A stretch of DNA of 64,000 bases from Calditrichia bacterium (GTDB taxonomy: Bacteria > Calditrichota > Calditrichia > JAJRVZ01), in contig CAVZSQ010000022.1 of NCBI GenBank assembly GCA_963777955.1, forward strand, positions 959,021 through 1,023,020, given 5' to 3'. The notes beneath the pieces are model-generated. The model saw nothing but the letters and a program-made list of their open reading frames with translations. It had not been told where the DNA came from and ran no database searches. The position numbers were made by a program, and so were the translations under genes. Shown piece after piece: positions 1 through 64,000 of this stretch; positions within the stretch are counted from its first letter, which is position 1; each line of letters opens with the position of its first letter.

Positions 1-231
1 TTTTTTTATGAAAAACTTCCTTTAGCAAAAAGATTAAGCAGTCCCTTTCAGGGTCTGCAGTATGGTTTCTGGTTATGGTTAATCATTACTCTCTGGGATA
101 TTTCTCATCCATTTGTTTATGGATCAATAAATAATAAGGATCAGCTATTCTGGTTGTTATACTCATTATGTGGTTTCCTGGCGTTAGGATTTGCCCTGGG
201 TGCTTTTTATAAGCAAAGAAAATCAGGCTAA
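1..231 (+). CDS. 3' end of a membrane protein (partial, runs off window)
   Basis: Frame 1 open from base 1 (FFYEKLPL...GFWLWLIITLWD...LCGFLALGFALGAFYKQRKSG*); hydrophobic segments; not in ORF track. Confidence 0.6.
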   Translation, partial: FFYEKLPLAKRLSSPFQGLQYGFWLWLIITLWDISHPFVYGSINNKDQLFWLLYSLCGFLALGFALGAFYKQRKSG

Positions 232-275
232 CACTATTTTGCACGGGATGCTGCCGAACGCACTTGCGGTTACCA
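226..275 (+). mobile_element. Truncated/degenerate attC-like site
   Basis: GGCTAAC (R''-like) overlaps the upstream stop codon, then partial dyad and GTT at 269; shorter than a typical attC. Confidence 0.3.
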
Positions 276-295
276 AATCTAATAAATCAAGAATA

Positions 296-1847
296 ATGTT
301 AAACAATACACTTTCCAAAGATTTACATTATTTCCATCCTTCATTCTCAGTTATACTTGCCTGGTGCATATTATTGAGTGCCGGGAGTCTTTGGAGTCAG
401 TCAAACGCTGATTCAACAAAAAAATGGGTGGGAACCTGGAGCACGGCACCACAGCTTGTGGAAACAGGAAATATGCCTCCTGCACCGGGTTTGACCAACA
501 ATTCATTGCGACAGGTCGTCCGGGTTTCAATCGGTGGAGACACTCTACGGGTAAGATTCTCCAATGAATTCAGCACAAGCCCCGTTACAATGAAATCTGT
601 ACAAATTGCCGTCTCAACCGGAGGCTGACACCATTAACGTATCCACCAATAAAGAATTGAAATTTAATGGTAACTCCGAGGTCACCATGAATGCAGGTGT
701 TGCGGTTACTTCAGATCCAATTGCGTTCAATTTGACACCAAGGATGGATATAGCAATCACCATCTACTTTGGCCAAACCTCTACCACCGTGACCGGCCAT
801 CCCGGGTCTCGCACCACTTCCTATTTGTTAGCCGGAAACACGACTACTAGAACCGATTTTACTGGTGCTGTCACGACAGATCATTGGTACAACATCAATG
901 CGATTGATGTACTGGCACCGTCATCTGCGGCTTGTGTTGCAATTCTTGGCAACTCCATTACCGATGGACGAGGTTCAACAACAAACATGCAAAATCGATG
1001 GCCGGATGTATTTTCAGAATCTCTTCTTAAAGATTCAAGTACTCAGCATGTAGGAGTTCTCAATCTGGGTATTGGAGGTAATTGCGTGCTTTCAGGCGGT
1101 TTAGGCCCCACTGGAGTAAGCCGATATGAGCGAGACATTCTTGATCAACCAGGGATACGTTGGGCTATCATTTTTGAAGGGGTTAATGATATTGGCGGGG
1201 TCAAGACTGCTGATGCTGCAACTACGACTGCCAATAATCTTATTGCTGCCTACAAGCAGATGATTGTTAAAGCTCATACTAAAAATATCAGGATTTACGG
1301 TGGTACCATTCTGCCCTTTAATGGCAATTCTTACTATAATCAATACAGTGAATTATGCCGAAATACCGTTAATCAATGGATTCGTACCAGGGGCAATTAT
1401 GATGGGTTCATTGATTTCGATAAGGTGATGCGAAATCCACAGGATACTACGAGACTTGTGTCATCATATCAGAATGATGGTCTGCACCCTGATGCCGCAG
1501 GGTATAAAATGATGGGTGAATCCATTGATCTGAATTTGTTTACCGATTCTTTGGCGCTCGGGGTAAATTCAATAAAAGAAATTGATGGTTATGCCTTAGG
1601 ACAGAATTATCCAAATCCGTTCAATCCAGCGACGACAATTTCCTTTAGTGTTCCGACTCAATCTTTTGTGTCATTGAAAGTATTTGATGCTTTGGGCAGG
1701 GAAGTGTCGATTCTCCTCTCCGAACGGTTGTCTGCTGGAACGCACTTACAGCAATGGGCCGCGGCAGGTTTGGCCAGCGGAGTTTACTTCTACCGTTTGC
1801 AGGCCGGTTCATTTATCGAGACCAAGAAGCTTATTCTACTTCGATAA
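296..1847 (+). CDS. Secreted SGNH/GDSL hydrolase with C-terminal sorting-type domain (frameshift near 625)
   Basis: ORFs 191..628 and 606..1847 join; signal peptide; GNSITDG, GIGGN, GVND, DGLHP blocks; C-terminal NYPNPFNP...TKKLILLR. Confidence 0.85.
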
Positions 1848-1945
1848 TGAGCATCCGCAACCAGCACCACACACAATGGTGCACAGGCCGCATTGTTTAC
1901 ATTGCCAATATCCAAGGCGTTCAGATTAAAAACATATCATTTCAA

Positions 1946-2032
1946 CCGTCCCAATGGGGACGGGATGATTATTTGAAATCGAAATCCCGGCAATAAATTG
2001 CCGGGCTATTTTCGGTTGTCCCTGCGGGACAA
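1946..2032. repeat. REP/REPIN-like triple-hairpin element
   Basis: CCGTCCC-AATG-GGGACGG; CCCGGCAAT-AA-ATTGCCGGG; TTGTCCC-TGC-GGGACAA. Confidence 0.7.
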
Positions 2033-2065
2033 ATAAGTTATATTTTAATAAATAATAAGTATAAA

Positions 2066-2133
2066 TTCTAACAACAGTGCCAACCCGATGCCCAGCCGAA
2101 TGGCTGGTCGCAGTTTATACTTAATCGTTGGCA
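2066..2133 (+). mobile_element. attC-like integron cassette recombination site
   Basis: TTCTAAC ... central CCAGCC-GAAT-GGCTGG stem ... GTTGGCA; 68 bp with imperfect L''/L' boxes. Confidence 0.55.
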
Positions 2134-2177
2134 ACCTCCACGAATAGATTTTAAAAAAGTAATGCCAGGAGTGACTT

Positions 2178-2948
2178 ATGAAACCATCAAAATCGGAAGT
2201 TAATTTGGCATTTGACTACCATGCCATTCGCTTGATGATAGGGCTTATTGCATTGTTATTTCCGTGGATCGTCAGTATTCTTTCATCTCACATAAATGAC
2301 TCGATCAGTTGGTCATATCATACTGATGCTCGCAATTTTTTCGTTGGTTTATTATTTGTTATTGGTGCTTTCTTAATGAGTTACAAGGGACATAAACCTG
2401 TACTCGATGAAAAAGATGTCGGAAAATTCTGGAACTCGCTGAGTAGATTCTGGAAAGGGGCGATCAATTTCCGCATATGGGAAAGAAAACATGAAGAAGA
2501 TTTGGTTGGGTGGGCGGGAGGAATTGCTGCATGGATCACCGCAGTCTGTCCAACGGCACGTTGCCTCGGAAATGAATGTCCTGACGATCCAATTTCGTAC
2601 ATCCACTACTTTGGTGCAATCATCTTGTTTTCAACGACTGTATATTTTTGTTTAATTGCTTTTAGTTCTCAGGCAAAAGCAAAAATAATGATTGATAAAA
2701 GAACAAACGGGAAAAGCCAAATTGGCCCGAAACAACTAAGAGTCGGACTCTATTCATTCTGCGGCTGGGGGATTGCAGTGATTATGCTGGGTTTAGTTTT
2801 TGTGAAGTTTACACAATCTGACACAATAACTAATGTAACATTTTGGGCGGAGGCTTTCGCCTTAGAATTGTTTGGTGTCGCTTGGCTGATTGCGAGCCAA
2901 TACCTGCCTTTTTTTACTGATGAAGCGGAACGTCAAAAACTCTTTTAG
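2178..2948 (+). CDS. Multi-pass membrane protein (DUF998-like), cassette-like
   Basis: About 6 hydrophobic helices; RLMIG...SISWSYHT...FFVGLL...SYKG pattern; AGGAG RBS. Confidence 0.7.
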   Translation: MKPSKSEVNLAFDYHAIRLMIGLIALLFPWIVSILSSHINDSISWSYHTDARNFFVGLLFVIGAFLMSYKGHKPVLDEKDVGKFWNSLSRFWKGAINFRIWERKHEEDLVGWAGGIAAWITAVCPTARCLGNECPDDPISYIHYFGAIILFSTTVYFCLIAFSSQAKAKIMIDKRTNGKSQIGPKQLRVGLYSFCGWGIAVIMLGLVFVKFTQSDTITNVTFWAEAFALELFGVAWLIASQYLPFFTDEAERQKLF

Positions 2949-3011
2949 AACAAGCGACCTTCAAAAGAAATGGTGTGGTGAACATAATAGAAAGCATGTT
3001 GTCTCTTAGTC

Positions 3012-3067
3012 GGTTGCCCAACCCCGCATACAGGCTACGGCGCTCCGCTTAGATGTGGTTCGCAGCT
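3012..3067 (+). mobile_element. Degenerate attC-like site
   Basis: GGTTGCCCAAC is the reverse complement of GTTGGCAACC at 2127 except for one indel; CCGCAT...ATGTGG dyad. Confidence 0.4.
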
Positions 3068-3161
3068 AATACAGGTAAAGAAATTGGGTAAAGAAACACT
3101 TTAAGGCATTTAACCAGGCATTTAACCGTCTGGCCGTCAGATGATGGCAAGGAGAGTAATT

Positions 3162-4586
3162 ATGCGTGCAATCGGTAATTTTCTCTGGTTCATTCTGGGT
3201 GGCGTGTGCATGGGATTGGCCTGGTGGTTAATCGGCCTGCTGGCATATATAACGATCCTTGGAATTCCCTGGGGTAGATCCTGCTTCGTAATCGGAAAGT
3301 TCACGTTTTTTCCATTTGGCAGAGAGGCGATCAGCCGCAAGGAACTCAGAAACAAGGATGATATCGGAACCGGTGGTCTGGGTGTTATCGGAAATATCAT
3401 ATGGTTCATCTTCGCAGGTATCTGGTTGGCCATTGGCCATGTTTGCTCGGCAGTGCTTAACTTTGTCACCATCATCGGTATCCCGTTTGGTATTCAACAC
3501 TTGAAACTTGCAGGCATTGCGCTGGCCCCAATTGGGAAAACGATCGTGACCAAGGAGATTGCAGCCGCTGCCAGAAAGGTAAATACTGAGGCCACGATAT
3601 CTTCTCTACGGTTATCTTTTTATATCTTACTCTCTCTATCTTTATATAATTGTGACCAGGGGGAAAGCACATTCTTCCCCTTGATAAATCCAAGGCTACA
3701 AATATATAATATAGCAGAACTGCCTCCGGCTGATAGATATTATTCTTTTTCTTTTATTGATCTCAACCAGGGCTGGGTTTTGTGCGACAGCAACATTATA
3801 TACCGTACTATGGACGGTGGAAAGAACTGGGAAGAACAATTCTGTACCGCGGATTCTCAATTATTAAGAATCAGATTCGCCAGTGCCGATCGGGGATGGA
3901 TCCTGGCCAGGGGCTCTGTTTACCGGTCAGATAACGGCGGGGAAGACTGGCATATTATTTATACGGACTCTAATATAACCCAATTTGAAAAAATAGCCTT
4001 TGTAAATGAACAAACCGGATGGATCACGTATTCTTCTAAGGGTAATCTGCTGCATACCAATGACGCTGGGAATAGTTGGACAGTCCAGGAAACAGGACTG
4101 CCCTTGCACGTCCTTGGTTTTTCTTTTCTAAATTGTAACATTGGGTATGCTATCGATGCTCTCTCCTCGGTGGCCTCGACATCCGACGGAGGGAATAATT
4201 GGAGTATGAAAACAAAAGTACTTTGGCCTTATACGATATTTTTTCTGAATGAACAAACCGGTTTCATAGGCAATTTTACTTACCTGTCCAGCACCAGAAT
4301 GGCGGCTAATATCTTCCGAACCGACGATTATGGGAATTCATGGCGGACCCTGGAAATACCTTTTTGTCAATTGGTAGGGAAAATAAGATTTATTGATACA
4401 TTCCATGGCATGGCCGCGACAAGTGATGAGGAGACTGGTCAAATTATTTATACATGCAACGGAGGGGAAACCTGGAAAATATACAATGAATTAGATAGTT
4501 ATCCGATGGATATTATTACAGTGGATAATAATTACATTTTTATTTTCTGCCAGAGCGGGAAAATTTATAAATTATATTTTGATTGA
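3162..4586 (+). CDS. YccF-domain protein fused in frame to a Ycf48/BNR-repeat beta-propeller
   Basis: Two YccF repeats (GNFLWFILGG, ITILGIPWG, TIIGIPFG) then repeated T-x-D-G-G-x-x-W motifs; AGGAG RBS before ATG 3162. Confidence 0.75.
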   Translation: MRAIGNFLWFILGGVCMGLAWWLIGLLAYITILGIPWGRSCFVIGKFTFFPFGREAISRKELRNKDDIGTGGLGVIGNIIWFIFAGIWLAIGHVCSAVLNFVTIIGIPFGIQHLKLAGIALAPIGKTIVTKEIAAAARKVNTEATISSLRLSFYILLSLSLYNCDQGESTFFPLINPRLQIYNIAELPPADRYYSFSFIDLNQGWVLCDSNIIYRTMDGGKNWEEQFCTADSQLLRIRFASADRGWILARGSVYRSDNGGEDWHIIYTDSNITQFEKIAFVNEQTGWITYSSKGNLLHTNDAGNSWTVQETGLPLHVLGFSFLNCNIGYAIDALSSVASTSDGGNNWSMKTKVLWPYTIFFLNEQTGFIGNFTYLSSTRMAANIFRTDDYGNSWRTLEIPFCQLVGKIRFIDTFHGMAATSDEETGQIIYTCNGGETWKIYNELDSYPMDIITVDNNYIFIFCQSGKIYKLYFD

Positions 4587-4611
4587 AGCAAACCTGGTAA
4601 GGTTAGAATAA

Positions 4612-4661
4612 GATTCCCGCCTAAGTATGCTCAAGCGTGCCATCCGTTTTGCGGGAATGAC
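4612..4661. repeat. REP-like inverted repeat
   Basis: ATTCCCGC ... GCGGGAAT(GAC). Confidence 0.5.
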
Positions 4662-4678
4662 CTCCGGACTTTACTTTC

Positions 4679-4732
4679 TTAGGTACTCAGGACACTAAGG
4701 TACTCAGGAACTCAGGAACTAGGGTACTAAAG
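4679..4732. repeat. Degenerate 8-9 bp tandem repeats
   Basis: AGGTACTC/AGGACACT/AGGAACTC-type units. Confidence 0.6.
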
Positions 4733-4739
4733 CATGGAA

Positions 4740-4931
4740 TTATACCTGCGGCTGGCGGGATAAACCCTGCAGTTGATCGCGGATTTTTTTTACCGTTCTT
4801 TTGACGATCTTATTCCTGATATCATCAGAGATCATCAGGTTATCTTTATACTCGGCAAAAGCGTCATTCATAATATCTTCAAATGGCTTCCGCTCAAGTT
4901 TTTCATTGATCATGCGTTTATTTTTAGGCAT
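4740..4931 (-). CDS. Small hypothetical protein (63 aa)
   Basis: Charged, helical-looking ORF filling an otherwise intergenic gap; no family recognised. Confidence 0.4.
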   Translation of the reverse strand: MPKNKRMINEKLERKPFEDIMNDAFAEYKDNLMISDDIRNKIVKRTVKKIRDQLQGLSRQPQV

Positions 4932-4958
4932 GGCAGCAACCCTGAGTTAGATATGTTT

Positions 4959-5005
4959 TAATTACTAATTACTATTTACTAATTTGTAATTAGTAATTGG
5001 TAATT
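4959..5005. repeat. Heptamer tandem repeats arranged as an inverted pair
   Basis: ATTACTA-type units followed by TAGTAAT/TGGTAAT-type units. Confidence 0.6.
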
Positions 5006-5206
5006 GCCATAATTATATTAAATTTTACCGTAAAATCAAGGTAAGAAATAAGATTTGTCCGATTTCTGCAGAATTTACCGGACCGAATTATGCCGGCCTG
5101 TTTTACTCTAAAAAGCCATACAATACATTGATTATATTAAATTAATTTGAATTTGATCAATAGCACGTCTTAAATTACATGCACATCAGTTAGGGGAGAC
5201 TTCACC

Positions 5207-6670
5207 ATGAGACCAAAATCATTTTTGCTGATTTTCAGGTTACTGGTCGTTCTGCTTTTAATGAGTTGGCTGACTACCTGTGCAATCAATCCCGTTACCG
5301 GTAAACGGGAACTCATGCTGCTCTCGGAAGCAGATGAAATAAGCCTGGGCCAGCAGTCTGATCAGGGGATCATACAAACCTATGGCCTGTACCCGGATAA
5401 GAACTTGAATGGTTATGTCAGTAACATAGGACAGGTGGAGGCCAGAATATCCCACCGTCCCAATCTTAAATTTGAATTTAAAATAATGGACAGCCCGGTC
5501 ATAAATGCTTTCGCCGTTCCGGGCGGTTATGTCTATGTCACCCGCGGAATCCTGGCCCATCTGAACAATGAAGCAGAACTGGCCGGAGTAGTGGGGCACG
5601 AGATCGGGCATGTCACCGCCCGGCACTCGGCCATACAATATACCCGGGCACAACTTGCTAACCTGGGGCTGGGCATTGGTGCGGCACTCTCCCAGGAAAT
5701 AGCCCAGTATGCTAATCTGGCCGCCCAGGGGATTGGCCTGTTATTCCTCAAATTCAGCCGCGATAATGAACGCCAGGCGGATGATCTGGGGATCGAATAT
5801 TCAACCAAGGTAGGTTACGATGCCCGTGAAATGGCCAACCTGTTCATAACCCTGAATCGTATTCAGGTTCAGTCCGGAGGGGGCAGCGGATTGCCTGACT
5901 GGTTATCCACTCACCCCAATCCGGTCGACCGGATTGGAACGGTACGGAGAAACGCTGAAAATCTGCAAAAAACCCAGGGTCTGACCAATCTAAAAATCAA
6001 TCGCAACGAGTTCCTGAATAAATTGGCCGGCATGGTCTACGGTGATGATCCCCGCCAGGGTTATGTGCAGAATGATGTCTTTTATCATCCCGAATTAAAA
6101 TTCAGTTTTCCGGTACCCGGCGGCTGGACCCTGAATAATACTCCGGCGCAGGTTCAGATGGCCACCAGTGATGGCAGAGCAGCCATTATTTTTTCACTGG
6201 CGGCCGAAAAGGATCCCCAGTCGGCGGCCAATCAGTTTGTAAACAGTAACCAGGCCCAGGTCCAATCCCAGAATAGTATCAGGGTCAATAATCTGAATGC
6301 GGTGAAATTAATTTCCGTACTGGCCGGCGAATCACAGACACTGCAACTGGTTTCTTATTTTATTGCCAAAGACGCCATGGTTTATGTTTTTCATGGATTT
6401 TCCGCTCAAACAGATTTCAGTCAATTTCAAAATGTTTTGCAGGTTCCCATGCAGGGTTTTGCCAATCTTAGCGATGCCTCCAAAATAAATGTAAAACCCG
6501 ACCTGCTGCAGATCAAACGCGTCAGTTCCACTACTAACCTGCGCCAGGCGTTGAAAGCCAATGGCGTGGCCGACAAATATCTGGATGAACATGCAATCAT
6601 CAACGGTCTGGAGTTGACCAGTACGCTGCCGGCGAATACCCTGATAAAAGTAATAGAGCGGGGAAGATAA
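5207..6670 (+). CDS. M48 family zinc metalloprotease lipoprotein (BepA/YfgC-like)
   Basis: Lipobox-like LTTC; NAFAVPGG, GHEIGH (HEXXH), FSRDNERQAD, STHP. Confidence 0.9.
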   Translation: MRPKSFLLIFRLLVVLLLMSWLTTCAINPVTGKRELMLLSEADEISLGQQSDQGIIQTYGLYPDKNLNGYVSNIGQVEARISHRPNLKFEFKIMDSPVINAFAVPGGYVYVTRGILAHLNNEAELAGVVGHEIGHVTARHSAIQYTRAQLANLGLGIGAALSQEIAQYANLAAQGIGLLFLKFSRDNERQADDLGIEYSTKVGYDAREMANLFITLNRIQVQSGGGSGLPDWLSTHPNPVDRIGTVRRNAENLQKTQGLTNLKINRNEFLNKLAGMVYGDDPRQGYVQNDVFYHPELKFSFPVPGGWTLNNTPAQVQMATSDGRAAIIFSLAAEKDPQSAANQFVNSNQAQVQSQNSIRVNNLNAVKLISVLAGESQTLQLVSYFIAKDAMVYVFHGFSAQTDFSQFQNVLQVPMQGFANLSDASKINVKPDLLQIKRVSSTTNLRQALKANGVADKYLDEHAIINGLELTSTLPANTLIKVIERGR

Positions 6671-6672
6671 AA

Positions 6673-7122
6673 TTGGATCCGGCAAAGGTAAAATCAATCT
6701 GGTTTGTACGCCCGACCGTCGCTGATCTGCAGCGGTTGGTAAGTAACACGATGGTGGATCATCTGGGTATAGAATTTACAGAAGTCGGAGATGATTTTCT
6801 TAACGCCAGGATGCCGGTTGACCGGCGCACGGTGCAACCCGAAGGTCTGCTGCATGGCGGAGCCTCGGCGGCCCTGGCCGAGACGATCGGCAGCGTGGCT
6901 GCGAATTTATGCGTGGATCACACCAAACGGGTCTGCGTCGGATTGGAAATTAATGCCAACCATATCCGTTCGGTGCGCAGCGGTTATGTTCACGGGCATT
7001 GCCGGCCGCTGCACCTGGGACAATCTACCCAGGTGTGGGAAATCGAGATCCGCGATGAACAGCAAAAACTGGTCTGTGTATCCAGATTGACCATGGCGGT
7101 TGTGTTGCGGAATAAAACCTGA
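6673..7122 (+). CDS. Hotdog-fold thioesterase (PaaI/MenI family)
   Basis: QPEGLLHGGASAALAET, VGLEINANH motifs. Confidence 0.85.
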   Translation: MDPAKVKSIWFVRPTVADLQRLVSNTMVDHLGIEFTEVGDDFLNARMPVDRRTVQPEGLLHGGASAALAETIGSVAANLCVDHTKRVCVGLEINANHIRSVRSGYVHGHCRPLHLGQSTQVWEIEIRDEQQKLVCVSRLTMAVVLRNKT

Positions 7123-7144
7123 CCTGTTGTTACGGAGAGCATAG

Positions 7145-8863
7145 ATGCAAAATTTCAGTACTCATTTCGGTAAATATAATCAGAAGGTAAACAGTACGGT
7201 CCAGCAGTTACAGCAAGATCGCTGCCTGGCCAGGATTGCTGAGCATGATTACACGCTCTGGCAGAATAAACCGGCTGAAATAACCAACCGGCTGGGCTGG
7301 CTTAAAAGTCCGGAAGTTATGCTGCCGGCAGTCAATGATATAAATCAATTCACGGCCGAAGTGCGGGCGGCAGGTTTTAAGCAGGTTTTGCTTTTAGGTA
7401 TGGGCGGATCGAGTCTGGCCCCGGAGGTTTACAGCCGTTCGTTCGGTACCAAGGCCGGATTCCTTAATCTTTCTATTTTGGATAGTACTGATCCCGGGGC
7501 AGTTCTGGCCAGGGAGCACAGCCTGGACCTCGAACATGCCTTGTTCATTGTCGCCACAAAATCCGGAGGTACGGTTGAGACCTTTTCCTTTATGAAATAT
7601 TTTTACAACCGCATGTGTTCGGTGGTGGGTACGGAACAGGCGGGAAAACACTTTATGGCCATCACTGATGCCGGCAGCGGATTGGAAAAGTCTGCTGTAG
7701 AATTGAAATTCCGAAAAATATTCCTGAATGATCCGGAAATCGGCGGTCGTTATTCAGCGCTGTCTTATTTTGGATTGGTACCGGCAGCGTTGACCGGCAT
7801 CGATATCAAAGAATTACTCAACCGTGCTGAACAGATAAAGCAACAGACTTTTAAGGATAACGACAGCGAAGCCTTGCAGTTGGGTGCGGCTATGGGAGTG
7901 CTGGCCGCCCAGGGCATCGACAAACTGACGCTGATCCTGACACCGCTTATCGCTTCATTCGGCGCCTGGATCGAACAACTGGTAGCGGAAAGCACCGGCA
8001 AGGCAGGGAAGGGTATCCTGCCTGTCGATGGTGAAGAATTGCTCACACCGGGGCTTTATCCGGCAGACCGGTTATTCGTATACCTGCGACTGACCGGTGA
8101 TGAGCATCATGACGATCATATCAGCAATCTGATCAATGCCGGTAAACCGGTAATTCAAATTCAACTGCGCGATGTCTATGATCTTGGCCGGGAAATGTTT
8201 CGCTGGGAACTGGCTACGGCCATTGCCGGTGTGGTGCTCGGCATCAATCCTTTCGACCAGCCCAATGTGGAATCAGCCAAGGTCCTGGCCCGGCAAATGG
8301 TTGCGACTTTTCAACAGACCGGAAAACTTGCGGAAACCGCGCCGACTTTAGTGCACCAGGGTATGAAAATATATGCCGGCATTAATGCCGGCCAGCCACC
8401 GGCAGAAAACTTTTCGCAACTTATTTCGTCATTCTTTAAATCAGCACAAACAACAGACGATAAATCTAAACCGCGGAGTTACTTGTCGCTGCAGGCATAT
8501 CTGAAACCGACTGAACAGGTCGACAATGCCCTGCAGGGATTGCGGAATAAAATTCAATTAAAATATAACCTGGCTACCACCACGGGTTACGGTCCGCGTT
8601 TCCTGCATTCAACCGGACAGTTACATAAAGGGGACAGTGGCCACGGGCTGTTTATCCAGCTTTTAGCCGGTATGCCCGAAGATCTGGCCATCCCGGATAC
8701 ACCGGGACTTCGGCCGGAATCGTCGATCAGTTTTGGTATCTTGAAGAATGCCCAGGCCATGGGGGATCGACAGGCTTTATTGAATGCCGGTCGCCAGGTG
8801 ATCAGTATCGATCTGGGAAATGATATCTTAAAAGGACTTAAGACTTTATCAGACGTTATCTGA
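7145..8863 (+). CDS. pgi: Glucose-6-phosphate isomerase
   Basis: GMGGSSLA, TKSGGTVET, IGGRYSALS, EQLVAESTGK, NPFDQPNVE. Confidence 0.9.
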   Translation: MQNFSTHFGKYNQKVNSTVQQLQQDRCLARIAEHDYTLWQNKPAEITNRLGWLKSPEVMLPAVNDINQFTAEVRAAGFKQVLLLGMGGSSLAPEVYSRSFGTKAGFLNLSILDSTDPGAVLAREHSLDLEHALFIVATKSGGTVETFSFMKYFYNRMCSVVGTEQAGKHFMAITDAGSGLEKSAVELKFRKIFLNDPEIGGRYSALSYFGLVPAALTGIDIKELLNRAEQIKQQTFKDNDSEALQLGAAMGVLAAQGIDKLTLILTPLIASFGAWIEQLVAESTGKAGKGILPVDGEELLTPGLYPADRLFVYLRLTGDEHHDDHISNLINAGKPVIQIQLRDVYDLGREMFRWELATAIAGVVLGINPFDQPNVESAKVLARQMVATFQQTGKLAETAPTLVHQGMKIYAGINAGQPPAENFSQLISSFFKSAQTTDDKSKPRSYLSLQAYLKPTEQVDNALQGLRNKIQLKYNLATTTGYGPRFLHSTGQLHKGDSGHGLFIQLLAGMPEDLAIPDTPGLRPESSISFGILKNAQAMGDRQALLNAGRQVISIDLGNDILKGLKTLSDVI

Positions 8864-8878
8864 GCGATTTCTGATATT

Positions 8879-11800
8879 CTAATCGGTTGCTGCCAGTTCG
8901 CGCATACCCTGAATTTTGATATTCAGCCGGTTTTCCAGGGTAGTGATGTTGGCCAGGTCTTTTTCAGTAACGAAGTGCACATCCAGCAATCCGCCCGCTT
9001 TATAACCGGTACGCTGGAAATTCATTTCATCCAGTGCTAAACTCCACCCTTCCAGCCAGGTCAATAAACCCTGCTGCTGAGTTTTATTACCTTTGAAATT
9101 AATTAACAGATCGATATCGCTGCCGGCCTGGGCAGTAGCATTCTGGGTACTGCCCACGACGTAAATGGCTTTAACTCCGAAGCGTTTTTTATCCAGTTGT
9201 GAGGCAAGTTTTTCGGTCATATTCATCCGCCAGCGCCAGTGTTCTTCTTTGGAGACGATACCGTACAGGGTTACCGGCAATGGTTGGATTCGCAATGCTT
9301 CTTCACGGTTACTGAGCAAGCCCAGGGCCTGGTCCAGATCGGCATTCATCAGAATCTGCAGCACCATACCATTTGTTATCTGGGGAACTTCCAGCACATG
9401 AATAATATGACTGAGATGCTGAAACTGGGGTAGAATCTTGCCCAGTGAATTATGCGACTCGTTCAGAAAGCCGGAATTGAAAATAATTCCTTCATCATCG
9501 GGATAAAGGGGCAGATAGCGGATACCGGCTTCCACCAGGTCCTGGAAAAAGTGAGTTCCAAAAGAAAGATCAGGTACATAATTTCCCTTTTTGCGGGCGA
9601 TCTCGATTAATACCGCGCAATTATTAATCTCTGAATAGGTAACATTAACACCCAGTTTAATATCGCCGCGACTGCCCCAGCGTCCGGGTCCCATCAGGAT
9701 GAATTGCCGCCTGGGTAAAATTTGATTGAGTTTCCCGACCACCCTGCCGATGGTGGCCAGTTCCGGTAATTCGACGATGGCGTTGTATTGCTCCGGATCC
9801 ACATAAACGATATGGCTGATATTGGGTACGGTTCCATTGGATATAAAACGGTTGGCATTGAAAATAATCCGCTCCTGTGGAATATCCACCGGGATCTGGG
9901 AGGGGGCATCATAATGGGAATAACTTTGCGGCCGGCATTGTAACAGATAAAAATCTTCACCGTCTGAAGCAAATTCAATATCTACCGGTGTGGCCAGGGC
10001 ATTCTGCAGGGTTTTCATGATGGTGTACATTTTTTTGACAAAGTCGGTATCATTGCTCAATCCATCAAAAGTCACCACGGCATCGACATTGGAAAAATCC
10101 AGGTTGATGCTGAGCGGTTTACGTAAATGTTTGTCGGCATGCAATGAGATAATTTTTTCAATAGCCGGGTACTGGTTGCCGAATTTTGTCAGCAGTTCAT
10201 CGATGTTGATGGTTTCAAAGCAATTCGCTTTCAGATTAAGCACATCAATTTTGTGCGGAGAATAGCGCAGCCGTTCTTCCAGGCCGACGGTTGCACGCAG
10301 GGCCGGTTGGCCCGGTGCGATCAGGATCGGATAGTCATCGCTGAGCCGGTCCACAGCCCGGGTACCCAGGCCCGGTACCAGGCGGATCAGGCCGTCTTCG
10401 CGTTTGATCCGCGGCGACCAGCAGAATTCATTGTTGCTGAAAGCCACACCGGCATAGGCAGGGAAAAAGTAATCTCCCACAGTCCGGCCGACCACTTGCT
10501 GGATCATGATGCCCATTTCTTCATGGAAATCGGTCAGGCCGCGCTCAGCCCGGTATTGCATTGGATCAGGTCCGAGAGTCGAAGCATAAACTTCGGCGAT
10601 GGCATCTAACAGTGCGTCGAGTCGTTCGTTTTTGGAACCCTGATTGCCCAGGAACAGACTTTTATATTTTCCCGAAAAAGCCGATCCCAGCCGGTCTTCC
10701 AGTAAACTCGAACTGCGCACAATCAGCGGTACTACCCCAAAATCGTCCAGAGCCATGGAAAGTCCCTGTACAATTTCCGGCGGAAAACTGGAGTTTTTGA
10801 ATAACACGATCAACTGCGGATATTCTTTACGGATATCGTCGATCGATTTATATTTCTGATCGGTCATGTCTTCAAGATTATTATAATGCATAAACTGGAT
10901 CATGGTATCGGAGGTGAGATACCAGGTTTTAGGAATTTTGATATCGCGCAGAATATTATCCAGCTTGGCATTTTGTTCCAGAACCCGCCGGGCCAGAAAG
11001 ACACCGGCGCTTTTACCGCCCAGTTTACCATGACTGCCGACCGGACAAACCAGGTGTTGGACCAGTTCATGAAAATCGCTGATCCGGATAAAATTTTTGG
11101 CAATGGTAACAAATTCCAGTTGATCGGTGAAGAAGCGGCGGATCAGGGCTGCCCGCACTCCGATACGGGCCGAAGGGGCCAATTCCAGCCCTTCGGGAGC
11201 GAGTTTGTAATAGCGGCGCAAGGCTTCGCTGACTTCGGGCAGGGAAGAACTGTTACTGGCAGTCGTACGTACCAGGAAATTGGTTTTATCATTCTTGACC
11301 CATTCCTGGATCAGCGCCATTATATCCGCATCGCTGAGGTGGCGTGCAGCGATCTCAAAAACACGCTGGCTGAACAGACTGGAATCCTTGGACATTTGCC
11401 TTCTGCATGGGGGAATTGGTTTCGGACAAAAAGTCCTGCGAGCCATAACGGAGCAAAGGAATAAAATCCTGCAATACTTTTTCGGCATCGACAATTCCCC
11501 GCCAGATCAGGTGATTCAGCATTCTCCGGGATACTCTGGTGAATTCATCCGGATCGGTCCGCTGCAGCAGATCCAGTACCGCCTGCCAGTCGGTCGATCG
11601 GTTCTCGGCGATTACCCGCCTGGTTGAAGCCATTTTATCGTATACCAGTTTCAGTTGCTGAAACATGATATAGTGTCCAACCCGTTTGGCAATCGAATTC
11701 AGTACCCGTCTTTCCTCTTTTAAGAAAGGGGCCTTCATCGGCCACAGGTTTATCATCCAGGTAAAAAATTTTGATCCAGCCAACCACCCTGTCCTGAACG

Positions 11801-12067
11801 GCGATATCTTCGCTGATAAACCAATGGGTTTCCTTGAAGTTTTCTGAAGTGTAGGTAAAATCCTGGTAGACGATCTTGACGCAACTTAGTTCAGGGAATT
11901 GCATGCCCGATGGCAGGATTTTAATTATTTTATTAAAAATATCATCTATACTGGAAGCGGTATTCTGCAGTGCTTCCTCGACAGCATACATGCAGTTTAA
12001 TTCCTTGGCCCTTTCTTCAAGGATATCCAGCAGTTTATCTTTGGATTTGATTAATGGGATCAGGCAT
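8879..12067 (-). CDS. GAF-like + PEP/pyruvate-binding (PEP synthase N-terminal ATP-grasp) + nucleotidyltransferase-domain protein; 3 apparent frameshifts
   Basis: Reconstructed from ATG at 12067 plus ORFs 11635..11991, 11355..11783 and 8879..11494; LGGKSAG, IVRSSSLLED, FSGKYKS, DIEFA, LLQCRPQ; C-terminal GST...SDIDL. Confidence 0.8.
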
Positions 12068-13353
12068 TAGATCCACCCGCGGTCTTTGCAGGCCTGGGCT
12101 ACGCGACTGATGGCGATGACGTAGGCCGCATCACGCATATACAATTTGCGGGATTTGGCCAGGTCGGAAACGGCATGGAACGCTGCGGTCATTACCGTAT
12201 CCAGGCGCTGTAGAACCTCATTTTTTTCCCAGTAGTAATTCATATTGCTCTGCACCTGCTCGAAATAACTGCAGGTCACTCCGCCGGCATTGGCCAGGAA
12301 ATCGGGGATGACAAATATGTTATTTTTTTCCAGGATCTTATCGGCTTCAGGGGTGGTAGGACCATTGGCACCTTCGGCAATAATACGCACTTTTTTATGG
12401 AGCCTACCGACATTTTCACCGGTAATCTGATTTTCAATTGCAGCCGGCATGAGAATATCGACTTCCTGTTCAAGCCAGGCTTCAGCAGGTAAAATTTCAT
12501 AACCCAGTTCCCTGGCTTTGGTTTTATTGATCCCGCCAAAGCGGTCGGTAATTCCACGCAACTCGTCCAGTTTAATTCCGCTTTTGCGGCGGTAGGTATA
12601 GGAGGTCTGGTCGGTCTGATCCCAGCAGGCCACACATAACGTATTGCCCCCCAATTTTTCGAATAATTCGATGGCATACTGGGCCACATTACCGAATCCC
12701 TGCACGCTGGCAGTGGTGTTTTCCGGTTTTATACCCATATTTTTGAGGGCTTCCCGTAATGTAAAGACCAGACCATAACCGGTGGCTTCGGTGCGGCCTT
12801 GCGAACCACCCATTCCTACCGGTTTTCCGGTGATCAGACCCGGATATTTAGCACCGTGGATTATTTCATACTCATCGAGCATCCATAACATATGCTGGGC
12901 ATTGGTCATCACATCCGGCGCAGGCACATCCTGTAAAGGACCCACATTGCGGGCCAGTTGACGAATCCAACCGCGGCAAATCAATTCCTGTTCACGTTGA
13001 CTGAGATTATGGGGATCACAGATCACGCCCCCTTTTCCGCCGCCGAGAGGGATATCTACTACGGCACATTTCCAGGTCATCCAGGTGGCCAGGGCGCGAA
13101 CTGTATCAATCGTTTCATGAGGATGGAAACGGATACCCCCTTTACTGGGGCCCCGGGCATCATTATGCTGGACCCGGAATCCGCGGAAGACCTTGACTTT
13201 GCCGTCATCCATCCGTACCGGTATGGAAAATTGAAATTCACGCATCGGATTGCGCAACAATTCTCTGGCTGCAGGATCAAGGTTTATCTGATCAGCTACT
13301 TTATCAAACTGAGCCTGAGCCATTTCAAAAGGATTAAAAGACTTTCCTTGCAT
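12067..13353 (-). CDS. gdhA: Glu/Leu/Phe/Val dehydrogenase, probably glutamate dehydrogenase
   Basis: KGGIRFHP, GGGKGG, DVPAPD, GRTEATG, GFGNV, EGANGP, NAGGV. Confidence 0.9.
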   Translation of the reverse strand: MQGKSFNPFEMAQAQFDKVADQINLDPAARELLRNPMREFQFSIPVRMDDGKVKVFRGFRVQHNDARGPSKGGIRFHPHETIDTVRALATWMTWKCAVVDIPLGGGKGGVICDPHNLSQREQELICRGWIRQLARNVGPLQDVPAPDVMTNAQHMLWMLDEYEIIHGAKYPGLITGKPVGMGGSQGRTEATGYGLVFTLREALKNMGIKPENTTASVQGFGNVAQYAIELFEKLGGNTLCVACWDQTDQTSYTYRRKSGIKLDELRGITDRFGGINKTKARELGYEILPAEAWLEQEVDILMPAAIENQITGENVGRLHKKVRIIAEGANGPTTPEADKILEKNNIFVIPDFLANAGGVTCSYFEQVQSNMNYYWEKNEVLQRLDTVMTAAFHAVSDLAKSRKLYMRDAAYVIAISRVAQACKDRGWI

Positions 13354-13443
13354 ATCAAAATATCCTTTCTACTCTATTATAGAGATAACTTTATTTATAG
13401 CCTAAATGTAAAAAATAAAATCAAATTACTCAAAGGGTCTTTT

Positions 13444-13531
13444 GACTCATCCCCCAATTACCTATCCCCCATCCCCCTTCCCTTATGTATAAGGGAAGGG
13501 GGTTAAGGGAAGGGGACCGGGGGAATGGGTC
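13444..13531. repeat. Long purine/pyrimidine hairpin (REP-like)
   Basis: CCCCCTTCCCTT-ATGTAT-AAGGGAAGGGGG core with outer GACTCATCCCCC...GGGGGAATGGGTC arms. Confidence 0.65.
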
Positions 13532-13616
13532 ATGGTTATTTCTTAAAAAAATGTAGAATTAGTAAAAAAAAATTGCGAAATTGACCAAAATTTTATCAAC
13601 CGAAGGGATTTACTAA

Positions 13617-14201
13617 ATGACCTATACTACCTATGCCGATATTTTTCGTCCAGGTGTGACGAGGAATGCACCCGTTGCCCGCATTTATGATTTTGTTCTA
13701 ATCGTTGCTGCCTCAGTTTTTATCGCCCTGTGTGCTCAGATTGCTATCCCGCTGCCCTATAGTCCGGTCCCGATTACCGGCCAGACCCTGGCAGTATTAT
13801 TGACCGGTATTTTACTCGGCAGCAAGCGGGGAAGTGCAGCCGTTGTGGCCTACTGTGCCGAAGGTGCAGCAGGGCTCCCGGTATTTGCCGGCGGCGGTTT
13901 TGGAATACAACATTTTATCGGACCGACCGGTGGATATTTAGCCGGATTCATACTGGCTGCTTATGCCTGCGGTTATCTGGCAGAGAGAGGCTGGGATCGT
14001 ACTTTCATACTGACCTTACTTACCATGATCACCGGTAAAGTGATTATATATACCTGCGGCTTGCTCTGGTTGGCAAAATGGGTGGGATTTAATCAGGTAC
14101 TGATCATGGGTTTATATCCGTTCATACCCGGAATGTTGATAAAAATTGCCTTGGCCACCGTATTGTTGCCGCTGGGCTGGAAGTTTTTGGGTGTAAAATA
14201 A
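13617..14201 (+). CDS. bioY: Biotin transporter BioY
   Basis: PVPITGQT, GLPVFAG, GPTGGYLAGF. Confidence 0.9.
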   Translation: MTYTTYADIFRPGVTRNAPVARIYDFVLIVAASVFIALCAQIAIPLPYSPVPITGQTLAVLLTGILLGSKRGSAAVVAYCAEGAAGLPVFAGGGFGIQHFIGPTGGYLAGFILAAYACGYLAERGWDRTFILTLLTMITGKVIIYTCGLLWLAKWVGFNQVLIMGLYPFIPGMLIKIALATVLLPLGWKFLGVK

Positions 14202-14286
14202 CCACCTCCGAGGTTGATTTCTCACCTTCGAGGTCACTCTTAATATTTCGTCACAGATGTTGCTACCAGAACCTCGGAGGTGGTTA
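14199..14286. repeat. REP doublet (ACCTCCGAGGT family) between convergent genes
   Basis: 17-bp perfect inverted repeat TAACCACCTCCGAGGTT/AACCTCGGAGGTGGTTA with an internal CACCTTCGAGGT copy. Confidence 0.8.
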
Positions 14287-14292
14287 ATATCA

Positions 14293-15099
14293 TCACAGAA
14301 AGAATTTTACCGCTTTATACCCCATAAAAATACCAAGCAGGATCAAGGCGAAACCCAGCGATTTTATAATACCCTGAAGAACAGCAAGATTCAATTTAGC
14401 CCGGTGCTTAACCAGGAAACGTGCATAACCGGAAAGATACACCAAACTGCCCAGAGAAACAGCCAGAGCAAACGTGGCGCTTAAACTCAGTTTGGATAGA
14501 TTGGAAATATTGTCATCCTTATTGGCGGATTCCACTTCCGGCTGGACCGGAGTTTGAACCTTATCCTCGGAATAGGTTTCTTCCATCTTTTCTAATTCTT
14601 TCACTGTCGCCCCCAACCGTTTATCGAATCCGGAAGTGGACAGGCCCAGAGATGAAAGCGAAGAAAGAATTAAAAAACTGGTAATCAACCAGCTGAACAT
14701 TACGGATGGATTGGTAAGATTAATCAGCAGACCGGTACGCAAGCCGCCTTTATTTTTTAATTTATCGGATACAATACCACTGTCATCCACATGGCTGATA
14801 TCCAGTTTGGTGTAAATAATTTTAACTCCGGTAACCAGCAGTACGATCGTTCCGATAATCAATAAATAAGGGATGAAAGGTTGATAGAATGCAAAGAGGG
14901 CTGACACACCATAGACCACGATAAATACATAGAAAAACTCACTGATCGCTGCCCCTAATGCTGTGCGGGTACAAAAACGCAATCGTCCGCGCAGGGCATT
15001 GGAAGTGATCAGGATTCCGATCGGTCCGACAATCGGCATGGAAAGAACAAAGCCGGCCAGAAAACCGGCAATGGAAAAAATAAAATAACTCAACCACAT
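14293..15099 (-). CDS. LysE-family transporter
   Basis: SMPIVGPIGILI N-terminal motif; GLLINLTNPS; hydrophobic helices with a polar insert. Confidence 0.75.
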   Translation of the reverse strand: MWLSYFIFSIAGFLAGFVLSMPIVGPIGILITSNALRGRLRFCTRTALGAAISEFFYVFIVVYGVSALFAFYQPFIPYLLIIGTIVLLVTGVKIIYTKLDISHVDDSGIVSDKLKNKGGLRTGLLINLTNPSVMFSWLITSFLILSSLSSLGLSTSGFDKRLGATVKELEKMEETYSEDKVQTPVQPEVESANKDDNISNLSKLSLSATFALAVSLGSLVYLSGYARFLVKHRAKLNLAVLQGIIKSLGFALILLGIFMGYKAVKFFL

Positions 15100-15277
15100 C
15101 TTTAGCTGAAATATACTCTTATTTTATACGCATTATATGACTATATTTAAATATAATATTTCTGATAAGAAAAGTCATTAAAGATAATTTATATTTTTAA
15201 TTCAGTTTGATTATTAGTACTATATTTTAGATGAATATAAATTGAAGGCATATTGATTTTATTGCGGAGAAGAGGAG

Positions 15278-16285
15278 ATGGCCAAAAAAATATATCTACC
15301 GCCGATTTTAAGTTACCTGATCGGCGCAGCCTGTGTGGTGCTCATCATCGCCGGTTTTAAACTGGCGGCACCGCTGGTAAACCTGATCCTGATTTCCCTG
15401 CTGCTGGCTTTTTCGATCAGCCCTATCCAGAATTGGCTGATTAAAAAGCGATTCCCCAAAGGCCTGGCGGTATTTCTAACGGTTCTGCTGATACTGATCG
15501 GCGGATCAGGGCTGATCTCGATACTGGCCGTTTCTGTAGCGGGACTGATTGATAGATTGCCAAGTTATGAAGCCAGTCTGACCAGTTTATGGAATACCAT
15601 CAATTCTTTTTTCAGCAGCCAGGGCATAAATATTTCCGGTTTATTGTCCCTGCAGGAATTCGAACCAAAGCAGGTGATTGCCTTTGCCGGCAATCTACTG
15701 GGAGTTATACTGCAGGGATTAAGTAATAGTTTTCTGGTGGTGATTGTCATAGTATTTGTATTGATTGAACTGGCAGCACTGCAGTTCCGTAATTTTAAAG
15801 GCAAAACTCCAAGTACTGAATTTCAGGACCGGATAAATCAAGCCGTGGGTGATGTGGGTAAATATATCTCCATCACCGGCTGGAATGGATTTTTGAATGC
15901 CATGGTGAATTATATTTATCTGCTGATCCTGGGTGTCGATTTTGCCCTGACCTGGGCCGTAATCAGTTTTCTGTTTAATTTTATTCCAAATATCGGATTT
16001 GTCATGGCCGTGATCGCTCCGGCGACGATTGCCCTGCTTGAATATGGCTGGCTGCGGGCCTTACTTGTCGTTGCCGGTTATGTTCTGTTTAATTTCATTG
16101 CTGAAAACGTTTTCAAACCGCGGACCATGAAGGCAGGTCTGGATATATCTCCCCTGATGACAGTACTATCGGTGGTATTCTGGAGTTGGGTTCTGGGTGC
16201 TGCCGGTACTATTCTCGCCGTGCCGCTGACCATCACTTTGCAGAAACTGGTCAAAGAACAAATGAGTCAAAGTGAAGCAGCCTGA
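15278..16285 (+). CDS. AI-2E family transporter
   Basis: FLFNFIPNIG, ENVFKP, WVLGAAGTILAVPLT. Confidence 0.9.
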   Translation: MAKKIYLPPILSYLIGAACVVLIIAGFKLAAPLVNLILISLLLAFSISPIQNWLIKKRFPKGLAVFLTVLLILIGGSGLISILAVSVAGLIDRLPSYEASLTSLWNTINSFFSSQGINISGLLSLQEFEPKQVIAFAGNLLGVILQGLSNSFLVVIVIVFVLIELAALQFRNFKGKTPSTEFQDRINQAVGDVGKYISITGWNGFLNAMVNYIYLLILGVDFALTWAVISFLFNFIPNIGFVMAVIAPATIALLEYGWLRALLVVAGYVLFNFIAENVFKPRTMKAGLDISPLMTVLSVVFWSWVLGAAGTILAVPLTITLQKLVKEQMSQSEAA

Positions 16286-16320
16286 GTCAGGAAAGACCGG
16301 GCGCTGGTACGATTTTATAA

Positions 16321-18292
16321 ATGAAAGTATTATACAACACACCCGCCATACTTCTGCTGATCCTGATCAATATCAGCACTGTAACTTTGGTACGGGCACA
16401 GGAACACATAGGCCGGATCCAACGGGCCGATACGGTCCGGGTTCAGGCAGGAAGTATCATCTGGATTGCCGATTCTACTTTTATGGTGCTGAAAGACACG
16501 ACGCTGGTATTTCCGTATACCAAGGTCTACCGGATTGAAACGAGTCCTTACGCCAGGTCTGATTCTTTTTATAAATCGATTCGCACACGGGCGGATAAAA
16601 ATTTTTTTACCAGAACACTGGGTGACCTGGTTCTGATCCCGGATGACCGGCGCCGGCGTCAAAGATCTGCGCCGTACAGATACCGTGGATTTTCGCACCA
16701 GTGTGGAATATTTTATACCCTATACCGGTAAACGTCTGTCCCAAATCAGGTTTAAACAGGTCGATATTCTAGCCGGTTCGGTCTGGGATACCTCACTCGT
16801 CTCCGGTTCATTTGTAAGTAATACTCTTAATGCTCTGCATACTAAAACCAGGGACCAGGTTGTCGCCGATAACCTGCTTTTTCAATCAGGCGATTCTCTC
16901 CAGCCAAACGATCTGGCCGATACGGAACGGATCCTGCGTGCGTTGCCTTCAATCGAGGATGCGAGGATATATGTATCACCTGCTGCCCGGGATTCGGATG
17001 CCGTCGATCTGCTGATCGTGACCCAGGACCGTTTTTCCTGGGGACTGGGGATGACAGTGCTGACAGCCGACAAGTACAGGTTGCGTTTAATCAACCGCAA
17101 TGTGCTGGGCTGGGGCGCAGAATTAAATTATGCAATGCTGTATGACCGGCAGGCACATCCGCTGCTGGCCCATGATTTCAAGTACAATGTATATAATATC
17201 AGGGGTAGTTTTATTTCCAGCGTGTTTAACTATATTTATTCGCAAAAAAGGCAGTCGTTCTGGCTGTCTTTTAACCGTCCATTCATCTCGCCGCATATTT
17301 CCTACATCGGCAGTCTGGATCTGGGCAGTGTCAGAAATTTAATGACTTTTAATAACGAGGGGATCAGTATCAGTGAGTATGTTAAAGTATTTAATCAGGA
17401 CCTCTGGATCGGTCGGATTTTTACACTTGGTAAACCACAGGAACGTAACAACCTGATTCTTTCCGGCCGGGTAAGCCGGACCCGTTTCAGTGAACGCCCC
17501 GGGATAGAGGTTGTGAATACTTATCTATATAATAATACCTTGCTGCTCGGCCGCCTCTCCCTGGCTCAGATCAAGTATTTTAAAAGCAGGATGATCTATT
17601 CTTTCGGCCGGACAGAAGACGTGCCCTATGGTCTGCTGATCCAGGGTACTTCGGGATATGAAGTCGGTGAATTGCAGAACAGATACTACTTCGGTTCCGA
17701 CTTTTCCTGGGCCAACACTATAGGTCATTTGGGCTACCTGGGACTATCTGCAGAATTTGGTATCTTCAGGCATGCAAAAGATTTTGAACAGGGGGTACTT
17801 AACCTGCAGCTGCTGTATTTCAGTCCCCTGCTGGAATTGCGCCGTTTTAACATCCGCCAGATAATTAAAATGGCTTTTACTAATGGGATCAATCGTTCAA
17901 CCCTTGAAACAATCAATCTTAAAGATAAGTTGAAAGGCTTTTCCAAAAGCGAACCGGCCGGAAGAGGCAATTTGATCGTAAATCTTGAAACAGTAACATT
18001 TGCTCCCTGGTATTTCTATGGTTTTAAATTTGCCTTGTTTACCTACGCTGATTTTGCATTATTGTCAGAACGATCGGTTTTTACTTCCCGGACTGAACTC
18101 TATTCAACGGTTGGTCTGGGCTGCCGTTTCAAAAATGAAAGTTTGGTTTTTAAAACCTTGAACTTGCGGATTGGTTATTTTATTCGTAATCCCCTGGGCT
18201 CAGGGCCATGGGGTTTTGAGATCAGCGATGATGGATCAGAAATTTCCCAGGGATTACTGGGATTAAAACCGGCCGTCCCGCAGTATAAATGA
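16321..18292 (+). CDS. BamA/TamA-like outer-membrane protein (frameshift near 16650)
   Basis: Signal peptide in 16321..16731; POTRA-like DTERILRALPSIEDARI then beta-barrel strands in 16643..18292. Confidence 0.7.
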
Positions 18293-18313
18293 GCAGAAGC
18301 GTGGAGAATCCGG

Positions 18314-18769
18314 ATGAAAAATTTAAAAATACTCCTGACAGTCATATTGACCTCAGCAGGCCTGGGTGTGCTTTTTGCCCAGGATGGAAGTGAACCTGCC
18401 CTGCCCAGGGGCGATCTATACGTAGTAATAACTGGCTATCCAAGCACACAGGGGACGATAAAGATTGCGCTCTTTGGTTCCGAAAGGAGTTATCAATCCA
18501 ACATTTCTCCCCTGCGGGGTGACTCGGTACAGGTTGAAGCGCAGCGGACATTGGTTCCATTCGAAGATATATCATATGGTGATTACGCTGTCAAGGTATA
18601 TCACGATCAGAATAACGACGGGAAATTAAATACTAATTTTATGGGTAGGCCTACGGAATTTTATGGTTTTTCCAATAATGTCCGCGGGATATTTGGCCCC
18701 GCTTCCTGGTCGGCCGCAAAATTCAAATTTGCGGCAGTGAGAGACAGTATTCATATTGTTTTAAAATAA
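18314..18769 (+). CDS. DUF2141 domain protein
   Basis: YAVKVYHDQNNDGKLNTNFMGRPTEFYGFSNN. Confidence 0.85.
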   Translation: MKNLKILLTVILTSAGLGVLFAQDGSEPALPRGDLYVVITGYPSTQGTIKIALFGSERSYQSNISPLRGDSVQVEAQRTLVPFEDISYGDYAVKVYHDQNNDGKLNTNFMGRPTEFYGFSNNVRGIFGPASWSAAKFKFAAVRDSIHIVLK

Positions 18770-18781
18770 GGGTAAAATCTG

Positions 18782-20381
18782 ATGAATCCGCAGCAGAATT
18801 ATGATGTTATCGTTATCGGTTCCGGGATAGGTGGATTGACCTGTGCCAGTATCCTGGCCCAAATCGGGGGGAAAAAGGTACTGGTTATAGAGAGACATTC
18901 CAAAGCCGGAGGATTTACCCATACCTTTAAACGTGAGACGAAATACGAATGGGATGTGGGCTTGCATTATGTGGGGCAAATGCAAAAAGGTTCTCCCGTC
19001 CGAGCTCTATTTGATCTGATCACTTCCGGCCAGGTGAAATGGAACCGCATGCCGGATCCGTATGATGTTTTTATTTATCCTGATTTCAAGTTCGGGGCCC
19101 GTTCCGGCCGGACTAATCTAGAACAGGACCTGGTAGCCCGTTTTCCGCAGGAAGAACAGGCCATAAAAAAATATTTTAATGATCTGAACAGGCTGAGTGC
19201 CTGGTCGTCCCGTTTTGTGCTTGGCGAGCACCCTGCCCGGTTGGCTGCATTTTATTTCTCCTGTGTTTACTGCCAGAGGATCAGATCTGGCAGCACAAAC
19301 GACGGGTGAGTACCTGCTGCGCAACATCAATGATCCGCACCTGCGGGCGGTCCTGGTCTCACAATGGGGAGATTATGGCTTACCGCCGGTCAGCAGTTCA
19401 CTGGTAGTTCATGCTGCAATTGTCAATCATTATCTGGATGGCGGTTATTATCCGGCCGGAGGCTCAAAAACGATTGCCGATTCAATTATTCCGGTTATTG
19501 AACAGGCCGGCGGCCGGGTGCTGCTCAATCATCAGGTGACCGGAATTCTGATTCAAGACAAGCGGGCAACAGGTGTTACTGCTATAAAGAGAAAAAGTGA
19601 TGACAGCACTGAGCAAATATTTTTGGCCGCACAGGTGGTTTCGGATGCAGGAGCCTGGATAACCTATGGACAACTTCTGCCTGATAGATATCAACATCCC
19701 TTCGTTAAACAGGTGAAGAATTATCCGGGAGGTGTTGCCAATGTCACTTTGTATGTCGGATTCAAAGAGGATCCGCGCGGGATTTTACCTGTTCAGGGTG
19801 AAAATTATTGGATTTATGATGGATACGATCATGATGATTTGTACGAGCGGCGGAATGCATTACTAAAGGGGGAAGCCCGGGCGGCATTTCTTTCATTTCC
19901 TTCACTGAAAAGGGGGGAGGTACAAAGCCATACTGCTGAAATTATGTCCTTTGTGGATTATGAACCGTTTAAACGCTGGGCCGACCAGCCGTTAAAAAAA
20001 CGGGATCAGGAGTATCAGCAACTTAAAGAGAAAATATCACAGGCGCTGCTCGACCTGGTAGAAAAACACCTGTCGGGATTTAAGCAGCAGGTGGCTTACT
20101 ATGAGTTATCCACTCCTTTAAGTACCGAGTATTATACCGGTTTTCCCGAAGGTAATATTTACGGCATCCCGGCCACACCGTCCAGGTATAGGCAGAAATG
20201 GATCGGCCCGCGGACACCGTTAAAAGGATTATTTCTGACCGGTACGGATGCTGTGGGACACGGGATTGTCGGAGCCCTGCTGGGTGGGGTGGTGACAGCA
20301 GCGTTGATACTGGGTCTGCCATGGAGTATGATCAAGATATTCAGAACTGCTCTCAAATACAGCAAGAATTTACCGGAATGA
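18782..20381 (+). CDS. Phytoene desaturase/retinol saturase-like FAD oxidoreductase (frameshift near 19225)
   Basis: GSGIGGL, WDVGLHYVG, YYPAGGS, STPLS, LFLTGTD. Confidence 0.8.
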
Positions 20382-20420
20382 ACCTGCAATAGTACCAGGG
20401 CAGTCAAAAGGAAAGGGGAT

Positions 20421-21053
20421 ATGCGAGTTATCGATTTAAGTCATTTGATTACGGAGAATATGCCGGTATACCCGGGGACAGCAAGCCCCGGCATTGTCAG
20501 CAACAGTTCGGTGCTTGCCGATGGTTATGCCGAAAAGCAATTGCACCTGCATACTCATACCGGGACGCATGTGGACAGTCCGGCGCATATGATCAGTGCT
20601 GGAATTACCCTGGATAACCTGCCGCCGGATAAATTTATGGGTGCGGCCCTGCTGTTGGATTGCCAGGGAGTGAAAGTGCTGGACCAAAAGTTCCTGAAAC
20701 CATTTCAAAACCGGATACTGGAATGTGAATTTGTAATTTTAAACACGGGCTGGTCTAAGTACTGGGGACAGGCAAAATATTATCAGGATTTCCCTGTGCT
20801 GACCCCGGAGGCGGCACAGGTATTGAGCGGATTTAATTTAAAAGGAATTGGAATTGACTGCAGTTCCGTTGACGCTGTCGGTTCGAAAACCTTTCCTATT
20901 CATAAAACATTCTTTAATAAAAACCTCCTGATCATTGAAAATCTTACTGATTTAGATCAAATCAAAGCAGACAAGTTCACCTTCTGTTGTTTTCCGCTGA
21001 AAATTCATCAGGCCGATGGATCGCCGGTCCGGGCTGTGGCTATAGTAGGTTAA
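20421..21053 (+). CDS. Cyclase family metal-dependent hydrolase (kynurenine formamidase-like)
   Basis: HTGTHVDSPAH, IENL, DGSPVRA. Confidence 0.9.
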   Translation: MRVIDLSHLITENMPVYPGTASPGIVSNSSVLADGYAEKQLHLHTHTGTHVDSPAHMISAGITLDNLPPDKFMGAALLLDCQGVKVLDQKFLKPFQNRILECEFVILNTGWSKYWGQAKYYQDFPVLTPEAAQVLSGFNLKGIGIDCSSVDAVGSKTFPIHKTFFNKNLLIIENLTDLDQIKADKFTFCCFPLKIHQADGSPVRAVAIVG

Positions 21054-21128
21054 AGGGAAAAGGTCAAAGGCAAAAGGTTAATGGAAAAAGATTTTACCTT
21101 TAACCTTTAACCTTTGGCCTCTTACCTA
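21052..21128. repeat. Heptamer repeats in an inverted arrangement (possible terminator)
   Basis: AAAGG(T/C)-type units followed by TAACCTT-type units. Confidence 0.6.
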
Positions 21129-21211
21129 AGTTTTCTATTTTTTCATTCAATGTATTGCCTAAAGATGTTAAATTAGACTTTATTGAATAATAAACAGAAC
21201 AGGGAGTCAGA

Positions 21212-22469
21212 ATGGTTAATCATGAAGTAAAAGATTTAAAATTGGCAGCCGAAGGCAAGCGGCGCATTGAATGGGCTGATGGCGATATGCCGGTACTGAA
21301 GAAAATCAAAGAGCGGTTTAGCAAAGAAAAACCGCTCAAAGGTAAGAAATTATCGGCCTGTCTGCATGTTACATCCGAAACCGCCAATCTGATGCGTACT
21401 TTACAGGCCGGCGGAGCAGAAATAATACTGGTGGCGTCCAATCCGCTCAGTACTCAGGATGATGTGGCCGCCGCCCTGGTGGCCGAATATGGTGTGTCGA
21501 CCTATGCTGTCAAAGGCGAAGATCATCAGACTTATTACAATCATATCCATATTGCCTTAAAACAGGATCCCGCGATAACAATGGATGATGGTGCCGATCT
21601 GGTTTCAACCATGCATGCGGATTATCCCGCCAAGTGTACGCAGGTCATTTGTTCCATGGAAGAGACTACCACCGGTGTGATCCGTCTGCGGGCTATGGCT
21701 AAAGATAAAGCCCTGCGTATTCCGGTAATCGCGGTCAATGATGCTGAAACTAAATATTTGTTTGACAACCGTTATGGTACCGGTCAGTCTACGGTGGATG
21801 GTATCATTCGGGCTTCTGATTTTCTGGTGGCCGGAAAAAAGATCGTGATTGCCGGTTACGGCTGGTGTGGTAAGGGATTTGCTATGCGCATGCGCGGCAT
21901 GGGCGGCAATATCATTGTCACCGAGGTAAATCCAATTCGTGCATTGGAAGCAGACTATGGACGGTTTCTCAGTCATGCCCATGGTGGAAGCAGCAAAGAT
22001 TGGCGATCTGTTTTGTACCCTGACCGGTGATATTCATGTTCTGCGCCAGGAACATTTTGCCGTGATGAAGAACGGTGCGATCGTAGCCAATTCCGGTCAT
22101 TTCAATGTGGAAATTAATATTCAGGAATTGGAAGCCATGGCGGTCAAAAAGACCAGGGGTGTGCGCAATTTTATCGATGAGTATGAAATGAAAAACGGGT
22201 GCAAGATCTATTTATTGGCTGAGGGACGTCTGATTAATCTGGCGGCCGCAGAAGGGCATCCGGCCAGCGTGATGGACATGAGTTTTGCCACGCAGGCTCT
22301 GGCTACCGAGTATGCCCTTAAAAATAGACTGGAAATAGGGGTATATAATGTTCCGCGTGAGATAGAACAATGGATCGCTATAGCTAAACTGGAATCCATG
22401 GGTGTGCAAATTGATCAACTCACGGCTGAACAGAAGGCCTATCTGACTTCCTGGGAAATGGGCACCTGA
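21212..22469 (+). CDS. ahcY: Adenosylhomocysteinase (frameshift near 21952)
   Basis: [45 protein letters not shown]. Confidence 0.92.
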
Positions 22470-22561
22470 GCTATTTAATTTTACCCTAAAGTCGGAATGA
22501 CAGTTCCTGCTTGTCATTTCTCCTGCCCGGTTTAATAATAAATGTTTACTTTGCTAAAAGC

Positions 22562-22609
22562 TTGACCTGCATATTATTATCAATTATATTTGAACATATG
22601 TTCAATTAT
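22562..22609 (+). promoter_or_regulatory. Sigma70-type promoter overlapped by an ArsR/SmtB-type operator
   Basis: TTGACC-17 nt-TATATT; perfect palindrome TTGAACATATGTTCAA (22590-22605). Confidence 0.75.
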
Positions 22610-22632
22610 TAACTATATCAGGACGAAGGTAT

Positions 22633-22989
22633 ATGAAAATAAATACTGCCCGGGCCACTGCCCGGCATGACCGCAGGCGGATTGCCGCAATCAAAAAAGA
22701 AATCCCGGAGCAGGGCAGACTAATCCGTCTGGCGCAACTCTTTGCCGTGCTGGCTGATCCGACCAGACTTAAAATTATGATCAGTTTGCGCAATGAGGAA
22801 CTTTGCGTACATGAAATAAACGAACTAGTCGGACCATCACTTTCGGCAGTTTCACACCAGTTGCGTATTTTGAAAGCCATGCATCTGGTCAAATTCCGTA
22901 AGCAGGGTCAGGAAGTATACTATACCCTGGATGATGATCATATTAAAAAGTTGATCGATCTGGCCGGAGAGCATATAAATGAACTCTAA
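22633..22989 (+). CDS. ArsR/SmtB metalloregulator
   Basis: ELCVHEI, SAVSHQLRIL, alpha5-type DDH...EHINE site. Confidence 0.9.
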   Translation: MKINTARATARHDRRRIAAIKKEIPEQGRLIRLAQLFAVLADPTRLKIMISLRNEELCVHEINELVGPSLSAVSHQLRILKAMHLVKFRKQGQEVYYTLDDDHIKKLIDLAGEHINEL

Positions 22990-23022
22990 ATCCCGGGTTA
23001 TTCAGGGGGAAATCCAGAGTCT

Positions 23023-25163
23023 ATGAACGATTCGATCATCCGTAACCAGTACGCTGTTGCCGGCATGGATTGCGCGGAGTGTGCAAGCCATGTGGAACAG
23101 GAAATATCTAAAATCGCAGGGATAACCTCGGTGCAGGTGAATGCTGTGACCGGTAAAATGCATATCTCCTCACGCCAGCACATAGCCGAACAGGTTATCC
23201 AGCAGGCAGTAAGTCTGGCCGGTTATACTCTTATAGCCCAGTCCGGCGCAGCGGACCCGCAGGCCGGGCAGGAAACCAAAAATATACCCCTGGCCGCAAA
23301 TAATGGTAAAGTGCTCTTACCTGCTCTATTATCCGTATTTTTTATTCTGGCGGGACTAGCTGCTGATCATCTTTTTCAATTTCCGGATCTCAGCGCAGCT
23401 CTGTATCTGGCAGCAATCATCAGCAGTGGTTATCACATGGCTGTCAAGGGAGTTAAAGAAGCTCGTTCGATTCAGGCTGGGAATGAACTTTCTGATGACG
23501 GTGGCGGTCGGCGGCGCCGTGATTATCGGCGACTGGCTGGAAGGGGCCACGGTTGTTTTCTTATTCGCGCTGGCCCGCTATCTGGAAGATCGTACCATGG
23601 ACAAGGCCCGGCGTTCTATCGGAAACCTGATCGAGCAGAAACCCAGGACTGCCACCCGGATTATCGATCAGCAGCATGTACTGGTACCGGTCGAAGCGGT
23701 CGCAGCCGGGCACCTGCTGGCGGTTAAGCCGGGTGAGCAAATTCCGGTAGACGGAAAGATCGAACAGGGAAATTCCACGGTAGATCAATCCAGTATTACC
23801 GGTGAAAGTATGCCGGTGGCATTGGCAGTGGGCGATGCGGTATATGGCGGCACCCTGAATCAGAACGGTTTTCTGGTTATCCGTGCTGAACGTTCGTTCA
23901 GCAATTCGACTTTTTCGAAAATAGTCGAACAGGTAGTTGAGGCGCAGGCTCAAAAAGCTCCCCGGCAGAAGTTTATCGATACGTTCGCGAGTTTTTACAC
24001 ACCTGCCGTACTGGTGATCGCAATTCTGATTTCCTTGATACCTCCGCTGTTTTTTGCCGCACCATTTATGGACTGGTTCTATCGCGCACTGGTCATGCTG
24101 GTGATAGCCTGTCCCTGTGCCCTGGTAATTTCGACGCCGGTGACAATAGTCAGTGCCCTGACCGCAGCCATGCGCCGCGGTATCCTGATCAGAGGGGGTC
24201 TGCACCTGGAGAATTTTGCGCACCTGCGGGCTATAGCTTTTGATAAAACCGGTACACTGACCGAAGGTAAATTCAAGGTGCAGCAGGTTTTTCCGGTCGG
24301 GGAGCATAGCCCTGAACAAGTGCTGCAGATAGCTGCTTCCCTGGAAAATAAATCAAACCATCCTATCGCCCGGGCCATCTGCAAGCAGGCCGACCTGAAT
24401 AATATCCGCCCGGCTGAAGTGCGTGATTTTTCATCACTCGCCGGGCAGGGGCTGGAGGGTGTGATCGACAACCAGCGCTATGTGTTAGGGAATCATAAAT
24501 TATTCGAACAGCGCAACCTGTGCAAAACTGAAATTCATGGATTATTAGATAACATCGAGGATCAGAATCACACGGCTGTGCTGGTAGGTAACCAGACTAC
24601 CGTTCTGGGTATTATCAGTATCGCCGATTCCGTCAGGGCGGAGGCTGCAGTCTGTCATACAGCAATTGAAGAAACAGGGCATCCGTAGAATGGTCCTGCT
24701 GACCGGGGATAATCATCGCACCGCGGCAGCGGTAGCCGAAGGCCTGCGGCTGGACGATTATGCGGCCGAATTATTACCGGGTGATAAAGTCGAAATCCTG
24801 AAAAAATTAAAAACTGAATTTCGTAGCATCGCTATGGTTGGTGACGGAGTAAATGACGCTCCGGCTCTGGCCAGTGCCGATATCGGCATTGCCATGGCTG
24901 CCGCCGGCTCGGATGTGGCTATTGAAACGGCCGATATCGCTTTGCTGGATGATCATCTGGGCAAACTGGGGGTGCTGCGAAAATTGAGCACCATGACCCT
25001 GCGTCTGATCAAGCAAAATATTGCAGTGGCCCTGGGTCTCAAATTGATTTTTCTGATCCTGGCCGCCCTGGGCCTGGCCACTTTATGGATGGCCGTTTTC
25101 GCCGATATGGGCGCCAGTCTGATTGTTATTCTTAATGGCCTGCGGGTGTTATCCCCCAAATAA
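23023..25163 (+). CDS. Heavy-metal (Zn/Cd/Pb) P1B-type ATPase (2 frameshifts)
   Basis: GMDCAEC HMA domain, TGES, CPC, DKTGT, GDGVNDAP across three ORFs. Confidence 0.9.
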
Positions 25164-25301
25164 TAAACTTGCTGGTCCGAAAGTCCCCAATTTTTCCTTG
25201 CAACAATTTTGATATTTTATTACTTTCTTTTTCTATATTGCGACCGTTTGTAAGTCACTATAATTGATAATATTTATCTCTGCTGTGATAAAGGAGGGAA
25301 T

Positions 25302-27392
25302 TTGAAAGTTTACAAGTCTGATCAATTAAGGAATATTGCCTTGGGGGCGCATGGCGGTGCAGGAAAGACCAGTCTGGTTGAGGCCATGTTATTTAATATG
25401 GGGGAAATCACCAGAATTGGTAAAGTCGAACAGGGCTCCACGGTATCTGATTACAATGATGAAGAGATTGAACGGCAGATCTCGATCGGGGCATCTTTAC
25501 TGCACGGCGAATGGGAAAACTTCAAAATAAACGTGGTGGATACGCCGGGATATACCGATTTTTTCGGCGAAGTAGTCGGCGCGTTCCGTGCGGTTGACAG
25601 TGTTATGGCGCTGGTATCGGCCACGGGCGGGGTGGAGGTGGGCACTGAACTGGTTTGGGAAGAAGCCGAAAAGCAGAAATTACCGCGAATTATAGTGGTT
25701 AACCGCCTGGATAAGGAAAATGTAAACTTTGATTCTATTTTTGCCGCTTTACAGCAGAGTTTTGGACATAAAGTGGTGTTGGCTCAAATCCCTATTAAAA
25801 CGGGACCCGGCTTCAACCAGATAGTCGACCTGATCCGTATGAAAGTTATGAAGTATACTACCGATGGCAGCGGTAACTACAGCGAAGAAAACATACCGGC
25901 TGATCTGCAGGCAAGATCTGCCGAATTACATTCAAAATTAATCGAGGCAGTGGCTGAAAGCGATGATACCCTGATGGAAAAATATTTTGCCGCAGGGCAG
26001 CTAACCGAGGATGAATTTAAAATCGGTCTGCGCAAAGCTATCCTCCGCCAGGAGGTTTTTCCTGTTTTTTGTACGGCAGCTGCGGATAATGTGGGGATCA
26101 GACGGCTGAACGATGTTATCGTCAATTTTATGCCCGCTCCTGTTGATATGCCGCCGGTCAGCGGCAAAGATGACTCCGGGAAGGAAGTCCAGCGTCACTG
26201 TGATATTACCGCACCTGCCTCGGCGCTGGTGTTCAAGACCGTATCGGAAGCCCATGTCGGCGAATTATCCTATCTGCGCGTTCTTTCCGGTGCCGTGAAA
26301 ACAGGCGACGATCTGTACAACGTTGACCGCGGCCGTTCCGAACGAATCGGTCAACTCTTCGTGCTGAACGGCAAGAATAAAAAGAATGTGGAACGTATTC
26401 TGGCCGGAGACCTGGGGGCCGTGGTGAAATTGAAGGAAACGCATACCAGTAATACACTATGCGACAAAAGCAAGGTGATCATTTATCCGCCCATTGACTT
26501 TCCCAAACCCAAAATCCGTACGGCCATTGTCCCCAAAGCTAAAGGGGATGAAGAAAAAATCAGTACCGGCCTGCATAATCTGCATGAAGAAGATCCTACT
26601 TTCATCGGCCAGTATGATGCAGAATTAAAACAAACCATAGTCTCCGGCCAGGGTGAACTGCACTTACAGAGTATCCTGAAACGGTTGAAAAACAAGTATC
26701 ATGTCGAGGTGGTGGAAGAGGAGCCCAAGATTCCTTACCGTGAAACAATCAGAAGCAAATCCGAAGCTCAGGGTAAATATAAAAAGCAGTCGGGCGGCCG
26801 CGGACAATACGGTGATTGTCATCTGCGTCTGGAAAAAATGGAACGCGGTAAGGGCTTTGAATTTGTCGATGCCATCGTAGGCGGCGTAATTCCCGGCAAG
26901 TACGTGCCTGCGGTCGAAAAAGGGGTAGTGGAACGTATGGCCAGAGGGGTTCTGGCCGGGTATCCGGTCGTGGATGTGCGGGTATCCTGTTTCTATGGCA
27001 GTTATCATGCCGTGGATTCTTCGGAAATGGCTTTTAAAATTGCCGGTTCTATGGGCTTTCAAAAAGCTTTTTTGGAGGCCAAGCCGGTATTACTCGAGCC
27101 GATCTACACCCTTTCGGTAAAAATCCCCGAGGAGTTCATGGGTGATATAATGGGTGATATTTCCAGCCGCCGTGGTAAAATCATAGGTATGGACAGTGAT
27201 GGGCGTTTCCAGGTGATCAATGCTCAGGTTCCCCTTTCCGAACTGCATAAATATTCGACTTTATTGAGATCAATGACCCAGGGACGCGGTATTCATACTC
27301 AAAACTTTTCACACTATGAGGAAGTACCTACAGAAATCGCCGAAAAAATAATTTCCCTGTCGAAAAAGGAAAAAACTGTAGAGGAAGAATAA
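25302..27392 (+). CDS. fusA: Elongation factor G paralog (EF-G2-like)
   Basis: AHGGAGKT, DTPG, NRLD, KKQSGGRGQYG; TTG start with AGGAGG; outside the str operon. Confidence 0.9.
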   Translation: MKVYKSDQLRNIALGAHGGAGKTSLVEAMLFNMGEITRIGKVEQGSTVSDYNDEEIERQISIGASLLHGEWENFKINVVDTPGYTDFFGEVVGAFRAVDSVMALVSATGGVEVGTELVWEEAEKQKLPRIIVVNRLDKENVNFDSIFAALQQSFGHKVVLAQIPIKTGPGFNQIVDLIRMKVMKYTTDGSGNYSEENIPADLQARSAELHSKLIEAVAESDDTLMEKYFAAGQLTEDEFKIGLRKAILRQEVFPVFCTAAADNVGIRRLNDVIVNFMPAPVDMPPVSGKDDSGKEVQRHCDITAPASALVFKTVSEAHVGELSYLRVLSGAVKTGDDLYNVDRGRSERIGQLFVLNGKNKKNVERILAGDLGAVVKLKETHTSNTLCDKSKVIIYPPIDFPKPKIRTAIVPKAKGDEEKISTGLHNLHEEDPTFIGQYDAELKQTIVSGQGELHLQSILKRLKNKYHVEVVEEEPKIPYRETIRSKSEAQGKYKKQSGGRGQYGDCHLRLEKMERGKGFEFVDAIVGGVIPGKYVPAVEKGVVERMARGVLAGYPVVDVRVSCFYGSYHAVDSSEMAFKIAGSMGFQKAFLEAKPVLLEPIYTLSVKIPEEFMGDIMGDISSRRGKIIGMDSDGRFQVINAQVPLSELHKYSTLLRSMTQGRGIHTQNFSHYEEVPTEIAEKIISLSKKEKTVEEE

Positions 27393-27405
27393 TTATTATC
27401 TACCT

Positions 27406-27442
27406 GCGTAAAGCCCGGGGTTAAAACCATCGGGCTTTATGC
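27406..27442 (+). terminator. Stem-loop after fusA
   Basis: GCGTAAAGCCCG...CGGGCTTTATGC; only a weak U tract. Confidence 0.45.
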
Positions 27443-27454
27443 TCAAAGCAGGGG

Positions 27455-27964
27455 TTGATTATGGATCATCTATGGGCGCCCTGGCGCATGGAATATATTC
27501 TGGAATCGCAGGAACCTAATCCGGTTTGCATATTTTGCAGTTTCCCTGCAGAAAACAGGGATTCTAAAAACCTGATTTTATACCGTTCCGAACTTTGCTT
27601 TGTGATGCTTAATAAGTTCCCCTACAATAACGGCCACCTGCTGATCATTCCCTTCAAACATGAAGCAGATCTGACCCGGTTTGCTGACGACATAGTAGTC
27701 GATCTTCATCATACCCTCAGCAAATCCATACAGGTTTTACAGCAGGTGATGAGTCCTCATGGCTTGAATATCGGCATCAACCTGGGCCGAACCGCCGGAG
27801 CAGGGATAACTGAACATCTGCATTACCATCTGGTACCGCGTTGGAATGGCGATACGAACTTCATGCCTGTATTGACGGACACTAAAGTTCTATCCGAGGC
27901 ATTGACAAAAACCTGGGAAAAACTGAATCAGGCCTTCGGCAATCATACAGATCCGGCCAAATAA
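27455..27964 (+). CDS. HIT family hydrolase
   Basis: LWAPWR, CIFC, NKFPYNNGH, HLHYHLVPRW. Confidence 0.9.
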   Translation: MIMDHLWAPWRMEYILESQEPNPVCIFCSFPAENRDSKNLILYRSELCFVMLNKFPYNNGHLLIIPFKHEADLTRFADDIVVDLHHTLSKSIQVLQQVMSPHGLNIGINLGRTAGAGITEHLHYHLVPRWNGDTNFMPVLTDTKVLSEALTKTWEKLNQAFGNHTDPAK

Positions 27965-28029
27965 CAGGGCTGTACCTTTTCTGTTTTCAAGATCTGGATT
28001 AATCTGGCAACCACTATTTTAAGCAAGCA

Positions 28030-29262
28030 ATGGCGATTCTAATCCACAACATTTCAAGATTATATACTCCCGACGAACAACAGGGCTATGGTGCGCTACA
28101 GGAAATCAGAAATCCGCAAATTCTGATTCGTGAAGGTCTGATCGAGGAAATCCGCACTGATCACGGTAAAGCAGGGCATTATTCCGAAGTACAGATGCTG
28201 GATGGCCAGGGCTGCTGTATTCTGCCGGGATTTGTCGATGCTCACACGCATCCGGTATTCTGGAAAACCCGGGAGCAGGAATTCATTATGCGTCTGAGCG
28301 GCAAATCGTATGAAGAAATTGCAGCAGCCGGCGGTGGAATCCGTAACAGTGCCCGCGAATTCCAGAAAGCCGCTAAAGAGGAAATCAAACAGGTCACGGC
28401 GAAACGCCTGCGAACTTTTCTGGAATATGGTACCACCACCATCGAGGCTAAAAGCGGATATGGTTTAACCGTAACTGCCGAAGTAAAGTCTCTGGAGATT
28501 ATCGCCGAGTTAAACCGGGAACAGCCGTTGCAGATGATTCCCACCTTTATGGGTGCCCATGAAATACCCGATGCCTACCGGAATCAACGCGGGGAGTATA
28601 TCCGGCAGATTGTCGAGGAAATGATCCCATTGGTAGCACGGCGCGGACTGGCTGAATACTGTGATGTGTTTTGTGAACAGGGGGTTTTTACCGTTGCCGA
28701 GTCGCGTCATATTCTGGAAACGGCCAGACAGCATGGGTTACTGGCCAGGATACATGCCGATGAATTGCACGCCTCCGGCGGAGCAGAACTGGCTGCCGAT
28801 CTGGGGACGGTAACCGCTGACCATTTGCTTAAGGTTACCCCCGAAGCTATCATCGCTTTGAAACGCGCCCGGGTAATTCCGGTCCTGCTGCCGCTGACTA
28901 CATTTTTCCTGCGTAAGGATCAATATGCTCCGGCCAGAAATTTTATTGACCAGGATTGTCCGGTGGCTCTGGCTACCGATTTCAATCCCGGCAGTTCCAT
29001 GAGTCAAAATATGCAACTACTCTGGTCAATTGCTGCGCTTAAAATGGGCTTGTTGCCTGCTGAACTGCTGTGGTCTACAACCATCATTCCGGCACGTAGT
29101 ATAAACCGCGCTGCCCAACTCGGCAGTATCGAGCGGGGAAAACAGGCTGATTTAATTTTTCTTGATATTCCCAATCTGGATTACCTGGCCTATCATATGG
29201 GCATCAATCATGTTATCCTGACTATGAAAAAGGGCGAGGTAGTATTTCACAGGAAATATTGA
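28030..29262 (+). CDS. hutI: Imidazolonepropionase
   Basis: DAHTH, GTTTIEAKSGYG, HADE, ATDFNPGS. Confidence 0.92.
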   Translation: MAILIHNISRLYTPDEQQGYGALQEIRNPQILIREGLIEEIRTDHGKAGHYSEVQMLDGQGCCILPGFVDAHTHPVFWKTREQEFIMRLSGKSYEEIAAAGGGIRNSAREFQKAAKEEIKQVTAKRLRTFLEYGTTTIEAKSGYGLTVTAEVKSLEIIAELNREQPLQMIPTFMGAHEIPDAYRNQRGEYIRQIVEEMIPLVARRGLAEYCDVFCEQGVFTVAESRHILETARQHGLLARIHADELHASGGAELAADLGTVTADHLLKVTPEAIIALKRARVIPVLLPLTTFFLRKDQYAPARNFIDQDCPVALATDFNPGSSMSQNMQLLWSIAALKMGLLPAELLWSTTIIPARSINRAAQLGSIERGKQADLIFLDIPNLDYLAYHMGINHVILTMKKGEVVFHRKY

Positions 29263-29366
29263 ACGATAAAATTCTGACTTTTCGGCAGAGGCCGGCTGTT
29301 GACTTTAAACAGACCTTTTATTATTTTAATCAGTTAAAAATAAATAAGTTATCTCATCTCGCATAA

Positions 29367-30527
29367 ATGGAAACGAATCCGGATCTCAAATATAACGACA
29401 TAAAAACAGAAATCGGGTTTTATGGTTCGTCACCCGAAATAGAGGAGATTGTCCGGATTGTAACAACAATCGCTCCTACCGACATTTCTGTGCTGATTGT
29501 GGGCGAAAGTGGAACGGGTAAAGAACTTGTGGCGCGGGCGATCCATCGTCTGAGTAAACGGGCAGAGCAACCGCTGATTTCTGTCAATACCGGTGCTATT
29601 CCGGAAGGAATCCTGGAAAGTGAACTATTCGGGCATGAGAAAGGATCCTTCACCGGAGCAGTAGGACAGCGCAAGGGTTATTTTGAGTCTGCCAATCATG
29701 GTACGATATTCCTGGATGAAATAGGAGAAATGTCCTTGAACACCCAGGTCAAACTGCTGCGTGTACTGGAAGAAAATGAATTTATGCGGGTTGGCGGTAC
29801 TCAAACGCAAAAAGTCGATGTGCGGATTATCGCCGCCTCCAATAAAAATTTAGAGTTGGCGGTAAAGAATAATGAATTCAGACAGGATCTGTATTTTCGC
29901 CTGAAGGCGATAAAAATAGATGTACCCCCTTTACGCAGGAGAAAGACCGATATAGCGGTACTGGTAAAAAAATTTGCAGCCGATTTCTGTACCAGCCAGA
30001 ATATCCGTTTTAAGGGATTTTCTCCAGATGCTCTGCAGAAAATGCAGGAATATGATTGGCCGGGGAATATACGCGAGTTGAAAAATTTTGTGGAGACCGC
30101 TATTATTATTAATAAAGGGGAAGTAGTAAACTCCGCCTATGTTCTGGCTAATTTATCGTTTTACCAGGATGAGGGCGGTTCCAAAAACTTACCGGTACCC
30201 CTGAACATGTCTCCGGAGCGCGCCGAAAGGGAGATCATCTACCGGACCCTGTTATCGCTGAAATTGGATATTGCGGAAGTCAAAAAAATAGTAATGGCCA
30301 TGCAACCCGGACCGGCCAACGAGCAGGCCTATGAAATTCCTCCGGGGCCGGAAGTGATTGCGTATGATGATAAAAATGAATTAAAACCGACTACCCTGGC
30401 TAACATGGAGCGGGAAATGATCAAGCAGACCCTGAAAGATTTTGAAGGTAGCCGGCGCAAAACAGCCAGGGCTCTGCAGATCAGTGAACGTACTTTATAC
30501 CGGAAAATCAAAGAATATGGTCTTTAG
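29367..30527 (+). CDS. Sigma54-interacting AAA+ regulator with Fis HTH and no N-terminal sensor
   Basis: GESGTGKE, ESELFGHEKGSFTGA, FLDEIGE, WPGNIREL, C-terminal HTH. Confidence 0.9.
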   Translation: METNPDLKYNDIKTEIGFYGSSPEIEEIVRIVTTIAPTDISVLIVGESGTGKELVARAIHRLSKRAEQPLISVNTGAIPEGILESELFGHEKGSFTGAVGQRKGYFESANHGTIFLDEIGEMSLNTQVKLLRVLEENEFMRVGGTQTQKVDVRIIAASNKNLELAVKNNEFRQDLYFRLKAIKIDVPPLRRRKTDIAVLVKKFAADFCTSQNIRFKGFSPDALQKMQEYDWPGNIRELKNFVETAIIINKGEVVNSAYVLANLSFYQDEGGSKNLPVPLNMSPERAEREIIYRTLLSLKLDIAEVKKIVMAMQPGPANEQAYEIPPGPEVIAYDDKNELKPTTLANMEREMIKQTLKDFEGSRRKTARALQISERTLYRKIKEYGL

Positions 30528-31026
30528 ACGTCTCGCGCTGGGAACGATTCTGCTGCTGGCTGGAATCATGGCCGGTTGTATCTATTCATTTAAAGGATCG
30601 CTGCCGTCATATATAAGAAATGTAGCGGTACCCCTGTTCGATGATAATACCGCTTATCCGAACGTTCGTGAAAATCTCACCAATTCAGTCATTGCCGGTT
30701 TCACCAATGATAATACACTAAAGGTAAGCTCAGAAGCGAATGCCGATATAATCATCAGCGGTACCATTATGTCCATTTCCCGGCGGGCGGCTGTACTGAC
30801 CAGCGGGGAAGAGGTGGAAAGTTATCAAATGTTTGTCAATGTAAAGGTAAAATGCGAGGATATTAAAAATAATAAAACCATGTGGGAGAAGAATCTGAGT
30901 GCCTTCGGCATTGTGTCGGACACGGCCACGCAGGATGAAATTGATACCGCCATCAAAGAGGCCATCGAAAAAATATCGGAAGATATTCTGAATAACACCT
31001 TAGCTGAACTGGTAATAAGATGTTGA
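30517..31026 (+). CDS. lptE: LptE family lipoprotein (true stop probably near 31016)
   Basis: Lipobox MAGC; YSFKG; removing one G gives a typical ...TLANW* end. Confidence 0.7.
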   Translation: MVFRRLALGTILLLAGIMAGCIYSFKGSLPSYIRNVAVPLFDDNTAYPNVRENLTNSVIAGFTNDNTLKVSSEANADIIISGTIMSISRRAAVLTSGEEVESYQMFVNVKVKCEDIKNNKTMWEKNLSAFGIVSDTATQDEIDTAIKEAIEKISEDILNNTLAELVIRC

Positions 31027-32468
31027 ATGAGCTTGTCCTGAATCTATACTTGATAGCTCTGCTGGTACTGGGCATCTTCAGTGTTGAAGCGCTCTACCTG
31101 GTCTACAGGTATTTGCGGGGGCGTAATAAAAAGAAAGCACAGCCAAGCGCCGATCACTTTCCACCGGTCACTATTCAGTTGCCTATTTACAATGAAGTAT
31201 ATGTAGCCAAACGCCTGATCCAGGCGGTGTGTGAATTGGAGTATCCTAAAGACAAACTGGAGATCCAGGTACTGGATGATTCAACCGACCAAACCCGCCG
31301 GATCTGCCGGGAACAGGTGGAGTTTTTCAGCCAGGCCGGTTTTGATATCCATTACCTGCACCGGCAGTTGCGCCAGGGCTTTAAAGCCGGTGCCTTGCAG
31401 GATGCACTCAGGGTAGCCCGGGGGGAGTTTATCGCGATCTTTGATGCCGATTTCCTGCCGCAAAAGGATTTTTTAAAAAAGACTGTTCCTTTTTTCAACG
31501 ATGAAAAAGTGGGCATGATCCAGACCCGCTGGGAGCATCTCAACGAAGAATTTTCATTTGTTACCAAAGCACAGGCCTTCGGGCTGGCCGGGCATTTTGC
31601 CATTGAACAAAACGGACGCAATGCGGCGGGGTATTTTATAAATTTTAACGGCACCGCCGGTATCTGGCGTAAAAGTTGTATCGAAGATGCAGGCAGCTGG
31701 CAGGCTGACACCCTGACTGAAGATCTTGATCTGAGTTACCGGGCCCAATTAAAGGGCTGGAAATTTCTGTTTCTGGATGATGTAGTTACTCCTTCAGAAC
31801 TGCCTGCCGAAATTAATGCCTTAAAAAGCCAGCAATATCGCTGGACCAAAGGTGCCGTGGAAACAGCCCGCAAGATCCTGCCGCGTCTGTGGAAAAGCAA
31901 ACTGCCCTTCGGCTTGAAAATACATTCCACCTTGCATCTGACCAGCAATATGAGTTATCCCTTTTTACTGATTTTAGCATTATTGAATTTACCTTTCGTG
32001 ATCATCAAACGGCATTTCCCTGACTCATCGCTTTATACTTTAATCTTCACTTTCTTTGCGATCTCTTTCACCGCCTCATTCATTTTTTATGCTGTCTCGC
32101 AAAAGTCCCTGTACAACGATTGGAAAAAGCGCTTACTGTTGTTCCCGGTATTCATGTCCGGCAGCATGGGATTTTCTGTCAACAATACCAAAGCGGTGGT
32201 AGAAGGATTATTAAAACTCAGTACACCTTTCATTCGTACGCCCAAATATAAATTAATCGGCCGGGATGGAACGATTCATAATAAATCTTACCGGCCCACC
32301 CTCGATAAAACAGTGATCGTCGAAATTATCATGGCTATCTATAGTTGCATCGGCATTATTTTTTCGCTTTATTATCGCGAGTTGGGAATACTGCCGTTTA
32401 TGCTGATGTTTTTTACCGGTTATAGTTTGATCGGCTATCTGTCAATCAAACATGCTTTGAAACATTAA
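31020..32468 (+). CDS. GT2 processive glycosyltransferase (cellulose-synthase-like)
   Basis: QLPIYNE, FDADF, LTEDLDL, QQYRW; N- and C-terminal TM helices. Confidence 0.88.
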   Translation: MLNELVLNLYLIALLVLGIFSVEALYLVYRYLRGRNKKKAQPSADHFPPVTIQLPIYNEVYVAKRLIQAVCELEYPKDKLEIQVLDDSTDQTRRICREQVEFFSQAGFDIHYLHRQLRQGFKAGALQDALRVARGEFIAIFDADFLPQKDFLKKTVPFFNDEKVGMIQTRWEHLNEEFSFVTKAQAFGLAGHFAIEQNGRNAAGYFINFNGTAGIWRKSCIEDAGSWQADTLTEDLDLSYRAQLKGWKFLFLDDVVTPSELPAEINALKSQQYRWTKGAVETARKILPRLWKSKLPFGLKIHSTLHLTSNMSYPFLLILALLNLPFVIIKRHFPDSSLYTLIFTFFAISFTASFIFYAVSQKSLYNDWKKRLLLFPVFMSGSMGFSVNNTKAVVEGLLKLSTPFIRTPKYKLIGRDGTIHNKSYRPTLDKTVIVEIIMAIYSCIGIIFSLYYRELGILPFMLMFFTGYSLIGYLSIKHALKH

Positions 32469-32485
32469 TTAAGGGGAAAGATGCG

Positions 32486-33637
32486 GTGCAGAAACGCATA
32501 GAAAAAATAGAGAAAATTCTGGCCAGTAAAAATCTGGAGGTCATGTTTGCCCGGATTGCCTCCAATTTGTTGAAGCGTGAGAATCTGGAGGAAGCCATTC
32601 AGATTTGTGAACATGGCCTGAAGAAATTTTCTACTTATGCCCAGGGTCATTATATCCTGGCCAAATGTTATCAACGCAAGGGCCTGACTGAAGATGCCCG
32701 GGCTGAATTTGAACGCGCCCTGAAATTTGATTTCACGCATATCAATAGCATGCGGGAACTGGCTAAAATCTATAAGGCAGCGGGTCTTGAAGATTATTAT
32801 AAGGACTATTTGTTAAAACTTTTTGTGATTGATCCTCTGAATAATGAAATCGCCACTGAAGTTAAAGCGGCCGGTGTATATGATGCCTGGATTACCCAGG
32901 AGGATGCTGCGCACCGGGTGAAACCTCTGCAGTCCGGACCGGCTGAGGAGGCATTACCGAACCCGGAACAAAATACTGCCCGGGTCAGCGAGCCTGCGGA
33001 TAAAAAATCTGACCGGCCGACGGATAATATCTATAACCGGGATAAAATGGATCTCAGCCAGTTTAATAATATGCGCGATGATTTTACTACCATACTGCAG
33101 GGCAGGCAGTCTCAGGCAGAACAGATTGCCGGTGCTGAAATTCTGCCTGCGGCGGCAAATGGGCAGGCGGATTGGACTGAAGATATAACAATTTCCTATG
33201 GTGACGACGCGGTCCAGGCTGGGCAGAAGGGCAGCGGTAATGCCGAGAACGCGGGACAAGAAATTGAAACTGCAGTACAGGATTTAAGTTTTGATGAAGA
33301 AACCGATAAGATCATTGAAACAGAGCAGGCTAAGGAACTGGTCGAAGATACTACTCAGATTTCTCTCAATTTTCCGGGAGAGTCCGTACCCCAGACAGAT
33401 GCGCAGATAAAATCTGTGCTGCCTGATGAAGAGGAAGAGGATTTACCTTTTAAACCGCCGAAAATAATCAGCCAGACCCTGGGAGAAATTCTGGTATCGC
33501 AGAAAAAATATGTGGAAGCCCTGGAGGTTTTCAGGGTCCTGAAACAGAAAAATCCCGATAATAAAAATTATGATAAAAAAATCGAGTTTCTGCAAAAGAT
33601 CATCGTACTGGAAAAAGATCAACAGCATGAGGTATAA
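32486..33637 (+). CDS. TPR protein with acidic linker
   Basis: N-terminal TPR-like helices, acidic low-complexity middle, C-terminal SQTLGEILVSQKKY helix. Confidence 0.75.
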   Translation: MQKRIEKIEKILASKNLEVMFARIASNLLKRENLEEAIQICEHGLKKFSTYAQGHYILAKCYQRKGLTEDARAEFERALKFDFTHINSMRELAKIYKAAGLEDYYKDYLLKLFVIDPLNNEIATEVKAAGVYDAWITQEDAAHRVKPLQSGPAEEALPNPEQNTARVSEPADKKSDRPTDNIYNRDKMDLSQFNNMRDDFTTILQGRQSQAEQIAGAEILPAAANGQADWTEDITISYGDDAVQAGQKGSGNAENAGQEIETAVQDLSFDEETDKIIETEQAKELVEDTTQISLNFPGESVPQTDAQIKSVLPDEEEEDLPFKPPKIISQTLGEILVSQKKYVEALEVFRVLKQKNPDNKNYDKKIEFLQKIIVLEKDQQHEV

Positions 33638-33694
33638 AAAAAACTGTGATTGAGCGGTTGACGATAAGCCTGAAAACCGCAGCGGGAGGCTAAA

Positions 33695-34366
33695 TTGAAT
33701 CGACCCATGCGCATGAAGCGCATCATCAAATATCTGGATACACGTATAGTGGCCGTGACCGGGGGGATCGGCAGCGGGCAAAGTTCGGTTTGTGCCGTGC
33801 TGGCCAGCCAGGGGTGTAAAGTGATCGATGTCGATCTGCGGGCCAGGCAGATCATCGGGAAAGATACAGCCCTGCAACAGGAGTTAAAGAGATCTTTCGG
33901 CAATGATATATTTGATGAACAGGGACAATTAAAACGGCGTTTATTAGCCTCGCTGGTCTTTAGCGATGCGGACAAAACACGGCGGCTGAATCGCCTGGTT
34001 CACCCGCACATGGTACCCGAAATCGTCGAAGAAATGGAAGAAGCCCGCTTTTCCCAGCGCTACCCGCTGGTAGTAGTGGATGCGGCTTTGATTTTCGAAT
34101 TAAATATGGAGAAAATGTTCGAAGCAGTTATAGTGGTTCATGCGAACCTGGAAACCAGAATTCAACGGGCAATGAACCGGGACGGCCAGAGTCACGCCGA
34201 AATCATGGCCCGGATCCAGCAGCAAATTCCTCTGGAAGATAAAATTCACTGGGCCACCTTTCAGATCGATAATAATGGTTCACTGGAAGATCTGAAAAAA
34301 CAAACCTTGAATGTGTTTGAAAAATTAACTGCTGATTTACGAATGGAAAAAAGAATCCGTATTTGA
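33695..34366 (+). CDS. coaE: Dephospho-CoA kinase
   Basis: VTGGIGSGQS P-loop-like motif, LNRLVHP, IDNNGS. Confidence 0.88.
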   Translation: MNRPMRMKRIIKYLDTRIVAVTGGIGSGQSSVCAVLASQGCKVIDVDLRARQIIGKDTALQQELKRSFGNDIFDEQGQLKRRLLASLVFSDADKTRRLNRLVHPHMVPEIVEEMEEARFSQRYPLVVVDAALIFELNMEKMFEAVIVVHANLETRIQRAMNRDGQSHAEIMARIQQQIPLEDKIHWATFQIDNNGSLEDLKKQTLNVFEKLTADLRMEKRIRI

Positions 34367-34393
34367 AAACGGAAACACTTATTCAGTCTGCAA

Positions 34394-34852
34394 ATGGACT
34401 CTAAAAAAATCCCTATAAAAGATTTTATTTCCCGTCTGGAGAATAATGGCAATGCCATCCTGAAGGATTGCATCAGGAAGAATACACAATTCAGCACGCA
34501 CTTTATAATGCAAAGAATCATCGCCCAAAATGAAAACCGGCTCAAAATCCTGCAGAAGGATAAAACCATCATTGCCAAGCCGCTGCTTCCGGAAAATTGG
34601 ATTGTACAACAGAACTGGGCCCAAATCAGGTCAGAATTAAAAAGCGGCTTCGATCTGGAGAATCTGAATTTTTTGGAAGCCAATCAGCTGGCCATACGGC
34701 TTAATGAGTATATGATCGGGATCTATCAGGCGATCCGCTTGAAAAGTTCCAATGCTGCAGTAAAAAAAGTACTTGGCGCGATAATCAGGCGAATAAGCAG
34801 TACAAATAACAAATTAAAAAAAGAACATCTGCGCCTGAGTGCGGAATCCTGA
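34394..34852 (+). CDS. Hypothetical helical protein
   Basis: ORF in operon context; no family recognised. Confidence 0.55.
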   Translation: MDSKKIPIKDFISRLENNGNAILKDCIRKNTQFSTHFIMQRIIAQNENRLKILQKDKTIIAKPLLPENWIVQQNWAQIRSELKSGFDLENLNFLEANQLAIRLNEYMIGIYQAIRLKSSNAAVKKVLGAIIRRISSTNNKLKKEHLRLSAES

Positions 34853-34873
34853 TTTATTTGCGGAAAGATATAT

Positions 34874-35723
34874 ATGATCATTGGTGCTCATGTCTCCATT
34901 GCCGGCGGGGTTGAGAACTCTATCGTGCAGGCCCGGCAACTTGGCTGTGAAACATTCCAGATATTTACCAAAAATCAGAATCAGTGGCGTGAAAAAGAAT
35001 ACACGCCGGATCAGATCGAAACCTTCCGCAATGATTTATCCAAAAGTAAAATCCAGGCCGGGTTGCTGGCGGCTCATAACAGTTATCTGGTAAATTTATG
35101 TTCACCCCAACAGGATCTGCTGGACAGGTCGCGGCTGGCATTTTTAAATGAAGCGCGGCGTTGTGCTGCTCTGGGGATTACCTATCTTATTTTCCATCCC
35201 GGTTCACACATGGGCGGGGGAGAGGAATGGGGAATAAAAAAGATTGCCGAGAGCATTAACTATGTACTGCAAGAACTGAAAACCAAACAGGTGATCCTGC
35301 TGCTGGAGACAACCGCCGGCCAGGGCACTAATCTGGGCTATCGGTTCGAACAGTTGCGCCAGATCATGGACAGGGTAGACCAGCCGGAACAGATTGGCCT
35401 GTGCGTAGATACCTGTCATATCTTTGCGGCCGGTTATGATATCCGGCAACAGCAGGGCTATGAGACTGACCTTCGGCCGGCTGGAAGCGGAGTTGGATTT
35501 AAACAAGGTAATGGCTTTTCATCTCAATGATTGTAAGAATGATTGCGGATCACGGGTGGATCGTCATGAAAGAATCGGCCAGGGCAAAATCGGACCGCAG
35601 AGCTTTCGTTTACTCATGCAGGACAACAGGTGGCAAAAACTCCCGGGATTTCTTGAAATACCCGGTGGCGATGACGCTTTTAAGCAGGATATTAAAAAAT
35701 TGAAGAGACTGCGTAGAAAATAA
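34874..35723 (+). CDS. nfo: Endonuclease IV (frameshift near 35470)
   Basis: GAHVSIAGG, FHPGSH, ETTAGQG, DTCHIF, HLND, DRHE. Confidence 0.9.
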
Positions 35724-35725
35724 AG

Positions 35726-37111
35726 TTATTGTGTATATTCCAGGCGCTTTTTCAATTCGAGTATTTTCTTTTTAAACATATCGTCCGCTTTCATCTTATC
35801 CTGGATGGATCTATGGGCATAGATTACCGTGGCGTGATCCCGTCCGCCAAAATGCAGACCAATCGTAACCGTGGAATGATGGGTCAATTCCACACATAAA
35901 TACATGGCAGCCTGGCGGGCCAGCGCGATATGCTTCTTGCGGTCCTTTTTCATGAATCTTTCCTGAGGCACGTCAAAACTTTTGGAAGTCATCTGAATGA
36001 TCTGTTCGATCGAGAGTTGATGGGACTGCGGTTTACCGATTTCGTTGACCACCCGCCGTGCAATATCCATGGTAGGTTCGGTATGTGTCAAAAGTACCTG
36101 GGCCATGATCCGGGTCAAAGCCCCCTCCAGTTCGCGAACATTATGGACCAGATTGACAGCCAGGTATTCGACTATGTCCTCGGGAATAACTAATTCATTC
36201 TCTTCGCATTTTTTGCGCAGGATGGCGATGCGTGTCTCCAGGTCGGGTGGTTGTATATCGGCTACCAGGCCCCATTGAAAACGGGAGACCAGGCGTTCTT
36301 CCAGAAATCCAAGTTCCGAGGTGGGACGGTCTGAGGTCAATACAATTTGTTTTTGTTTCTGGTGTAATTCATTGAAGGTGTGAAAAAATTCCTCCTGGGT
36401 TTTACCTTTATTATTAAAAAATTGTATATCATCTATGATCAAAACATCACAGGAACGGTAAAAATTTGAAAAATCGATCGCTTTGTTCTGTTGGATAGAC
36501 GATATGAAATGGCTGGTGAAACTCTCACTGGAAGTATAATAAACTTTGAGGTAGGGACGCTGGCGCCGTACTTCATTACCAATCGAATGGATCAGGTGGG
36601 TCTTGCCCAAACCGGTCCCGCCGTAAATTATCAGTGGATTATAATTGGTGCTGCCGGGTGATACTGCCACAGCACTACCTGCAGCGTGAGCAAAACGGTT
36701 TCCGTCACCCACCACAAAACTCTCGAAGGTATAATTAGGGTTCAAATTGGTTTCGATACGTGGAGTCGGTTTGACCGAGGCCGCAGAATATTCTTTTATC
36801 GATTGCTGGGAGTACGGTGAAAAAGGACGCTTATCGATAATCTCGTAAAAAATATTAAGAGATTTACCGGTTACCTGGGCAACGGCGTTCTGCAGAAGTT
36901 TGAGATAATGGTTATCCAGCCATTCGCAGAAAAATTTATTTGGCACACCGATGATAATTGAACTTTCATTGAGGGCAATAGCCTTTAAAGGTGAAAACCA
37001 GGTTTGAAAACTGCGTGGATTAACATTCTCTTTTATAATTTCCAGACTCTTGCACCAGACTTCATCATGATTTTGAGGCAGCGCTTCAAGGCTACTACGC
37101 AAATTCTGCAT
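35726..37111 (-). CDS. dnaA: Chromosomal replication initiator DnaA
   Basis: YTFESFVVG, GGTGLGKTHL, IDDIQF, NVRELEGAL, GGRDHATV. Confidence 0.97.
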   Translation of the reverse strand: MQNLRSSLEALPQNHDEVWCKSLEIIKENVNPRSFQTWFSPLKAIALNESSIIIGVPNKFFCEWLDNHYLKLLQNAVAQVTGKSLNIFYEIIDKRPFSPYSQQSIKEYSAASVKPTPRIETNLNPNYTFESFVVGDGNRFAHAAGSAVAVSPGSTNYNPLIIYGGTGLGKTHLIHSIGNEVRRQRPYLKVYYTSSESFTSHFISSIQQNKAIDFSNFYRSCDVLIIDDIQFFNNKGKTQEEFFHTFNELHQKQKQIVLTSDRPTSELGFLEERLVSRFQWGLVADIQPPDLETRIAILRKKCEENELVIPEDIVEYLAVNLVHNVRELEGALTRIMAQVLLTHTEPTMDIARRVVNEIGKPQSHQLSIEQIIQMTSKSFDVPQERFMKKDRKKHIALARQAAMYLCVELTHHSTVTIGLHFGGRDHATVIYAHRSIQDKMKADDMFKKKILELKKRLEYTQ

Positions 37112-37493
37112 CTTTCTACTCTCCGGACTTATTCACAAAGGCCATGTCTGTAAGGAATTTAATGTAAGGCATTAACTTTTGATGGTTTTATAATTTTATG
37201 TCAATAGATCTGAACACTAAGTCATTACTCTTGAACAACTTATAAATTGCATTTTCTTTTCTGGATGGAAATTTTTTCTTATTTTAGTTTGGCAATTGTG
37301 AATAACTGAAAAGATATTCACAATTTACTGACAACACATATTTCAATTATAAATATTTTAACAAGCAATAAATAAGAATCAAGTTTTTTGATTATAATTT
37401 TTATTTTTTTAGGTTTCACGTTAAACCTTGAATAAGTTTTTTTTAAAGATACGGTATATAAATAACAATAAAAAATTAAAAGGAGAAAATTAA
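37112..37493. promoter_or_regulatory. AT-rich dnaA upstream region with DnaA boxes (oriC candidate or autoregulatory promoter)
   Basis: TTATTCACA 37129-37137, TGTGAATAA 37297-37305, ATATTCACA 37314-37322. Confidence 0.6.
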
Positions 37494-37877
37494 ATGCCGG
37501 GAAAAATTTTACTCTCAACCAATGCTCCCGAACCGATTGGTCCATACAGCCAGGCCATTCAGATTGATAAATTTATTTTTACATCAGGACAGATCGCCAT
37601 AAATCCTGAAACTGGCAGCATCGCATCAGCAGATATCACCGGTCAAACCAGGCAAGTTCTGGAAAATTTATCGGCAGTCCTGCAAGCTGCGGGAGTGTCT
37701 CTGGGTAATGTAATCAAGACTACCATCTTTCTAAAAGATATGAATGACTTTTCCGGGATGAACGAGATCTATGGGAACTATTTTAACAAGGTGCTGCCGG
37801 CCCGTTCGACGGTTCAGGCAGCACGTCTGCCAAAAGATGCGTTGATTGAGATTGAGTGTATTGCATATGTAAGTTAG
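37494..37877 (+). CDS. ridA: RidA family enamine/imine deaminase
   Basis: PIGPYSQA, FTSGQI, PARSTV, IEIECIA. Confidence 0.9.
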   Translation: MPGKILLSTNAPEPIGPYSQAIQIDKFIFTSGQIAINPETGSIASADITGQTRQVLENLSAVLQAAGVSLGNVIKTTIFLKDMNDFSGMNEIYGNYFNKVLPARSTVQAARLPKDALIEIECIAYVS

Positions 37878-38140
37878 GGACAAAGGCACAAAAAGAGGGA
37901 CAAAGAGACAGAGAGGACAAAGAGACAGAGTAGACAAAGATAGTAGACCTGGGAAGATCTGCCGCCAGGCAGTCTTAGTCCCAGAGAAATGACCTTTATT
38001 CTGTCCTCCCGGGCATGTCGAAGACCTGGCGCCATGCCTGACGGCAGGCAGGCAGACAGGAGCCGGGATCTATCTAGAGCAGAACAAAAAGACATCCCCT
38101 CTGGAGAGGGAATCTCCGTCTAAGCGGGAGGGGGTATGTG
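37876..38140. repeat. Composite repeat tract
   Basis: GACAAAG/GACAGAG tandem units, then TGCCTGACGGCAGGCA and CCCTCTGGAGAGGG palindromes. Confidence 0.55.
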
Positions 38141-38287
38141 GCAAAAGGGTAACGATAAAAATAAAATCTTTTTAATATGCCTTTAGTGATTTTTTTTGTA
38201 AACTAAATTTTAGAATTAATTTCAATTTCAGATCAACTGAAATAAGAAGGGGAATAATAATCGTATAACGAAAGGGCGGATGGCACG

Positions 38288-39169
38288 TTGACAAATTATA
38301 AAATTATCGTGAATCCACACGCCTGCCGCGGCAAGGGCAGGGTAGTCGGAAAAATCGTCGAAGAACTTTGCCGCTCCCGGGCACTGGATTATAATCTGGA
38401 ATATACCAGCCGGCCTTATCAGGCCAGTGAAATTGCCGAGCGGGCCTGTCAAAAATTCGAGTGTGTTGTTGCTGTGGGCGGCGACGGGACGATTAACGAG
38501 GTCGTCAACGGAATTATCGGGAAAAAAATAAAGCTGGGTATTATACCCATTGGCAGTGGTAATGATTACGTAAAACTGCTAAACATTCCCATGCGGGTAC
38601 AACAGGCCTTTGACTGCCTGCTGCAGCAGAAGACACGAATTGTGGATGCCGGGCAGGCAGGGGATGTATATTTTGCCAATGGGCTGGGTATAGGTTTTGA
38701 CGCCTGGGTGGTCATCACCAGCCAGAAAGTTAAGAAATTGCGCGGAAGCGCTATTTATCTTTATTCGGTATTGCGAACTATGTATAGTTATAAATCACCC
38801 TGGATGCGCCTGACCTTTAATGATTCGGTTCTGGAAAACAAAATGTTTATGATCACTGTAGGGAACGGAGTCAGCCTGGGGGGTGGATTTAAACTGACTC
38901 CTTTCGCCAAACTGGACGACGGTCTGTTTGATTTGAACATTGTCAGTGATCTGACCAAAATTGAGATCATTCGAAATTTGATTGGTGTATATTCCGGAAA
39001 ACATATCAATATGCCGCAGGTCAAGACAGGCCGGACTGCTGAAATCCTGATTGAATCGGATCAGGACCTGGTGGCCCATGTTGACGGTGAATTGATTCGA
39101 AAATCAGTCAAATCACTGCATGTACAACTTTTACCCCAAGCCCTGGAAGTAATCGTACCTGATGCCTAA
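38288..39169 (+). CDS. Diacylglycerol/lipid kinase family protein (YegS/DgkB-like)
   Basis: IVNP, GGDGTINEV, GSGND, GFDA, DGE. Confidence 0.9.
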   Translation: MTNYKIIVNPHACRGKGRVVGKIVEELCRSRALDYNLEYTSRPYQASEIAERACQKFECVVAVGGDGTINEVVNGIIGKKIKLGIIPIGSGNDYVKLLNIPMRVQQAFDCLLQQKTRIVDAGQAGDVYFANGLGIGFDAWVVITSQKVKKLRGSAIYLYSVLRTMYSYKSPWMRLTFNDSVLENKMFMITVGNGVSLGGGFKLTPFAKLDDGLFDLNIVSDLTKIEIIRNLIGVYSGKHINMPQVKTGRTAEILIESDQDLVAHVDGELIRKSVKSLHVQLLPQALEVIVPDA

Positions 39170-39932
39170 AACTTTCTTACCGCTGATTCTGATCGTTGTA
39201 CTGTATGCGACGGCTGTTACAGGTCAGAGGATTGATACCGGCAGCGATTCGCTGGCCCAGCTGACCGATGCCGACACTATAGCACTGGTTAAAACCAAAT
39301 TGTGGCCGGCGTTGATCCGTTCGGCAATTGTACCCGGCTGGGGCCAGATTGAACAGGAACATCCCGGACGTGCTGCAGTTTTTTATGGCCTGAGTATCTA
39401 CCTGATGTACAACCTGGCCTGGAATTATTGGCAATATGATAAAACCGGGGAGCATGCTTACTGGCAAACTGCCTCGCGCTATGCCATAGTCTATGCCCAG
39501 ATTAATGCCTTGAATATGATAGACGTTGTACACAGTTATGTTTTTCATCAAGACCAGCCCTGGCCAGGAAAATTATTCTCCGATCTTCCGGTGAAATCTC
39601 CCTGGGGGGCGGTTGCCCGCTCAGCGATGTTGCCCGGCTGGGGACAATTATATAATGAAAAGTATATTAAATCGCTTATCTCTTTGGGGATCTGCTTTGA
39701 TTTTGCCCGCAAAGTCTATGTCTTTAATCAAAGATATCAGCACTCCGGAAGAAAATACTATCTGGACCGGCGCCAGGTAAACAGTTGGTATCTGGGTCTT
39801 TTTTATGCTCTGAATATGGTCGATGCTTATGTTGATGCCTACCTGTTTAAATTTGATGATATGATGAGACTGACTATAGCCTACTCAGGTCCGGATCGGG
39901 TTCCCCTGATCGGAGTACATGTTGAATTTTAA
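39162..39932 (+). CDS. Tandem DUF5683-like protein
   Basis: Two RSA(I/M)(V/L)PGWGQ repeats; NMVDAYVDAYL. Confidence 0.75.
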   Translation: MPKTFLPLILIVVLYATAVTGQRIDTGSDSLAQLTDADTIALVKTKLWPALIRSAIVPGWGQIEQEHPGRAAVFYGLSIYLMYNLAWNYWQYDKTGEHAYWQTASRYAIVYAQINALNMIDVVHSYVFHQDQPWPGKLFSDLPVKSPWGAVARSAMLPGWGQLYNEKYIKSLISLGICFDFARKVYVFNQRYQHSGRKYYLDRRQVNSWYLGLFYALNMVDAYVDAYLFKFDDMMRLTIAYSGPDRVPLIGVHVEF

Positions 39933-40348
39933 ATTATCCGGCTGCGCAAGCCTGATCATCCTGGCGCTATACCTGACTCCGTTCTGGTCAGCACCAGCTT
40001 GTGCTCAGGATTCTACCCGCCAGGAGGTGATTATCCATCTGCAAACCTCTGCCGATCGACCGACCTGTACCGCTAGTCCGCCATGCCGATTTATGGTATG
40101 CCGATGATAAACTCAGACATGTGCTGAGCAGTTTTATTTCCACAACCTTATTGACTCAGGTAGGCAGCCGCAGTATCGAATGGAAAAAACGGGATGCAAA
40201 AATTTACGCTGCGGGAACTACAATGAGTCTTGGTTTCGTTAAAGAATTATATGACCGGCGCAAGCCGGGAAACCATTTCTGCTGGAAAGATCTGGCAGCT
40301 GATGCCGCCGGAGTGTTGATTGGACTGGTAATAGCGGAAATCAAATAA
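39919..40348 (+). CDS. YfiM/DUF2279-like exported protein (frameshifted)
   Basis: DLWYADDKLRH, KELYD, WKDLAAD motifs across frames. Confidence 0.6.
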
Positions 40349-40349
40349 A

Positions 40350-41399
40350 ATGCACGACCAATTACATGAATATATAGGAGCTGTTCATATACATTCCACC
40401 TATAGCGACGGCTCTGACACCATTCCCGAAATTGCCGGGATCGCCGGTGAGGTGGGATTGGATTTTATAATGTTCAGCGATCATCACACCCTGCAACCGA
40501 AACGTGATCAGCTGGAAGGATGGTACAATGGGGTGCTGGTAGCGATTGGTTATGAGATCAACGATGCGGCGGACGAAAATCATTATCTGGCTTTTAATCT
40601 GGATGATGAGATTCCCGGAGAGTATGCGCCTTTAGAATATGTCCAGGCGGTAGCCGATCGCGGCGGGTATGGGATTATTGCGCATCCCGATGAAAAACAC
40701 CGGCCCATTAAACAATATCCACCCTGTCCCTGGAAAGTCTGGGAGTCCGACTGTTACAACGGCATTGAGATCTGGAACCAGATGTCGGAATGGATGGAAG
40801 GATTAAACCATTTTAACAAGTACTGGCGGGCCTTTAATCCTCGAAGAACTGTGCTCAGTCCTTCTACGGAAACTCTGCGAAAGTGGGATGAGGCCAACCG
40901 CTTACGGCGGGTGGTCGGGATCGGCGGCGTTGATGCTCATGGTCATATATATAGATTGTGGGGATTTTTCCAGGTAACCATCTTCCGTTATAAAGTTTTG
41001 TTAAAAACTATCCGCACGCATATTATTACCGATCGGGCTCTGGCCGGGGAGGGTGGTGCCTACCAGCAGGATATTCAGAACCTCTTTTCCAATATGTTCG
41101 CCTGTCATTGTTTTGTTTCCAATTATTATATCGGCGATGCGCGGGGATTCCGCTTCTGGGCCGAAAATGACCATAACAAGGTAATTGTGGGGGATGAATT
41201 AAAATTTGATAAGTATACTCATCTCCATGTAAATTTACCGCAATCGGCTCAGGTCCATTTAATTAAGGATGGTAAAAAAATTGCAGTGCAAAAAGGCCAG
41301 CAATTGGTGTTTGAAAGCAGCGGACCGGGATTGTACAGGGTCGCAGCATATTCATTCAACCGGCCCTGGATTTTTTCGAATCATATTAGAATAAAATAA
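40350..41399 (+). CDS. PHP-domain metallohydrolase
   Basis: HIHSTYSDG, SDHH, AHP, GVDAH. Confidence 0.85.
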   Translation: MHDQLHEYIGAVHIHSTYSDGSDTIPEIAGIAGEVGLDFIMFSDHHTLQPKRDQLEGWYNGVLVAIGYEINDAADENHYLAFNLDDEIPGEYAPLEYVQAVADRGGYGIIAHPDEKHRPIKQYPPCPWKVWESDCYNGIEIWNQMSEWMEGLNHFNKYWRAFNPRRTVLSPSTETLRKWDEANRLRRVVGIGGVDAHGHIYRLWGFFQVTIFRYKVLLKTIRTHIITDRALAGEGGAYQQDIQNLFSNMFACHCFVSNYYIGDARGFRFWAENDHNKVIVGDELKFDKYTHLHVNLPQSAQVHLIKDGKKIAVQKGQQLVFESSGPGLYRVAAYSFNRPWIFSNHIRIK

Positions 41400-41419
41400 G
41401 TAAATCTGGATTTGTACCT

Positions 41420-42829
41420 ATGGCTCTACATGATGATCGTCCCAGGGAATTTTGCGGAATAGTCGGCATTTATGGATCGCCGGAAGCAGCGGTCTGGACT
41501 TATCTGGGCTTATATGCCCTGCAGCACCGTGGCCAGGAGAGTTCCGGGATCGCCAGCAGTGACGGGCAGCAGATTTACAAGCACCTGGGGATGGGTTTAG
41601 TTGCTGACGTTTTTAATGAAGGAATTCTGAAAGAACTTCCGGGTTATCTGGCTATCGGCCATAACCGCTATTCAACCACCGGTTCTTCGAACCAACAGAA
41701 TATCGGTCCTATCGTGGTGAATCAGAAACTGGGCACAATCGGAGTTTCGCACAACGGCAACCTGATCAATTCACAGGTGCTGCGCGAAAAACTTGAGGAA
41801 GAGGGCTCCATCTTTCAAACCACCACCGATAGCGAAGTGATTCTGCACCTGGTGGCCAAGTCACACCGACCGAATCTGGAAGAGAAAATCATGGAGGCGG
41901 TACAGCATATCCGCGGTGCTTTCTCGATGGTTTTTCTCAGCAAGGATAAACTGATCGCCGTCCGGGATCCCTACGGTTTCCGTCCGCTGGCCCTGGGTAA
42001 AAAAGGGCATTGCTTCGTTTTTGCCAGCGAGACCTGTGCTTTTGATCTGATCGGGGCAACCTATGAACGGGACATCAAGTGCGGCGAGATGCTGGTGGTG
42101 GATGCCGCAGGCTTAAAATCCTATCAGATCAGCGAACCGGTCACGCCGCGCCATTGCGTGTTTGAATTTGTCTATTTTTCCAGGCCGGATAGTCAGATCT
42201 TCGGCGAGTACGTGGATAAAACCCGGCGTAAACTGGGGAAGAACCTGGCTGAGGAAAGTCCCTGTACTGCCGATATCGTGATCAGCGTGCCGGACAGCAG
42301 CAATACAGCCGCTCTGGGATATGCTGCCCGCAGTGAGGCCAAATTCGAAATCGGTTTAATCCGTAATCATTATGTGGGCCGTACTTTTATTCATCCCAAG
42401 CAGAGTTTACGTGATATGAATGTGCGTATCAAATTCAATGCGGTCGGAGGAGTGGTAAAAGACCGCCGCCTGGTCATCGTCGATGATTCGATCGTACGGG
42501 GTACTACGCTGCGCGGACTGGTTAAGAGATTACGCAATGCCGGCGCTAAAGAGGTACATATACGGGTTAGTTCACCGCCCATCCGTCATCCCTGTTTTTA
42601 TGGCATGGATTTTCCTACCCAGGAAGAACTGATCGCCAGCAAAAAAACCGTGGAGGAGATCGCCAGTTTTTTAGGCGTGGATTCACTGAGTTATCTGTCA
42701 CTGGAGAAAATGCTGGCAGCCATGCCTCACAGTAACGGTCAGGAATATTGCACAGCTTGCTTCAGCGGTAATTATCCCATACCCGTGGATGAAACCCAAA
42801 GTAAAAAACGGCATGAATCCTGCACCTAA
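41420..42829 (+). CDS. purF: Amidophosphoribosyltransferase
   Basis: CGIVG after propeptide, LQHRGQE, HNRYST, VDDSIVRGTT. Confidence 0.96.
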   Translation: MALHDDRPREFCGIVGIYGSPEAAVWTYLGLYALQHRGQESSGIASSDGQQIYKHLGMGLVADVFNEGILKELPGYLAIGHNRYSTTGSSNQQNIGPIVVNQKLGTIGVSHNGNLINSQVLREKLEEEGSIFQTTTDSEVILHLVAKSHRPNLEEKIMEAVQHIRGAFSMVFLSKDKLIAVRDPYGFRPLALGKKGHCFVFASETCAFDLIGATYERDIKCGEMLVVDAAGLKSYQISEPVTPRHCVFEFVYFSRPDSQIFGEYVDKTRRKLGKNLAEESPCTADIVISVPDSSNTAALGYAARSEAKFEIGLIRNHYVGRTFIHPKQSLRDMNVRIKFNAVGGVVKDRRLVIVDDSIVRGTTLRGLVKRLRNAGAKEVHIRVSSPPIRHPCFYGMDFPTQEELIASKKTVEEIASFLGVDSLSYLSLEKMLAAMPHSNGQEYCTACFSGNYPIPVDETQSKKRHESCT

Positions 42830-43775
42830 ATCGGAATGGATTTCCTGGTTGGATTATATTTTCGTCCTGCGTCCCATGCTCTTTTATCCAGGCTGGTCAA
42901 CCCTGCTGGCAGGTTATTTTATTGCCGCTGCAAATTATAGTACTGTAATAAACTGGTCGTTGACGAATATTGACCACGCAGTTGTTTTTACCCTTTTATT
43001 ATCGTTTGCGGCAGTGATGGGCGGCAGTTTTATTCTGAATCAGCTGCAGGATGTTGAAAGCGACCGGCAGAATAAAAAATTATTTATTATCGGCGGCGGA
43101 TTGTTAAAAAGAAAGTACCTCGTGATCGAAACAGTTATTCTGCCTGTACTCGCACTGATTCTGGCTTTGACCCTGAGTTTACGGGTTGCCCTGTTGATCC
43201 TGTCCTTTTTTCTGGTAACCGGTATACTGTATAATTTTCAGCCTGCGGCCATGAAGGATCGGCCCTGGGGCAGTCTGGCAGCGAATATGATCATGGGTGG
43301 ACTTGCTTTCGCTATCGGCTGGTGTGCCGTACGATCATGCAGTTTTAGATTGATCGAAGATCTTCTGCCGTATCTGTTTTTTAATACCGCCCTGTATCTG
43401 TTTACAACCCTGCCCGATATCACCGGGGATATTCAAGTTGATAAAAAAACACTGGCGGTAATTTACGGTAAAACCGGTATCATACGCGCAGCCTTCGTGT
43501 TGTACCTGCTGGGATTTATCTGCGCGCTCATGGCCGGCGATGAACTGGCGCTGATATTTTATGTCCTTTCACTGCCGTTCTTCATCATAAACGTTGTTAC
43601 CGGCCGTATTGCCGATACTCTGCGGGCTACTAAATTCGGAATTTTATTTTTTGCCCTGGGGATCTGCCTGCACTGGCCGCTCTATTTTTTATTGATGATC
43701 GCGGGTTTCTTTGCGACGCGCTTTTATTTTCACCGGCGTTTTAATTTTAATTATCCGAATTTTTCAGGAAATTAA
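42813..43775 (+). CDS. UbiA-superfamily prenyltransferase (DGGGP-synthase-like)
   Basis: LRP, NQLQDVESDRQN, PDITGD...KKTLAV motifs; about 8-9 TM helices. Confidence 0.8.
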   Translation: MNPAPKSEWISWLDYIFVLRPMLFYPGWSTLLAGYFIAAANYSTVINWSLTNIDHAVVFTLLLSFAAVMGGSFILNQLQDVESDRQNKKLFIIGGGLLKRKYLVIETVILPVLALILALTLSLRVALLILSFFLVTGILYNFQPAAMKDRPWGSLAANMIMGGLAFAIGWCAVRSCSFRLIEDLLPYLFFNTALYLFTTLPDITGDIQVDKKTLAVIYGKTGIIRAAFVLYLLGFICALMAGDELALIFYVLSLPFFIINVVTGRIADTLRATKFGILFFALGICLHWPLYFLLMIAGFFATRFYFHRRFNFNYPNFSGN

Positions 43776-43780
43776 TACCC

Positions 43781-43973
43781 ATGAAATCAAAACAGATCAG
43801 TCTGAAAGAGGATAGACTGTGACTTCTGCGGAACCTGCCTGGGAGTGTGTCCTGAAAATTGTATAGAACTGCGCGTAGCGCAATTAATAATAGATCAGCA
43901 ATTATGTACACGTTGTGAAAAATGTGTGCTGGTATGTCCGTTAAATGCACTTTATGCTGAGCCGGGATCATGA
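43781..43973 (+). CDS. 2x[4Fe-4S] ferredoxin (one-base frameshift near 43817; absent from ORF track)
   Basis: MKSKQISLKEDR then CDFCGTCLGVCP...CTRCEKCVLVCP; stop overlaps the next ATG (ATGA). Confidence 0.85.
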
Positions 43974-45190
43974 ACATAAAAGATCGCTATGATGTGGTGG
44001 TTGTTGGCGGTGGACCTGCCGGATCCATGGCTGCCCTGCATGCAGCCAGAGGCGGATCCGAGGTTCTACTGCTGGAAAAAGACCGGGAAATCGGGTCCCC
44101 GGTGCGTTGCGCCGAGGCTGTGGGAAAAGACGGAGTGGAAAAAATCCTGGAACAATCTATTCATCCTGCCTGGGTTGCCGCTACCGTGGATAAATTTTTA
44201 TTCATTGCACCCGATGGCACCAGAATTTATCCGCAGGTCAGGATGGTTGGTTTCGTACTCAACCGGAAGATATTTGATCTTGAACTGGCCCGCCAGGCAG
44301 CACAGGCCGGTGCCCGCATCGAGACCCGGGCCTACGTGCATCAACTGCTGATGAACGGTAACAGGGTTAGCGGGGTTGTTTGCCGGTTCGACGGACAGGA
44401 TAAACACATTGCAGCTAAAATTGTGATCGGGGCAGATGGCGTGGAATCACGCATCGGCCGCTGGGCTGGAATTAATACGACTATTGCCATGAAAGATATG
44501 GAAACCTGCGCCCAGGCTACACTGGGTAATGTAGATATCGAAATGGATACATGTATTTTTTATTTTAACCAGCAGAAATTTCCCGGCGGGTATGGCTGGG
44601 TATTTCCCAAGGGTGCCGGCCTGGCCAATGTAGGTTTAGGAATTGCCGGCAATGCCACTAAAAACCAGTCTGCGCAAACACGTCTGGATTCATTCATCGC
44701 TGAATTTTATCCCGACAGTCCGGTGCTGAGCAAAACCGTGGGAGGTGTACCCTGCGCTAATCGCCTGCCCCGTATCTCTGCGGATGGACTAATGTTGGCC
44801 GGGGATGCAGCCTGGCAAAGCAACCCGATCAGCGGCGGGGGCATTACCACCGCTATGGCCGCCGGTAAAATGGCCGGCCGCATTGCTGCCGAAGCAGTAC
44901 GCCGGGACAGTTGTGATGAAAAATTCTTTGAAAAATATGAACAAGAGTGGGATCAACTGGCCGGTAAAACGCAGCGGCGCAACTACCGGATTAAAGAAGC
45001 AATCAGAAAACTAAGCGATCAGCAATTAAATGAAACAGCGCATAAAATACAGAAACTGAAACCTGAAAAACAAACTCTATTAAAGATTTTCCAAACAGCC
45101 CTGATCAACCATCCGGCCCTGCTGATCGATGTAATCAAAGTCATGGCTCCGTTTTCCCGAAATAATTTATTAAAGGCAAGGAGAGAATAA
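43970..45190 (+). CDS. Geranylgeranyl reductase family FAD oxidoreductase (archaeal DGGGPL reductase-like)
   Basis: GGGPAG, VRCAEAV, IGADG, PGGYGWVFPKG, GDAA...NPISGGGI. Confidence 0.85.
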   Translation: MNIKDRYDVVVVGGGPAGSMAALHAARGGSEVLLLEKDREIGSPVRCAEAVGKDGVEKILEQSIHPAWVAATVDKFLFIAPDGTRIYPQVRMVGFVLNRKIFDLELARQAAQAGARIETRAYVHQLLMNGNRVSGVVCRFDGQDKHIAAKIVIGADGVESRIGRWAGINTTIAMKDMETCAQATLGNVDIEMDTCIFYFNQQKFPGGYGWVFPKGAGLANVGLGIAGNATKNQSAQTRLDSFIAEFYPDSPVLSKTVGGVPCANRLPRISADGLMLAGDAAWQSNPISGGGITTAMAAGKMAGRIAAEAVRRDSCDEKFFEKYEQEWDQLAGKTQRRNYRIKEAIRKLSDQQLNETAHKIQKLKPEKQTLLKIFQTALINHPALLIDVIKVMAPFSRNNLLKARRE

Positions 45191-46134
45191 TGAAAAATCT
45201 TCTGATCCTGATGGCAGGGCTATGCTGGCTGGTTTGCTTTCCGGCACAGTTGCCGGGTCAAAAAGTACAGCGAGGACAGGCGCCGGCCGGCGGTCAGACA
45301 ATGCATAGTCCGAGATCAAACGGGGCCTGGAGTTATACGGCAGACTAAATATCAGGAAGCAGAAAAAATATTTCTGCAGGTATGAAAAATAATCCAAAGC
45401 TTTAATCGCCAAAGAGATGCTGGCCTGGATATATTATCATAATCAGGATTTAAAACAAGCCAGAATGTATGCCCTGATGAGTCTGTTACGCCAAAATAAG
45501 AAAATCCGCACGGGCAATTATGGTCCTCTCCTGGGTAATGGATTATAAAGGGAAAAAATTAGCAGCCCGCGATCTGCTGGCCAAAGCAGAACGCTTTGCT
45601 GAAGACGATCTGGTCAAAGGCGAAATAAAAACACTAAAAGCGGCATATCAGACCGGGAATTTCAATCTTATGCTGACTCTGCCACTGCGGTTCCGGGGAT
45701 CAACGGGTTGACGGTCGGGAGAAAAACCGGCATCTGGCTGTATTCGCTTTCGAGGACAATACGATGATGCCACGGCAGAAAGCGAAAACTGGGACAACGA
45801 TCTCAGATATGATGGTTACAACCCTGAGCCCAAGGGTGATCATTACCGGTTATATGGAACGTACACAGTTGGATAAAGTACTGGAGTGAGCAGGCGCTCG
45901 GCCAGAGCGGGGCAATTGAACCGCAAACCGCAGTGGAAGTTGGAAAATTGATCGGAGTAAATCTCGTGCTGGTCGGCAGTATAAGCAAACTTGACGATCG
46001 ATTTGAACTCGATGCCCGGATTATCGAAGTCTGGAAGCGGAGAGATCCGGCAGGCGGCCAACAGTTCGGTCAAAGACGAAGATAAAATGCGTGAAGCCGT
46101 AAATGAGTTGGCTGAAAATTTAACCATAGATTAA
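45190..46134 (+). CDS. Exported TPR + CsgG/HfaB-like protein (many frameshifts)
   Basis: Pieces across frames: signal peptide, TPR-like helices, AVFAFED, ERTQLDKVL, AVEVGKLIGV, ELDARIIEV. Confidence 0.6.
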
Positions 46135-46150
46135 GTACAGATGAGGAATT

Positions 46151-47068
46151 TTGGCAGCGTTTATTAACAGATTGCAAAATAGTTTAAAGAAAACCCGCGA
46201 GGGAGTTTTCAGTAAACTTACCCGTATCTTTTCAGCACGGAAAAAGATTGATCAGGATACCCTCGGGGAAATCGAGGAAATCCTGCTGAGCGGGGATGTC
46301 GGAGTCGAGACTACTCTTTATTTGATGGATAAAATTAAAGCACGGGTAAAAGAGGAGGGTTATCAGGATAGCGCAGAGTTAGAAACTTTAATGAAGCATG
46401 AACTTGCCGGTCTGCTGCATGGCGGCGTACAGGAAGCCAGCGGTGGTCCGGGTGTAAAAATAGTATTGGTGGTCGGTGTGAACGGTACCGGTAAAACCAC
46501 CTCAATTGCCAAACTGGCACATCTTTACCAGCAGCAGGGTAAAAAAGTATTATTGGCAGCAGGAGATACGTTCAGGGCGGCAGCAATTGACCAGCTGGCA
46601 GTGTGGGCTGAACGGGTAGGTTGTGATCTTATACGGCATCAACCCAATGCCGATCCCTCGGCAGTGGTATTTGATGCCATTACCGCGGCCCAGGCCAGGA
46701 ATGTGGATTACCTGATCATTGATACAGCCGGACGCCTGCATACCAAATCCAACCTGATGACTGAATTGAACAAGATCTACCGGGTGATTCAAAAAAAGGC
46801 AGAACATGCCCCGCACGAAGTGATTCTGGTTGTGGATGCCAGTACCGGTCAGAATGCCATCAACCAGGCGCGTGAATTTAAGAATGCCGCACGGGTAGAT
46901 AATATTTTCCTGACCAAACTGGATGGAACGGCCAAGGGCGGCGTACTCATGGCAATCAATAAGGAATTGAATATACCGGTCAAGTACATCGGCACCGGAG
47001 AAAAAGTCGAAGATATTGCCTATTTTGATCCGGATGAATTTATAACCAGCCTGTTTTTACGAGAATGA
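46151..47068 (+). CDS. ftsY: SRP receptor FtsY
   Basis: GVNGTGKTT, DTFRAAA, DTAGR, TKLDGTAKGG. Confidence 0.96.
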   Translation: MAAFINRLQNSLKKTREGVFSKLTRIFSARKKIDQDTLGEIEEILLSGDVGVETTLYLMDKIKARVKEEGYQDSAELETLMKHELAGLLHGGVQEASGGPGVKIVLVVGVNGTGKTTSIAKLAHLYQQQGKKVLLAAGDTFRAAAIDQLAVWAERVGCDLIRHQPNADPSAVVFDAITAAQARNVDYLIIDTAGRLHTKSNLMTELNKIYRVIQKKAEHAPHEVILVVDASTGQNAINQAREFKNAARVDNIFLTKLDGTAKGGVLMAINKELNIPVKYIGTGEKVEDIAYFDPDEFITSLFLRE

Positions 47069-48366
47069 AAAAAGTACATATTACCACTCTGGGTTGTGCC
47101 AAGAATCTGGTCGATTCGGAGGTGCTGAGTGCCCAGTTGAAATACCGTGATTATCTGTTTACAGCGGAACCCCGCGAAGCGGAATTCATCATTATCAATA
47201 CCTGTGGCTTTATAACTGCAGCCAAGGAAGAGTCACTCCAGGCGATCCTTGAAGCGATTGAAATCAAGAAACAGAATCGCGGAATAAAAGTGCTGGTCAG
47301 CGGCTGCCTGGCCCAGAGATATAAAAATGCACTGGCTGCAGATATTAAAGAAGTCGATGCTTTTTTCGGTACGGAAGATTACGGGCAGATTTTGACCTAT
47401 CTGGGTGAAAATAATTTTCATCCCGAGGAGATGTACCTCAGGCGGGCTAAAAATGTCAGTGCAGCTTATGCTTATATTAAAATCAGCGAAGGCTGTAATC
47501 ATACCTGTGCTTTTTGTGCCATTCCGGCCATCCGCGGCCGGCAGCGCAGTCGCCGGATGGAAGAGATTATGGCGGAAGCGCAACTGCTGGCTGAACGGGG
47601 AGTGAAAGAATTAATTCTGATTTCTCAGGATACCTCTGATTATGGTAAAGATCTGTACGGAGAACAGCGTATTGTTGAACTGGCCGGTGAACTGGCTGCC
47701 CTGAATGCTTTTACCTGGATCAGAACACTGTACTGGTATCCCACTAATTTTCCGTTAGCCTATATTGAATTGATGAATAAATATCCGGCTATCATTCCTT
47801 ATCTCGATATACCTGTTCAGCATGTAAGCGACCGGGTACTGGGCCGGATGCGCCGGGCCGAAACTGCAGCAGAACTAACGACCTTTTTTGAACGGGTGCG
47901 GGAGATACGTCCGGATATTGCCCTGCGCACTACCTTGATGCTCGGACATCCCGGGGAACAGGAAGAAGATTTTAAAAAGTTAAAGGATTTTGTCAAAAAA
48001 ATATGTTTTGATCGCCTGGGTACCTTTGTATATTCTGATGAAGAAGGAACAACAGCATTTCAGTCAGCGGATAAAATAGCCCTACGGTTGGCCACCCGCC
48101 GGCGTGATCAAATTATGAAGATTCAGCAGCGGATTGCGCTGCGGAAAAATGAGCAACTGCTGGATACAGTCCAGCTGGTATTGATCGATAGCTGGCATGC
48201 AGACGGGAAATATTACAGCGGCCGTACCTACCGGGATGCTCCGGAAATCGACAACGAAGTGATAATCCGCGGACCTGAAAACCAGCCCGGTCTGTGCGGT
48301 ACTTTTCAACAGGTCAGGATTGATGATGCCAGAGAATATGAACTTTACGGGTCCCTGGCCGTTTAA
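47065..48366 (+). CDS. rimO: Ribosomal protein S12 methylthiotransferase
   Basis: LGCAKNLVDSE, NTCGFI, CNHTCAFC, DAPEID. Confidence 0.93.
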   Translation: MKKVHITTLGCAKNLVDSEVLSAQLKYRDYLFTAEPREAEFIIINTCGFITAAKEESLQAILEAIEIKKQNRGIKVLVSGCLAQRYKNALAADIKEVDAFFGTEDYGQILTYLGENNFHPEEMYLRRAKNVSAAYAYIKISEGCNHTCAFCAIPAIRGRQRSRRMEEIMAEAQLLAERGVKELILISQDTSDYGKDLYGEQRIVELAGELAALNAFTWIRTLYWYPTNFPLAYIELMNKYPAIIPYLDIPVQHVSDRVLGRMRRAETAAELTTFFERVREIRPDIALRTTLMLGHPGEQEEDFKKLKDFVKKICFDRLGTFVYSDEEGTTAFQSADKIALRLATRRRDQIMKIQQRIALRKNEQLLDTVQLVLIDSWHADGKYYSGRTYRDAPEIDNEVIIRGPENQPGLCGTFQQVRIDDAREYELYGSLAV

Positions 48367-48404
48367 AAGAGTGAGTGTGGATATTTAACATACAGGAAAT
48401 ATAA

Positions 48405-49682
48405 ATGAAAAAGACCGGTTTCTTGATTCTGCTGGGATTACTTACCATAAGCAGTAGTAATGCCCAGTTCTACGAATCATCCCGCCAGAGCGGCACGGGG
48501 ATCCCGTATTTTGAAGTCGAATTGTACCGCACTTTTGCGGATGATCATCAATCCACCCGGGTTTATGTTTATACCGAGATATTGTACGATGATCTGACTT
48601 TTATCAAAGAAACCAGCGGCAACAGTTTCAAGGCACAATTGGAACTGCAGCTGGCTTTGATTGATAAAGATGACCGGCAGGTAGGATTTAAATCGATCAC
48701 AAAAACAATCACTGAGACGGATTATAGTGCGACGAATAGCCGGGAACGCAGTGTTTCATTGAGTCATTATTTCGATATACCGTATGGTGAGTATCAATTG
48801 AAGTTGAAAATGAATGATGAGATATCCCAAAAGACCACTACCGGTAAACTCGACCTTATTCTGACTGATTATAAAATGCAGAAATTTGCACTCAGCGATC
48901 TGTTATTACTGAACGACTTGAGTTTTGATTCCACCGGTAAAGTTATCTCCCGTATACCGCGGGTAAAAAGCAATTTCCCGAAGAAAGAAGGGGACTTTTA
49001 TATCCAGTTTGAAGTATTCAGCCTGCAATTTCCCCTGGATGTAACTCTGGAAGTGGAGTTGCGGGATGAAAAAGACCAACTCGAACTGGACAGCACCATG
49101 ACCATCAATGTCAAGGATACAGTTACTTCGTTTTATTTTGACATTGCCAAATATCAATTGAAGAAGAATAATTATACCTGCATCGTTCAAGCAAAAACAG
49201 GAAAAAGCAAATCCGAAAGCCGTAAAAAGATCTCATTTTACTGGGTGACCCTGCCGGAAACCAGCGAGGATATAACCACAGCCATCGAGCAGATGCGCTA
49301 TATTTTACCTACCGACTCGCTGGACAGGTATGCCGAAGCGTCCCTGGCCGAGCAGCAAAAATTTTTCAGCAATTACTGGGCGCGGCGGGACCCCAATCCT
49401 AATACCAAGGTAAATGAGTTAATGGACGAATATTTCAGCCGGATCAATTATGCGAACCGTGAATTTACCAATTTCAGTTCCAAAGGCTGGTTGTCCGATC
49501 GCGGCCGGATTATGATTAAATTCGGATATCCGGACGATATTGAACGCCATCCCTTCGAAATCAGTTCTTCTCCGTATGAAGTATGGCGATACTATAACCT
49601 GCGCCGGGTTTTTGTTTTTATTGATGAAAGTGGTTTTGGCGATTACCGGCTGTCGCCCCAGTCGATGAGCCAGGAGTATTAG
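48405..49682 (+). CDS. GWxTD domain protein
   Basis: Signal peptide; WARRDPNP, GWLSDRGRI. Confidence 0.85.
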   Translation: MKKTGFLILLGLLTISSSNAQFYESSRQSGTGIPYFEVELYRTFADDHQSTRVYVYTEILYDDLTFIKETSGNSFKAQLELQLALIDKDDRQVGFKSITKTITETDYSATNSRERSVSLSHYFDIPYGEYQLKLKMNDEISQKTTTGKLDLILTDYKMQKFALSDLLLLNDLSFDSTGKVISRIPRVKSNFPKKEGDFYIQFEVFSLQFPLDVTLEVELRDEKDQLELDSTMTINVKDTVTSFYFDIAKYQLKKNNYTCIVQAKTGKSKSESRKKISFYWVTLPETSEDITTAIEQMRYILPTDSLDRYAEASLAEQQKFFSNYWARRDPNPNTKVNELMDEYFSRINYANREFTNFSSKGWLSDRGRIMIKFGYPDDIERHPFEISSSPYEVWRYYNLRRVFVFIDESGFGDYRLSPQSMSQEY

Positions 49683-49696
49683 TTCCGGCCCGGAGT

Positions 49697-51322
49697 ATGA
49701 CCTATCCATTCCGGCAATTCAGTAAAACAATTCTCGACCAGGAATTACTCTTATTCCATCCCAGGAAAAGTGATGATATCGCTGTAGCCCTGATATATCC
49801 CAATTGTTATGAACTGGGCATTAGCAATTTAGGTTTTCAGACTGTTTTCCGCATGCTCAACCAGTTGCCCGGTCTGTACGCCGAAAGGGCTTTTCTTTAT
49901 CCCCCGCCGTTCACACCAGTTGCCCGGACACTGGAGAGCAACAGGTCGCTGAGTGATTTTGATTGCCTGGCCTTCTCAGTAGCCTTCGAATTGGATCTGC
50001 TGCATCTGGTCAGGATCCTGCAGCAGACCGGTATTCCCGTACTGGCGCAGGACAGATCCTCCGGGAATTATCCATTAATCGCGGCCGGGGGCATGGTCAT
50101 GTTCATGAATCCAATGCCGGCAGCACCGTTCCTGGACGTGATTTTCATCGGTGAAGCCGAAGGATTGCTGGAGAATTTCACTGCGGTTTTGGTGCAGGCC
50201 CGCCGCGACCGCTGGACACGGACTGAGATATTACAGAAATTGGCGGTTATAAAGGGATTATATGTCCCGGCACACCATGATCCCACCCGGTTTGAATCAA
50301 TTGAGCGAAATTACCGGCCGGACATGAACGGCATTCCGAATTCCTCGGCCGTAATTGCCAGGACGGGAATATTCAAAAATATGTACTTGATTGAGGCAGG
50401 GCGGGGGTGTCCCCGCGGCTGCCGATTTTGTGCAGCGGGTTATGTATACCGGCCTTACCGGGTGAATACCTTACGGCAGATTGAAAATAGCGTCGATCCG
50501 CAATATTGGAAAAACCGCCCGGTCGGAGTGGTCGGTTCGGCCGTCTCGGATTATAAAGAATTACCGGCACTGCTGGAATGGATCATTGAACAGCAGGGCA
50601 AACTGGGGATCTCTTCCTTCCGGATCGACGAATTAAATTCTAAAAATATTGATTTGTTTGAACGCGGTGGATTACGGTCGATTGCAGTAGCACCGGAAGC
50701 GGGTTCAGAGCGGATGCGCCGCGTGATCCATAAACCGGTCAGTGAGCAGGATATTGTGCAGGGGGCACGTCTGGTGGCCCGTTCCAGGATACAAAATCTG
50801 AAACTATATTTTATGTTAGGCCTGCCTTTTGAACAGGAACAGGATCTGCAGGCGCTGGTTGATCTGGCCGGTACGATCAACGAAATATATAATGAGAAGG
50901 GCAGTACCGGTTCGGTCAAAATTTCCTGCAATGCTTTCGTACCAAAGGCTTTCACCCCTTTCCAGTGGAGCCGTATGGAAGAGGAAGAGGAGATTGACCG
51001 TAAACGGAATTATTTACGGCGGCAATTTAAAAAATTTAATAAAGTCAGGTTCAGTCCGGCCAAAAGCACACGCGAGGATATTCTGCAGGGTATTTTATCC
51101 AGAGGAGACGAACGACTGGCCGGATTGATGCAATTGCTTGCTCAGGATATGAACAACTGGAAAAAGCAAGCCGCTGAAATCGGCTTTGAATACAAGTCTT
51201 TTTTACACCGTGATTGGAATTACCAGGATCGCTTGCCCTGGGATTTGATCAAAGGTCCGGTTCCGAAAGAGTATCTGTGGAAGGAATGGCAACGGGCCAG
51301 GGAAGAGGCCGGCAGCAGTTAA
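49697..51322 (+). CDS. Radical SAM protein with B12-binding-like N-terminus
   Basis: [33 protein letters not shown]. Confidence 0.85.
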
Positions 51323-51513
51323 ATTTTGGCCTTTAAAATCTTACCGGCCTGGATACAACTGGTGCATACACGCATCCTTTTAGCTCCCGCGGGGGTCTGC
51401 ACCCGGATGGACTGCAGATTGGGCAGGAATCTGCGTTTGGTGATATTATGGGCATGACTGACATTGTGTCCCATAACCGGCTTTTTTCCGCATACTTCGC
51501 AAACCATTGGCAT
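51319..51513 (-). CDS. rpmB: 50S ribosomal protein L28 (Cys-containing form)
   Basis: [26 protein letters not shown]. Confidence 0.95.
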
Positions 51514-51599
51514 AGTTGAATCTCCTTAAGTATAAACTATAAATATAAGAATATAGAATTAATAAATCAATAAGGCACAAAGTCACAGAGGCAAAGAAT

Positions 51600-51630
51600 C
51601 ACCTTCGAGGTTCTATAAACCTCGAAGGTG
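51600..51630. repeat. REP doublet, same family as 14199-14286
   Basis: CACCTTCGAGGTT-CTATA-AACCTCGAAGGTG. Confidence 0.75.
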
Positions 51631-51786
51631 GATAGACTTAACAGCCTATAATAAAAATACCTTAGTACCTGAGAATTTATCAATCCCCCTTAGAAAAGGT
51701 GGGAGACCTGGCACTTCCACTCTCTACCCTTTTAGCCTTTTTTCCTGTTTACCTTTTTACCTTCAATTCAACACAGTGCCCTAAAG

Positions 51787-51808
51787 TTATGACAGATTTC
51801 TGTCGTAA
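51787..51808. promoter_or_regulatory. Candidate operator palindrome
   Basis: TTATGACAGA-TT-TCTGTCGTAA (9/10 dyad) upstream of the large secreted protein gene. Confidence 0.3.
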
Positions 51809-52045
51809 ATCAATTGTATACTTTCTTTGTTCATATTCTTGATATAAAAAGTTGAAACAAGGGGGCAGGGGTATGAATTTCCGGAGTGTTTTTATTTTGA
51901 TTTATAATATTTTCACCGCCAGCCTGTGGAGATTTAACTCTGGATCTACCTTCATATTTGTCAGCCTTGCTGATGACGGGTATCGATTTTGTGACCATAA
52001 AGATAATAGACATCGATAATATTTTTTATATAAAAAGGAGAAAAA

Positions 52046-55000
52046 ATGAAAGAAACAAACTGTTTTTTTTACGCATTCTTTAAGCAAGTATTGTTAATCG
52101 TACTTTTTTTATTCCTTATCGCCGGTTTAAGGCCCGCTGAATTATTCGCCCAGGCGCCGGCCAAACCGCCCTACGGATTGTCGGAAGAAGCATGGTTAAA
52201 AATGCATAAGTTGCCTCCCGCCAATTTCAGCCGGAATGATAACCCGGTGATAAACCAGAACGAAGTCTTTATTAATGGCAGTTTTGAAAACGGCGATTTT
52301 ACGGGTTGGATAACTCAGGATATGAACTCACCGTATTTTGCTCTCCAGGTCGGTGGCGCGGGTATGGACCCGGGTGAGGGATTATTTCTTAGTGCGCCTG
52401 TAGACGGTGACTATGCTGCAGTGCATGGTTGGGACGGGGACGGACCAAATACCATCCGCGTTGCCCAGGATGTGGTGCTGCCGCCGGATGCGGTGTCTGT
52501 GGAATTTGATTATCGTACCGGTTGGAATTTAGGCGACTACGGGGCAATTCTGGACCGGGTATTTTCCGTCAAAGTAGAACCTGCTGGCGGGGGTGCACCT
52601 CTGCAAACAGAAACTATTTTGGTCGCCGAGGCAGGTACCATGGTTCTGGACAGCGGGAATCTGCACGGCTCGGTCAATGTAAGCGCCTTTGCCGATAGTT
52701 CGGTACGTATCAGTTTCGACTGGACAGTTCCGGAGAACTATGCAGGACCGGCTTTTTTCCAGCTGGATAACGTTTATGTCATTCCGGTTGATTCCGGTCC
52801 CCGGATTAGTGTAAATCCCGCAAATATAGATTTTGGACTCCTGCCTGTAGATTGGAGCAGTAAACCGGTTCCGGTAACCATCCGCAGCCTTGGTTCGGAA
52901 AATTTGACAGTATCCGCTATCGCAGATCCGGGATCACCATTCACCCTGAACAATGTTCCCGGCCTGCCGCTGGTCATTCCCCCAGGCGGGATGGAAACGT
53001 TCGAAGTCACTTTTTCACCAGGCAGCGTTGATACATTTTATGCCGCGATTACTGTTAACAGTGATGATCCTGATATTCCCGTAAGGGATATTTTACTGAG
53101 CGGCGAGGGGTTGGTATTTAATCCGGCAGATTCCGGTGTAATGTATGCTTCAACCGGACATATCGACGGTGGGAATCTGATTACCGTAGATACCGGTACC
53201 GGCGGGGGAACCCTGGTCGGATCGACCGGGATGAACTCGGTACCTGGTCTGGCAATCAATTCCAGTGGCGAAATTTATGCAGCCGATGGTGACAACAGTA
53301 ATCTGTATATCATTGATGCGGCCAGCGGCAGGGCAGTACTCGTTGCCAAAACCGGTCTGTTTATGCTACCGGCTCTGGCGTTCGATTCTAATGATATTCT
53401 TTACGGATTGGGAACAGATCCGCTTGATGGGGAATGGTATCTCTATACTATCAGCACTACCACTGGTGTGCCCACTAAAATCGGCAGGGCCGGCCAGGGG
53501 ATCGCCTGGAGAGGTTTGTCTTTTAATCCACAGGACGGCGCCTTATTTGCCTCGACGAGTGGCTCGGAAGTTTATAGCATCGATCCTGCCAATGGAACAC
53601 CTGCTTATATAGGTAACGCCGGTTTATCCGGCGGATTGCCTGATATTCAATTCGATAACGGGGGGACCCTTTATGGCGTAGCCGGCGGCAATCAGATCGG
53701 TGATCTGGTTGTCATCGATCAAAATACTGCACAGCCGTCCCTGATCGGTTCAGTAGGATATTCATCGGTCAGCGGCCTGGCAATGCGGCCTGAGCGCGCC
53801 GGATGGCATACATGCCGGAGTTTTGCCGCGTGAAGCAAATTTCAATAAAGTAGCTCTGGGTTTGAACAGTTTACCGCGATCGGTCACGATTCGCAGCCTG
53901 GGCACGGAAAACCTGACCGTTTCCGGTATAACCGATCCAGGATCACCATTCATACTGAGTAATGTACCTTCATTGCCGGCGGTCATCCCGGCCGGAGGCA
54001 TGGTCACTTTTGAGGTAACCTTTGTGCCCACCACCGAGGAAACATTCAGTGATACAATTACCATCAGCAGCAATTACAGCGAAGAACCGGAAATAATGAT
54101 TTTCCTTTACGGCGAAGGGGTGGACATTGATACAGCAATAACCGGTTTAATGTACGGATCCACCGGATATGATGATGGTGGAAATCTGATTACAATTGAT
54201 CTTAATACCGGTGAGGGAATCCTGATCGGTTCTATGGAACTCGGAGGAGTGCCGGCGATAGCAATTAATTCCAGGGGATTTATTTACGGGATAGATGCAA
54301 ATAGCAGCGACCTCTACCTCCTGGATGCTGCCGATGGAATGCCGATGTACATCGGGAGCACTGGTTTATACATGATGCCGGCGCTGGCCTTTAATGCCGA
54401 TGATATTCTCTATGGACTGGGGGTAGATCCCAGCACAGAAAACTGGTATCTCTATACAATCAATACCTTCAGCGGTGTGCCCACGAAGGTTGGTCCGGCC
54501 GGTCTGGAGATCGAATGGCGAGGAATGTCTTTTCATCCCGTTGACGGCACCTTGTATGCTTGTACCAATAACGGGGATATTTACACCATTGATCAGGCCA
54601 GTGGATTACCCAGGCTATATTGGCTATTTTGAGTTTGATGCCGGCTTGCCGGATATTCAATTCGACGACCAGGGGAATACTCTATGGAGCAGCTGGCGGC
54701 GGCGAGCAGACCAGTGAATTGATTACAATCAATCAATTTACCGGACTGGCGACAGATATCGGTTCTATTGGTTTTTCAGCGGTCAGCGGCCTGGCCTACC
54801 GGCAGGAACATCCGCAGGGGTCACATATTGCGATTTCCCCGCTCAGTATCGAATTCAACCAGACAGGGGTGAATTTCAGCAGTGCTGCGCGCAGGGTCAC
54901 AATTCGCAGTAACGGCACAGAAAACCTGACGGTTTCTGCTATCAACGGTCCGGGAACTCCGTTCATCCTGACCAATCTACCCTCTTTGCCAGCGGAAATA

Positions 55001-56450
55001 CCGCCAGCAGGAACGGTCTCGTTTGATGTCACTTTCTCCCCGGCAAGTGCGGATACTTTTTATGAGGCTATCACCATCAGCAGTGATGATCCGGAAAATC
55101 CGGAAATTGAATTGGCGCTGAGCGGTATCGGAGTTGCGATCGGACTGGCCGAAGTCTGGAGTATTTTACGGCTCCACCGGAAGTGGAGAGAATGGATTGT
55201 TAATCACCATAGATCCCGACAGCGGGACAGGGACTTCGGTCGGTCCCACCGGATTGAACAGGGTACCCGGGCTGGCTATCAATTCCAGTGGAGCAATATA
55301 TGGAGTGGATGGAAACAACGGCGACTTGTACCTGATCGATGCCGACAGCGGTCGGGCAATATTAATCGGTAAAACCAGGATTGATTGGATTCCGGCCCTG
55401 GCCTTTGACAACGAAGATGTTCTATACGGTCTGGGTATGACCTATAATGAAGAGCAGTGGAATCTTTACACTATTGATCCGGTCACCGCGCGGGCTACGG
55501 TTGTTATTCCTGTTAGTTCAAACGGCAACTGGCGGGGTATGTCTTTTAATCCCGTTGACGGCGAATTGTGGGTTTCTACCAGCGGCGACGATATATACAC
55601 ACTCGATCCTGCCACCGGTCAGTCTGCTTATATAGGTATGACGGGCCTGAGTATGGGAATGCCGGGTATTCAGTTCAGCGCTGAGGGAGTTCTATATGGT
55701 GTGGCCGGAGGCAATAGCCAGGAGAACGTGCTGGCCACAGTCGATTTGAGCAGTGGTATCGCCACGGCGATAGGACCTGTCGGTTTCATATCGGTCAGCG
55801 GTCTGGCCATGATGATCGAACCGCCCAAGGTGGCGCAGATCGAGGTGATACCGCTTAGTGTGGATTTCAGCGAGGTGATCATGGGCGAAGAAGGCGCAGT
55901 ACGGACGGTTCTCATCAGCAGTGTGGGTACGGATACCCTGAGGATTACGGCCATTTCGGATCCGGGTTCGCCCTTCAGTCTGACCCGGGTACCTTCCATG
56001 CCGTTGCTGCTTGCGCCCGGAGAAGTGGATACGGTTGAAATAACATTTACGCCTACCGGTCCTGATTCAGCCAATGCTACTTTTAGCATCAGCAGCAACG
56101 ATCCCGATAATACCAGTGTGGAAATTTCTATAGTCGGAGTGGGATTAATTGACGGCGTGAACGGTGTTCAGGAAGGTGGCCTTCCAACCCGGTTCTGTCT
56201 GCATCAGAACTATCCGAATCCCTTCAATCCGCTCACGGTGATCAGGTATGATATCCCGGTGAACAGTCCGGTGAAACTGGAAGTTTACGATTTGCTTGGC
56301 CGCCGCGTAACGATCCTGGTAGATGGAGTGAGGACGCCGGGTATTTACAATGTGGAATGGAATGCGTCGGCATTGCCCAGCGGGATTTACTTCTGCAGAA
56401 TACAGACAAAATCGTACACGGCCAGTAAAAAGGTAGTTTTAATCAAATAA
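52046..56450 (+). CDS. Large secreted protein: jelly-roll-like domain, 3x(Ig-like + beta-propeller), Ig-like, C-terminal sorting-type domain (about 4 frameshifts)
   Basis: ORFs 52046, 53823, 54475, 54620 and 55134 join; repeats TIRS(L/N)G(S/T)ENLTVS and STG...LIT(V/I)D; ends NYPNPFNP...KKVVLIK. Confidence 0.8.
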
Positions 56451-56481
56451 TCTTTGCACCTGAATCTGATTTAAATCAGAC

Positions 56482-56540
56482 AGAAGGCCAAAGGGTAAAG
56501 GCAACGTGTTTTCGTTGACCTTTTTCCTTTGGCCTTTTTC
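56482..56540 (+). terminator. Probable intrinsic terminator built from AAAGG-type repeats
   Basis: AAGGCCAAAGG...CCTTTGGCCTT followed by T-rich tail. Confidence 0.6.
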
Positions 56541-56700
56541 CTATCAACCGAAGTCGTATAGCGTAAAATCTTTTTCTTTTGACTCCGTATATTCAGTTGC
56601 TATATTTATATCGTTAGCATAATTCCATGTTTAATTTATAGTGGATTAAAACCGGTTTTGACATTGAAATCCAATTGCCCAAGATAATATTGAGGTTTTT

Positions 56701-57006
56701 ATGCATTATCTGTTATTCTACGAAGTTACACCTGAATATATCGAACGCAGAAAAGAATTCCGCAATGAGCACCTGAAACTGGCCTGGCAGGCCTGTTCGG
56801 CCGGAGAGTTGATCCTGGGCGGAGCGTTGGCCAACCCGGTTGATGGCGCCGTGCTGCTGTTTCAGGGAAAAACTGCGGCAGTTGCTGAAAAGTTCGTCAA
56901 AGCAGATCCCTATGTGCGGAATGGACTGGTGATAAGATGGTACGTACGGGAATGGACGACGGTGGTTGGAGATAGATCTTCTTCACCCGTCAGACCTGCT
57001 GATTGA
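56701..57006 (+). CDS. YciI-like protein
   Basis: RNEHL, ILGGAL, ADPYVRNGLV. Confidence 0.85.
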   Translation: MHYLLFYEVTPEYIERRKEFRNEHLKLAWQACSAGELILGGALANPVDGAVLLFQGKTAAVAEKFVKADPYVRNGLVIRWYVREWTTVVGDRSSSPVRPAD

Positions 57007-57063
57007 TACCGGCAGTATTCTGGTTAGGAATCCTCTCAGATTCGTCATGAATAAGGAGGTTTT

Positions 57064-57789
57064 ATGCGCTTAATAAATTTAATGATAATTGCTGGTTTCT
57101 TTATGGGTTGTTCTGCAAGTAAAGTTTTAGAAAACAAAGAAAAGAATTCCGAATATACCGAAAGCGAAACAAAATCTGATACTTCCATAGCGCAGGTGTC
57201 AAGCTATGCAATATTCAACTATATCAATTCCCTGGATGCAGATGATTATTATACCTTATTGGATAGTATCAAGAAAGGAACCAGTACAGATTATTTCACT
57301 CTGCGAATGGCTTATACCAAAACAAGAAAATGGTCGCCGTATGATACTGAAATATCCCAAAAACATAAAGAGATAAATTCATTGATTGGTTTTGCAGAAT
57401 ATGACGCAGCTCTGAAAATATCGGAATCTATTCTGGATGAGAATTTTGTTGAGATAAAAACGCAGCTAATAAACGGTTACCTGTATAAATTGTTGGGCGA
57501 TACTGTCAGATCAGTTTTAAATTACAAAATTTATGAAGAACTGTTGAAGTCAATTTATACCTCGGGTGATGGAAAAAGTGCCAAAACTGCATTTATCGTG
57601 ATCTCTACGGACGAAGAATATGTCTTTTTAAAAAGGTTCAATTTACAATTTGCCGGACAATCATTATTATCTGAAGATGGTCATAGTTTTGATTTATTGA
57701 AAGCAATTGATCAGAAAACCAAAGAGGAATTTGACATATATTTTAATATTGATTTGCCGTTTTCTTATCTGAGCGATACTTTTAAATAG
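57064..57789 (+). CDS. DUF4919-like lipoprotein
   Basis: Lipobox FMGC; SGDGKSAKTAFIVISTDEEY; IYFNI. Confidence 0.7.
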   Translation: MRLINLMIIAGFFMGCSASKVLENKEKNSEYTESETKSDTSIAQVSSYAIFNYINSLDADDYYTLLDSIKKGTSTDYFTLRMAYTKTRKWSPYDTEISQKHKEINSLIGFAEYDAALKISESILDENFVEIKTQLINGYLYKLLGDTVRSVLNYKIYEELLKSIYTSGDGKSAKTAFIVISTDEEYVFLKRFNLQFAGQSLLSEDGHSFDLLKAIDQKTKEEFDIYFNIDLPFSYLSDTFK

Positions 57790-57822
57790 GCCATTTAGGC
57801 ACTCGGGATTGGAGAATTTGAA

Positions 57823-58992
57823 GTGTCAAAGAAAAGAATAATTTCTATAATCTTTATTTATCTTCTTTTATCGATCGGTTATACCCAAACCAGGCTTGTC
57901 AGCCAGGAGACTCTGTTTTATTTACCGCAGGGATTTGTGTTGGATGTTTTGTCGGGTTATGGTTACAATAAAAGTACAAAAAGTTCAATTTCCAATATTT
58001 TGGCAGGAAATCCTGCAAATAACCAGGATTTTGACAATATCACGGTTGGATTTTCATACCAATTTGATTCGAAAATCGGTGAGGCCTGGATTGTCGATTT
58101 TGGTCATAGCAGAACCAGGTTATACTTGCCGCAATCTGCTGCAGTTATTGTTCCTTATAATAATTTCAGATTTGGTATCGGTATGAACCAATTATATAAT
58201 TCTGAATTAGATTATGGAACTATTTATGGTGCCAGGCTTAATCCGGACAGTGCACAGGGTTATATTGATATACTTATACATCCTAAAAAAGAGGTAATCA
58301 TATTCAGGAATTCAATTTCAGCATCTTATTGTTTTTCAGAGCATGGCAGTCCATTAAATAGTCTTTGTTTAGGGATTCAGTTTAATAGTAATTATTTATC
58401 CTATAAGTTTAACCTTGGTTATCTCGCTGGATCTGATCCGATTATCCCGGGTACCTCAGAAGTAAATAAAAATTTTTTCGCCAATAATTTTAATGTGGGT
58501 TTCAGATATGGGATACAACCTTCCGCAGGTTCATCGGTAGTTGCCGGAGTTTATTTTGAATCGGCGGTAGATTATGATATTGTGGATGTGGCGGACGGCA
58601 TAAAGTATATCGGACATATCCCGGCTAAATCGAATTTTGGTATAATGTTTGAACCAAATATTAATTTTAATTTTTCAAGTGATTTTTCGTATATATTTTG
58701 GGAGGATATCAATGCTGATTATCAGAACCAGCTGGAATTCGCTCTGAATGGTTGTTTTCGTTTATCAGATAATTTATCTATTTCTGCGGGTATCTTTCAT
58801 ACAGATCGTGTTTATCATTCTGTAAGCCAGGCCTTTGATTTCAGCAGGTTTACAGCCAATTATTTAATCGGTGGGATTGCATTCAGAAATGATTGGCTTA
58901 GTTTTGAACTGGCCATCGCCGATAGCCGCTTGTTTTCGGATGAGTTGAGAGAGCAGTACATAATTAAATCCGGGTTAGGTTTTCAATTATAA
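57823..58992 (+). CDS. Outer-membrane beta-barrel protein
   Basis: Signal peptide, GNPA, alternating strands, C-terminal GLGFQL. Confidence 0.65.
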   Translation: MSKKRIISIIFIYLLLSIGYTQTRLVSQETLFYLPQGFVLDVLSGYGYNKSTKSSISNILAGNPANNQDFDNITVGFSYQFDSKIGEAWIVDFGHSRTRLYLPQSAAVIVPYNNFRFGIGMNQLYNSELDYGTIYGARLNPDSAQGYIDILIHPKKEVIIFRNSISASYCFSEHGSPLNSLCLGIQFNSNYLSYKFNLGYLAGSDPIIPGTSEVNKNFFANNFNVGFRYGIQPSAGSSVVAGVYFESAVDYDIVDVADGIKYIGHIPAKSNFGIMFEPNINFNFSSDFSYIFWEDINADYQNQLEFALNGCFRLSDNLSISAGIFHTDRVYHSVSQAFDFSRFTANYLIGGIAFRNDWLSFELAIADSRLFSDELREQYIIKSGLGFQL

Positions 58993-59019
58993 CTACTATT
59001 GCGAATGGGGTTGCGAATG

Positions 59020-59949
59020 GGGTCGGACCTAAAAATTATGTTGTTTTTATTGGAATTAAGGTTATAAAATGTCAGAAAAAGGGTCTTAAATACCTCTTTT
59101 TCAATGTAAAAACAATTAAAATAATACTATGCCCAGGGCCAATCGCTTCTTTTTACCAGGATATATTTGGCATATAACTCATCGTTGCCATAAAAAGGAA
59201 TTTCTGCTTAGATTTTTAAGAGACAGACAGCGATGGATTTATTGGCTGTTTGAAGCAAAGAAACGTTTTAAACTTGTGGTATTAAATTATATGGTTACAT
59301 CTAATCATATTCATTTATTGGTGTATGATAAAGGTGGTGATTCTGTTATCGCTGATTCCATGCAATTAATTGCCGGTAGAACAGGGCAAGAGTATAATCA
59401 AAGAAAAAATCGAAGAGGAGCATTTTGGCAAGACCGTTATCATGCCACGGCGATTTCCAGTGATCAACACTTTATTCAATGTATGCGTTACATTGATTTT
59501 AATATGGTGCGAGCGGGTATGGTCCACCATCCAAAAGAATGGAAAACCTGCGGATACCATGAGCTCAATAATTCTACTTCTCGAAAAATAATATTAGATT
59601 TACAATCTTTGGTACAGTTGTTTAATTTCAAATCTATTGATGAATTAAAAATTCAATACAATAATTGGCTTGAAAATAATCTGCATGATATCAATTTGCT
59701 TCATGATGACAAATGGTCACAGAGCATTGCGGTTGGTAATCAATTATTTATAGATGAAGTTGTAGGTAAACTGGGGAAAAAGGTAAGTTATAGAGAAATA
59801 GAAAGAAAGGATAATTCATTTATTCTTAGTGAACCAAATTCAAGCTGACATTGCTCATTTTGATACCAAAAAGGGGCATTTAAGGCCCAAAAATACCTAT
59901 TTATGGGACTTAAGTCCTTAATAAACAATCTAAAACTCAGGTCCGACCC
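59020..59949 (+). mobile_element. RAYT/Y1 element bounded by 82-bp imperfect inverted repeats
   Basis: Arms 59020-59101 and 59868-59949 align without gaps; termini GGGTCGGACCT / AGGTCCGACCC. Confidence 0.7.
59129..59848 (+). CDS. REP-associated tyrosine (HUH, Y1) transposase
   Basis: HITHRC, NHIHL (HUH), FWQDRY, YIDFNMVRAG. Confidence 0.9.
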   Translation: MPRANRFFLPGYIWHITHRCHKKEFLLRFLRDRQRWIYWLFEAKKRFKLVVLNYMVTSNHIHLLVYDKGGDSVIADSMQLIAGRTGQEYNQRKNRRGAFWQDRYHATAISSDQHFIQCMRYIDFNMVRAGMVHHPKEWKTCGYHELNNSTSRKIILDLQSLVQLFNFKSIDELKIQYNNWLENNLHDINLLHDDKWSQSIAVGNQLFIDEVVGKLGKKVSYREIERKDNSFILSEPNSS

Positions 59950-59956
59950 GAACAAA

Positions 59957-60577
59957 ATGCAGAATCTGACTAATAAGACTTTTCTACAGGCCGTTTGGTT
60001 GCTTGCCCATAATAACAACGAGTTTAAAATCGTAATTTCAAAGTACGGACCACCCCCTTTCTGGATACGAAAGCAAGGATTTTCAACCCTCCTGTATATT
60101 ATTTTAGAACAGCAAGTTTCATTGGCTTCGGCCAGAGCAACAATTAATAAACTCGTAAAGGTTGTGAAACCTCTGACTCCGCAAAATTTTATAAGGCTGA
60201 CCGATACCGAATTAAAGACCATCGGCTTCAGCCGGCAGAAAATACAATATGGGCGTATTCTGGCCGATTCTATTTTACATCATAATCTGGATTTATCCTC
60301 TCTGAACCGGCTCGATGATTCAGAGGTCAAATCGAAATTGATGAGTATAAAGGGTATTGGTTCATGGACCGCCGATATATACCTGCTCCTGGCCATGCGT
60401 CGACCCGACATCTGGCCGAGTGGAGATTTGGCGCTTGCCATTGCTGTGCAACGGTTAAAGCGTATGCCGGTTAAACCATCGCTACAGGAACTTTCGGATT
60501 TGAGTCTGCACTGGCGACCATGGCGTGCTGTGGCCGCCCGGCTGCTTTGGCATTATTATTTAAACCATGACAGATAA
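59957..60577 (+). CDS. DNA-3-methyladenine glycosylase II (AlkA/HhH-GPD family)
   Basis: ILEQQVS, IKGIGSWTAD, WPSGD, WRPWR; ATG 59957 lies just outside the element end. Confidence 0.88.
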   Translation: MQNLTNKTFLQAVWLLAHNNNEFKIVISKYGPPPFWIRKQGFSTLLYIILEQQVSLASARATINKLVKVVKPLTPQNFIRLTDTELKTIGFSRQKIQYGRILADSILHHNLDLSSLNRLDDSEVKSKLMSIKGIGSWTADIYLLLAMRRPDIWPSGDLALAIAVQRLKRMPVKPSLQELSDLSLHWRPWRAVAARLLWHYYLNHDR

Positions 60578-60727
60578 CCGAAATAAAATCCTGAGGAGAG
60601 AGACAACAGTTAATTAGTGTTTGCTTAGCGGATCAGTTTGGAATGATATGAATTCCTGAATGATAAAATTCCAGATCTGATCAGGATTACTCAGGTTATC
60701 CGGTTTAAAATATAAAAATAGAATCAC

Positions 60728-61105
60728 ATGTATTTATCCAAAGAAAAAATAGTCGAATATATTGAGTTTCTCCTTGAACTTGCAGAGGATAAAAAGAAAA
60801 TGCTTCAGATTGACAGGGAGGATTTTTTCGAATTGGATAATGAGTACAATAAGTTCAAGAAATTAGTTCAACAGTGCGGCGGATTATCTCTGAAATTCAA
60901 AGATTTAATTAACGAATATACTTTCGATCCGAAAGCCCATTTAAAAATTGATGTTTTACCCCCAATCATTCATTTAATTGTTGATCCCGAAGAATTCAGA
61001 CCAGAAAGCGATCGTCTGACTGAACAAGAGCTGGCAGCATTCTCAAATATCGATAGTTTCATACAAAAAATGTATGTCTTGCGAATAGAAGCCTTAAAAT
61101 TATAA
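60728..61105 (+). CDS. Hypothetical protein
   Basis: 125-aa ORF; no family recognised. Confidence 0.55.
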
Positions 61106-61137
61106 ATATAATAAATATCAGAACATAGTCTGCAAAT

Positions 61138-61153
61138 TCAGGTCCGACCCGAA
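61138..61153 (+). repeat. Third copy of the RAYT element end
   Basis: TCAGGTCCGACCCGAA identical to 59937-59952. Confidence 0.8.
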
Positions 61154-61181
61154 TAATACGAATAATAGCGAAGAGGAAATA

Positions 61182-62030
61182 ATGAGTGGAATTGTATTAG
61201 ATGGAAAAATCCTGGCTCAACAAATGGAAAAAGAACTGGTGGTACAGGTACAACGAATTAAGGATAAATCTGCAGGTAAAGCACCCATCCTGGCCACCAT
61301 CCTGGTGGGCGACGATCCTGCTTCAGCAACGTACGTACGGATGAAAGGGAATGCCTGCAAACGGGTGGGTATGGAATCGCTGCAAATTGTCCTGCCTCAA
61401 TCCACCACCACCGATCAATTGCTCGCTGAAATTGACCAATTGAATGACAATCCCGATGTGCACGGAATTCTGTTGCAGCATCCGGTTCCCAAACAGATAG
61501 ATGAACGAAAATGTTTCGATAGAATTATGATCGACAAAGATGTCGACGGTGTGACGGCACTCGGTTTCGGCCGGATGGCCATGAATGAACCGGCCTTTGG
61601 CTCGGCGACTCCGGCGGGAATCATGCGGCTGCTTCATCATTACAGTATTGCTCTGGAAGGAAAAAATGCAGTAGTAGTGGGGCGCAGCCCGATACTGGGC
61701 AAACCCATCGCCATGATGCTGCTCAACGCTCACGCCACAGTCACGATTTGTCATTCGCGCACCCGGGATATTGCGAATATAATCAGCCGGGCCGATATTG
61801 TTGTCGGTGCAGTGGGTAAACCGGAATTTATCAAAGGGGCTTGGATAAAAACGGAAACCGTGGTCATCGATGCAGGTTATCATCCGGGGAACGTCGGTGA
61901 TATCGAACTTGCTGCGGTCATTGACAAATGCTATGCTTATACTCCTGTTCCGGGCGGCGTAGGACCGATGACTATCGCTACCCTGATTGCCCAAACGGTG
62001 GAGGCAGCAGAGAAGAGTCTTTCAATATGA
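61182..62030 (+). CDS. folD: Methylene-THF dehydrogenase/cyclohydrolase
   Basis: [30 protein letters not shown]. Confidence 0.95.
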
Positions 62031-62683
62031 AATACTTTACCTGTGGAATTTTATTAATCTTATATTTGCTTTTACTGGAATCAGGGTGTATTACTACCAA
62101 TTACTATACGGCCCGGACTCTGGAGCAGGGCAAAACGGTTATGACTCCTGGGGTTGATAATTTAATCTTGATAAAAGAGGAGGATGGGACTGTTAAGAAA
62201 GGTTTTTCATTTACCCCGAGTTTAGGTGTAGCCACCGGACTGCCCTGGCGTTTTGAAACCGGAATTCGTCTGTATTTTCCCTATGTACTCGAGGCAAATT
62301 TGCGTCACCAATTCAATCCCAGAACCTTTAAGTGGTTTGATATAAGTGTAAATTTACATATGGGGTTCTGCTTTAATGAAAGATTTGTAGAAGTATCAGC
62401 CCCTTACTATAAATATGGCTTGACCTTAAGTAAAGAAATCTTTTCTGTACAACCGTATGTCAGTTACTATTTAAATAAAAATTTTATGATTGAAAACAGA
62501 TCTGCTGATATCTCCGATTATTCAATTATCTGTTTTGGACTAGCCGTATCCTTTAAGGGCGATTTAATCTTTCCGGAATGGAATTATTATAAAAATAAAG
62601 ACAGCACTTCAGGATATTATTCCTTCGGTATTGGAATCCGAGCAACGATTAAAAAATCAAAAACGTCAAAATATCAGGAATAA
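62027..62683 (+). CDS. Putative lipoprotein / small outer-membrane protein
   Basis: ATG overlaps folD stop; signal ending [13 protein letters not shown]. Confidence 0.6.
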
Positions 62684-62768
62684 TTAAGACATATAGCCAT
62701 CATTCTATTGGTTGCATGCGTTACCATTTTGTAAATTGATAGAAATATCATAACTAAGGAATCGACCA

Positions 62769-63935
62769 ATGAAGAAATTTTTACTGCTTGGAATATTGTG
62801 CCTGGCCACTTCTTTGTCTGCCCAGAAATTTACAGGCCTGGCTATGACACCGCCCATAGGCTGGAATAGTTGGAATACGTTCCAGGTGAATATCAATGAA
62901 CAATTGATCAAAGAAACAGCCGAAGCCATGATCAGCAGCGGGATGCTGGATGCTGGTTATAACTATATAGTACTAGATGACGGCTGGGAAGTGAAAGATA
63001 GAGATAGCAATGGCAACCTGGTGCCGGATCCGCAGCGATTTCCCAATGGTCTGAAAGTGCTGGGTGATTATCTGCATTCCCAAGGATTTAAGTTCGGTAT
63101 CCACAACTGTGCCGGAACTAAAACCTGCTCCGGTTATCCGGGTGGCCGGGGTCACGAATTTCAGGACGCCCGTAATTATGCCGCCTGGGGTGTTGATTAT
63201 CTGAAATATGACTGGTGCGCCCACGGCACCGCCAATGCCGAAGAGACATATAAAACAATGCGTGATGCCCTTTACACAGCCGGACGGCCGGTCGTGTTCA
63301 GTTTGTGTGAGTGGGGCAATAATAAACCCTGGATCTGGGGAGCCGATGTCGGTCACCTGTGGCGCACCACCGGTGATGTTACCGATTGCTATGATTGCCA
63401 GGATGTATACTCCCTGGGCTGGAAACATATATTGGATTCCCAGGTGGATCTGGAAAAATATGCCGGCCCCGATCACTGGAATGATCCGGATATGCTGGAA
63501 GTGGGCAATGCCGGACTCTCGCTGGCGGAATCCCGATCTCACTTCAGTTTATGGTGTATCCTGGCGGCCCCGTTGATGGCCGGCAATGACGTTCGCAAAA
63601 TGCCGCAGGAGATCCGGGAAATCCTGACCAATAAAGAGGTGATTGCCATCGACCAGGATCCGTTGGGTAAACAGGGGTACCGCTTTATGCAGCACCCGGG
63701 CAAGGAAATCTGGGCTAAGGAACTATCCGACGGTGCCTGGGCAGTTTGCTTCTTTAACAGCGGCGACCAACCTCTGACCATCCGTGTTAACTGGGCCCAT
63801 CTGTCCTTTTTAAACGGTATCTATAAAATCAGGGATCTGTGGCAAAAGAAAGATCTGGGCCTGACCGATAAAAATTTTAATCCGCGGATTGATGCTCATG
63901 ACATTGTTATGGTGAAATTAAGCCCGGCAAAATAG
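62769..63935 (+). CDS. GH27 alpha-galactosidase, secreted
   Basis: TPPIGWNSW, LDDGW, YLKYDWC, WRTTGD, WNDPDMLEVG. Confidence 0.93.
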   Translation: MKKFLLLGILCLATSLSAQKFTGLAMTPPIGWNSWNTFQVNINEQLIKETAEAMISSGMLDAGYNYIVLDDGWEVKDRDSNGNLVPDPQRFPNGLKVLGDYLHSQGFKFGIHNCAGTKTCSGYPGGRGHEFQDARNYAAWGVDYLKYDWCAHGTANAEETYKTMRDALYTAGRPVVFSLCEWGNNKPWIWGADVGHLWRTTGDVTDCYDCQDVYSLGWKHILDSQVDLEKYAGPDHWNDPDMLEVGNAGLSLAESRSHFSLWCILAAPLMAGNDVRKMPQEIREILTNKEVIAIDQDPLGKQGYRFMQHPGKEIWAKELSDGAWAVCFFNSGDQPLTIRVNWAHLSFLNGIYKIRDLWQKKDLGLTDKNFNPRIDAHDIVMVKLSPAK

Positions 63936-64000
63936 TGCCTGACGTAGTAATTCTCACCTACCACAAAATCTACCGGCCGTATTGTTTATATCAATATTGA

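Follow-up and report, generated by a model that had tools for sequence, protein, structure and literature searches.

A gene immediately downstream of the glutamate dehydrogenase (GDH) gene, gdh, in a 64,000-nucleotide stretch of Calditrichia DNA (the window) encodes a dikinase-like protein that probably controls GDH in a way not yet described. Because the gene keeps the company of gdh across many bacterial lineages, a role in GDH control is its probable function. As for mechanism, our leading, still tentative reading takes the protein for a histidine-relay kinase, gated by its sensor and dedicated to the adjoining GDH, that acts by phosphotransfer or, less probably, by phospho-dependent binding.

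GDH connects carbon and nitrogen metabolism, and futile cycling must be avoided. To our knowledge, enzymes dedicated to modifying the GDH of bacteria do not form an established class. A full-text literature search, chiefly of open-access main texts, returned no paper on this family, thousands of whose members carry the name PEP synthase or PPDK in database entries. Such names would mislead metabolic models. If our reading holds, the family puts the dikinase His relay to a new use. It would also be a testable candidate for older hints from Bacteroides that may concern this family: the GDH of B. fragilis is reported to undergo reversible inactivation in vivo, and a 1996 title reportedly refers to trans-acting genes downstream of gdhA.

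The gene and the predicted architecture of its protein

The features discussed below all lie on the minus strand, and residue numbers are those of P0001, an intact homolog of 1061 aa that is 96% identical to the window protein. Named homologs are also present in Caldithrix abyssi.

12067..13353, minus: gdh (glutamate dehydrogenase, 428 aa; Pfam PF00208 and PF02812)
12065..12069, minus: TAATG stop/start overlap (seen in the sequence; P0001 opens with identical residues)
8879..12067, minus: gene for the 1061-aa GAF/helical/ATP-grasp/His-domain/nucleotidyltransferase protein, with three frame changes (12053, 11724, 11398)
11631..12036, minus: GAF domain (residues about 11-145; 3cit matched by VIA-align at Z 13.2)
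11045..11603, minus: all-helical domain without a known family (residues about 155-340; structure model)
9911..11032, minus: PEP-synthase/RPH-type ATP-grasp (residues about 345-718; Pfam PPDK_N E 2e-58; Z 27.0 to 5hv1)
9299..9907, minus: His domain with GPGRWGS and SFGTHFFQD (residues 720-922; model pLDDT 94.9; structural matches)
9551-9553, minus: codon of His838, in SFGTHFFQD
8882..9247, minus: minimal Pol-beta-type nucleotidyltransferase domain (Pfam NTP_transf_2 above cut-off)

The TAA of gdh shares bases with the ATG of the dikinase-like gene as TAATG (12069-12065, minus strand), as an earlier note on this DNA had pointed out, and the N-terminal residues of P0001 agree with the frame that opens there. 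Translational coupling of the two genes is probable from this arrangement. In the window the dikinase-like gene is split into four ORF pieces by three frame changes; the same note expected a protein of about 1060 aa once three indels were corrected, and the alignment of P0001 to the window falls into three segments, covering residues 4-116, 111-222 and 212-1061. At each break the window has a single extra base that is absent from the contigs of close relatives, which come from four independent runs, each of low depth: 12053 (three runs), 11724 (one run) and 11398 (two runs). Since the relatives lack these bases, errors of assembly very probably account for the frame breaks. Other genes in the same assembly are broken likewise, e.g. 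the genome's own PPDK. A real pseudogene was also considered, and was rejected in view of the intact P0001, its segment mapping and the relatives' contigs. On its other side the gene is flanked by that for glucose-6-phosphate isomerase. Scans for promoters and terminators gave no more sites than shuffled sequence. This two-gene locus, gdh plus the long gene, is the simplest version of the system to reconstitute.

The motifs named previously (LEERAKELNC, EGPFLKEE, GPGRWGS, SFGTHFFQD and GS...DID...D) are all present. Pfam matches P0001 solely with PPDK_N (348-724) and nucleotidyltransferase models. The predicted model of the full protein (pLDDT 89.8) places all 1061 residues in non-barrel domains, so that a pyruvate/PEP-binding barrel, absent by Pfam, has no room in it. 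The NCBIfam models of PEP synthase/PPDK type score 50 bits against cut-offs of 598-883. All three agree with the suggestion that this is not a true PEP synthase.

The N-terminal module, described earlier as GAF-like, has a GAF fold (rmsd 2.1 over 123 residues of 3cit), with more than 30 further GAF chains matched and Z 11.2 to the GAF domains of NifA and PtsP, a likeness of fold that names no ligand; the Pfam GAF models do not match it. The same module occurs on histidine kinases, a Ser/Thr kinase and Crp-like regulators. The helical domain, absent from the earlier note, is seen in the model, and an ESM Atlas search with it gave only unnamed clusters with scores below 0.9. The ATP-grasp is structurally nearer to rifampin phosphotransferase (RPH; 5hv1, Z 27.0) than to PPDK (Z 12.2). 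Its residues K351, R450, E697, Q709 and R711, which we take to be catalytic as in PPDK, are invariant in all 104 full-length rows, as is His838, the candidate phosphohistidine.

The His domain directly follows the ATP-grasp, with no rifampin-type substrate domain between them. It exceeds canonical swivel domains by about 80 residues and carries an invariant G-R-x-G loop and Glu; its G, R, G, E, H and F are kept in 129/129 rows over three paralog types. In the model His838 sits at the start of a helix, after which a strand follows. A structure search of 48,161 chains placed swivel domains at four of the top five positions (Z 5.1-5.4); swivel domains rank first by structure, with matches that span Z 5.1-5.6 overall, a range shared with common arrangements. 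Foldseek found nothing at E <= 0.001, a profile comparison with PDB sequences and with the His domain of the genome's own PPDK gave no match, and the phosphohistidine swivel model PF00391 does not match the domain. Judged by the model, it is probably an elaborated phosphohistidine swivel domain.

Association with glutamate dehydrogenase

The suggestion that such genes also adjoin gdh in other bacteria is upheld by a survey of gene neighbourhoods. A cognate gdh is found at 67 of the 80 loci of the long gene, co-oriented in 66 of these 67, and at 62 of the 63 informative loci, i.e. those with at least 3.3 kb of upstream DNA available. Among 61 genomes of the phylum, counted by hand with the GDH type called at 67% identity or above, 47 carry both this GDH type and the long protein and 14 carry neither. 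The long gene is likewise doubled in four genomes that have two such GDHs. In genome G021 both genes, gdh and the long one, are kept although they lie apart. The distances between long proteins track those between GDHs (rho 0.39, 58 pairs, 0/500 shuffles), a correlation from which kinship was not removed.

A distant branch of the family, 39% identical and lacking both the GAF and nucleotidyltransferase domains, has gdh directly upstream at 47/49 informative loci (62/79 of all loci), where the GDH is of another type. The second copy in G014 and the protein of G020 end before the nucleotidyltransferase and also retain the link. Because the branch without GAF and nucleotidyltransferase domains sits behind gdh as well, we assign the link, on this comparison of architectures, to the ATP-grasp/His core and not to the nucleotidyltransferase.

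The constant ATP-grasp and His core carries exchangeable heads (GAF, REC and others), and such swappable sensors on a constant core fit the role of a regulator. A short paralog consists of the ATP-grasp and His domain alone, and short-to-long gene junctions overlap at 29 of 42 loci. A paralog with a REC domain, counted by hand in the phylum, sits no more than a few kb from other GDH types in 27/50 cases. In Bacteroidales-order genomes it is only loosely linked to gdh, which is within 1.5 kb at 7/30 loci and within about 6 kb at 0/5 further ones. Several GDH types are represented among the linked genes, as are amino-acid ABC transporters. Two relatives of 703 aa have no gdh within 14 kb.

The window GDH matches both of its Pfam domains, has intact catalytic motifs and aligns to 1euz (E 1e-126) with the invariant columns kept; one of its three Lys motifs is GxKGG in the consensus. 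GDHs adjoining the partner gene in other phyla are 62-80% identical to it. Conserved positions peculiar to the cognate type, among them an inserted Trp-Asp in the cofactor domain, set it apart, and some 50 of the residues it keeps are not common to other GDH types; by these residues it is a distinct, strongly conserved type of GDH. No acceptor residue was prominent in the conservation comparison. A complex prediction for GDH with residues 155-340 and 720-1061 of P0001, the ATP-grasp and GAF domains being left out, scored 0.00 in a run whose controls were not folded.

Candidate modes of action

Under the phosphotransfer reading, and by analogy with PEP synthase and RPH chemistry, the conserved residues of the ATP-grasp would split ATP, loading a phosphate on His838 and leaving AMP and Pi. 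The His domain would then swivel and pass the phosphate to a residue of GDH, thereby switching the activity or direction of the enzyme; a GDH residue is proposed as the acceptor because the protein has no small-molecule barrel. The rate would depend on a metabolite that the GAF domain binds, for which a carbon/nitrogen signal is the most plausible candidate. The linkage, co-occurrence, distance correlation, swappable heads and swivel match are consistent with this, as is the precedent of VadK. However, the His domain has only a weak structural match, no acceptor stands out in GDH, the REC paralogs in Bacteroidales-order genomes are loosely linked, the 703-aa relatives have no gdh nearby, and the fold relatives that have been solved biochemically (RPH, PEP synthase and HpeI) all act on small molecules. 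For VadK itself competitive binding is what the authors propose (PMC13400623).

A related but rather unlikely explanation is a switch of that non-covalent kind, in which the phospho-state of His838 decides whether the protein binds the GDH hexamer, inhibiting or activating an unmodified enzyme. The same gdh linkage applies, the roughly 50 residues specific to the cognate GDH are what an interface would be expected to show, the probable translational coupling suggests a fixed stoichiometry, and this is the model proposed for VadK (PMC13400623). Against it, a binding switch would seem not to need a phosphoesterase and pairs of paralogs that each have a complete active site; the gdh start lies upstream, and a stoichiometric regulator of 120 kDa would presumably be costly.

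Unlikely as well is a small-molecule dikinase or ligase coupled to GDH, which would pass the phosphate of the histidine to a substrate, product or cofactor of GDH. In its boldest form an ATP-driven imine of 2-oxoglutarate and ammonia would be handed to GDH for high-affinity assimilation, while milder forms invoke phosphorylation of NAD(H) or glutamate. Chemistry of this kind is known from PigC-type condensing enzymes. The nearest structures are indeed small-molecule kinases, the enlarged His domain with its invariant loop and Glu could form a substrate site, and the link to several GDH types and amino-acid ABC transporters fits a shared metabolite equally with a shared protein target. Yet no domain of a known substrate-binding kind is present, and the short paralog has nothing beyond an ATP-grasp and a His domain. 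Sensor heads, and the one-to-one match to a single GDH type, are also more often features of regulators.

Quite improbable is a switch like GlnE: an AMP or UMP group would be placed on GDH by the nucleotidyltransferase and taken off by a companion phosphodiesterase, with the dikinase core regulating the cycle. The C-terminal motif behind it, noted earlier, is real: G971, S972, D983, D985 and D1028 supply the Pol-beta GS...DxD...D, and the three acidic residues are kept in 52/52 proteins from the loci examined. A stand-alone GAF-nucleotidyltransferase family also exists, with a phosphoesterase following it at 5/5 loci examined. This phosphoesterase reads GNDD in 37/45 copies, with no Arg after GD in the consensus; enzymes of that kind are acyclic diesterases (PMC2190708); it occurs in 19 genomes, all within the 47 with the long protein. 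A solved-structure search with it gave no match. A cyclic-nucleotide module (cyclase, GAF and cNMP phosphodiesterase), prompted by a faint Adenyl_cycl_N match (E 0.09), was discarded, since cyclic activity is tied to a His (PMC2190708) that is missing from the phosphoesterase.

The earlier note saw a ligand-sensing enzyme that phosphorylates or nucleotidylates GDH or a linked metabolite; its sensor, invariant His, departure from PEP synthase and link to gdh stand, but nucleotidylation of GDH is weakened. The link persists without the domain, in the distant branch and in the two shortened proteins; K974, kept in 39/39 full modules and 6/13 minimal ones, is Gln in the window protein; and no phosphoesterase was matched in 28 of the 47 long-protein genomes, that of the window among them. 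Furthermore, the DNA examined around three of the five stand-alone pairs contains no gdh, and two pairs lie between dikinase paralogs, which suggests the kinases as targets of nucleotidylation. The window domain is also without the usual tail motif, and the nucleotidyltransferase/phosphodiesterase layer looks reduced in this organism. Finally, an ordinary PEP synthase or PPDK adjoining gdh by chance, as the PPDK_N domain and database names such as 'pyruvate, water dikinase' would have it, is very hard to credit given the NCBIfam scores, the missing barrel and a canonical PPDK encoded elsewhere in the genome.

Returning to the relay kinase, the nucleotidyltransferase may be an accessory layer over it. 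Full modules, as at locus L085, comprise gdh, the short and long genes and the diesterase-type phosphoesterase with which the nucleotidyltransferase travels; there the two would respectively add and remove an NMP mark whose carrier is probably the kinase pair. It is possible, if doubtful, that the whole family is an undescribed and widespread bacterial 'protein, water dikinase', which moves an ATP phosphate via a swivelling phosphohistidine onto GDH, occurs as paired paralogs whose sensor heads can be exchanged and is switched by a GAF-nucleotidyltransferase/phosphodiesterase cycle. If true, this would be a two-tier cascade on GDH, parallel to GlnD-PII-GlnE for glutamine synthetase and built from unrelated parts.

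Comparison with known systems

The closest precedent is VadK (Rv1127c), a PPDK-derived protein with an ATP-grasp and a His domain and no pyruvate domain, which autophosphorylates and co-purifies with the metabolic enzymes encoded next to it (PMC13400623). Its authors propose competitive binding, and sections 11 and 16 describe no transfer to a target (PMC13400623). Like the gene studied here, that of VadK lies near its presumed targets, which in the published sections are methylcitrate-cycle enzymes and not GDH. By its published architecture VadK is a cut-down PPDK, whereas the ATP-grasp in the window is nearer to RPH. Compared with VadK as described there, the His domain here is enlarged and has lost its Pfam signature, the window protein adds GAF, helical and nucleotidyltransferase domains, and the family adds paralog pairs.

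With RPH, PEP synthase, PPDK and HpeI the protein has in common the ATP-grasp fold, the catalytic residue set and a putative swivel-type His domain. Unlike them it lacks both a pyruvate barrel and a rifampin-type substrate domain (the NCBIfam rifampin phosphotransferase model scores 28 bits against 999), and it has sensor domains and a constant link to gdh.

GlnD and GlnE share the Pol-beta nucleotidyltransferase motif, a sensor and a nitrogen enzyme as neighbour, and the phosphodiesterase of full modules could stand in for their removing domain. However, the domain here is minimal, without a helical substrate domain: PF08335 matches neither the protein nor anything in the 92%-complete genome, in a search whose control was detected in 3/14. 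PII was also considered as a target and rejected, since position 51 of the PII encoded in the genome is Glu in place of the Tyr51 that GlnD modifies.

In size and fold the last domain resembles the MNT of type VII MNT-HEPN systems, with weak Foldseek matches to 7bxo, 2rff and 8xeh and 19.6 bits against a cut-off of 60 for NCBIfam MntA. It differs in being fused to a dikinase core, and no HEPN gene is among the recurring neighbours of the loci. GDH is likewise under the control of a partner protein in the GudB-GltAB complex of Bacillus subtilis and in GdhA/APRTh of Thermus thermophilus, but those partners are not ATP-grasp/His-relay enzymes.

The gdh gene and its downstream partner

The two genes at the centre of this analysis are the following.

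12067-13353, minus strand: gdh, encoding a GDH of 428 aa
From the TAATG overlap down to 8879, minus strand: the long gene, whose reading frame changes three times

In TAATG the gdh stop codon overlaps the start of the next gene; this overlap and the splitting of that gene by indels had been correctly seen in the earlier note. An intact homolog of 1061 aa, P0001, aligns to the window as three segments, each 93-96% identical, and is 96% identical to the window protein over the last 833 residues. In contigs from four independent sequencing runs (X1-X4), aligned at an 85% likeness threshold, which come from relatives rather than the same strain and have a low depth of 3-5, one base is absent at 12053 (X1, X2 and X3), 11724 (X4) and 11398 (X1 and X4), coinciding exactly with the three frame breaks. 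The long gene is treated here as intact in nature, and P0001, whose numbering we follow, stands in for the window protein in all protein analyses.

Frame changes also split other genes, at 191-1847, 18782-20381, 21212-22469 and 23023-25163 of the window and in locus L081; by reading, these encode a GDSL hydrolase, a phytoene-dehydrogenase-like protein, an S-adenosylhomocysteine hydrolase, a heavy-metal ATPase and the genome's canonical PPDK. Such splits are consistent with an error-prone assembly. A strong hairpin (13461-13525, about -37 kcal/mol including flanks) lies between gdh and the divergent bioY, and looks like a REP-like repeat rather than a gdh-specific element, because the genome contains comparable palindromes at some eight sites. 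The convergent neighbour, a glucose-6-phosphate isomerase family gene (7145-8863), does not recur beside the long gene in other loci.

Architecture of the long protein

The P0001 model (AlphaFold2, 150 rows, pLDDT 89.8) has five parts. Residues 11-145, previously described as GAF-like, do adopt a GAF fold in the model (Z 13.2 to 3cit, 11.2 to the GAF domains of NifA and PtsP), and the same module is carried by histidine kinases, one Ser/Thr kinase and Crp-like proteins. Residues 155-340 are all helical, and an ESM Atlas search assigned them no known family. The ATP-grasp domain (345-718), rightly recognized from sequence as of PEP-synthase/PPDK type, is structurally nearest to rifampin phosphotransferase (Z 27.0; 12.2 to PPDK), and K351, R450, E697, Q709 and R711, which we take to be the counterparts of PPDK catalytic residues, are kept in 104/104 full-length rows. 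The predicted C-terminal nucleotidyltransferase (940-1061) is present in minimal form.

The His domain (720-922) contains GPGRWGS and His838, the latter invariant in 104/104 full-length rows and in 129/129 rows once two further paralog types are included. Modelled alone (pLDDT 94.9), it gave no match in Foldseek and profile searches. Among 48,161 chains, four of its five top structural matches are phosphohistidine swivel domains (2e28 pyruvate kinase tail, 2fm4 PPDK carrier, maize PPDK 387-517 and RPH 756-867) at low Z-scores of 5.1-5.4, and a repeat comparison again returned swivel domains, at a similarly low 5.6 and 5.3. Because these scores are low and other swivel-fold proteins rank closely behind, we regard a phosphohistidine swivel fold as likely and homology to such domains as probable. 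The phospho-His of the earlier note stays a candidate, with its invariance in its favour, and may correspond to the phospho-His of the swivel domains.

The N-terminal part of P0190, P0206 and P0254, homologs of 850-880 aa, resembles a KaiC/RecA-type domain by eye (no Pfam match), and so reads like one more of the interchangeable heads that this core can carry.

Linkage to gdh and accessory genes

We surveyed the best 80 of at least 567 confirmed genome loci, from many phyla by their titles. Some gdh is found in 68 of these 80 and the cognate type in 67; where at least 3.3 kb lies upstream, the cognate gdh is present in 62/63 (the exception is L015), so the predicted linkage holds. Cognate GDHs are 62-80% identical between phyla and share about 50 residues that are mostly absent from 15 other GDHs compared. 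By hand count, 47 of 61 genomes sampled from the window's phylum have a GDH at least 67% identical, the same 47 have a long protein (at least 50%), and 14 have neither; as related genomes are not independent, we state this without a probability. The two genes lie within 5 kb on one contig in 42/47 genomes, and four genomes have two of each (hand counts). In genome G021 the pair is apart and both are retained.

The window's genome has a second GDH (44% identical) on contig C3, where a dikinase-like neighbour is absent. A nitrogen cluster, by reading, lies on its contig C13 (341163-347112), with a sigma-54 activator carrying a GAF domain, an ammonium transporter, glutamine synthetase and a PII that lacks Tyr51.

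A distant branch represented by P0170 (776 aa, 39% identical) lacks both the GAF domain and the nucleotidyltransferase. It has gdh in 62/79 metagenome loci, and in 47/49 where the upstream sequence reaches 1.8 kb or more; in most cases this gdh has the same orientation and is no more than 500 bases away. These loci are partly redundant (75 distinct proteins, many close to each other). The GDH is mostly of another type (45-57% identical in 57/62), and neither the phosphoesterase nor the GAF-nucleotidyltransferase was found at these loci. Some long copies stop near residue 920, and these too come after gdh. The constant is therefore ATP-grasp, His domain and gdh. On this comparison of sequences, the GDH-dedicated part is taken to be the His-relay core and not the nucleotidyltransferase, so that the earlier idea of a dedicated sensor-kinase/nucleotidyltransferase is partly supported, gaining for the former and weakened for the latter. 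In the window the system has its minimal, two-gene form.

A paralog with a REC domain, about 1000 aa long, has genes for other GDH types nearby in 27/50 cases of the window's phylum (hand count). In the order to which L044 belongs, gdh is close to it, with flanks of 1.5 kb, in just 7/30 top loci and in 0/5 further loci; no other neighbour recurs by eye. Two 703-aa relatives lack gdh within 14 kb.

In 56 of the same best 80 of at least 567 loci, gdh and the long gene are separated by a short paralog of about 580 aa, which consists of ATP-grasp and His domain and retains every catalytic residue; a calcineurin-like phosphoesterase occurs at 45 of the 80. Sixty of these 80 have enough flank: 39 have both, nine only the short paralog, 12 neither and none the phosphoesterase alone. 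Genome-wide, the phosphoesterase occurs in 19/61, all within the 47 with the long protein, and the short paralog in 16/61, 14 of them shared. The short paralog is fused to the long protein in L037, L072 and P0122. In the window's genome (92% complete), the short paralog, REC paralog and phosphoesterase were not matched.

The phosphoesterase motif is GNDD in 37/45 copies. In PMC2190708, a His at the GNDD place and an Arg after GD are tied to monoesterase and cyclic activity; given these ties, GNDD fits an enzyme suited to removing an NMP mark. The three nucleotidyltransferase aspartates are retained in all 52 proteins compared, whereas K974 is kept in 6/13 minimal modules versus 39/39 full ones, and the tail motif in 5/13 versus 35/39. 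The window protein has Gln974 and no tail motif; its nucleotidyltransferase may be weakened, or act as a nucleotide sensor.

Several related arrangements deserve mention. Stand-alone GAF-nucleotidyltransferases (260-305 aa), a separate family in the ESM Atlas, are followed by the phosphoesterase gene in 5/5 loci examined. Two of these five units lie between REC-type dikinase genes; L083:2644-4367, L084:7136-8862 and L123:627-2400 are two-gene units without a dikinase core, adjoined in L083 and L084 by a PHP-UvrD helicase gene. This putative minimal writer/eraser pair merits its own study. In L126:997-1995, L145:808-1929 and L148:817-1953 the same GAF module is fused to a Crp-like regulator (cNMP-binding and HTH); two of these fusions are flanked by a REC-type dikinase gene on one side and an NADP-type gdh on the other. 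A supercluster at L085:4440-17883 (genome G035) packs GDHs of three types, the phosphoesterase and three dikinase-like paralogs into 14 kb, which makes it a good template for reconstitution. A very divergent fourth paralog (555 aa, two His motifs, GSHFL and GTHFL) lies near the module at L013:13004-14671 and L014:12394-14058.

Proposed mechanism and known systems

We tentatively propose that the long protein is a GAF-gated His-relay kinase with GDH as its phosphorylation target, slightly against the odds as a specific reading; what the data show is architecture, conservation, linkage and co-occurrence, and the chemistry is inferred throughout. A binding switch on GDH, dependent on phospho-state, would use the same core and is rather unlikely in itself; taken together, phosphotransfer and binding make post-translational control of GDH through a His relay fairly probable. 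A small-molecule dikinase or ligase that feeds GDH, to be set beside the likeness to rifampin phosphotransferase, is a shade less plausible than the switch. GlnE-like nucleotidylation of GDH is improbable: the conserved aspartates would suit it, but the P0170 branch keeps gdh without a nucleotidyltransferase. An ordinary PEP synthase, already doubted in the earlier note, is scarcely credible, as the pyruvate barrel is absent, NCBIfam scores are far under cut-off and a canonical PPDK is encoded elsewhere in the genome.

Control of GDH is reportedly hinted at in Bacteroides, in part by one title in a reference list. PEP synthase, PPDK, RPH, GlnD and GlnE were each ruled out as the identity of the long protein by the defining features tested. 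A description of the family is absent from the full-text literature searched, main texts only, including passages of PMC5552732, PMC4539542 and PMC12000641. The system most alike in working is VadK, which, like the long protein, combines ATP-grasp and His domains: according to PMC13400623, it is a PPDK reduced to these two domains; it phosphorylates itself, and enzymes of the methylcitrate cycle co-purify with it.
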